The translations under genes were made by a program, and so were the position numbers. DNA of 33,260 nucleotides from a virus (taxonomy: Duplodnaviria > Caudoviricetes). Shown one piece after another: positions 1 through 33,260 of this stretch. The stretch spans positions 1 to 33,260 of IMG/VR virus record IMGVR_UViG_3300031519_000115, one strand, 5' to 3'. Below the pieces are notes generated by a model. It saw only the letters and a program-made list of their open reading frames with translations, was not told the origin of the DNA and made no database searches. Positions within the stretch are counted from its first letter, which is position 1; each line of letters starts with the position of its first letter.

Positions 1-128
1 GTGACATAGATAGTCTCAAGACCGACCTTCTTGACGCCAGTGACCGCTGTATCAACATAAGCCTTGATTGACTGCTGGGTCGCCAGCTTAGTGGCAGAGT
101 TAGACGACATATCGTCTTCGTCTTTTAT
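1..128. repeat. Terminal direct repeat, copy 1 (circular assembly overlap)
   Basis: Bases 3-128 are identical to 33135-33260; position 2 (t) differs from 33134 (g). Confidence 0.97.
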
Positions 129-425
129 CCCGGTAACGGTTGCGCCATCACCAGCAATATTGACAGAGGTGTTAGCCACAACAACAGTGCCTGTAATCGC
201 AGCAGCAGTTGTGCCACCGATGATTGCGCTGTTGATAGCTGATCCATCAATTGTTCCGCCATCGATGTCTGGAGTGTTTAGGTCCATATTTGCTACGGCA
301 GTTGTACCGTCGAGCAAGTTGTCGATGTTATCTAGGTTAGTGTTTAACTTGGTTCCCCAAGTGTCAGCGGACGCGCCGACCTCTGGCTTTACAAGTGCGT
401 AAGTCGTTGTAGTTGTATCAGCCAT
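1..425 (-). CDS. Tail fibre protein, N-terminal part; continues across the junction into 33132-32646 (about 303 aa in total)
   Basis: ATG at 425 with GGAGG upstream. Reads [35 protein letters not shown]...[18 protein letters not shown], in frame with ORF 32646..33242. This N-terminus resembles podovirus fibre anchor domains. Confidence 0.8.
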
Positions 426-480
426 TTAAGCGGCCTCCGTAAAGTTTAGTTGTTGGCCATAACGACCATATTCGTGCTGC

Positions 481-1083
481 TTATGCAGCGTCTACCCATG
501 TGTTGCTGGCAGGCAGGATATCAACCCAAAGCAACGTGCCGTCAATACTGAGAGTTGCAACACCCGGCATAACCGTTACACCTCGCGCTGTAATGTTTCC
601 AGACATCAATGCACCGCTACTGGCTGTAACATTGCCGGTAGCGTTTACCGATAATTGGCCATTCGTCACAGTAGCTGAGACTGCCGAGAATGTAGATCCG
701 CCTGCCGCAGTAATGTTGCCCGATGTAGCCTGAGAAGATGCAGCACTTAGTGCCGCAGATCGCTGAAAGACGTTGATTCCAGCAGCGGCCATCGATGACG
801 ACGCAGAGATTGGGTAGGAAATTCTGGGGGCACTATAGTCCACCGCCCCGTAAACATAACCGCCATAAACCGACGGGAAGCTTTCTTGCTCTACCGAGCC
901 TAAATGTATCTTCTGCCCTGCTGACGAAAATGCAGCGACTGCGGTTATCTCAAGTGAGCCGCCATGCTTTAAGCCACCAATGATGGTGGTAGTAGCAATA
1001 GCAGACAGCACGGCCTCCCCGCCTATTGGGGAAGCAGCGTCTGAGAATGTAGAGTAGCCGTACCTGTACTCGCCGTACAGCAT
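481..1083 (-). CDS. Putative virion/tail protein (Ala/Ser/Thr/Gly-rich)
   Basis: 200-aa ORF abutting the upstream tail gene; YG-rich motifs and beta-strand-like composition; tail-module context. Confidence 0.6.
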   Translation of the reverse strand: MLYGEYRYGYSTFSDAASPIGGEAVLSAIATTTIIGGLKHGGSLEITAVAAFSSAGQKIHLGSVEQESFPSVYGGYVYGAVDYSAPRISYPISASSSMAAAGINVFQRSAALSAASSQATSGNITAAGGSTFSAVSATVTNGQLSVNATGNVTASSGALMSGNITARGVTVMPGVATLSIDGTLLWVDILPASNTWVDAA

Positions 1084-1084
1084 A

Positions 1085-1465
1085 TTAGTTCAACGTAATG
1101 TCGAGATCGCCTGCTGGGATGCGGAATACATCGCCCGTATCAACAGCTTTCGATGCGCTTAGTGCGCCATATGCCAACAGGTTGCCAGAGGTCGCGGCAT
1201 CAAATACGCCAACATGCGTAATAGTGCCCCAGTCGCCAGTAGCTGTAGCCCACTCAAGTGCGCCGCTGTTTGACGTAGTGGCGCCAGACGTTGTAAATGT
1301 AGCAGTTACTCTAGCGTAAGCTGATCCAGACAGCTCTGTGCCGCCGCCAGCATCGTTAGGGGTAGCAGTGTATAAACCAACGTGCAAAGTTGACGGTGCA
1401 GTGTAAGCAGCGGCGCCAAAAACGTGATCAAGTATTTCTGTCTCTAGAAAGTTTGAAAAGCTCAT
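1085..1465 (-). CDS. Conserved phage tail-associated structural protein
   Basis: MSFSNFLETEILDHVFG...LYTATPND.GGGTELSG..YAR...WGTITHVGVFDAATSGNLL is a widespread phage virion-protein pattern; ATGA overlap with the adaptor gene. Confidence 0.75.
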   Translation of the reverse strand: MSFSNFLETEILDHVFGAAAYTAPSTLHVGLYTATPNDAGGGTELSGSAYARVTATFTTSGATTSNSGALEWATATGDWGTITHVGVFDAATSGNLLAYGALSASKAVDTGDVFRIPAGDLDITLN

Positions 1466-2085
1466 CCGAGTCCTCGTATTTTAGTAGTTAATCCAACGCC
1501 AGAATAAGCGGCAGATTGAGAGTTTAAGTTAAGTTTGTCTACAGCTTCGCCATACAATCGCGCCCACACTTCAGCCCGGCCATCTTCGGCTAGGTATGGT
1601 GCAGAGTTAAGTAGCGATCCATAGAGATAGATGTCTGGGTAGGATGACAGTAACCAGTTGGTGGTTGCGTCGTCAGCTAATGCGGGGATCTTCTGGTAAT
1701 AAAGAAGTTCAGCGGCATAAATGCCATCAGCGGTTGGGAATACTTCAAACTGGTTTTCAGAGTGAGCGTAATAAGCAGGCTTTCCTGCAATGTTGGACCC
1801 TGCCTGACGCTTATCTGCCATAGCTCTGGAGCTAAGCAGTGAGATAACCGACGTATCTTGCCCGGTAAGATGGAATCGAATTGTCTCGACCCAGTCATAC
1901 GGCTTTAATAGGTATTGCCCCTCAATTGTAGTAGAAGCGCGGTTCTCCATCTGCCAGTGACGTATGTCCCGGTTCATCCTCGCCTCGCCCAACGAGATAA
2001 ACGTCGGGATAATAGACGACAGGTCTGAGCGATTTAAGAAGTCAGCCATTGCCGACTGTAGCTCGCTGTATGTACTAATTGCCAT
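1462..2085 (-). CDS. Head-tail adaptor (tail tubular protein A-like)
   Basis: MAISTYSELQSAMADFLNRSDL...FISLGEARMNRDIR...TNWLL..YPDIYLYGSL is a podovirus adaptor pattern; GGAG RBS. Confidence 0.8.
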   Translation of the reverse strand: MAISTYSELQSAMADFLNRSDLSSIIPTFISLGEARMNRDIRHWQMENRASTTIEGQYLLKPYDWVETIRFHLTGQDTSVISLLSSRAMADKRQAGSNIAGKPAYYAHSENQFEVFPTADGIYAAELLYYQKIPALADDATTNWLLSSYPDIYLYGSLLNSAPYLAEDGRAEVWARLYGEAVDKLNLNSQSAAYSGVGLTTKIRGLG

Positions 2086-2105
2086 TATGGACTCCAGTAA
2101 GGTGG

Positions 2106-2117
2106 CCGATTATACCA
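2106..2117 (-). promoter_or_regulatory. Extended -10 promoter motif TGGTATAATCGG upstream of the adaptor gene
   Basis: TGn-TATAAT consensus; near-identical motifs at 5110-5121, 7009-7020 and 28139-28150. Confidence 0.65.
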
Positions 2118-5084
2118 TTAAATGGGGCTTAATAGCCCTCCAATAAAGCGAGCCTCGTCAATTGCCTTCTGATTTCGCTTATCCATGAAGTTGTAGTCTA
2201 GAAGACCGCCTAGCCGATCCCTTAAAGGGGTCTTTGCTGGCAAGGCCATTGTTTGCGCGAATGACGCCGGGCTTCTAACATACTTCGGGATTTGCGACAG
2301 GAAGTCTAGCGAATCTACCGCACCCCCAAGTACACCCATGCCAAGCTCACCTGCGCCCGGTAGCATCTGAGATCTACGGTAAGCAGCAAGCTCTGGCGAT
2401 AACTTTCCAAATGAAGCCGAGCCCATCTCTCGCAGCCGGGCGTCCTCTCTCATCAGGGCATCAAACTTTTGATCTTCTGCCGCTTCGGTTCTTTGGTTAA
2501 TGTCGGCGTACTCTTGGATCATGTCGCCAAATGACGTCTCTTCGACCACTGGGGCTTCGCGGTATTCTCTAGGCTCTGCATATTCTGACGCAGCTAACAG
2601 CCCTGCTGCTGGCGCCGCATACTTGCGGTCAAAGCCTTTAAGCTGAACACTAGGCCCCATGCCGTCTGGATTTAAAACATCTTCAACGGTTGCATAGTTG
2701 TCTGAGCCCATCTTCTGCTGCACTTGCTCTAACAGGCCGCGATCACGGGAGTTCCACATTGCGGCGCCGTCAGGTGACAATGTAGTAGACGGGACCAGCT
2801 TGTTACCGCTTAACTCTTCTGCGGCAGCGTACATTTCACCAGCCAAACCTTGCCTGCGGTACTCTGGGTCGATCTCCGTAAGTTGTGAAGCCATGTATCC
2901 GTCGTCAAACCCGCTGTCTACCGCACTGTCTGTTCTTAAAACGCCAATGCTTTTAGTGCTATCTGGCTCAGATAAAAAATACTCTCCAACCCGACTGTCT
3001 TTCGGGTCAATCATGTCCGTAAGCTCTAATCCTCTTGCAGCTAACTTAGCTAACGACGCATCTGACTCATCACTCATTCCGGCGCCTAAGATGCCAGTCA
3101 TGGCAACAGGGGCTGCTTGCTGCGCTTTCTTGCCTGTTACGGTGCCCAACAATCCCACATCCTTTGACTGAAGATCCAAAGCAGTGCCATAGTCTTCAAC
3201 CATATTAGGCTCAACAGGGATTGCATTCCCTTGGTTCTGCGCCATAAACGACACATCGGGCTGGCCTTGATTAAACTTTTGATATGTGGCTATTTCCCAA
3301 TCTTCCGGGGCCTGACTTGGATCAAATTTTAATCTTGCAGACTCTCTAAACCCTAATTGCGCATACAAGTCAGGCAGCACTGTGTCAAAAGCATCAAGTT
3401 TGGTGCCTCCTTGCTCTAAGGCATGCATAATCATGTGAGGCGCCACACCCGTGTTTTCCCCGGTAGAAAATGCAGACACGATGTCTCCGTCAGGCTTTAG
3501 CGCGTACCCTGCCGACCCATCTTCTGAGATAAACAGCCGCAGTCCTTCGTAGTCTCCTTGACTATACGCCTCAACAGATGCCCCGTATTTTGACTGGTCC
3601 TTACCTTCTAACAGTTTCTGCCGGAATACTGCGGCGCCTTTTGCGTTTGAACTTAACTCAATGAGGTCTGGCGTTGCAACTCCAACTTCTGTCGCAACAT
3701 CTTGATACTCTGGAGGGAAGGTATACCGTGAAAGTCCTCTAGCTCCTTTTTGACCTCCAATAGTGATTGCCCCGTCGATTCCTGTTGTGTCAAACAGCGG
3801 CTCTTTTTTTCCTCTAACTTGCTTTCTGAATGCATCATATACTCTCGCTGTGGCTTCTTTTTGTGGGTTTAAAAACGTGGCCCCTTTCTCTCCAACCATC
3901 ATCTCTTTTGGGGTCAACGGTATACCCTGTTCTTGTTTTCTTGCTATGTTTGTAAATTGGTCTGCTGTGGCTCTTGCAGATTTTAGTGTTGCGCCTAATA
4001 CCCCAGCTTCGGCTTCGTCAGGGACTAAAGCCGCAGCCGCAGCCGCAGCTCCTAGTACGCCGACAGATGCAGGAGAATTTATGTTTATTCCTTTGTCTTG
4101 CATCCTGCGCAGGTCTTGCTCAGTGACTATCTTGCTTGTGTCCTGCCACTGTAATGATCTGGGAGCCAGCGGCTTGCCGCTTGCGGTTGTACGGTCCAAC
4201 AAGAAATCATAGGCAGTCACGGGCTCTTGCAGTACCCCTACGCCCTCACCGTGAAGAGAGGCGTTGTAGTCCGGGCTAAGGTTTGGCGTGAATCCGCGAT
4301 CAATATCTAAGACGCCGACATTTTGCAATGATCCGTGAGGTATGTTTAGACGATCTTGTCTTGAGGTTGCGACTCTAGCCTGACCTTCAGTTAGGCCGCC
4401 TTCTAAACGCATTTGATCAAGCGCAGCAGTAACCTCCATTCGGGTTCCGCCGCCTGTTGCATTCCATATCTTCTCAGCGTTTGGGCTATCCGCACCCGGC
4501 CAGTCAGGTATTTTGGATTTAATAAACTCATCCATTAAAGAAACGGATTTTGCAGGCGCATTCTCAAGGTTGTAATTAATCATGGTCCTGCCGATGCCGG
4601 TCCACCAATCACTAGACTGAGGGCCGCCCTCGTAAGGGAGAAGGAAAACATCTTGACCGCCGGTATCCTTACCTAGCTTCTCAACCTCTGCCTGCCTTGC
4701 TTTGGCTCTTTTTACATACTTGTTTGCAACCTTAGCATCGTTCTTCCATAGAGCTTCATCAGGCGCATAGAATATATGGTCAACACCCGTCTCCATCGTA
4801 ACTGGCCTTGCTAAAGGCTTGTTACCAATCCCGACTAAATCGTACCCAGAAGCCGTCACATCAGACTCAGGAAACATTACCCCCCGACCTTCTAATTGAG
4901 AAAGCTTAAATGGGGCCTGATCGAAGGTGCGGACGTCATTGGCAATATTAGGGCGGTAAAAATCTTCTAGGACCGCAGCGGTGCGGTTTGAGTATTTCCG
5001 GTTTACAAGACTAGGGTCAATTACGGGCTCGTCTAGCAAATCCATTAAACCCTTCAGCCCTTTTTTAATTTTTCCAATTGCCAT
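2118..5084 (-). CDS. Large multi-domain (polyvalent-type) protein with two GNAT-like domains; possibly virion-packaged
   Basis: 988 aa. GNAT-like module 1: LFISEDGSAGYALKPDGDIVSAFS...GGTKLDAFDTVLPDLYAQLGF. Module 2 has acetyl-CoA motif A (IDPEYRRQGLAGEMY...LSPDGAAMW). Hydrophobic linkers separate the modules. Confidence 0.7.
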   Translation of the reverse strand: MAIGKIKKGLKGLMDLLDEPVIDPSLVNRKYSNRTAAVLEDFYRPNIANDVRTFDQAPFKLSQLEGRGVMFPESDVTASGYDLVGIGNKPLARPVTMETGVDHIFYAPDEALWKNDAKVANKYVKRAKARQAEVEKLGKDTGGQDVFLLPYEGGPQSSDWWTGIGRTMINYNLENAPAKSVSLMDEFIKSKIPDWPGADSPNAEKIWNATGGGTRMEVTAALDQMRLEGGLTEGQARVATSRQDRLNIPHGSLQNVGVLDIDRGFTPNLSPDYNASLHGEGVGVLQEPVTAYDFLLDRTTASGKPLAPRSLQWQDTSKIVTEQDLRRMQDKGININSPASVGVLGAAAAAAALVPDEAEAGVLGATLKSARATADQFTNIARKQEQGIPLTPKEMMVGEKGATFLNPQKEATARVYDAFRKQVRGKKEPLFDTTGIDGAITIGGQKGARGLSRYTFPPEYQDVATEVGVATPDLIELSSNAKGAAVFRQKLLEGKDQSKYGASVEAYSQGDYEGLRLFISEDGSAGYALKPDGDIVSAFSTGENTGVAPHMIMHALEQGGTKLDAFDTVLPDLYAQLGFRESARLKFDPSQAPEDWEIATYQKFNQGQPDVSFMAQNQGNAIPVEPNMVEDYGTALDLQSKDVGLLGTVTGKKAQQAAPVAMTGILGAGMSDESDASLAKLAARGLELTDMIDPKDSRVGEYFLSEPDSTKSIGVLRTDSAVDSGFDDGYMASQLTEIDPEYRRQGLAGEMYAAAEELSGNKLVPSTTLSPDGAAMWNSRDRGLLEQVQQKMGSDNYATVEDVLNPDGMGPSVQLKGFDRKYAAPAAGLLAASEYAEPREYREAPVVEETSFGDMIQEYADINQRTEAAEDQKFDALMREDARLREMGSASFGKLSPELAAYRRSQMLPGAGELGMGVLGGAVDSLDFLSQIPKYVRSPASFAQTMALPAKTPLRDRLGGLLDYNFMDKRNQKAIDEARFIGGLLSPI

Positions 5085-5109
5085 GAGTTAGCCTAGTGTC
5101 CCAAAAACC

Positions 5110-5121
5110 TCGATTATACCA
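5110..5121 (-). promoter_or_regulatory. Extended -10 promoter motif TGGTATAATCGA upstream of the 988-aa gene
   Basis: TGn-TATAAT in the intergenic gap after terL; member of a four-copy motif. Confidence 0.65.
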
Positions 5122-5127
5122 TATTGG

Positions 5128-6417
5128 CTAGACAATGCCTTTCAGGTTGCGGCGTAATGGCTCACCCCAGCTAGATGACGTGGGCCTGTATCCGACAGCA
5201 AGATAACGCAGCGCATCGGCGCAGTGAGAGGTCCAGTCGTGCAGCGGTCTCCCTCTCCAAGTCATGCCCTTGTCGTCATAGTCCCGGCGATACTGCCTGA
5301 TGGCGTCAATGCCTCTCTCGCACTTCTCTTCGTCAAACCAACACCGGGGAATCATAGAGCGCACGGCCTGAATGCCATCATCGACCATTAGCTGTGGCGC
5401 GATAGTAACGGGACGCACCCCCAGAGCTCCAAGAGTCTCTAGCCTAGACTTGCCTGAGCCCAACTCCCTGACCCGGACATCGTGCGGCAATACATGGCTT
5501 TCGTATACATAACCTTTTGCGTTCAACATGGCGACATAATGATCCAGACCTACACCGCTGCTCTCGTAATAGTCTATAAGGCGCACCTCAGCCCCTACGA
5601 ACTGCGCAAACCAAATAGATGTAGAATCACCTATCCCCAAATCCCAAGCTGTTACAACGCCAACAGCGCGGTCGTATGGCACGTTACTTATTCTGCCCTC
5701 AGCTTTAGCTTCTCGCATCTCAACAGCGTAATAGGCGCCGTCAGCATGGATCTTCATTTCGCCGTCCCAGACATGACCATAGTCATCCGGGCGCAGCTCC
5801 ATATCTTCTTTGCGCTCGTTGTTCAGCACTTTGGGGAAATAAGGGTTGTCTTGCCAGTTGATCTCACAGATCTTGCTGCTCTGGGGAGGGTTGGCACGGA
5901 AGCGTCGGTGAGTAGCTGAATGCTTAGTCTCAGGGTTCCAAGTGACCCAGATCTCGGAGTCATCTTCTCGGACCGTAGGGATTAGCTTCTGCCATGCAGA
6001 ATCAGATACACCTTCAGCCTCATCTACCCAAGCAATGATGATCCGTGCCTTAGACTTAATGCTGTCTAGGTTGCGTCGTAACCCGGCAAACACATAGTTG
6101 ATGCGCCCATCCTTAGACCGGACAAACTTCTCGCCTATATCGTAATACGCTAGAAGCCAAGGAACGCTCTTGATAGCCGACTTAATTTCTTCTAGGGATG
6201 ATTCATCTAGGGAGTTGAGATGCTCTCGTGCGCAGAGTATCTGGCCGCTTAGGCCGGACATTCCATGCTTATACCCGGCGACTGCTGTCATCAGGGCAAA
6301 CGATCTAGTCTTACCTGACCCTCTACCTCCATATGCTCCCCTGTAACGCGCCTCGCCAGAGAATACATCTACTATCTTGGGAGGTAACCTGATCTCTGCG
6401 GTATCAGTCGCTATCAT
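5128..6417 (-). CDS. terL: Terminase large subunit (PBSX/Terminase_3-like)
   Basis: Walker A YGGRGSGKT, Walker B AWVDEAE, coupling motif TWNP, nuclease motifs WDLG..D and HDWTSHCADALRY. Confidence 0.96.
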   Translation of the reverse strand: MIATDTAEIRLPPKIVDVFSGEARYRGAYGGRGSGKTRSFALMTAVAGYKHGMSGLSGQILCAREHLNSLDESSLEEIKSAIKSVPWLLAYYDIGEKFVRSKDGRINYVFAGLRRNLDSIKSKARIIIAWVDEAEGVSDSAWQKLIPTVREDDSEIWVTWNPETKHSATHRRFRANPPQSSKICEINWQDNPYFPKVLNNERKEDMELRPDDYGHVWDGEMKIHADGAYYAVEMREAKAEGRISNVPYDRAVGVVTAWDLGIGDSTSIWFAQFVGAEVRLIDYYESSGVGLDHYVAMLNAKGYVYESHVLPHDVRVRELGSGKSRLETLGALGVRPVTIAPQLMVDDGIQAVRSMIPRCWFDEEKCERGIDAIRQYRRDYDDKGMTWRGRPLHDWTSHCADALRYLAVGYRPTSSSWGEPLRRNLKGIV

Positions 6418-6826
6418 CAGGGAATGGCTCCGCTACTAGCTTAATGACTGTAGGCTTAAATGATGCGTCGGAGCTCGTATGATCGATCTGCTGCTTGTCT
6501 CCATACTTGCGGGGCGACATCCTAGCAACCTTCCACTTACGGCTATCTATGCGCAGCTTGGCTATGTTGATAGTGTTTGAGTCTACCCCTTCGCTAAGCT
6601 CATCAGCTATGTCAATGATCTCATCGGCGTAAAAGTCAGCCTGACAGTCACGGGCTCTCGCGTACTGCTCCGAAAACGTAACTTTGTCTGGTTCTGTCAA
6701 CCATTTCATTAACGTAGACATCACCGGCATGTCGTCACCCCGGCAGATCTGTCTAGCGCTCTCCCCTAGTGATAGGCGCCTGCATATGTCGGCAGCAAGC
6801 TCATCGGTGAATATGGATGGTCTCAT
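6404..6826 (-). CDS. terS: Terminase small subunit (Sf6 gp1-like)
   Basis: RPSIFTDELAADICRRLSLGESARQIC...QYARAR...AKLRIDSRKW...PRKYGDK; overlaps the terL start. Confidence 0.9.
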   Translation of the reverse strand: MRPSIFTDELAADICRRLSLGESARQICRGDDMPVMSTLMKWLTEPDKVTFSEQYARARDCQADFYADEIIDIADELSEGVDSNTINIAKLRIDSRKWKVARMSPRKYGDKQQIDHTSSDASFKPTVIKLVAEPFPDDSD

Positions 6827-7008
6827 TTAGGCTCACAAATGCAGTTAACCTCAAAGCACCGGCATGATCCTTCCATGCGCTGGTGAGTCAGGTAAAGCAC
6901 CTCAATCATTAATTGCTTGTCTCGGTCTACTAATGCCTCAGCATAATCGCGGACCAAGTCCATATCGGCTTCGTGTACGTTCTCGTCAGTTGTCAGTTTA
7001 ATCATCAT
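6823..7008 (-). CDS. Hypothetical protein with C-terminal CxC...CxC
   Basis: 61-aa ORF with ATGA overlap to terS; start lies just downstream of a TATAAT box (possibly leaderless). Confidence 0.65.
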   Translation of the reverse strand: MMIKLTTDENVHEADMDLVRDYAEALVDRDKQLMIEVLYLTHQRMEGSCRCFEVNCICEPK

Positions 7009-7020
7009 CCGATTATACCT
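7009..7020 (-). promoter_or_regulatory. -10 motif AGGTATAATCGG at the head of the packaging operon
   Basis: TATAATCGG shared with three other intergenic sites; ATGs 3 and 6 nt downstream of TATAAT. Confidence 0.55.
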
Positions 7021-7046
7021 CTAACCGTCAAGTTGCGCATAGCAGA

Positions 7047-7307
7047 TTAAACCTCGGTCCCAAACAGCTCTTCTGACATAGTGGCAAACTCTCTCTGCCT
7101 CTCGTGCTGAAGAATAGCGTCATATTCGATGTCGTCTACAATGCTGGCGACCTCATCCTTCCAATCAGACAGCTCTTCTCGTAGCTTTTCTCTGGGGACG
7201 TCAGTGGTCATTAGGGAATCAAGTATGGAATCAAAGCGAACCATCTGATCGCCAAGCTCCAATTCAAAACAGTCTTCAAGACATTTTGATATTGTTAAAT
7301 AGTCCAT
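7047..7307 (-). CDS. Hypothetical acidic protein
   Basis: 86-aa ORF with AAGGT RBS. Confidence 0.7.
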   Translation of the reverse strand: MDYLTISKCLEDCFELELGDQMVRFDSILDSLMTTDVPREKLREELSDWKDEVASIVDDIEYDAILQHERQREFATMSEELFGTEV

Positions 7308-7383
7308 GCGACACCTTTTATGTCAATAGATTAAAGGTATTGTGCATTGAATAGGGGAAAATGTAAACCTTTCGGGACACAGA

Positions 7384-7452
7384 TTAGGCTATGTCGTCTA
7401 CTGCTACTGCGGTGAGGGAGATAACGGTGAAGATAATCATTAATAGAATCAT
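7384..7452 (-). CDS. Small hydrophobic peptide, 22 aa (MILLMIIFTVISLTAVAVDDIA)
   Basis: Manual translation; weak AAAGG RBS; single transmembrane-like segment. Confidence 0.45.
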   Translation of the reverse strand: MILLMIIFTVISLTAVAVDDIA

Positions 7453-7577
7453 GGGGCGCCTTTGTAATTGTGCCGTACAGTATTCTGTACATAGCTAAGG
7501 CGGCATTGTAAGGCGTCTGGGATATATGCACCAATGACGTATTCCTATTGATGACATACCAAATATGATATGGAAGG

Positions 7578-7690
7578 TAGCCCGTATCGGCACCCCAGTG
7601 GGCTAATCTGGGTCAAAGGTACATTAGACCTTGGCCTGATCCTTAACAGCACACCAGCGGATCAGTCTGGCAGGAAGGGATATGCACCCT
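7578..7690. ncRNA. Tandem stem-loop array, candidate structured RNA
   Basis: Inverted repeats tagccc/gggcta, ggtcaaaggt/accttggcc, ctgatcc/ggatcag and aggg/ccct in a non-coding gap. Confidence 0.4.
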
Positions 7691-7693
7691 CGG

Positions 7694-7885
7694 CTAGTAA
7701 ACTACAAAACCTACTAAACAAATAAATATTACCAGACATTGGCCATTGCTTATCCAAGCTGGCTCTACTGCCCATTTACGGAACTGTAACAGCTTATCTT
7801 CAACCTTGTGTTTAAACAAGTGACGATCTGCCAGCCTGTTGGCTTCGTCAATTTTCTTTTTAGAGCTCTTCTTTTGATCTTTCAT
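7694..7885 (-). CDS. Hypothetical protein with C-terminal transmembrane segment
   Basis: 63 aa; GGAGG RBS; C-terminal CLVIFICLVGFVVY. Confidence 0.7.
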   Translation of the reverse strand: MKDQKKSSKKKIDEANRLADRHLFKHKVEDKLLQFRKWAVEPAWISNGQCLVIFICLVGFVVY

Positions 7886-8015
7886 TCAGACCCTCCACGG
7901 AGATTTCTTTTATCTCCTCAATTAGTTTCAAAAAATACGCCTTGTTTTTGATTGGATCAGAAGGCGGATTAACAGAAGCACACAGCTCGTAAACTTCACG
8001 CAAATAAACATTCAT
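7860..8015 (-). CDS. Hypothetical protein, 51 aa (MNVYLREVYELC...)
   Basis: Manual translation; TAATG overlap with the upstream gene; fills the gap between neighbours. Confidence 0.6.
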   Translation of the reverse strand: MNVYLREVYELCASVNPPSDPIKNKAYFLKLIEEIKEISVEGLNERSKEEL

Positions 8016-8464
8016 TAATGCATCCCCCTATCGGATCGCTCTTCTTGCAGCATATGGGCAAAGCTTTGCTCTACCCGGTTACGCATGTCATCTTCTAGGT
8101 ACAGGTAGATCTTGTTTCTTACCTGCTCAATAAAATCAGCAGCATCCAGAGAGTCAGAGAAGTTGTCTAAAGCTTCTGAGAAGTACGCATCATTGTCGCA
8201 CTCGTCCTCATGGTCCTGTTCCGCATCACGGAACATAGCGGCCAGCATTCTTGATGTGCTGCCGTAGGTCATAGATAACGCAAGATCGTATCTGTCGCTG
8301 CAAGTGTGCGGATAGACGTCGTCTAACCAAGTTGGGTGGGTGTTCAGCCAAGTAAAGGCCAACATGTCCTTCTCGCTGTCGTCCAGATCGATTAGGTCAC
8401 CTTCCCATAATGGCTTCTGGCTCATCAGCCCGGCAACGATGTCATTAAGTTCATGGTAAGACAT
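8015..8464 (-). CDS. Hypothetical acidic protein
   Basis: ORF 8015..8470; start more likely ATG 8464 (TAATG coupling to the upstream gene). Confidence 0.75.
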   Translation of the reverse strand: MSYHELNDIVAGLMSQKPLWEGDLIDLDDSEKDMLAFTWLNTHPTWLDDVYPHTCSDRYDLALSMTYGSTSRMLAAMFRDAEQDHEDECDNDAYFSEALDNFSDSLDAADFIEQVRNKIYLYLEDDMRNRVEQSFAHMLQEERSDRGMH

Positions 8465-8634
8465 TAGCACACCCCCAGATTTATGCAGTCATTGTATTCC
8501 ATTGTACTAGCAGCGCAATACATGATTATGAGTATAGCCGCGCCAATCCATCCAGCGCGGTTTTCTTGTTTTTCTAGCTTAGCTTTTTCAACAGTGTTGA
8601 GTTGGCTGTAAGTCATTGAGTGACGATCTAACAT
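8464..8634 (-). CDS. Small membrane protein, 56 aa (MLDRHSMTYSQL...GWIGAAILIIMYCAAST...)
   Basis: Manual translation; AAGGGGAATAAT RBS; one hydrophobic segment. Confidence 0.7.
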   Translation of the reverse strand: MLDRHSMTYSQLNTVEKAKLEKQENRAGWIGAAILIIMYCAASTMEYNDCINLGVC

Positions 8635-8652
8635 ATTATTCCCCTTGGTTTT

Positions 8653-8829
8653 TTAATTAAAATCAAATGTATCTGGGTTAGGCTCTGCCATAAAAGCAGC
8701 GCACTCATTTAGCGCGTCAAAAGCCTCATCCCAGTCTGATATGTGACCATCGTTTGCCAGTCTAATGACAAAAGCTTTAGCGTCTGCTGGAAGTAGGTCG
8801 ATATCCATTGGCAAGTTGTTAGTGTCCAT
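8653..8829 (-). CDS. Small acidic early protein, 58 aa (MDTNNLPMDIDLLPADAKAF...)
   Basis: Manual translation; AAGGGGAATAAA RBS; first gene after a consensus sigma70 promoter. Confidence 0.7.
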   Translation of the reverse strand: MDTNNLPMDIDLLPADAKAFVIRLANDGHISDWDEAFDALNECAAFMAEPNPDTFDFN

Positions 8830-8857
8830 TTTATTCCCCTTGGTTTATTGAGGTTTA

Positions 8858-8886
8858 ATAATAGGCCTTAACCACTAAACTGTCAA
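8858..8886 (-). promoter_or_regulatory. Sigma70-type promoter TTGACA-N17-TATTAT
   Basis: -35 at 8886-8881, 17-nt spacer, -10 at 8863-8858; intergenic. Confidence 0.85.
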
Positions 8887-8934
8887 GCTTTTCGATTACA
8901 ATACTTTGGAATAAGCAGGATCTGGTAAGAACTT

Positions 8935-9324
8935 TTAGTTATAAGAGCTTGGGATGTAGGTATCATCTGCAAGCATCTTCTTGTGCTCTTCGCGGTAATG
9001 CTTGGCTATCTCTGCCCTGAGCTGCTTATTGGTAGGCATTAGCACCTGCCATTTTTCCCTAAGCAAATCTAGGTGGCCTTGCCCTACATGCTCTTGGAGC
9101 CATACACCGAAGTCTAGGGGGTTGGCCGTGAAGACCTTATGGCAGTAATGGCACAGGCAAAGTGCGTTATCCATTGACCACCTGACCGACTTGGCCGCTC
9201 TGCCCCAGATATGTGCGCACTCCATCCTGCCGTCCTGCTTGCCGCAATGTTCGCACTGGAACCCAGCCTTTTGCCTTACTACGTCAGAGAACCATTTGTC
9301 CGCAGCGTCGCGCTTAATCGCCAT
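8935..9324 (-). CDS. ninG: NinG/Rap-like HNH recombination endonuclease
   Basis: DKWFSDVVR...CEHCG...CAHIWGR...VRWSMDNALCLCHYCH; nin-region context. Confidence 0.8.
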   Translation of the reverse strand: MAIKRDAADKWFSDVVRQKAGFQCEHCGKQDGRMECAHIWGRAAKSVRWSMDNALCLCHYCHKVFTANPLDFGVWLQEHVGQGHLDLLREKWQVLMPTNKQLRAEIAKHYREEHKKMLADDTYIPSSYN

Positions 9325-9625
9325 TGTTCCAGATCTCCCGGCTAACTAGCTTGGCTAAATACCACTGTGCTTTTTGCAAATCCTCGACCGGGTTAGATTT
9401 GTAGGTGTAACGCCATAGATACTTCATGCAATTGCCTTTGAGGTATCCTCGGTAAGCCTCTGGGGACATACTTTCCTCAATGGCTTCAATGCACTCAATG
9501 CTGCCAGACTTGTAATGGCTGGGGCTGTTCACCGGGTCATCTTCTTCTAGATCTATCTCAAATCGCTCCATCGTGGGTATCTCTTCGATCAGCTTGGACC
9601 AATGCTCTTCTGTCGCGTTGTTCAT
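9314..9625 (-). CDS. DUF3310 family protein (T7 gp1.7-like nucleotide kinase family)
   Basis: DPVNSPSHY..GSIECIEAI...GYLKGNCMKYLWRY..K..VEDLQKAQWYL. Confidence 0.9.
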   Translation of the reverse strand: MNNATEEHWSKLIEEIPTMERFEIDLEEDDPVNSPSHYKSGSIECIEAIEESMSPEAYRGYLKGNCMKYLWRYTYKSNPVEDLQKAQWYLAKLVSREIWNNGD

Positions 9626-9801
9626 TTATCATTCTCCGAATGGTTGACAATAATCTCTTCTGGCTCATGTAAGTCGCAGCGCTGGCATAAACCGTAGCTA
9701 TTATCAGCGTCATCAATCCAATACGACAAAGGCACCCCACAATCACAGTAAAGCCTTGTAATTTTAATTGTTTTTGTCGGCAGCGAAATAACATTACTCA
9801 T
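9622..9801 (-). CDS. Small Cys-rich (zinc-ribbon-like) protein, 59 aa
   Basis: Start re-called to ATG 9801 (overlaps the upstream gene end); CDCG and CQRC motifs. Confidence 0.65.
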   Translation of the reverse strand: MSNVISLPTKTIKITRLYCDCGVPLSYWIDDADNSYGLCQRCDLHEPEEIIVNHSENDK

Positions 9802-10972
9802 CCAGCCCATCCACTGTAATTTTAACTCGTGAATCCTCACCGTGCTGTTTGTGGTAGACAATGGCCGACATAGAGCGCTCTGACGAATAGCCCATGTCAG
9901 AATGCCAAGAATCGCTAGAAGCCAGACAGCCGTGATGCTCAAAATGAAAGCTCGATATCTCTCTGGCCATGTGATGGTGAATGTGGCCTAAGTGACAGTA
10001 TCTGTTTTTGCTTTCGGACCACTGCTTGTCTAAATTCTTAACAACGGTTTGGAATATCTGCTCGTGCTTAATTCTGTCGCCGTGGTGAAAGACGAATAAA
10101 CAGTTATGCCATTGCATGTGGATGAACTTAGAGTAGTTAGGCAGCACCTCAATTCTAGGCTCCTTCTGATACAAAAGCTCGATGGCGCTTGATAGATAGC
10201 AGGCCATATCGTAATCGTGGTTACCCCTAGTATTTACTACGACAACTTTTTTGTGCTTCTCCAAAAGCTTGTCAATTAGTATCTGGAATAACCGGCCAGC
10301 CAGCTTAAAGGTTCTTGCTTGGCGACCATCTACATCGACCTGAGTTCCCTTGGTGGTTGTATTGGCGCTTGAGTCGGCGTGAAAGAAATCGCCGATATTG
10401 CAAAGTATAGCTGTCTCTGCATTTCCTACCCGGTCGGCCAGCTTGCTTGTTGCATCAATCAAAATCTTGGTAGCTATTTTCACATCCCAATTTTCGTCAT
10501 CAAGCTTGTATTCAGCCGACGCAAGCATCCCGAAGTGATGGTCGCCGATAATATAAAGGGCCAAATAATCAGAATCGCATCGCTTAGGCGCCTTGGCAGG
10601 CTTTTTAAACCCGCTCAGGTCGTCGCGGATGCCATCCATCATTGCATCAACTTTTTGCTGGATACTACGCTTGTGCGGCTCTTGGATAATCCATTGCAGC
10701 GCAATATCGCCATCAGAGTTGTAGGCGGTAGAAACGCGCTTTGCTTCAAATCCCTCCATCGTCTCTTGATCAACATTTCGGTGCGGAGCAACAGCCTTCT
10801 CGGCAGCATGGCGCTCTAGGGATTTCATTATCTTATCCACTACCCGGCGATTGGCATTTAAAGCCTTAGCTGCTTTGTTGTTCGAGCCGCTCGCTATTAC
10901 TGCCCGGCAAACTTCAGTCTGCCTTTCAGTTTTCGCAAACTCTAATAATACGTTCGGATCTATTTTAGACAT
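9794..10972 (-). CDS. Calcineurin-like metallophosphoesterase with putative N-terminal HTH
   Basis: Motifs GDHH, GDFFH, GNHD, HHGD and GHIHH; N-terminal SNNKAAKALNANRRVVDKIM is HTH-like. Confidence 0.85.
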   Translation of the reverse strand: MSKIDPNVLLEFAKTERQTEVCRAVIASGSNNKAAKALNANRRVVDKIMKSLERHAAEKAVAPHRNVDQETMEGFEAKRVSTAYNSDGDIALQWIIQEPHKRSIQQKVDAMMDGIRDDLSGFKKPAKAPKRCDSDYLALYIIGDHHFGMLASAEYKLDDENWDVKIATKILIDATSKLADRVGNAETAILCNIGDFFHADSSANTTTKGTQVDVDGRQARTFKLAGRLFQILIDKLLEKHKKVVVVNTRGNHDYDMACYLSSAIELLYQKEPRIEVLPNYSKFIHMQWHNCLFVFHHGDRIKHEQIFQTVVKNLDKQWSESKNRYCHLGHIHHHMAREISSFHFEHHGCLASSDSWHSDMGYSSERSMSAIVYHKQHGEDSRVKITVDGLDE

Positions 10973-10973
10973 G

Positions 10974-11420
10974 CTACTTATCCTGTTTCCGTTTTAATTC
11001 GGTGTATTCATTGTACTCTGGCAAGGATAAATATACATCCCTTTCGGCGGCCCAGCCGTAAACCTGATCTAGGAAGTGACACATCTCCCCTTTTGTTAAT
11101 TTAGACGTGCTCTTGATTTGGTCTGCAAGCACCGTTTTACCAACTTTAATGGTTTCTGACTCCAGAAACTTATGTTTCATCATCCACTTGACTCCTTCTT
11201 CCGTAGCGTCCGGGGTCGTCTTAATAAACTTCTGCGATAACTGCCTGCACCAAATATGGAATATTGCCAGTTGGTTAAGTGTGCGCGGATCTACCCAAGG
11301 CTCAAGCCGTATGCACAATGGCGTTTTATACTCCCAGTCGTTGGCCCTTTTCATTAAATGGGCAAACTTAGCCTCTACTTCTAACTTGCTTGATATTTTT
11401 ACATGGTCACCTTGACTCAT
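10974..11420 (-). CDS. ninB: NinB-like recombination protein
   Basis: RTLNQLAIFHIWC...STSKLTKGEMCHFLDQVYGWAAE pattern; AGGGGAATAAA RBS. Confidence 0.7.
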   Translation of the reverse strand: MSQGDHVKISSKLEVEAKFAHLMKRANDWEYKTPLCIRLEPWVDPRTLNQLAIFHIWCRQLSQKFIKTTPDATEEGVKWMMKHKFLESETIKVGKTVLADQIKSTSKLTKGEMCHFLDQVYGWAAERDVYLSLPEYNEYTELKRKQDK

Positions 11421-11429
11421 TTTATTCCC

Positions 11430-11735
11430 CTATAGTTTCACTCTAAGCCACTTGTCAGATACTTTTAATTCTTCTTTATTCAGTCGGTCGTATTCCGCAT
11501 CGCGGGGTTTAGACCTTCCCCCAAATGGGTCCATCGTCTCTCTAACTTGCTTGCTGGCAACCTCACCCTTGCCAACCATCCTGCTGTGCATTGTTTTGTT
11601 GTTAACGCCTGTCAGGTTAGAGATCTCGCGCAGCGTGTAGAAAGCACCCGTTTCTAGCGCCGGGTGCTCACCTACAAATTTATATTTTCTTGGTTGCTTC
11701 CCTGCTGGCCGTGAGTCGTATCGTTTATCAGGCAC
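11430..11735 (-). CDS. Hypothetical protein, possible HTH
   Basis: ORF 11430..11774; probable GTG start at 11735 overlapping the upstream gene end; YTLREISNLTGVNNKTMHSRM is HTH-like. Confidence 0.6.
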   Translation of the reverse strand: MPDKRYDSRPAGKQPRKYKFVGEHPALETGAFYTLREISNLTGVNNKTMHSRMVGKGEVASKQVRETMDPFGGRSKPRDAEYDRLNKEELKVSDKWLRVKL

Positions 11736-12102
11736 GTTTAAGCTCTCCATCGTAATAGAAGCCGAGGGTCTCAAGGTAATGCTGCTTCATCATTAGGTAG
11801 GCGTCGCCCTCTAGCCAGCTTATGTCTGTCATCTGCATGTCGATAGATTTGGCACGGATGCTGTCAGGCTTTGATTGCTTTTGCGCTTGCGGTGACCCGC
11901 CCTGATTCTGAGCCCTGCCCAGCCAAGAGTTAACAAACTTCTTGATTCCTTGGGGAGTCTTGCGCTTAGTTGGATTTGCGTCGCACCAAGAATCCATAGC
12001 CATTAGCTCTTGGTGTACGTTAATGGCCGGGTAAGCCCTTTGCCATTTAATGATATCAGCCTCTTCTGGCTGCCAGTCTTCTTTAGTGTTCAATAACATC
12101 AT
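11728..12102 (-). CDS. Protein resembling the C-terminal domain of phage replication initiators
   Basis: WQRAYPAINVHQELMAMDSWCDANPTKRKT..GIKKFVNSWLGRAQN resembles the C-terminal helical domain of O-like replication proteins; no N-terminal winged helix; AGGGGAATA RBS. Confidence 0.6.
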   Translation of the reverse strand: MMLLNTKEDWQPEEADIIKWQRAYPAINVHQELMAMDSWCDANPTKRKTPQGIKKFVNSWLGRAQNQGGSPQAQKQSKPDSIRAKSIDMQMTDISWLEGDAYLMMKQHYLETLGFYYDGELKRA

Positions 12103-12123
12103 ATTCCCCTATGATTTTTTTGA

Positions 12124-12612
12124 TTAGCCGTGATTGGCGTACTTGCCGTGCAACTGTTCGCGCTTTTTCTTTACAGCTATTTCGGCGTCTTTAAGTTCAG
12201 AGTATATACCGCAATAGATAACATCCAAATTGTATCTTACCCTTGCCATCCATTTGCCGGTCTTCTTGTGAAAGGTTACACCCTTTACGCCGCTGGTGTT
12301 GTTTTTATTCATAACCCGATTGTGGCTGTTTTGATTGCGGCTTGCTTCGCGCAGATTTTCAATCCTATTATCGTGGCGGTCATTATTGATGTGATCCAAC
12401 ATTTTAGGCAGGTAGCCATTACAATAAAGGAACGTCAATCTGTGAACGTAATAGAGCGCACCATCAACTGTGGTAGTCATGTATATGCCGCTTCGAGTCC
12501 CTACCTTTTTGCCAGCCCTGCGCTCTCCATCTTTAAAGTGCAGCGCTCCGTGATGGTAGTCGTACTTACTTTTTATTCTCTTTAGTAGCTGCTTCTCGCT
12601 TAGTGTTTTCAT
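12124..12612 (-). CDS. HNH homing endonuclease with C-terminal AP2-like DNA-binding domain
   Basis: YYVHRL...LDHINNDRHDNRIENLR (HNH_3), then NTSGVKGVTFHKKTGKWMARV; start ATG 12612 with AAGGGGAAG RBS. Confidence 0.9.
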   Translation of the reverse strand: MKTLSEKQLLKRIKSKYDYHHGALHFKDGERRAGKKVGTRSGIYMTTTVDGALYYVHRLTFLYCNGYLPKMLDHINNDRHDNRIENLREASRNQNSHNRVMNKNNTSGVKGVTFHKKTGKWMARVRYNLDVIYCGIYSELKDAEIAVKKKREQLHGKYANHG

Positions 12613-12724
12613 CGCACTTCCCCTTGTTGTCAGTATTGATATTTTTTTTCCCAAAAATGTTATCAAAATTTGCATCAAATGCGGCTTTGTCAGTTGGCCG
12701 CTGCTTACTGCCTTTACCAGACAT
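12566..12724 (-). CDS. Small phage protein, 52 aa (MSGKGSKQRPTDKAAFDANFDNIFG...)
   Basis: Manual translation; AAGGAG RBS; I recognise the GKGSK.RP.D...FD.IFG pattern from small phage ORFs. Confidence 0.7.
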   Translation of the reverse strand: MSGKGSKQRPTDKAAFDANFDNIFGKKNINTDNKGKCDENTKREAATKENKK

Positions 12725-13080
12725 TCTCTCTCTCCTTTAGCTCGGCAAGCCTCGCCAGTTAGTAATTATAAGGTTACTGATATATTTACTTTGTGTTGCC
12801 TCAGTAGATATATGACTAAACTCAAGATGTTATAAACCCTTTTACTAGCAAAAGTAAAATTTACGATCTAAGGGCAAAAGCAACTTAGCGGTTAAAACAA
12901 TGTCTGTATCGGATATCCAACCTATCCCTCAGCAGAAACCGATCTGCTTTGGGGGCTATGTACTGGAGGGTCAACCACGCTCCGACGTTTTATCTAAGGG
13001 TTTCGTCGGCCTCTAGCCCAAACATTATTTGCAAAAAGAAAGGGAGTCTTGCGAGTGTACGGTATCGTACAATATGATAA
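12725..13080. other. Structured non-coding region, candidate replication origin or ncRNA
   Basis: No credible ORF; several nested inverted repeats (see findings); lies between the Cro-like gene and the replication gene. Confidence 0.5.
13049..13078 (+). promoter_or_regulatory. Putative antisense sigma70 promoter TTGCGA-N18-TATGAT
   Basis: Near-consensus boxes; the spacer holds the palindrome TGTACG-gtat-CGTACA; a terminator follows about 60 nt downstream. Confidence 0.45.
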
Positions 13081-13084
13081 ACTT

Positions 13085-13165
13085 GCCTTTCTTGGTCTTC
13101 GCACATCAAGTATAAGCCTTTTCCCGGCTTACTGTAAAGCCCCCGCAACGGGGGTTTTATTTATT
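13085..13165 (+). ncRNA. Candidate antisense sRNA A (about 80 nt, three hairpins)
   Basis: Bounded by a putative promoter and terminator; stems cttggt/atcaag, taagcc/ggctta and cccccg/cggggg. Confidence 0.4.
13136..13165. terminator. Rho-independent terminator, possibly bidirectional (longer U-tract on +)
   Basis: aaagcccccg-caa-cgggggttttatttatt directly at the stop codon of the Cro-like gene. Confidence 0.75.
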
Positions 13166-13364
13166 CTGAAGCTATCTGGCAAAACTGGTCCAGCGTCAAG
13201 TCAAAAATCTCGCATAATCCTTGCACAGTGTGGAGCTTCATATTCTTCTGTTTACGCCACTGTGAGACTCGCTGTCGGCTTACCTCCATTGTCTTTGCTA
13301 GTTGACTGGAGTTGATACCGCGCTGCTCTTGGGCGATTATTAAACATTGTCCTGCGTTAGTCAT
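13161..13364 (-). CDS. Cro/XRE-family HTH transcriptional regulator
   Basis: 67 aa; GINSSQLAKTMEVSRQRVSQWRK...LHTVQGLCEIFDLTLDQF. Confidence 0.88.
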   Translation of the reverse strand: MTNAGQCLIIAQEQRGINSSQLAKTMEVSRQRVSQWRKQKNMKLHTVQGLCEIFDLTLDQFCQIASE

Positions 13365-13393
13365 AATTAAATGTCCTGTGTTATTCTGATGAC

Positions 13394-13472
13394 GCAGGGC
13401 TGTTCCCCCGGTCCTGTTTTCTCCTATGGTAGTTTAGCCCCCGAAAGCCTTGTGCCGTAGGGGGCTTTTTTT
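13394..13472 (+). ncRNA. Candidate antisense sRNA B with two anti-RBS segments
   Basis: Extended -10 TGtTATTCT at 13379-13387; hairpin gcagggc/gtcctgt with a C-rich loop; terminator on the + strand. Confidence 0.5.
13436..13472 (+). terminator. Rho-independent terminator oriented against the gene flow
   Basis: agccccc...gggggct followed by a T7 run on the + strand only. Confidence 0.7.
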
Positions 13473-13474
13473 AC

Positions 13475-13789
13475 CTAGAAGGGGATATCTTCGTCCAGCT
13501 CTTCCATCGTCATATCAGCCACCTGAGCGACTGCATTCCCTGCTACCGGGGCGCCTTGCTGGCCATCAGTATAAATAACCTTTACATTCCCTAGTATTGG
13601 CGTCTGGACCTTAGCGTCACGCTCTTCTTTAGTGACTGTCTGACTAATAAAACCGTTATTCTCGTATTGATCTGCATTTTCAGTATCAACAAACGTCGTA
13701 ACGTCTAGATAGATTCCTTTTTTGCCAGTGTAAAGGCGTGACTTGTCGATTTTGGTTACGTCGATTCTCAGTGATAATCCTACTTTCAT
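13475..13789 (-). CDS. Single-stranded DNA-binding protein-like
   Basis: Acidic C-terminal tail LDEDIPF; directly follows ERF and the exonuclease. Confidence 0.75.
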   Translation of the reverse strand: MKVGLSLRIDVTKIDKSRLYTGKKGIYLDVTTFVDTENADQYENNGFISQTVTKEERDAKVQTPILGNVKVIYTDGQQGAPVAGNAVAQVADMTMEELDEDIPF

Positions 13790-14385
13790 TTTAACTTCTC
13801 CACTTGGTTTAAAATTTCCGCTACGGCCTTATTGACCTCAACAGACAGTTTTGCGATATATTCGTCATCGCGTTTAACCCGCACTAAAACATGCGGTAAC
13901 TCAGGGTGATAGGCAAAAAATTCCCACCAATCTCTCTGGGCAATCATCATGCAGCCCTGTATCTGCTGCCAGTATTTCTTTACGCCAATCTCAGGGTCTC
14001 TTAAATAGCTAACCATTGTCTTGGGCGCAGGGCATTTTATTTCCAAACCGCCTTCATTAAGTATCAACCCATCAGGCGAACAGCCAAACTCAAAGCTGGT
14101 ATCTAAGATAAATCCAGTCTCTATTACATCATTCCCAGATATGAACTCGTATGCTTCCCTAGCCTCTGGCTCAAGCTCAGTGCCTCTCTCCATCCAAGAA
14201 GTAACGTGAAAGGGCTCAGACTTGCCTGTAAGGCGTTCTGCGATTAGTTCATCTATGTACCCATCGGCTGATGTGCTTGGCTTCCCAGATAGCGTTATAA
14301 GCTTAGAAAACATACTTGCAGAAGGCTTGCCCAGTCTTGCAGCAAGCCATTCTGGTGATCCCTGCTCATGGTCTAGGATAATCAT
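13786..14385 (-). CDS. YqaJ/lambda-exonuclease family protein
   Basis: EQGSPEWLAARLG...MERGTELEPEAR...CSPDGL...LEIKCP...QIQGCM. Confidence 0.93.
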   Translation of the reverse strand: MIILDHEQGSPEWLAARLGKPSASMFSKLITLSGKPSTSADGYIDELIAERLTGKSEPFHVTSWMERGTELEPEAREAYEFISGNDVIETGFILDTSFEFGCSPDGLILNEGGLEIKCPAPKTMVSYLRDPEIGVKKYWQQIQGCMMIAQRDWWEFFAYHPELPHVLVRVKRDDEYIAKLSVEVNKAVAEILNQVEKLK

Positions 14386-14945
14386 TTCTTGGCCTCTAAC
14401 GCGGCAACAGCGCGATCATAGTGTACAGCTAGAATCTGATCCACAGAGCGAACCTTTAGCCACTTGCAGAATTTCTCGCCGTCAGCACCAGTCTCATCAA
14501 GTAATTTCTTGATGGCGATAATCTGGTCGTCAGATACAATCTTCTTATCATCACCGCGCAGTGTTGCAGACTCTGCATCATCATCCGCGCTTGGAACCCC
14601 TGCAATGGCAGATAAAGATATTCTCCGAGCATACGTCAAAGCGCTGGCGCCAGCCTGTGGGTCTCGTTTGACCATTGGCAGCGTAAATTGGCCTTCTAGC
14701 CACTGGCCAGATGTATGCATTAACCGGGTGCAAACGCCCATGCCATTCTCGTCAGTTACCGGGAACTGGGTATAGCTTAATCCGTTGTCAGCAAAAGGCT
14801 GTTTGATCGCCTTAATTACCGACGTTAGATCGGCATATTTAGACTTGAAGAATGGGTTGGCGCTGTCTTTAACAGCTCCGCCCATCTGCTCCTGCGCTTT
14901 GCATAGTGCTGTTGCCAGCTCGTTAATTAATTCACTTGATTTCAT
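14382..14945 (-). CDS. erf: ERF-family single-strand annealing protein
   Basis: NPFFKSKYADL...LMHTSGQW...GASALTYARRISLSAIAGV..DDD. Confidence 0.93.
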   Translation of the reverse strand: MKSSELINELATALCKAQEQMGGAVKDSANPFFKSKYADLTSVIKAIKQPFADNGLSYTQFPVTDENGMGVCTRLMHTSGQWLEGQFTLPMVKRDPQAGASALTYARRISLSAIAGVPSADDDAESATLRGDDKKIVSDDQIIAIKKLLDETGADGEKFCKWLKVRSVDQILAVHYDRAVAALEAKK

Positions 14946-14954
14946 GTTGACCTC

Positions 14955-15173
14955 CTACAGTCTCCAGATTCTATATCCGTTCATTTGCTTTCTAGTTGTT
15001 GCTTTAATTCCAAGCCCTTGCATCGTCAAATAAAAAGACTGACACTTGCTAAATGACTTAAAAAAGATTGAATCTCCAGATTCCATTTTCAATGCAACCT
15101 TTTGATTTTCTCCGCACCCTTTACTGCTTTTGTGCGAAACTAACTCGACACCTTTTTCAATTTCCACTTGCAC
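14955..15173 (-). CDS. Small hypothetical protein, possibly DNA-binding
   Basis: 72 aa; IEKGVEL...MESGDSIFF...GYRIWR; flanked by 13-bp direct repeats. The AGGAGG overlaps GTG 15173, so the true start may be GTG 15167. Confidence 0.75.
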   Translation of the reverse strand: MQVEIEKGVELVSHKSSKGCGENQKVALKMESGDSIFFKSFSKCQSFYLTMQGLGIKATTRKQMNGYRIWRL

Positions 15174-15309
15174 CTCCTACAGTCATTTCTTTGCTGTACT
15201 GCTCACCGTATCCAAGATCGTAAGCATCTGATTGCCCTTCTAGGGCCGGATAACCTAGAACGCAGTCATACTCGCCGCGCTCCAGATCGTTTAACTCGTT
15301 GATTCCCAT
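15157..15309 (-). CDS. Small hypothetical protein, 50 aa (MGINELNDLERGEYDC...)
   Basis: Manual translation; AGGAGG RBS. Confidence 0.7.
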   Translation of the reverse strand: MGINELNDLERGEYDCVLGYPALEGQSDAYDLGYGEQYSKEMTVGGASGN

Positions 15310-15348
15310 ATTGCCTCCTACAGCATGTGCCCCCGGAGGGGCGGTTGT

Positions 15349-15597
15349 TTAGATGTTAAATTCGATATTGTAAACATCTGTATAAAACGGCTTGTTACCC
15401 AATTCCATCTCGTCAAGGTTACTCATTACATGACAATAAATGCTTGCACATTCTTCCGCATCTGGTTCAGGGTTATTGCAACCATTTTGCGCCCAGCATT
15501 CCATCGCACTGCATGCTTCTTTAGCTTCTTTGCTGTCTAAACTAGCTAGTTTGCTTACAACTATCTCAAACTGCTCCCTCCATCTTGAATAATTCAT
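15349..15597 (-). CDS. Hypothetical early protein, 82 aa
   Basis: Start re-called to ATG 15597 because the promoter lies at 15632-15660. Confidence 0.65.
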   Translation of the reverse strand: MNYSRWREQFEIVVSKLASLDSKEAKEACSAMECWAQNGCNNPEPDAEECASIYCHVMSNLDEMELGNKPFYTDVYNIEFNI

Positions 15598-15631
15598 TTT
15601 GTAGCCCTTTTGTTTTTTTGATTGAGGTTCT

Positions 15632-15660
15632 AGTGTAGGCATTACTCTTTACAGCGTCAA
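15632..15660 (-). promoter_or_regulatory. Sigma70-type promoter TTGACG-N17-TACACT for the recombination operon
   Basis: -35 at 15660-15655, -10 at 15637-15632; AT-rich sequence upstream. Confidence 0.8.
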
Positions 15661-15679
15661 GTATTATTTTACATATAAT

Positions 15680-15717
15680 AAAAAAAAGGCAAAAAAAAGC
15701 CCCGCAATAAGCAGGGC
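15680..15717 (-). terminator. Rho-independent terminator ending the late/lysis transcript
   Basis: GCCCTGC-ttatt-GCGGGGC followed by T8, downstream of the endolysin. Confidence 0.85.
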
Positions 15718-15733
15718 ATGTTCTATGTGGAAC

Positions 15734-16078
15734 CTAGTAGGACCAGATAACAGGCGCTGTGGTTCGGTCGTCGATGTGAATAAAGGTCTTGGCAATACCT
15801 ATGCCTTTAAAGCCAGCCTTCATGGCCTCAGATACAATTACATAACCTTCGGCGCCGTTGTTGATTTTAACGTCGGCGGCAATCCCACGGCTATGTGTGC
15901 CCGGAGTAGATTTTGCTTTTTCTATGCTGTGGCCTTCTGGGTCACGGTATCCGCTGGTAATCACAAAGGGAAATCCGCAAACGTGCCTGAGCTCATCTAG
16001 CCTCTGCACAAAATCCTGAGACATCTGATTATTACCTGTTTCCTGACAATCAAAGTCAGAGATGCTGAAGTAGCGCAC
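15734..16078 (-). CDS. Peptidase M15A family endolysin
   Basis: YFSISDFDC...LDELR...ITSGYR...HSRGIAAD...GIGIAKTFIHID Zn-peptidase motifs. Confidence 0.9.
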   Translation of the reverse strand: MRYFSISDFDCQETGNNQMSQDFVQRLDELRHVCGFPFVITSGYRDPEGHSIEKAKSTPGTHSRGIAADVKINNGAEGYVIVSEAMKAGFKGIGIAKTFIHIDDRTTAPVIWSY

Positions 16079-16362
16079 TAGTAGGTGCCCTTCCAGATAC
16101 GAAACTTATCAAAGTCGCCAGACAGCATCTTGCGCTTAATGACATCCTTCTTGGCCTCGTGATCATCCCAGTTAAGCCCGGCTTCTTTTACCCACTCAGC
16201 AACAATGTGCATAGGGATTGTGCCGACTAGACGGCTCTCGCCAGTTTGGCCAATGCCAGCCTCTCGGATCTGCTTAGCTTTCTCAATGTGTGCGGTATTA
16301 TCAAAAGTCTTCTCGACAACAATACCTGTCGCGGTTGGCTTAATAATTTCTTTGACTAACAT
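16078..16362 (-). CDS. Hypothetical protein
   Basis: 94 aa; AGGAG RBS; start overlaps the upstream stop, and its stop overlaps the endolysin start. Confidence 0.75.
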   Translation of the reverse strand: MLVKEIIKPTATGIVVEKTFDNTAHIEKAKQIREAGIGQTGESRLVGTIPMHIVAEWVKEAGLNWDDHEAKKDVIKRKMLSGDFDKFRIWKGTY

Positions 16363-16481
16363 TATTTCTTGCTCCTTTTTTTAGCTGGAACCTTTTTCTT
16401 GGTTACTTTTTTAGTTGCCGCTTTTGCAGCAGCCTTGCCTGCCTTTGTATAGGCGTATCTCTGACCATTAACCATTGGCAT
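16362..16481 (-). CDS. Very basic 39-aa protein (MPMVNGQRYAYTKAGKAAAKAATKKVTKKKVPAKKRSKK)
   Basis: Manual translation; GAGG RBS; no acidic residues. Confidence 0.7.
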   Translation of the reverse strand: MPMVNGQRYAYTKAGKAAAKAATKKVTKKKVPAKKRSKK

Positions 16482-16483
16482 GT

Positions 16484-16639
16484 CTATTTCCTCTTTGCAG
16501 TTTTAGCGGCCTTTTTAAAGGCGCTTTTAGTGGGCGCACCCTTCGTGCCGGGTGTGCGCATTTTCTCTACTTTTTTGCCAGCTTCTTTCTGCTTCTTAAT
16601 TCGGGCTCGTTTTTTGTGAATGTTGTCATATAAGCTCAT
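16484..16639 (-). CDS. Very basic 51-aa protein (MSLYDNIHKKRARIKKQ...GAPTKSAFKKAAKTAKRK)
   Basis: Manual translation; GGAG RBS. Confidence 0.75.
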   Translation of the reverse strand: MSLYDNIHKKRARIKKQKEAGKKVEKMRTPGTKGAPTKSAFKKAAKTAKRK

Positions 16640-16640
16640 G

Positions 16641-16898
16641 TCACTTTCTCCGGCTTGTAGCCCCAGAGCACTTCCATCTCTTGCGGCTTAAATTATTGGG
16701 GGTGTTCGGGTCATTTTGCTGAGACTTAGGCAGTGCTTTTTTGATGCCTAAACTTCTAGCGCAGTAGCTGTCGCCTTTGCTGGTGCCCGGCTTTACTCTA
16801 GACCCGCCCGACTTTGCCTTTCCTGCCTGACCATAGGAAACCTTCTTCCCAGAAGATGTAACTTTTACTCTTGCCTTACCTTTAGCTGGCTTTGCCAT
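16641..16898 (-). CDS. Basic hypothetical protein (DUF6321-like)
   Basis: SYCARS...DPNTPNNLSRKRWKC; start ATG 16898 with GGAG RBS. Confidence 0.75.
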   Translation of the reverse strand: MAKPAKGKARVKVTSSGKKVSYGQAGKAKSGGSRVKPGTSKGDSYCARSLGIKKALPKSQQNDPNTPNNLSRKRWKCSGATSRRK

Positions 16899-16907
16899 AT
16901 TCACTCC

Positions 16908-16932
16908 AAAAAAAAGGGGGCCGGAGCCCCCT
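16908..16932 (-). terminator. Rho-independent terminator after the major capsid gene
   Basis: AGGGGGC-tccg-GCCCCCT followed by a T-run. Confidence 0.85.
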
Positions 16933-16949
16933 CTTCTATACTACATTGC

Positions 16950-17906
16950 TTAGGAAACAGTGTTATCAGCAATGATACCAGACGCCTTCTCATTCTTACA
17001 AATCAGAGTCAGCTCAGTAAGTACCTGTCTGCGAGTCGAATCACCAGTCTTAGCAAGTGCAGTGTTCTTAGTTGGACGCAATACGCCAACTGCCCACATG
17101 TCATTTTGCATGATGAATACGTCGCGTGAACGGTTCTCACGAGTAGGAACAAACTCCACAGTGCCCCAAGGCGTTACATAGACTGCAAGGCTTTTAACAA
17201 CTTTCTCATCACCGGCCTGAACCTGTGAGCGCTGGTTGTTATTACCTGTAAAGCCAAGTGCAATGTTCATTTGGAAGCTAGACAGATAAACTGCGTCTGG
17301 CTTTCCGCCCTGTGCCCAGATGCTTTGCATAGTCGTGTCAAAACGTGCCTGAGAAAATGCAACAGCGGTGCCGTCGTCAGTTCGTGCATCAGTACCGTCG
17401 CCGGTAGGATCAGCACCAGAGTTACCAGTTTCGTTGGTAGAGTTAGTTACCAACCAAGCTGGAGCGCCAGCAAGCTCACGAGCAGTAGTTGCGTTACCAG
17501 CAACGCGAGCGTTGTTAGCAAACAAAGCTGCTTCTATGTCTAATTTTTGTTCTTTTGCAATTTTCAGGGTTTGGTAAGCTTGCTCCGCTGCGCGGCCTGC
17601 TTTCTTTAAGCCTTCGTCAGTGTCAGGGATGCTAACAGAATTCTTGAATATCTGCGTATAATTCCCAAGACGGACTGTAGCAGCACGGGCTTCAGAAGCT
17701 GTATCATCTCCCTCAATGTGCTTATTGTCAGCGCTTGCGCGTAGGGTGTCGGTTTGCCACTCGTGCAGAGTATTGCTGGCTTTGACTTTCTTACAAGCTG
17801 AGTAGAATGGGGTCTCTTCGGGACTAATTTGATAAATTACGTCCTCCAAATCTTCCCTTATTCCTTTTGCGTCATATGAGTCGAACGTGTTTGTTGGCTG
17901 AGCCAT
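16950..17906 (-). CDS. Major capsid protein (DUF5309/SU10-type)
   Basis: GIREDLEDVIYQISPEETPF...HEWQTDTL...NYTQIF...ELTLICKNEKA; downstream of the scaffold; followed by a terminator. Confidence 0.92.
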   Translation of the reverse strand: MAQPTNTFDSYDAKGIREDLEDVIYQISPEETPFYSACKKVKASNTLHEWQTDTLRASADNKHIEGDDTASEARAATVRLGNYTQIFKNSVSIPDTDEGLKKAGRAAEQAYQTLKIAKEQKLDIEAALFANNARVAGNATTARELAGAPAWLVTNSTNETGNSGADPTGDGTDARTDDGTAVAFSQARFDTTMQSIWAQGGKPDAVYLSSFQMNIALGFTGNNNQRSQVQAGDEKVVKSLAVYVTPWGTVEFVPTRENRSRDVFIMQNDMWAVGVLRPTKNTALAKTGDSTRRQVLTELTLICKNEKASGIIADNTVS

Positions 17907-17917
17907 GATGTATTACC

Positions 17918-18907
17918 TCAATTTTTTAGGATTAAGCTGAGAGCATCTTCAATACTCCCGCTGGATTTAAGTTTTGATCGTCTCTTCTCGGTCGCCTTTT
18001 TACTGCTATTTGTCGGTTTAGCACCAGCCTTCACTGTCCGCGATCTGCGTTTTGCAGGGTTGGCTTTGTCTTCCGCAGCTTTCTTCCCATTCATAATTTC
18101 ACGGTATTTCATGGCGTCGTGCAATACTCTGATTGCCCGGCTGTCCATTACTTGACCGATCTCTTCTGGCTGATATCCATAGACTTCCGAGCCAACAGCT
18201 AACATCTTATCGCGTACTGCGGATGCTTTCTTCTCGTCGGAAAATTCAGGAATCTGCTGTTTCAGGGTTTCCAATTCTTGGTGTAGGTATGCCTGCGTAG
18301 CGGCCTGCTGCGCTTGAGATTGCTGTTGTGTCACAGCCTCAAGTTGTTGCATCTGACCACTATATGCCGCAACGTCGTCATCGTATTTTAATTTGGCATC
18401 CATGTACCCAATAGGGTCGGTGTCAAACAATTCTCGTGACGGCTGTTGTGGCGCCTGCATCATTCCACCAGATTGTATCTGCTGGTACATTTGAGCAATA
18501 TTTTGGCGCTCGTGTAAAAGGGCATTGTAAACCTCTTCGGCCTGCTTACGCTGCGTCGCAGCTTCTTGCATACCCCTTTGGACGTACTTCTGACCACTGT
18601 ATCCTTGCTTGAGCTCATCTAAGGTTACAGCCACTTCCTGTCCATCTACTTTGACAGTGAATGACTGGCCTTCTTGGGCGGCATCTTCAGTATCTTCGTC
18701 GTCCTCGGAATCATCCGTTTCCTCATCTGACTCATCATCCTCATCGGAGTCGTCGTCAGGAGCCTCATCATCTTCATCGGACTCTTCTGATTCTTCTTCG
18801 GGCAGTTCATCCTGCGCCTCCAAATCTTCTTCAGGTTCAATAATGCTGGCTACAGCACCTTCAATGGTGCCATCAAATTCTACTTCTTGGTTCTCAGTCG
18901 TTTCCAC
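17918..18907 (-). CDS. Capsid scaffolding protein
   Basis: Acidic N-terminus, FTVKVDGQEVAVTLDELKQGYS motif, coiled coil, basic C-terminus; between portal and capsid. Confidence 0.88.
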   Translation of the reverse strand: METTENQEVEFDGTIEGAVASIIEPEEDLEAQDELPEEESEESDEDDEAPDDDSDEDDESDEETDDSEDDEDTEDAAQEGQSFTVKVDGQEVAVTLDELKQGYSGQKYVQRGMQEAATQRKQAEEVYNALLHERQNIAQMYQQIQSGGMMQAPQQPSRELFDTDPIGYMDAKLKYDDDVAAYSGQMQQLEAVTQQQSQAQQAATQAYLHQELETLKQQIPEFSDEKKASAVRDKMLAVGSEVYGYQPEEIGQVMDSRAIRVLHDAMKYREIMNGKKAAEDKANPAKRRSRTVKAGAKPTNSSKKATEKRRSKLKSSGSIEDALSLILKN

Positions 18908-19146
18908 GGTGCTGTTCCTTTCTCTTTCTTGTCGAGTATTGCCTCGTCCGCTAATACGGTGTGGAAGTAATCTTCGATCTTATCTAGCGCCCTGATTATA
19001 TCATGCGCATCGGTAATAGCCTCACATTGAGACTGGCTGTTCAGGAATACATTAACTTGCGCATCCCGAATCTCTTTAATGACTTCCTTATAGGTGTCGT
19101 CATTGCTAAGCGTCCGTACTCTGGCCGCTTTTGCTTTAATATTCAA
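18880..19146 (-). CDS. Small head-module protein
   Basis: 88-aa ORF coupled to the portal stop (ATGA). Confidence 0.7.
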   Translation of the reverse strand: MNIKAKAARVRTLSNDDTYKEVIKEIRDAQVNVFLNSQSQCEAITDAHDIIRALDKIEDYFHTVLADEAILDKKEKGTAPWKRLRTKK

Positions 19147-21239
19147 AATCTACCGCCGGTTACAGCTTGTGCAGGGGCTTCTGCCGGGTATCTAGGCACG
19201 TTCTGCATCTGCTTAACTTGCGCTACATCTACTGCTGTGCCGTACTTACCAAGAATCTCAGCGGCGCTAACCAGTAGGTTCTGGTCCATCTTATCACGCT
19301 CCCGGTCATCTGCTGCAATAGCCTTCTGGGCATCAATCTGGAGCTTAGCCATGTCAGTCTGAGCTTTAGCCTCGGCCTTTAACTGCTCTGCCTGTAGATA
19401 GGCTGTGCCTTGATCCATTGGCGGCTGTTGCTCACCCTGCTGCTGCTGCGCTAATAACTGCTGCTCTTGCTCTGGGCTCATAGGCGCAAAGTATCTGTCG
19501 GCATTTCTTACGCCATTTAACGCCAGCATGTCTGCCAGTGTATTGCGGATCTGCGACATCGAAACCAGCCCATTTGACGGTCCATAGCTCTGGAATATTT
19601 GCATCTGCATTTGCAGCGCCTGAGTCAAGGCAGCATTTCTTTGGTCCTCACGACCAGTGCCCAAACCAACATTCACAGAGGTATCCATCTTCTTGTTCCA
19701 AGACCGTGGATCAACCGGGATGTAATCTTCACCGCTAATGCGCATTATTTTTGCTTCGTCACAATTTTCTATGACTAACTTTAGCATCAGTTTGAACATC
19801 TGGCGAACACCGCCTTCAGCCAGATTCCTAGCCATTACCTCAATCTGCCCGGCAGCTCCCTGCATTGTAGCATTTACTGCGGTTGCAGTAGTAGCCTGTA
19901 GGGCGTCAGGGTTAAGACCTAAACTAGCTCTAGATATGCCTACTTTTTGCTCAATAGCTGAGTCGTAGTATTCAATGGCCGATAACGTCTGTGCAGCAAC
20001 AAACGGCACGGTGAGAGGGACAATTGCCCCGCCCTGACGCACTCGGACGATTCCGCCGATTTCGTTATTTAGCATGTCATCCATGTTAACTGCGCCATCG
20101 ATGACTTCGGTGCGGGGGTGGTTAGTTAGTGCAACATTATCTAACACTCCGCGCAGCATCATTGTGGCAGCGTCTTGGTCCTCGCATAGTAGGTCAGCAA
20201 TAGACTTGCCATAAAAAGTGTGAGGCTCAGGGTCAATTTCAAACGCAGCAAACGGCTGGTCTCCCCAAGGCTCAAAGCTTAATAGCTCATATGCAGATCC
20301 GCCCAGAACAACTTTTTGCATTTCTGCAACGCCAGTTCCGTTTACGTCTATCTTCATGTACAGCTCGGTAAGAGCCACAATGCGCATAGACGGGTCCATA
20401 GCATTATCGTCTTGCTGGTAATCCTGCTCATAGCCTCGACGCTCATAGCGCTCGACATCAGAGAAGGTGTCAGAGTGACCTAACCCAGACAGCTCAGACA
20501 CAACATCAAAGTCGTAACCCATTGCTACCAAGTCACTTACTCTGACCTCGGTTCTGTGGCCAACAACGTATGCCGTATCGATACTCTTTGCGTTACGATC
20601 AATAAAAAACTCTTCAGGCGGAACAGACTCAACACAAAGGTCGCCCATTTCGTTGATCTTGCTAACCTTCAAATCATGGCGCGGCATTTCTATTTCAGCG
20701 CCAAACTCGTCTAGCTCGATAGAGATGTTAGTAATGTGCTCTACAACTTCAACATTCTGCTCATTGACGATGGTAGAAAATTCCATGTCATTCAAGTTGT
20801 TAAATGTGTACGTTTCGCTCTCTTCGTATGTATCCCAATAGACCTTAACAATTCCGGTCTTTTTCAAAAGGGCATCATGGAAAACGTCATTTAATACATC
20901 GTATCCGTTCAGCTCTTGGAACTTATACTGGATGTATTTAGTAGCCTGCTCGGCAAATTTAATATCTTCTGGACCTGTAGGCACAAACTCAACCGGGCGA
21001 TCAGTAGATAGGAATACTCTAAGCAAGCTTGGCTTGATAGATCTAATGGCGTCGCGGACCTTGGTTGAGACGACAGATGACCTGCCTTCTTCTTCGCCAA
21101 TATCGACTTCTCCGTTGTAGTAGCGTTGGGCCTTAATTCGGTCCTCAGCTACATCACTTTCAACAAAATCAATAGCGTCCAAAATTGCTTCACGCGCAAT
21201 GTTCTCAACGTCATCTGCTTCTAATGGTTTAAGTTCCAC
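19143..21239 (-). CDS. Portal protein
   Basis: 698 aa; GTG start with AGGAG RBS; RYYNGE...GRSSVVS..VRDAI, FHDALLKKTGIVKVYWD, PHTFYGKSIADL; Gln-rich C-terminal barrel-like region. Confidence 0.92.
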   Translation of the reverse strand: MELKPLEADDVENIAREAILDAIDFVESDVAEDRIKAQRYYNGEVDIGEEEGRSSVVSTKVRDAIRSIKPSLLRVFLSTDRPVEFVPTGPEDIKFAEQATKYIQYKFQELNGYDVLNDVFHDALLKKTGIVKVYWDTYEESETYTFNNLNDMEFSTIVNEQNVEVVEHITNISIELDEFGAEIEMPRHDLKVSKINEMGDLCVESVPPEEFFIDRNAKSIDTAYVVGHRTEVRVSDLVAMGYDFDVVSELSGLGHSDTFSDVERYERRGYEQDYQQDDNAMDPSMRIVALTELYMKIDVNGTGVAEMQKVVLGGSAYELLSFEPWGDQPFAAFEIDPEPHTFYGKSIADLLCEDQDAATMMLRGVLDNVALTNHPRTEVIDGAVNMDDMLNNEIGGIVRVRQGGAIVPLTVPFVAAQTLSAIEYYDSAIEQKVGISRASLGLNPDALQATTATAVNATMQGAAGQIEVMARNLAEGGVRQMFKLMLKLVIENCDEAKIMRISGEDYIPVDPRSWNKKMDTSVNVGLGTGREDQRNAALTQALQMQMQIFQSYGPSNGLVSMSQIRNTLADMLALNGVRNADRYFAPMSPEQEQQLLAQQQQGEQQPPMDQGTAYLQAEQLKAEAKAQTDMAKLQIDAQKAIAADDRERDKMDQNLLVSAAEILGKYGTAVDVAQVKQMQNVPRYPAEAPAQAVTGGRF

Positions 21240-21248
21240 TTACTACTC

Positions 21249-23234
21249 CTAGAAAAATTTACCAACCTTAGCCGGAATTGGATCTGCCCCGCCGGGAATT
21301 TGGGCGCCTTGCTGTGATCCTGCTGTTCTAGCTGTCTTGGCAACACGGGCCGCTAGAACATCAGCTTTTTTGAGAAGCTCACCAGTGAAGGTATTGTCTT
21401 TTAATGCTCGCTCTACTAGCTCTGGCGACTCAGAATACAGCATTTTGACTACTTCTACCATCTGTCGGTCTGACAGACCTTCAGCAGAGGGGACCATGTT
21501 CATCATTAATTTGGCTACCGCTAACGGGTCTCCACCTAAGCCTCTGGCAACGTCATCCATCCCAACGCCGCTGCCTCGCAGCTTAGCTTCACGCTGCAAA
21601 GCTTGAGTCATAGACTGAGCCCTTGGCTGAAGAATCTTATCCATTGACGTAGCTTCTGCGGCCCTGCCTACCTTGCCTAACACTTGAGGCGCCTGATTTT
21701 CAGGAAGCAATATTCTTAGAGCCGCACCTAGCTGAACATCCTCTTTAGCCATATTCTCTAGCGTTGTTCCACTACGCCGCGCTCGGTTATTTAATGCCTG
21801 CATAGCTCCAGCTCTAAATGCATCCAAGCTTTCTGCTGGCATTTTTTGAACAATAATCTCAAGCTCATCAACATCCATTGTTAAAGCTCTTTTTTGGCCT
21901 AGCTCAAAAGCCTCGTTCTGAGACTTCATACCGGCATAACCAGCTCGCGCCTTACCAAGATCTGGGGAAGATGAATCAATCGACTCGCGCAAACCGCCTT
22001 CTTGCCTGCCTACAATCCCAGCCAATCTACCCCGATTTTCGGTGTACAAAGATTGCGTGGTTTCTTTAGCAACTCTCCGCATTCCCTCCGCATCTTCCAA
22101 AGTTGGCATTCTATTAAACTCAACAGAACCATCTGGAAGTGTTTTAAATAACGGAACTATGCCCTCTGCATTGTAAATCTGCTCAAGCTCTTTACGCATG
22201 TCTGGGGATCGCTGAGCAATATTCAGCATCTGATCTGAAACCTCTGGGGTTACAGTTTGGCTTTCCGGTTTTGCATAAACTTTACTGTAAGCGTCAGACC
22301 TGTCTTCTTTTAGCTGAGCCTCTGTTGCCTGACGTGCTCTAAGCACGTTTGGATCATCAATGTCTGGGGCTAAAGCGCGGTTTAGTGACTCCTTCGCCTC
22401 TGCTGTTGTGGATTCTCTTCTGGCTCCACTAGCACTAAGTATTGCCGGAGCTGTGTCGCCACCTTCATTTACCATGCCTTTAATAGCAGCAGAAAGAGTT
22501 GCGTTATCAGCAATAATACGGCCATTGGCGACGTCTGATATTACTTCATCAACAGTCAATCCGGTTGCCTTTACTAATCGTAATAACTCAGCTTGCACGG
22601 CGGAGTCAGCGCCTTTCATTTTGCGCCTAGTGAAATCCGCAAGACCTCGTGCCAGCTTACCAGCTTTTCCCATAACTTTTTCTGCGGCTGTACCTACAAT
22701 AGCTCCTGTGCCAGTTCCTAACGCTACATCCTGCAATGACTGCCCACTAATAGGGTTAGCCTCAGATGTTCCAATTGCTGACAGCGCAGATTCGCCTGCC
22801 GCGACTTTCAGAATGCGAGCCGTATTAGCCGCAGCACCCGTCGCTCCAATTCCCGTTAGTGACATAAGAATAGATGGAATAAAAGCACCGGCCAACTCTA
22901 TACCTAGTGACTCGCTACCATTTTGCTCTTTATAGTCGCGTAAATTTTTTCTTAACTCATTTCTAATTTGTTCATACTCGCCGCCACCTAATGATTCAGG
23001 TAGCACAGATCGAACAGCAGCCTCAATTTCTTCACTAAAACCAAAAGACGCACCCTGAGCAAATGTGCGCCCACGCTGAGATTCAGCTACAAAAGAGGGC
23101 AAAGACCCACCTGAAGCAAGAATTTTAAGCTCTTCGTTTGAAAGCTGATCTACGGATTTAGGTTGCTGGCCAGTATTTTCTGCCGCAACAATTGCCTGAA
23201 GCTCCTCATTAGTAAGCTGCTCTACGCCTCTCAT
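21249..23234 (-). CDS. Internal virion (DNA ejection) protein, large
   Basis: 661 aa, Ala-rich and helical; GRTFAQGASFGFSEEIEA motif and hydrophobic segments; position in the ejection cluster. Confidence 0.7.
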   Translation of the reverse strand: MRGVEQLTNEELQAIVAAENTGQQPKSVDQLSNEELKILASGGSLPSFVAESQRGRTFAQGASFGFSEEIEAAVRSVLPESLGGGEYEQIRNELRKNLRDYKEQNGSESLGIELAGAFIPSILMSLTGIGATGAAANTARILKVAAGESALSAIGTSEANPISGQSLQDVALGTGTGAIVGTAAEKVMGKAGKLARGLADFTRRKMKGADSAVQAELLRLVKATGLTVDEVISDVANGRIIADNATLSAAIKGMVNEGGDTAPAILSASGARRESTTAEAKESLNRALAPDIDDPNVLRARQATEAQLKEDRSDAYSKVYAKPESQTVTPEVSDQMLNIAQRSPDMRKELEQIYNAEGIVPLFKTLPDGSVEFNRMPTLEDAEGMRRVAKETTQSLYTENRGRLAGIVGRQEGGLRESIDSSSPDLGKARAGYAGMKSQNEAFELGQKRALTMDVDELEIIVQKMPAESLDAFRAGAMQALNNRARRSGTTLENMAKEDVQLGAALRILLPENQAPQVLGKVGRAAEATSMDKILQPRAQSMTQALQREAKLRGSGVGMDDVARGLGGDPLAVAKLMMNMVPSAEGLSDRQMVEVVKMLYSESPELVERALKDNTFTGELLKKADVLAARVAKTARTAGSQQGAQIPGGADPIPAKVGKFF

Positions 23235-24416
23235 TTACAAACCCCTTTTCTTTAATTCTGCCAAAGCAGCATTGGCATCAACCTTGCCAATTGTGGAATT
23301 GCCGGTTGGTAAATTGTCTATTGCTTGTCTTTGAGCGTCAGTTAACAAAGGCTGGTTTAATATTAATTTTTTCTGTGAAAAATAATCTTTTCTTTCCATA
23401 CCTCCACTATAAAATTTAGCCGCAAGCTCGCCTAATTCCATTTGCATTCTAGCCATAGCCTCCAAACCCGCATGTGCCACAGCTCTAGCTTCTGGGCTCT
23501 GCGCAATAGAACCGCCTCGCGATTTAATTCTTACGGCGTCTGCGTCTGTTATTACTCCGCTGCCGGGTACTCGTAAAGCGCTAACCAACCCTTCTAGGGT
23601 CTGCCTATATGCATCAACAGAGCTTCCAGCAAAGCCTTCTGGGAGCAGGTTTTTAAGAGGCCCTAGCTTAGCAACAAACCCTTCTGTGCCAGCGTAAGGG
23701 GACAAAGCCTTTAGCTGCGCCACTGAAGCGGCAAGCTCACGCCCTTTAGTGTAAAGTTTCTCATCCGCCTCAATGGCAGCCGCCTGATTCTTGGCGATAC
23801 TTGTGTCGAACTCTAAATCTACTTGCTGGCCTAGACTTAATCCGCCACCAGCCATCTGAATATCAAAGTCCGTTCTAGTTCCCGTAAAGCCATCCTCTAC
23901 GGCTTGCTCATACGCAGACTGACCTCCACCAAACTTTAAGCTTTGAGTAACGTATTTTTGGTATATTTCTTTGGCATATTGAGGGTTTGCGCTAATCATA
24001 TTAGCCGCCTCACCAGCAAGCTTGTCGCCGTTTTTCGCTAACCTCATTAACTCAGAGACAGTTTGGTTAGCAGTGCTACCCAGTCTTTTCTGTTTCTGGC
24101 GATCAACATATGCCTGCTGTATTCCAGCGTCAGGTGCATAGCGCATAGTATTGAACATGGCCTGCAAATCTTGCATCTTCTCTTTGTCGCCAACAAAATT
24201 TTGGATGCCTGAGCCAAGGCGAGATAACAATCCCTGCTTAGGCTGAGGGGGCTGTTGAGGAGCTTGCGGGGGAGCCTGTTGAACCTGAAACTGCTTAGGC
24301 ATTGCTCCGCCCATTGGCTGGTTAAACTTAGCCATAGGATTAAAGCCAGCAGCCGGGTTAAACGTGCCGTTAGCTTTAAGGCGATCCATCTCTGCCTGCA
24401 TCTGTTCTGGTGTCAT
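23235..24416 (-). CDS. Internal virion (DNA ejection) protein
   Basis: 393 aa; Gln/Pro-rich N-terminus; LRVPGSGVITDAD motif; ejection-cluster context. Confidence 0.65.
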   Translation of the reverse strand: MTPEQMQAEMDRLKANGTFNPAAGFNPMAKFNQPMGGAMPKQFQVQQAPPQAPQQPPQPKQGLLSRLGSGIQNFVGDKEKMQDLQAMFNTMRYAPDAGIQQAYVDRQKQKRLGSTANQTVSELMRLAKNGDKLAGEAANMISANPQYAKEIYQKYVTQSLKFGGGQSAYEQAVEDGFTGTRTDFDIQMAGGGLSLGQQVDLEFDTSIAKNQAAAIEADEKLYTKGRELAASVAQLKALSPYAGTEGFVAKLGPLKNLLPEGFAGSSVDAYRQTLEGLVSALRVPGSGVITDADAVRIKSRGGSIAQSPEARAVAHAGLEAMARMQMELGELAAKFYSGGMERKDYFSQKKLILNQPLLTDAQRQAIDNLPTGNSTIGKVDANAALAELKKRGL

Positions 24417-24421
24417 TATGG

Positions 24422-24931
24422 TTACGCTCCCATTTTACCGATTAAAGCCAGAAGGCCGCTCATATCGACGTCGCCTTCATTTGTCTGACCGGGCATCATT
24501 GGCTGTCCCATATTTGGAATCTCAGGCAATGGCATCATACCGCCGCCGCGCTGTAGTGGTAGCATTCCCGGAGGCTGGTATTGGTGAGACATACCCTGCA
24601 TCGCGTTACCTATTCTATCTGCCATACCCGGCTGCTGAGCATTTTGCATTGCCTGACCAAACGCTGCATCAGTTGCTGGGTTGCCTTGAGCCATTGCCTG
24701 ACCTATTGCCGCAGTATTATCCATTGCACCAGTGTTAGGCGCCATGTTGGGATCTAGCAGTTGAGCCGCATCCGTAGGTAGAGCTAAGCTTGGAGCTGTA
24801 GGACCGAGATTCATCATATCCCCGGTGTTGGCTTTCATGCCCTCAATTAATGCAGGGTCAACCATACCGGCACTCTCCATCATCTTGCGGAGCATCTCTT
24901 CTTTGTCATCTTCTTTCTTATATCCAAACAT
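24422..24931 (-). CDS. Met/Pro/Gln-rich low-complexity protein, probably virion-internal
   Basis: ORF 24422..24955; probable start ATG 24931, immediately after the upstream stop. Confidence 0.6.
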   Translation of the reverse strand: MFGYKKEDDKEEMLRKMMESAGMVDPALIEGMKANTGDMMNLGPTAPSLALPTDAAQLLDPNMAPNTGAMDNTAAIGQAMAQGNPATDAAFGQAMQNAQQPGMADRIGNAMQGMSHQYQPPGMLPLQRGGGMMPLPEIPNMGQPMMPGQTNEGDVDMSGLLALIGKMGA

Positions 24932-24932
24932 C

Positions 24933-27140
24933 TTATAGGTCCTTGTACAGTTCACCGTAGTTTACAGCCATATAGCCGGATGGGGTGGTAACTACCATCT
25001 CAGGCATCACCTTCTCTACTTCCTGAGCAATTACACCCAGTGTCATGTGGTTGTCTAAGCCCTTATCTATGGCGTCCTCAGTCCAATCCCAAGTGTAGAG
25101 ACCTAAGCCATTTGGCAGGTTTCCTACTTGGTTAATATTGGTCTTCAGTCGTGCGTCAGAACCAAACAAGCCTGCTGCCATTGTCAGGTAATCTGTAGCG
25201 CCAAGGTCTTTACGGGTTTGCTGGCTCTGAGGTATTGAAGATGCTCCAAGTGCCTGAGACAGTAATCCGATAGACTGGTATGGCGACTGACGGTAACCTT
25301 CAAACTGAGCTTTAGCCGCATCAATAAGCTGCTGCTGGATAGCCTGCTGAATCATACCCTGCTGAGCAAGGTTCTGGTTAACAGTCTGGCCCATTCCGAA
25401 GCCAAGATTAGATAGCGAGCCTAACTGACCAGCCGCACCTAGACGCTGACCAGATCCAGCCAATCCTGCCTGCTGATTAGCTAACTGAGCCGCCTGAGAC
25501 TGCTGAGCGTTAAACTGTCGAGATTGGTTAATCGCATTCTGGTTATTCATCATCTGCGTATTGGCAGCACTAGATCCAAACTGCCTAGCTTGATTTAGCG
25601 CGGCCTGATTAGATAGGCTTGCAACATTACCCGCCTGAGCACCAAACTGATTTGCCTGATTCATTGCGGCAGCATTAGTGAGCGCAGCAGTGTTACCTGC
25701 CTGAGCACCAAACTGAGAAGCTGCTTGTTGCTGTGCCGACGCCTGAGCTGCTGCTTGGTTTTGAGCCGATGCACCAAATTGTGAAGCTTGATTAGCCGCC
25801 TGTGCGCCAAATTGCCCGGCTTGATTAAGGGCGTTTTGATTTGCCAAAGCAGCCTGATTAGCAGCGCTTGCTCCAAACTGTGAAGCCGCCTGCTGTTGCG
25901 CAGATGCTTGAGCAGCAGCCTGATTCTGAGCAGATGCTCCAAATTGCGAAGCCTGATTCGCAGCAGCTTGATTTGCCAGAGAAGCCTGATTAGCTGAAGA
26001 CGCGCCAAACTCACTAGCCCTCATACCGGCAGACTGATTAGCAAGAGCTGCTTGCTGGGCCAAATTGGCAGTAGTTGTGCCAGCCTGAAGTCCAGCTTGC
26101 TGATTAGCAAGACCGGCCTGCATTCTTGTGGCGATATCTTGCTGGGCCATTCCTTGAGCCTGATTGAATCCAGCCTGTCTAAGTTGCCCGGCAGACTTTG
26201 CAGCCTGATCAGCAAATGCTCTGTTTGTTTCCGACTCCATAATACCCTGTCGAGAACCACCGAAAGCGCCAGCAGCAGTTGCTTGAGCACCAACATCGTT
26301 AAGCGACATTTGGCGAGCCCTGTCTAGGTCAGACAATGTAGATTGAACTACTTGGCTTTCATATGGGTTAATGTATTGGCCAAGGTTTGTGCTTCCTAGC
26401 TGCCCTGCGGCAACATCACGGGATTGGACAACAGGTGATGCAGCTATTCTTTCAGCTTCAAATCCAGTAGCCCCTGTTCTTTCGGCGCCGTATCCTTGCG
26501 CGTTTACATTAGCAGCCTGAAAACCTTGCGAGCCGGTTTGAGCTGGGTTATAGCCTTGCGATCCGTAACCAGTAGATTCTACGCCAGCACCTTCAAACCC
26601 TCTTGCTCCAGCTCTAGTCGCGCCATAACCTTGGGCGCCAGTGCGAGCAGCTCCATAACCCTGAGCACGGCCTTGAGATGCTCCATAGCCGGATGAATTA
26701 ACATTTAACGGCTGATACATCATCTCTCTACCAGCTCCAGCCATAGCGCCTTGTATGCCCCTTGCTGCGCTTTGGTTAATGTTGGGTGGTTGAGCTGAGC
26801 CGCCACCTTTTCCGCCGCCACTGCCGGGATTTTGACCGGGGACATCCATTGGATCGCCTTGCATTACAGGGCCTTGATCTGTAGATGGACCGCCGGGAGG
26901 GGGAAAGCCACCGGGGGGAATAAGCGGAATACTTTGTCTGCCGAGCTCTTCAACACCAACGGAAGGTAAAGCTGGGCCAAGCGTTCCAGTTCCGGGTGTC
27001 GGGCTGACCACATTTTGTATATTTGGGTTAAAAGGCACTTGGGAAGTTGGGCCAAACGTCCCCGGTCCCGGTTTAAGGCCACCCATCATCTGCTGTCCAA
27101 CCATCCCCGTGTTCTGAGGTACACCGTTTCCACCAGCCAT
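24933..27140 (-). CDS. Repeat-rich ejection/pilot-like protein with C-terminal Peptidase_S74 intramolecular chaperone
   Basis: 735 aa; 10-aa G[YF] repeats; 11/22-aa QFG repeats; C-terminal SDARLKTNI...GVIAQEVEKVMPEMV...VNYGEL. Confidence 0.75.
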   Translation of the reverse strand: MAGGNGVPQNTGMVGQQMMGGLKPGPGTFGPTSQVPFNPNIQNVVSPTPGTGTLGPALPSVGVEELGRQSIPLIPPGGFPPPGGPSTDQGPVMQGDPMDVPGQNPGSGGGKGGGSAQPPNINQSAARGIQGAMAGAGREMMYQPLNVNSSGYGASQGRAQGYGAARTGAQGYGATRAGARGFEGAGVESTGYGSQGYNPAQTGSQGFQAANVNAQGYGAERTGATGFEAERIAASPVVQSRDVAAGQLGSTNLGQYINPYESQVVQSTLSDLDRARQMSLNDVGAQATAAGAFGGSRQGIMESETNRAFADQAAKSAGQLRQAGFNQAQGMAQQDIATRMQAGLANQQAGLQAGTTTANLAQQAALANQSAGMRASEFGASSANQASLANQAAANQASQFGASAQNQAAAQASAQQQAASQFGASAANQAALANQNALNQAGQFGAQAANQASQFGASAQNQAAAQASAQQQAASQFGAQAGNTAALTNAAAMNQANQFGAQAGNVASLSNQAALNQARQFGSSAANTQMMNNQNAINQSRQFNAQQSQAAQLANQQAGLAGSGQRLGAAGQLGSLSNLGFGMGQTVNQNLAQQGMIQQAIQQQLIDAAKAQFEGYRQSPYQSIGLLSQALGASSIPQSQQTRKDLGATDYLTMAAGLFGSDARLKTNINQVGNLPNGLGLYTWDWTEDAIDKGLDNHMTLGVIAQEVEKVMPEMVVTTPSGYMAVNYGELYKDL

Positions 27141-27748
27141 TATGATTTCCTCAGATTCATCATCATTTCGTCAACATTATAATCCATGTTTTGGGCTATA
27201 AGCTCGTTGTCAATTGGACCTTGTGGGAAGTTGCCGCCGCGAGTGTCTGGCATAATTGATTGCCTGCCTCCGTTAAAAGAAAAGCCTCCAGCATTTCCGG
27301 GATTGCCCATATTGTAATTAGGCATACCCATAGATCCGCCTTCACCGTAGGAAGGGAAATTGTAATTGCCTGCGCCAGAGTCGTTACCAAATAAAGCGTC
27401 GTACTTTTTGGCGTACTCTGGCTGTTTTTCTTTAAACTGAGCAACAGCATCTTCAAACAGGGGGGCAGAGCTGTAGCCCGACATTCCGTTACCGTAGTCT
27501 GTCGCCTGTGGCATACCGGCCATAGCATCACCCGGAGCGGCCATGCCAAATGCAGCGGCAGCGTCTAGGTTGTTTTGCATAGATGCTTGCTGTGTGGGGT
27601 TAAAACCAGCAATGTCTGGGCCATAGTATGGCATGTAGCCAAGCTGCTGTACGTCCTCAGCTCTCTGCAAGTTTCTTATAGTCGGCGCCTTTGCCCACTC
27701 TGGAATGTCTGCTTTTGTGGATTGACCACCGCCTTTACCACCGCTCAT
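27140..27748 (-). CDS. Pilot/ejection-like virion protein
   Basis: MSGGKGGGQSTKADIPEW...YMPYYGPDIAGFNPTQQA N-terminus; follows the GNAT-like gene, as in P22/T7-type layouts. Confidence 0.6.
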   Translation of the reverse strand: MSGGKGGGQSTKADIPEWAKAPTIRNLQRAEDVQQLGYMPYYGPDIAGFNPTQQASMQNNLDAAAAFGMAAPGDAMAGMPQATDYGNGMSGYSSAPLFEDAVAQFKEKQPEYAKKYDALFGNDSGAGNYNFPSYGEGGSMGMPNYNMGNPGNAGGFSFNGGRQSIMPDTRGGNFPQGPIDNELIAQNMDYNVDEMMMNLRKS

Positions 27749-27749
27749 A

Positions 27750-28118
27750 TCATATATCCTTGCTAAGTGTAGTGAACGCCTCGGTCCACCCTTTGCTTAA
27801 TAAGACCCTTGCCCAGCCTCTACGGCCAGCAATTGTCATGCCCGTGCATCCTTGCGATCTTGCAAACTCTACCGCCGACTCATCCATGTCTACGATTTGA
27901 TTCTTTTCTCCGCCAGCCAAGAATATGTGAAACACTTTTTTCCTTGGAAACGAGATTATTTCTGTTACTGCGCAGCCATTCGGAGATGGCCAAAACTGCA
28001 TGTATCCGCTCTTAATAGCTTCGACAATATCTTCGTACTCGTGCGTTCCGCCGCTGTACTCCAACGCCGCTTTAATCCACTTCTCACAACGATCTAATTC
28101 TTGCGCTAATTCGGTCAT
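27750..28118 (-). CDS. GNAT-fold virion assembly protein (positional analogue of T7 gp13/P22 gp14)
   Basis: CAVTEII..P.KKVFHIFLAGG...FARSQGCTGMTIAGRRGWARVL; between the nozzle and ejection genes. Confidence 0.7.
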   Translation of the reverse strand: MTELAQELDRCEKWIKAALEYSGGTHEYEDIVEAIKSGYMQFWPSPNGCAVTEIISFPRKKVFHIFLAGGEKNQIVDMDESAVEFARSQGCTGMTIAGRRGWARVLLSKGWTEAFTTLSKDI

Positions 28119-28138
28119 GCGTCCCCCTGTTGTAGGGC

Positions 28139-28150
28139 CCGATTATAGCA
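28139..28150 (-). promoter_or_regulatory. Extended -10 promoter motif TGCTATAATCGG upstream of the ejection/head operon
   Basis: TGn-TATAAT in an intergenic gap; member of a four-copy motif. Confidence 0.65.
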
Positions 28151-28151
28151 T

Positions 28152-28811
28152 TTATTGACGACTTCTGGTTATTGTTAGGGCAATGGGCTGAGACGCCGGA
28201 GCAAATGAAGTTGCAACCGCTCCATCAAGCCATAAAGCAGTGTCAGTCACAGCAAATTTTGCCTGCAAGTAAGAGCCTGCCGCAATATTGATTTGATCGT
28301 TTACGCCAAGAACCGTATAGGCGTTGTTAGCGTCCAGAGAGATTCTTTCAGAATGATCTATGTCAGTCCCGTTAACCGACAACCAGTAGTAAGCTGTCTT
28401 CGCCGATGAATTTGATGATCTAAGCTGCAAGTGCCCTTGTATCGAATAAACTCCGGCCTCTGCAAACATTATTTTAGTGTTGTCAGATCCGTTAATTGAC
28501 AGGCCGCCGTTTGCACTTACTGACGTAAAAGCTATCGTATAGGCAGTGTCTGCCTGAGCTGCGGTTATGCTGCTGGTAGCTGCAAACTCACCGTATCCGT
28601 CAGCTAGAACAATTTGCCTATACTCGCCATTCTTAGATACTACCGGGTAGCCTGTCCTGTCCCACAGAATAACGCCATCATCAAACGCTGATTCGCCTGC
28701 AATGTAGTTCGCAAGCTTTGACCTTGTTCTAGATAAAAAGCTTACCAGACGTTCGCCCCAAGGCTTCCAATCCGGTCCTAACGGGGGTGGCGGATTCTCA
28801 GCTAAGCTCAT
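28152..28811 (-). CDS. Tail protein with beta-rich C-terminal domain
   Basis: 219 aa; FAEAGVYSIQGHLQL resembles C1q/BclA-type strands; coupled to the nozzle gene. Confidence 0.6.
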   Translation of the reverse strand: MSLAENPPPPLGPDWKPWGERLVSFLSRTRSKLANYIAGESAFDDGVILWDRTGYPVVSKNGEYRQIVLADGYGEFAATSSITAAQADTAYTIAFTSVSANGGLSINGSDNTKIMFAEAGVYSIQGHLQLRSSNSSAKTAYYWLSVNGTDIDHSERISLDANNAYTVLGVNDQINIAAGSYLQAKFAVTDTALWLDGAVATSFAPASQPIALTITRSRQ

Positions 28812-30289
28812 CGATTACCGCCGGGGATTACGTTCAACCGCATTTTGCCAGCTCGCCAGTCTTTAAGTTCGCTGCCATTAATGCGCATTCTAACTTGCCG
28901 CCCACTAAACCTAGCTCCTGTTGGATTAGATAAAGTGAATGGCCCATGACTGGTTTCGGCGTCGTTAGGATAGAACCGAGTCTTAAAGGTCAGCGTGACA
29001 TCGCCTTGGTTTAATTCATCAGGGACTATTTCGTTAACCTTTGCAATCTGATCACCCTGAGCAATAGATACAGGTCCGCTTTCTAAATACGTTTCGCTGG
29101 TCCCGTGATCATATCCAACCTCGTGGTTGTACACGTTACCTGACGTATCAAACATAACCGGGTTATCCAATACGCCAGCATCAACCGCTGCGCTGCGAGC
29201 AAGCTCACCAATATTCCAATGCCCTTCCTTGTAATCAAATATTACATAGCGGTCGTTCTCAAGAGAATCGCCGCTTGGGTAGAACCACCAGATCTCTCCA
29301 AACTGAGAGTTGTTAACGGCAAATACTTTGCTTTTCTGAGAATGGTTTATGTCTTTAAAAACGTGGTCTGAGACTTCGCAAGGCATTTCCTGCACAGCAG
29401 AGCCGTTGTAGGTAAAGAAGCTCTTAGAGCCCATCCAGAAGGCGCCTTCGTCTACGGCTACCGCAGACATGCGAGAGATTGTTCCGCACGACGTTCCAAC
29501 CCGCTCAAAACCGTAAACAGTTGGCGGTCCGTTGTAGGTTGCAACATGCGCATCGACAGATGTTAGCAGCAAAGTTCTGCCTCTCACCGGGATGCCACAC
29601 ATTAGCTCGCCAGAGGTCTGAAGCTCAAGGTCACCCGCTTGGTTGGTCGCAGCAGCGGTCCAGACAGTATTATCTTCTCTGTCACACCACTTCACTAATC
29701 GCGGATTGCCGCCAGCTCCAAGAGCAAACAGGAACCGCTCCTCGGTGACAACAATGGCGCCATTGCCTACTGGGGCATTAGTAATAGCCGCAGCCTTAGC
29801 GGCAGTGTTTAATTGCCATTCGTATATCTTGCCGTCCTTTGAAGAGCATGCAATCAGATACTGACCCCAAGTGTCCATTGACCACGTTGTGACCTCTTCA
29901 GGAACTCCATCATACGGGCGCTGTGTGCCAAACTCTGACAAACCATAAAACGACCCGCCATACCCAATATTTTCTGTGGCATGAAGGTCACCAGAGGTAA
30001 GTCCGACGGGAGTAATATCTGCAACAGTGCTACCGGGGGTAAGGTGATACAGTTTTTCGTAAGTTCCCGCAGCAATGTGCGCGTCTACGCTGTTATCGTT
30101 CCAAGTAAGCGCCCCTCTGGGAGCGTATGCAAAAGCACTTGCCTTTCTTGAGGTCCAACCGCCAACCGGGCGAACAGATCCGTTCTGCCACCTAATAAGG
30201 TTAGCATCTCTCCACCGGCCAACTGAGTCTAGGTCAGTACCGTGCTTAAAGACGCCAGCAGGAATATCTATACTAATGTATGCCATCAA
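28808..30289 (-). CDS. Tail nozzle / packaged-DNA stabilisation protein (P22 gp10-like)
   Basis: 493 aa; GRWRDANLIRW, WSMDTWGQYLIAC, VKWCDRED...W, FGEIWWFYPS, RFSGRQVRMRI; beta-propeller-like pattern. Confidence 0.8.
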   Translation of the reverse strand: MMAYISIDIPAGVFKHGTDLDSVGRWRDANLIRWQNGSVRPVGGWTSRKASAFAYAPRGALTWNDNSVDAHIAAGTYEKLYHLTPGSTVADITPVGLTSGDLHATENIGYGGSFYGLSEFGTQRPYDGVPEEVTTWSMDTWGQYLIACSSKDGKIYEWQLNTAAKAAAITNAPVGNGAIVVTEERFLFALGAGGNPRLVKWCDREDNTVWTAAATNQAGDLELQTSGELMCGIPVRGRTLLLTSVDAHVATYNGPPTVYGFERVGTSCGTISRMSAVAVDEGAFWMGSKSFFTYNGSAVQEMPCEVSDHVFKDINHSQKSKVFAVNNSQFGEIWWFYPSGDSLENDRYVIFDYKEGHWNIGELARSAAVDAGVLDNPVMFDTSGNVYNHEVGYDHGTSETYLESGPVSIAQGDQIAKVNEIVPDELNQGDVTLTFKTRFYPNDAETSHGPFTLSNPTGARFSGRQVRMRINGSELKDWRAGKMRLNVIPGGNR

Positions 30290-30317
30290 TTTTTCCTTTC
30301 AAGCAGCAACGCTTATT

Positions 30318-30695
30318 TTATTTCTCGCGCTGAACGCCTTTGGTTTTTTCTACGGTGCGCATGGCGCCTAATCCAAGCATACCCATCAGCACAGTAGTAA
30401 GCAGGGAGCTATCTACTGGGGGGACAGTAACCCAGATACCCAAGATAGGGGATAGGATAGTAGAATAGACTAGCGCGAAGCAGCACGACCATCCCACCGC
30501 TGGACGCCATCCAGCAATAAACAAAGACTTATGTGCCGCCTCCACCTTGTTGACTTCCAACTGGCCCTTGGCTAATTCTTGAGCATGGCGTTCTGCCATC
30601 GTGCTGATCTCGTGAGACAGCTTGGCCTTAACATCCTTGTCTAATATAAACTTGTCTAGCAGATTAGAAACTGGGCCTATCAATGCTTGCAACAT
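30318..30695 (-). CDS. Holin (3TM/GTA-type)
   Basis: QLEVNKVEAAHKSLFIAGWRPAVGW...LMGMLGLGAMRTVEK; start ATG 30695. Confidence 0.85.
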   Translation of the reverse strand: MLQALIGPVSNLLDKFILDKDVKAKLSHEISTMAERHAQELAKGQLEVNKVEAAHKSLFIAGWRPAVGWSCCFALVYSTILSPILGIWVTVPPVDSSLLTTVLMGMLGLGAMRTVEKTKGVQREK

Positions 30696-30696
30696 A

Positions 30697-30876
30697 TTAT
30701 TGTATCCACTTTGAAACAGCAAAAATTGAGATGATCACGGGGTACATCATCCATAACATGCGCTCTAGTTTATTAAATCTTTGTGCGCCATCATCAAGCC
30801 TACGTTCGATGTTGGAATAGCGTTCAGCACACAGAGTTTCATGGGCCTCCATGCGGGTGATCGTATCTTCTGCCAT
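30697..30876 (-). CDS. Small coiled-coil membrane protein
   Basis: HETLCAERYSNIERRL...LWMMYPVIISIFAV; adjacent to the holin. Confidence 0.7.
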   Translation of the reverse strand: MAEDTITRMEAHETLCAERYSNIERRLDDGAQRFNKLERMLWMMYPVIISIFAVSKWIQ

Positions 30877-30877
30877 A

Positions 30878-31324
30878 TTAGAATCCATAGTAGTAGGCTG
30901 CGGAAAACGCTGCTAACAAAAGCAGGCCACCGCATATGTTTTTAACAATATCTTCATTTTTGGATATTCGGCGCAGCTTGGCCATTCTTTCTTTATTCAA
31001 GCGCTCCTTGTTTTCCATTAAAGACCTATGCTGTATTGCCAGCATATCGCGCCAGACTTCCCGTGGCGTATGCTTCTTGAGTTCCTTCTCTTTAGCGCGT
31101 ATCTCAGCTTTTGCCCATGCCAAATCAAGCGCCTCAGCCTGAGTCAGAACATGGTCACCAGCCTTGGCAGCCTCTTCGATAGTCTCGACAGCAACTTTTG
31201 ATTCTGTGATTGTAGAAAATAACCCTTTTAAATCAGACAGGTGACTACCTGACTCTTTGACGGTTTTAATCCCCGCGTTCAGAGTCTTTAAGGCGCCAAC
31301 TACAAGGGTTATTTCAGCAATCAT
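30878..31324 (-). CDS. Hypothetical membrane-anchored protein
   Basis: 148 aa; hydrophobic N- and C-termini with a coiled-coil centre. Confidence 0.7.
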   Translation of the reverse strand: MIAEITLVVGALKTLNAGIKTVKESGSHLSDLKGLFSTITESKVAVETIEEAAKAGDHVLTQAEALDLAWAKAEIRAKEKELKKHTPREVWRDMLAIQHRSLMENKERLNKERMAKLRRISKNEDIVKNICGGLLLLAAFSAAYYYGF

Positions 31325-31681
31325 TTACGCGACCTGAACCCATGACGTTGTGTCTTCATCCCAATCGTATAATTTGCCGTGATCTGTCGGCTTTGCAACA
31401 GGGGCCTCCCAAACGCAGGTGTCTTCATTTAATATCCAGCTTGCGTAAATTTGTTGGCCGTAAAAAGCATCTCTTGTTGCATCGTATACATGCCCGATAC
31501 CTGCAAAATTCTTTCGCAGTGCTGTGCCGCCATCTGGCTCTCCATCTTCTCCATAATGGACGTTACGGCGCGTGTTATAAGACGTTTGAATCCAATCCGC
31601 GCCCAGAGTATCAATAAAGTCTTGTTCTGCAACAATTACTTGTACGACAAGACCGTCTATTATTTTAGCAAAATGTGCCAT
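31325..31681 (-). CDS. Tail-fibre-associated protein
   Basis: MAHFAKI...WIQTSYN...LRKNFAGIG..YD..RDAF...WEAPV pattern, typically next to Gly-rich fibre genes; GGAGG RBS. Confidence 0.75.
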   Translation of the reverse strand: MAHFAKIIDGLVVQVIVAEQDFIDTLGADWIQTSYNTRRNVHYGEDGEPDGGTALRKNFAGIGHVYDATRDAFYGQQIYASWILNEDTCVWEAPVAKPTDHGKLYDWDEDTTSWVQVA

Positions 31682-31693
31682 ATGGCCTCCAAA

Positions 31694-32635
31694 TTAAGAT
31701 GACAGGGCAAAAGTGCCAGAAGAAGTAAAATAGTGGTATGTGTACCCACCAGCAGTAGATACAGTTCCACCAGTAGCTGAACCTTCTAGCTCACTTGTAA
31801 CGTAGCGTATGATTACCGCTCCCGCTCCTCCCGCCGCCCCCTCTCGGTGGGCACCAGTAGCACCGTTATCGTTTGTGCCACCGCCTCCACCATGTCCCCC
31901 GGCAGGGCCAGCAACTGCAAAAGCAAGATTACTTCCGTTTTTATTTACCCCGCCTGACCCCTTGTCGCTTGCAACACCCGAAGAAGGTGTGGTGCTTAGA
32001 TTATTACCATTTACAAAAGTACCTTGACCGCCGCCTCCACCGTGACCGAATTGATTGTAAGTGCCAAAGTTTAAACTTTTCCAGTTTGTCCCTTCGCCAC
32101 CGTCCCCTCCCGCAGTAGAGGTGCCGTTGCCACCATCGCCAGTTGATCCACCACCGCCCCCTGCTGTGCCTATATAAACTGGTTCACTCTGACCACTTGA
32201 ATCTCCACCATCGCCGCCAAGAGAACCTGTACCTCCAGAATATACCGCTCCACTTATTAAACTGCCTCCTGCTCCACCACCAACGTAACCATCGCCTCCA
32301 GAGCTATCTTGATATCGGCCACCCTGACCCCCGCGACCGTATAAAGTTCCTATGCCAGAGCCAGCAATACTTGAACCGTTACCATTACCACCTTGAATTC
32401 CACCCCCCGTTGTGTAGCTAGTACCCGCTCCACCCGCTCCAATGGTTACAGTGTAATTGTTGTCATACTTAACTAGCTCGCCATCAAACGAAGTAACGGC
32501 ACCACCACCACCACCACCACCGACATTAAACCCGCCACCGGCACCGGCACCAGCGGCCATTATATCGACATCTAAAGTCGCTCCTCTAGAGGGAAAAGAG
32601 CCAAAGCCGCTTACGTTATAACCAAATCCACTCAT
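31694..32635 (-). CDS. Glycine-rich tail fibre/receptor-binding protein
   Basis: AGAGAGGG...GGGGGGG...YTVTIGAGG...GGAGAVIIRY...YHYFTSSGTF; GGAG RBS. Confidence 0.8.
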   Translation of the reverse strand: MSGFGYNVSGFGSFPSRGATLDVDIMAAGAGAGGGFNVGGGGGGGAVTSFDGELVKYDNNYTVTIGAGGAGTSYTTGGGIQGGNGNGSSIAGSGIGTLYGRGGQGGRYQDSSGGDGYVGGGAGGSLISGAVYSGGTGSLGGDGGDSSGQSEPVYIGTAGGGGGSTGDGGNGTSTAGGDGGEGTNWKSLNFGTYNQFGHGGGGGQGTFVNGNNLSTTPSSGVASDKGSGGVNKNGSNLAFAVAGPAGGHGGGGGTNDNGATGAHREGAAGGAGAVIIRYVTSELEGSATGGTVSTAGGYTYHYFTSSGTFALSS

Positions 32636-32645
32636 CAGTTACTCC

Positions 32646-33260
32646 TTATGCGTCATTTGCAGCATTAGTGGTAAAGAACAGCTTGATGCCTAACAAACGC
32701 GCAGCGCCTGTCTGACTGTCGGCTGATACATCTCGCATGACCTGAAAGTACGTTTGCGTATCCACTGCTGCGGCTGTAATGGTTACTGCGCCAGATACTG
32801 CTGTTACATCCATATCGTTAGACGTTCCAGAGTGAGCTTTAGCTGTGGCGACTACGTTAGTGCCAAATGCTGTGTTGATGCTTGCGTTGTCTGCAAAGCT
32901 TCTACCTGCCAAGCCCCAAGCTACTGTGCCAGTGTTTGTTCCAGTTACAGTAAAGAATGCCTGAAATGTTACTGTGCCTTCGTTCCAGCTTTTAGGAAAC
33001 GCAACAGTAAACTGAGCAAAGTCATCAGCGTCTGCCGCAAAGTCTAGGCATTTAAGCTCTGGACCGTTTGATAGCTCAACCTGCGCTAAGTCTGCGCAGC
33101 CTGCGGTTGTATTCGGATACATAGCCGCTGCCGGGACATAGATAGTCTCAAGACCGACCTTCTTGACGCCAGTGACCGCTGTATCAACATAAGCCTTGAT
33201 TGACTGCTGGGTCGCCAGCTTAGTGGCAGAGTTAGACGACATATCGTCTTCGTCTTTTAT
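32646..33260 (-). CDS. Tail fibre protein, C-terminal part (starts at 425, across the circular junction)
   Basis: Frame open to the window end and continuous with 425..129. Confidence 0.8.
   Translation of the reverse strand: MKDEDDMSSNSATKLATQQSIKAYVDTAVTGVKKVGLETIYVPAAAMYPNTTAGCADLAQVELSNGPELKCLDFAADADDFAQFTVAFPKSWNEGTVTFQAFFTVTGTNTGTVAWGLAGRSFADNASINTAFGTNVVATAKAHSGTSNDMDVTAVSGAVTITAAAVDTQTYFQVMRDVSADSQTGAARLLGIKLFFTTNAANDA
33133..33260. repeat. Terminal direct repeat, copy 2
   Basis: Matches 1-128 with one mismatch. Confidence 0.97.

Follow-up and report, generated by a model that had tools for sequence, protein, structure and literature searches.

Does the gap between the HTH gene and the recombination genes of this virus encode an RNA that acts on the virus's own gene starts? 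The window, i.e. the whole stretch of 33,260 nucleotides analysed here, is a whole virus record with a completeness of 98% (CheckV). Its called genes all lie on the minus strand and comprise portal, scaffold, capsid, terminase and lysis genes and an early block coding for an Erf-like annealing protein, an exonuclease, a 104-aa protein with an acidic, SSB-like DEDIPF tail, a Cro/C1-type HTH protein and HNH, NinB- and NinG-like proteins. A preliminary description had proposed that the gap holds an antisense RNA with two segments complementary to repeated ribosome-binding sites (RBSs), and the motif positions it gave were all correct: TGTTATTCT at 13379-13387, TGTTCCCC at 13401-13408, TCTCCTATGG at 13420-13429 and a terminator at 13436-13472 with its seven T on the plus strand. 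The features of the locus are as follows.

13161..13364, minus strand: Cro/C1-type HTH gene (Pfam HTH_26, E=1.8e-8), with an RBS that abuts the RNA1 -10 on the opposite strand
13379..13387, plus strand: extended -10 TGnTAnnnT, TGTTATTCT in the window; five consensus bases invariant in 57/57 gap sequences, n positions variable, 18 different 9-mers
13394..13472, plus strand: predicted small RNA (RNA1), ~79 nt, its start placed from the -10
13394..13417, plus strand: hairpin 1 with the C-rich loop UUCCCC (13403-13408), the putative secondary seed
13420..13429, plus strand: linker seed UCUCCUAUGG (TCTCCTATGG in DNA) with the core CCUAUGG at 13423-13429, the putative main seed; invariant in 57/57
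13436..13472, plus strand: intrinsic terminator, seven T on the plus strand only
13475..13789, minus strand: 104-aa gene with an acidic DEDIPF tail, convergent with RNA1; PHROG of unknown function, no Pfam match
13786..14945, minus strand: exonuclease and Erf-like genes, a recombination pair (PHROGs 149 and 2324)

The -10 and the terminator suggest that RNA1 is a primary transcript with a promoter and a terminator of its own. Between the hairpin with the C-rich loop and the terminator sits the linker, described here as CUCCUAUGG. The loop had been placed at 13401-13408; TGTTCCCC does stand there on the plus strand, but the loop proper covers only 13403-13408, its UUCCCC being predicted unpaired with a probability of 1.0, and the UG belongs to the stem. 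The linker is predicted to be exposed in 85 of 89 distinct RNAs. In the window copy, the fold of lowest energy has the linker paired to the 3' arm of the same RNA (-30.5 vs. -28.6 kcal/mol), so that the seed is hidden by 1.9 kcal/mol and has a predicted unpaired probability of 0.21; this may be a tuning device or a weakening of the RNA. The 3' arm of the terminator holds a self-complementary, target-like site, CCGTAGGGG, at 13455-13463. An optional insert of ~15 nt in the terminator loop (13443-13459, plus strand), present in some clades only, makes an inner hairpin together with this self-complementary site. Runs of at least three A ahead of the terminator stem occur in 0/97 distinct elements. 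Any signal of a minus-strand promoter that would serve the HTH gene and overlap this -10 is indistinguishable from the symmetry of the plus-strand -10.

Searches with the two flanking proteins yielded 116 loci with 57 distinct gap sequences. Across an alignment of the latter, the pattern TGnTAnnnT and the sequence CCTATGG never vary outside coding sequence, nor do the T-run and parts of the terminator stem. Of 241 loci that were selected by protein and have the HTH gene, 232 contain the RNA1 element, a count that includes repeat rows of the same loci (97 distinct elements overall), and the nine misses end within 75 nt of the HTH start. The predicted RNA has a median length of ~60 nt in relatives, and the covariance model made here has one strong match in the window. 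Among 49 distinct stems of hairpin 1, counted in a strand-neutral manner, G-T oppositions outnumber A-C oppositions by 24 to 10; native halves fold with a median of -8.7 kcal/mol and chimeric halves with -5.0 kcal/mol, and the plus strand of the hairpin is more stable than the minus strand in 37 of 53. A column-wise count gave 66% paired positions vs. 72% in a slid control, on a model-fitted alignment with a structure line that is mis-registered at the variable loops. The seed is kept across HTH proteins with as little as ~38% identity, and its conservation far exceeds that of each phage target taken singly. RNA1 adjoins the HTH gene even where the recombination block is inverted, and it is present also in genomes with few homologs of the virion genes of the window. 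This comparative evidence indicates that RNA1 is a real, uncatalogued and conserved phage small-RNA gene on the plus strand. At five loci (L077, L104, L107, L113 and L116), the recombination block, RNA1 and the HTH gene are inverted as a unit relative to the lysis and replication genes.

The group that carries the element is large and consists of uncultured marine phages. A pattern of loop plus seed matched viral contigs 113 times, and the 24 matches with both promoter and terminator all belong to this phage group. Because the pattern scans took in part of the viral collection (8, 17 and 3 of its 64 parts), further seed variants may exist. A seed pattern run against genomes (6/64 parts scanned) gave 120 chance matches, 0 of them with promoter and terminator together. 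No close relative of the phage was found among GTDB genomes or cultured phages; its capsid matches fall in MAG bins of scattered taxa, and the RNA1 model had no match at 13 capsid-match and 7 erf-match loci in the genomes searched. Rfam returned only an unrelated chance match at E<=1 for the window and none at the gathering threshold for three variant loci. No description of RNA1 was met in the literature searched, most subscription papers being outside its reach, and the seed string is absent from the six supplementary files of PMC10690425 that were searched. A side observation on the virus itself is a 988-aa protein encoded between the terminase and virion genes (2118-5084); it has no Pfam match, and its only PHROG match, to a family without known function, is short.

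The sites in the window with which RNA1 is predicted to pair are the following.

15314..15323, minus strand: RBS of a 50-aa gene (15157-15309); 12 contiguous linker pairs; many relatives retain the motif, though the gene behind it often differs
15173..15182, minus strand: RBS of gene 14955-15173; 10 linker pairs; probably copied from the erf site when a gene was inserted
14951..14960, minus strand: RBS of the gene for the Erf-like annealing protein; 11 linker pairs; best-conserved target
12103..12116, minus strand: RBS of a 124-aa gene (11728-12102), the rep site; 12 linker pairs, also loop pairs; not a conserved target in most relatives
11423..11438, minus strand: RBS of the NinB-like gene; 12 linker pairs, 8 loop pairs; only in the closest relatives
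8832..8844, minus strand: RBS of gene 8653-8829; 8 loop pairs, or 11 linker pairs with one bulge
8637..8649, minus strand: RBS of gene 8464-8634; 8 loop pairs, or 11 linker pairs with one bulge

On the minus strand, GGGGAATA occurs at exactly the four starts named by the preliminary description for 8-bp pairing with the loop (8634, 8829, 11420 and 12102), but for the start at 12102 pair number eight involves the start codon's A; on the plus strand it occurs once, at 26915. The second family, CTGTAGGAGG, has the three minus-strand copies expected for 10-bp pairing with the linker (14951, 15173 and 15314), but the first two probably represent one duplicated site, since the gene that they flank is missing in sister genomes and 13 letters fit either side of the joint. 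The two RBS families do not divide cleanly between the two seeds: the linker can form 12 bp at ninB and at rep as well, two sites from the GGGGAATA family, and with these two included it forms 10-12 bp at five window starts. The gene at 8653-8829 is the first gene after a TTGACA-17-TATTAT promoter. One further candidate, AAACCAAGTGGAG before the 104-aa gene, was rejected because it is retained even where the seed has ceased to fit it and because it falls within the C-terminus of the exonuclease. Two arrangements around these RBSs were also seen. A 72-aa gene (14945-15172) is missing in sister contigs, and the repeated RBS motif stands at the joint; gene cassettes may be joined at such RBS repeats. 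Several early RBSs on the minus strand are preceded by an A-rich leader of the AATCAAAAAA type, at 8640-8665, 8835-8860, 12105-12130 and 15600-15630.

Whether such pairing exceeds chance is answered differently by the window and by its relatives. Within the window alone, the summed energy of the five best duplexes around the CUCCU core beat shuffled flanks at p=0.04 and random flanks at p=0.16, and a loop duplex test gave p=0.03. Of the 21 early/middle starts, 5 have contiguous linker runs of at least 10 bp; among the 26 late starts there are none (p=0.013). This early/late difference was absent (p=0.20) when the canonical 16S anti-SD was used as a control. The pairing thus looks only weakly better than chance from the window genome alone and clearly so from relatives. 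The erf RBS in relatives mostly reads GACYRTAGGRG, and the first gene after the HTH/origin side often carries GAGCCATAGGAG, whichever gene stands there. The linker complement CYRTAGGRG was found at 33/318 dereplicated AGGRG-type RBSs vs. 9/932 in 139 unrelated loci (p=3e-13) and is spread over 22 of 150 gene families; 149 of its 157 sense-strand occurrences lie before a start codon, as against 32/68 and 10/30 for one-base near-misses. Four relatives with erf and exonuclease genes that lack the HTH gene and RNA1 in the stretch examined, all of them fragments, have the motif at 0/17 AGGRG starts. The seed is invariant in all 57 gaps, and the target sites vary mostly at positions that tolerate G-U pairing.

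The relatives also set bounds on the number of targets. The early-vs-late comparison of linker sites in four complete relatives was not significant (20/274 vs. 0/28, p=0.23), and complete relatives have only ~2-4 credible strong sites each, instead of the seven implied by the preliminary description; conservation as a target is lacking for rep, for ninB and for the 104-aa gene. Some target sites lie in the codons of the upstream gene, several are copies of one mobile leader, and repeated RBSs arise in part through duplication at gene insertions. Other annealing proteins take the place of the Erf-like gene at a number of loci (L033, L063, L084, L108, L181 and others), and there the CYRTAGGAG site ahead of the gene is often retained. 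As for the loop, GGGGAA stands at 103/1949 starts vs. 50/2752 in controls, and a clade with the loop CCCCUUAC has GTAAG[GC]GG at 3/42 starts, in two gene families, vs. 2/1999; phages lacking the C-run of the loop keep GGGGAAY at 2/59 starts. The UCCC of the loop is kept in most relatives and lost in L033/L034 and L486. It is plausible that the loop is a second seed, less well supported than the linker, and we regard the linker as the main seed and the C-rich loop as secondary.

A change in the seed itself offered a natural comparison. A seed-free pattern found phages with CUCUCCUAGUUU or CUCUCCUAGUUGGUUUU in place of the U-type seed, and the set was extended via the HTH protein to 31 viral and 28 metagenome loci, the two sets overlapping. 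In one lineage, the seed has changed from CCUAUGG to CCUAG (CUCCUAG; G-type), and the erf RBS of these phages reads TACTAGGRG or TATTAGGAG, with a pyrimidine where U-type phages have a purine, as the G in the seed requires. The U-seed is the better partner for 70 of 77 U-type erf sites and 2 of 8 G-type ones, and for 5/5 methylase sites of U-type phages vs. 0/3 of G-type phages; one methylase start could form 16 pairs and one bulge with its own long variant seed. In G-type phages the U-type motif CYRTAGGRG is left at 2/75 RBSs (p=0.04), and the complement of the G-type seed occurs at 8/75, compared with 30/932 in unrelated loci (p=0.005) and 19/318 in U-type phages (p=0.20); by gene family the counts are 6/56 and 16/150 in U-type. 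HTH_39-gene sites in short-seed G-type phages still fit the old U-seed better in 5 of 10 cases, and the switch at the erf site goes along with the change of a Val/Ile codon to Leu in the gene upstream. Several orthologous sites (erf, methylase) change with the seed, as the co-variation foreseen for this RNA would have it, but some sites keep the U-type form and only one event is involved: G-type phages form one clade (support 96/92) on an erf tree that includes non-orthologous annealing proteins and long branches and that was used solely to count seed changes.

The same design was seen outside this phage group. A pattern that specifies neither loop nor seed brought up, in addition, a group of unrelated phages with an SNF2 helicase, an AlpA-like HTH protein, SSB and a DUF927 protein (L484, L488, L491, L513, L550, L527 and L515), in which an extended -10, a hairpin, GUCGUUCUCCU and a terminator lie on the same strand as genes with the RBS AGGAGAACGAC. 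Exact same-strand 9-mer complements precede start codons in 8/8 cases, from 5 of the 11 loci examined. The seeds CUUCGUUCUCC or AUCUCUCC go with the sites GGAGAACGAA or GGAGAGR, and the RBSs are of a co-varying GGAGAAC type. L527 has, in addition, an int-alpA RNA at 4383-4454. Among three Roseobacter phages related to this group, the stretches examined gave one loose architecture match only, in the cultured phage CRP-406, where a promoter, a C-rich segment and a terminator fall in an intergenic gap (L787:4429-4515).

Taken together, the comparisons lend good but not conclusive support to trans pairing of RNA1 with the phage's own early RBSs, and we put at roughly two in three the probability that a conserved plus-strand RNA of 60-80 nt pairs in trans with the RBSs of several of the phage's own early genes and blocks their translation. 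Starting from the anatomy, conservation, complementarity, enrichment at starts and one compensatory change observed above, we infer the later steps as follows. Host sigma-70 polymerase would transcribe RNA1 from the extended -10; the exposed linker would pair over the SD and the phage-specific bases upstream of it, with help from the C-rich loop; and ribosomes would be occluded at the recombinase gene, at the first gene after the HTH/origin-side promoter and at the front genes of early and replication operons. Early gene expression would then be damped or ended as RNA1 accumulates. The phage appears to give several of its genes a private extension of the SD, so that one RNA addresses them as a regulon. 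If confirmed, small marine phages in which neither a repressor nor an integrase is apparent would have a timing or lifestyle control, and such RNAs could be searched for by this signature; the natural U- and G-type pairs of seed and target alleles make a ready compensatory test that needs no phage culture.

How does such an RNA compare with known ones? The c4 RNA of phages P1 and P7 is processed from a precursor by RNase P. Its loop-placed sequences pair near the RBS of a phage mRNA, it controls antirepressor synthesis within a C1-repressor circuit, and P1/P7 heteroimmunity rests on c4 sequence differences, as described in PMC12197685 and PMC8198154. RNA1 resembles c4 (RF01695) as a phage RNA predicted to pair with complementary sites near RBSs; of the two short exposed segments that a c4-like design would call for, the linker is well supported and the loop partly. 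It differs from c4 in having no Rfam C4 match and no antirepressor, integrase or S24 repressor found with it, in predicted targets that spread over several operons, and in a seed that consists of the anti-SD core plus an extension; among the c4 motifs listed for phages in the available part of PMC2864571, none matches RNA1. In S. aureus, RsaE and RNAIII combine a 5' hairpin, an unpaired UCCC and a 3' terminator and pair with the SDs of several mRNAs, and their specificity was proposed to come from flanking bases (PMC2790875). RNA1 shows the unpaired UCCC motif, the 5' hairpin and the 3' intrinsic terminator of this class, whereas RsaE and RNAIII are chromosomal, Gram-positive and directed at host genes, and RNA1 has the main seed CUCCUAUGG and predicted targets in the phage itself; Rfam gave no match that would make it a homolog of the RsaE or RNAIII families. 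Overall, RNA1 works like P1 c4 and RsaE-type RNAs, as far as prediction goes, and belongs to neither family. Known phage RNAs, as far as PMC12197685 covers them, have one phage target, mostly in cis, or act on host functions.

A bolder version of trans regulation would make RNA1 the stand-in for a CI-type repressor in an abundant integrase-free marine group, holding off recombination, replication-leader and early operons in a carrier state or as a superinfection block, with seed variants as immunity groups, a read-through complement that flips the switch, and a design that recurs in unrelated phages as a general control layer. We consider this unlikely. Independently of this version, the earlier remark that no CI repressor or integrase is recognisable is supported: no tyrosine integrase was found in the window genome, integrase and S24-type repressor domains are absent from 4/4 near-complete relatives, and no ant-like PHROG occurs among the 53 window proteins, S24 having been checked in the window via PHROGs only. 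A seed so nearly invariant is easier to reconcile with a developmental damper than with immunity types that diversify. Transcripts reading through from the recombination operon would be perfectly complementary to RNA1, and one may speculate that they serve as a sponge.

The remaining readings part with pairing to the phage's own starts as the main function, and we take them in falling order of probability. RNA1 could be real and yet act mainly on host mRNAs or as a general anti-SD decoy, with the phage sites secondary, which we hold to be distinctly improbable. Conservation of the seed, over HTH proteins as far apart as ~38% identity, goes well beyond that of individual phage targets, complete relatives offer just 2-4 strong sites, and PreS, VpdS and DicF act on host functions (PMC12197685), all of which would suit such a role; but the exact complement is in 10-fold excess at the phage's own starts and this excess is lost upon seed change, whereas bystander mRNAs should avoid the seed.

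Next comes action in cis, in which the plus-strand unit limits read-through into the HTH gene via convergent transcription or a perfect duplex. The unit always lies between the recombination genes and the HTH gene, inverted blocks included, and read-through is likely since the hairpin has no T-run on the minus strand. Yet cis antisense needs no fixed sequence, and here the seed is invariant and matches distant RBSs. The preliminary description had also called RNA1 cis-antisense to the leader of the HTH gene, which needs narrowing: RNA1 occupies 13394-13472, with the stop at 13475 on one side and the HTH RBS (~13370-13378) on the other, and it begins ~16 nt upstream of that RBS and leaves it uncovered, so it could be cis-antisense to a read-through transcript only. 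The phage RNAs P22 sar, lambda OOP and aQ are short, start from promoters opposite genes and regulate development (PMC12197685); they are cis-encoded against one target, whereas RNA1 overlaps no RBS and matches distant sites imperfectly. As the main function we find cis action very unlikely, although it may occur in addition to the trans mechanism.

Scarcely likely, too, is that the functional copy is on the mRNA strand, with CCATAGGAG and GGGGAAC as binding sites for a translational regulator protein, present both in the RBSs and in a gap segment that serves as decoy or leader. On its minus strand, the gap does resemble the hairpin-plus-RBS leaders before early genes, and T4 offers a precedent in the protein endonuclease RegB, which inactivates early mRNAs as a group via the sequence GGAG (PMC1702504), a functional analogy to RNA1 only, as RegB is not an RNA. 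Promoter and terminator point the opposite way, however, the G-T vs. A-C oppositions (24 to 10) speak for the plus strand, the gap copy is invariant and the RBS copies vary mostly as wobble pairing allows, and RNA and targets share one strand in the second phage group, so that the RNA's complement is not in those mRNAs. Finally, the least probable reading by our estimate, that overlapping promoter, RBS and terminator signals merely coexist with chance pairing of C/U-rich sequence to SD sites and no functional RNA exists, draws on promoter- and terminator-like sites being at chance frequency in the region (18 vs. 19.8 and 19 vs. 14.5) and on the weak single-genome statistics, but runs against a non-coding seed that is invariant group-wide between co-varying stems and against the target statistics.

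On the other side of the HTH gene, a second candidate was noticed.

13075..13161, plus strand: RNA2 candidate gene with a -10, two hairpins and a terminator; found at 145/271 loci with sequence downstream of the HTH gene

RNA2 has a conserved CCTTTCT start, a co-varying stem with the loop YCGCA and a second, variable hairpin that is often C-rich in its loop; the complement of the RNA2 loop showed no enrichment at gene starts. A minus-strand promoter TTTACA-18-TATACT (13138-13109) overlaps RNA2, and both hexamers are kept in RNA2-bearing relatives. The predicted leader at 13103-13026 (minus strand) forms a long hairpin ending near a U-run, one arm of which is complementary to the 5' end of RNA2, and the two could possibly constitute an attenuator. 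A clade-specific palindrome just upstream of the RNA2 -10 (13056-13071) is a possible operator for the HTH protein. Farther on, the non-coding stretch 12740-13030, which has no Rfam match, carries conserved blocks and hairpins group-wide, also where RNA2 is missing, and is possibly an origin or a structured leader.
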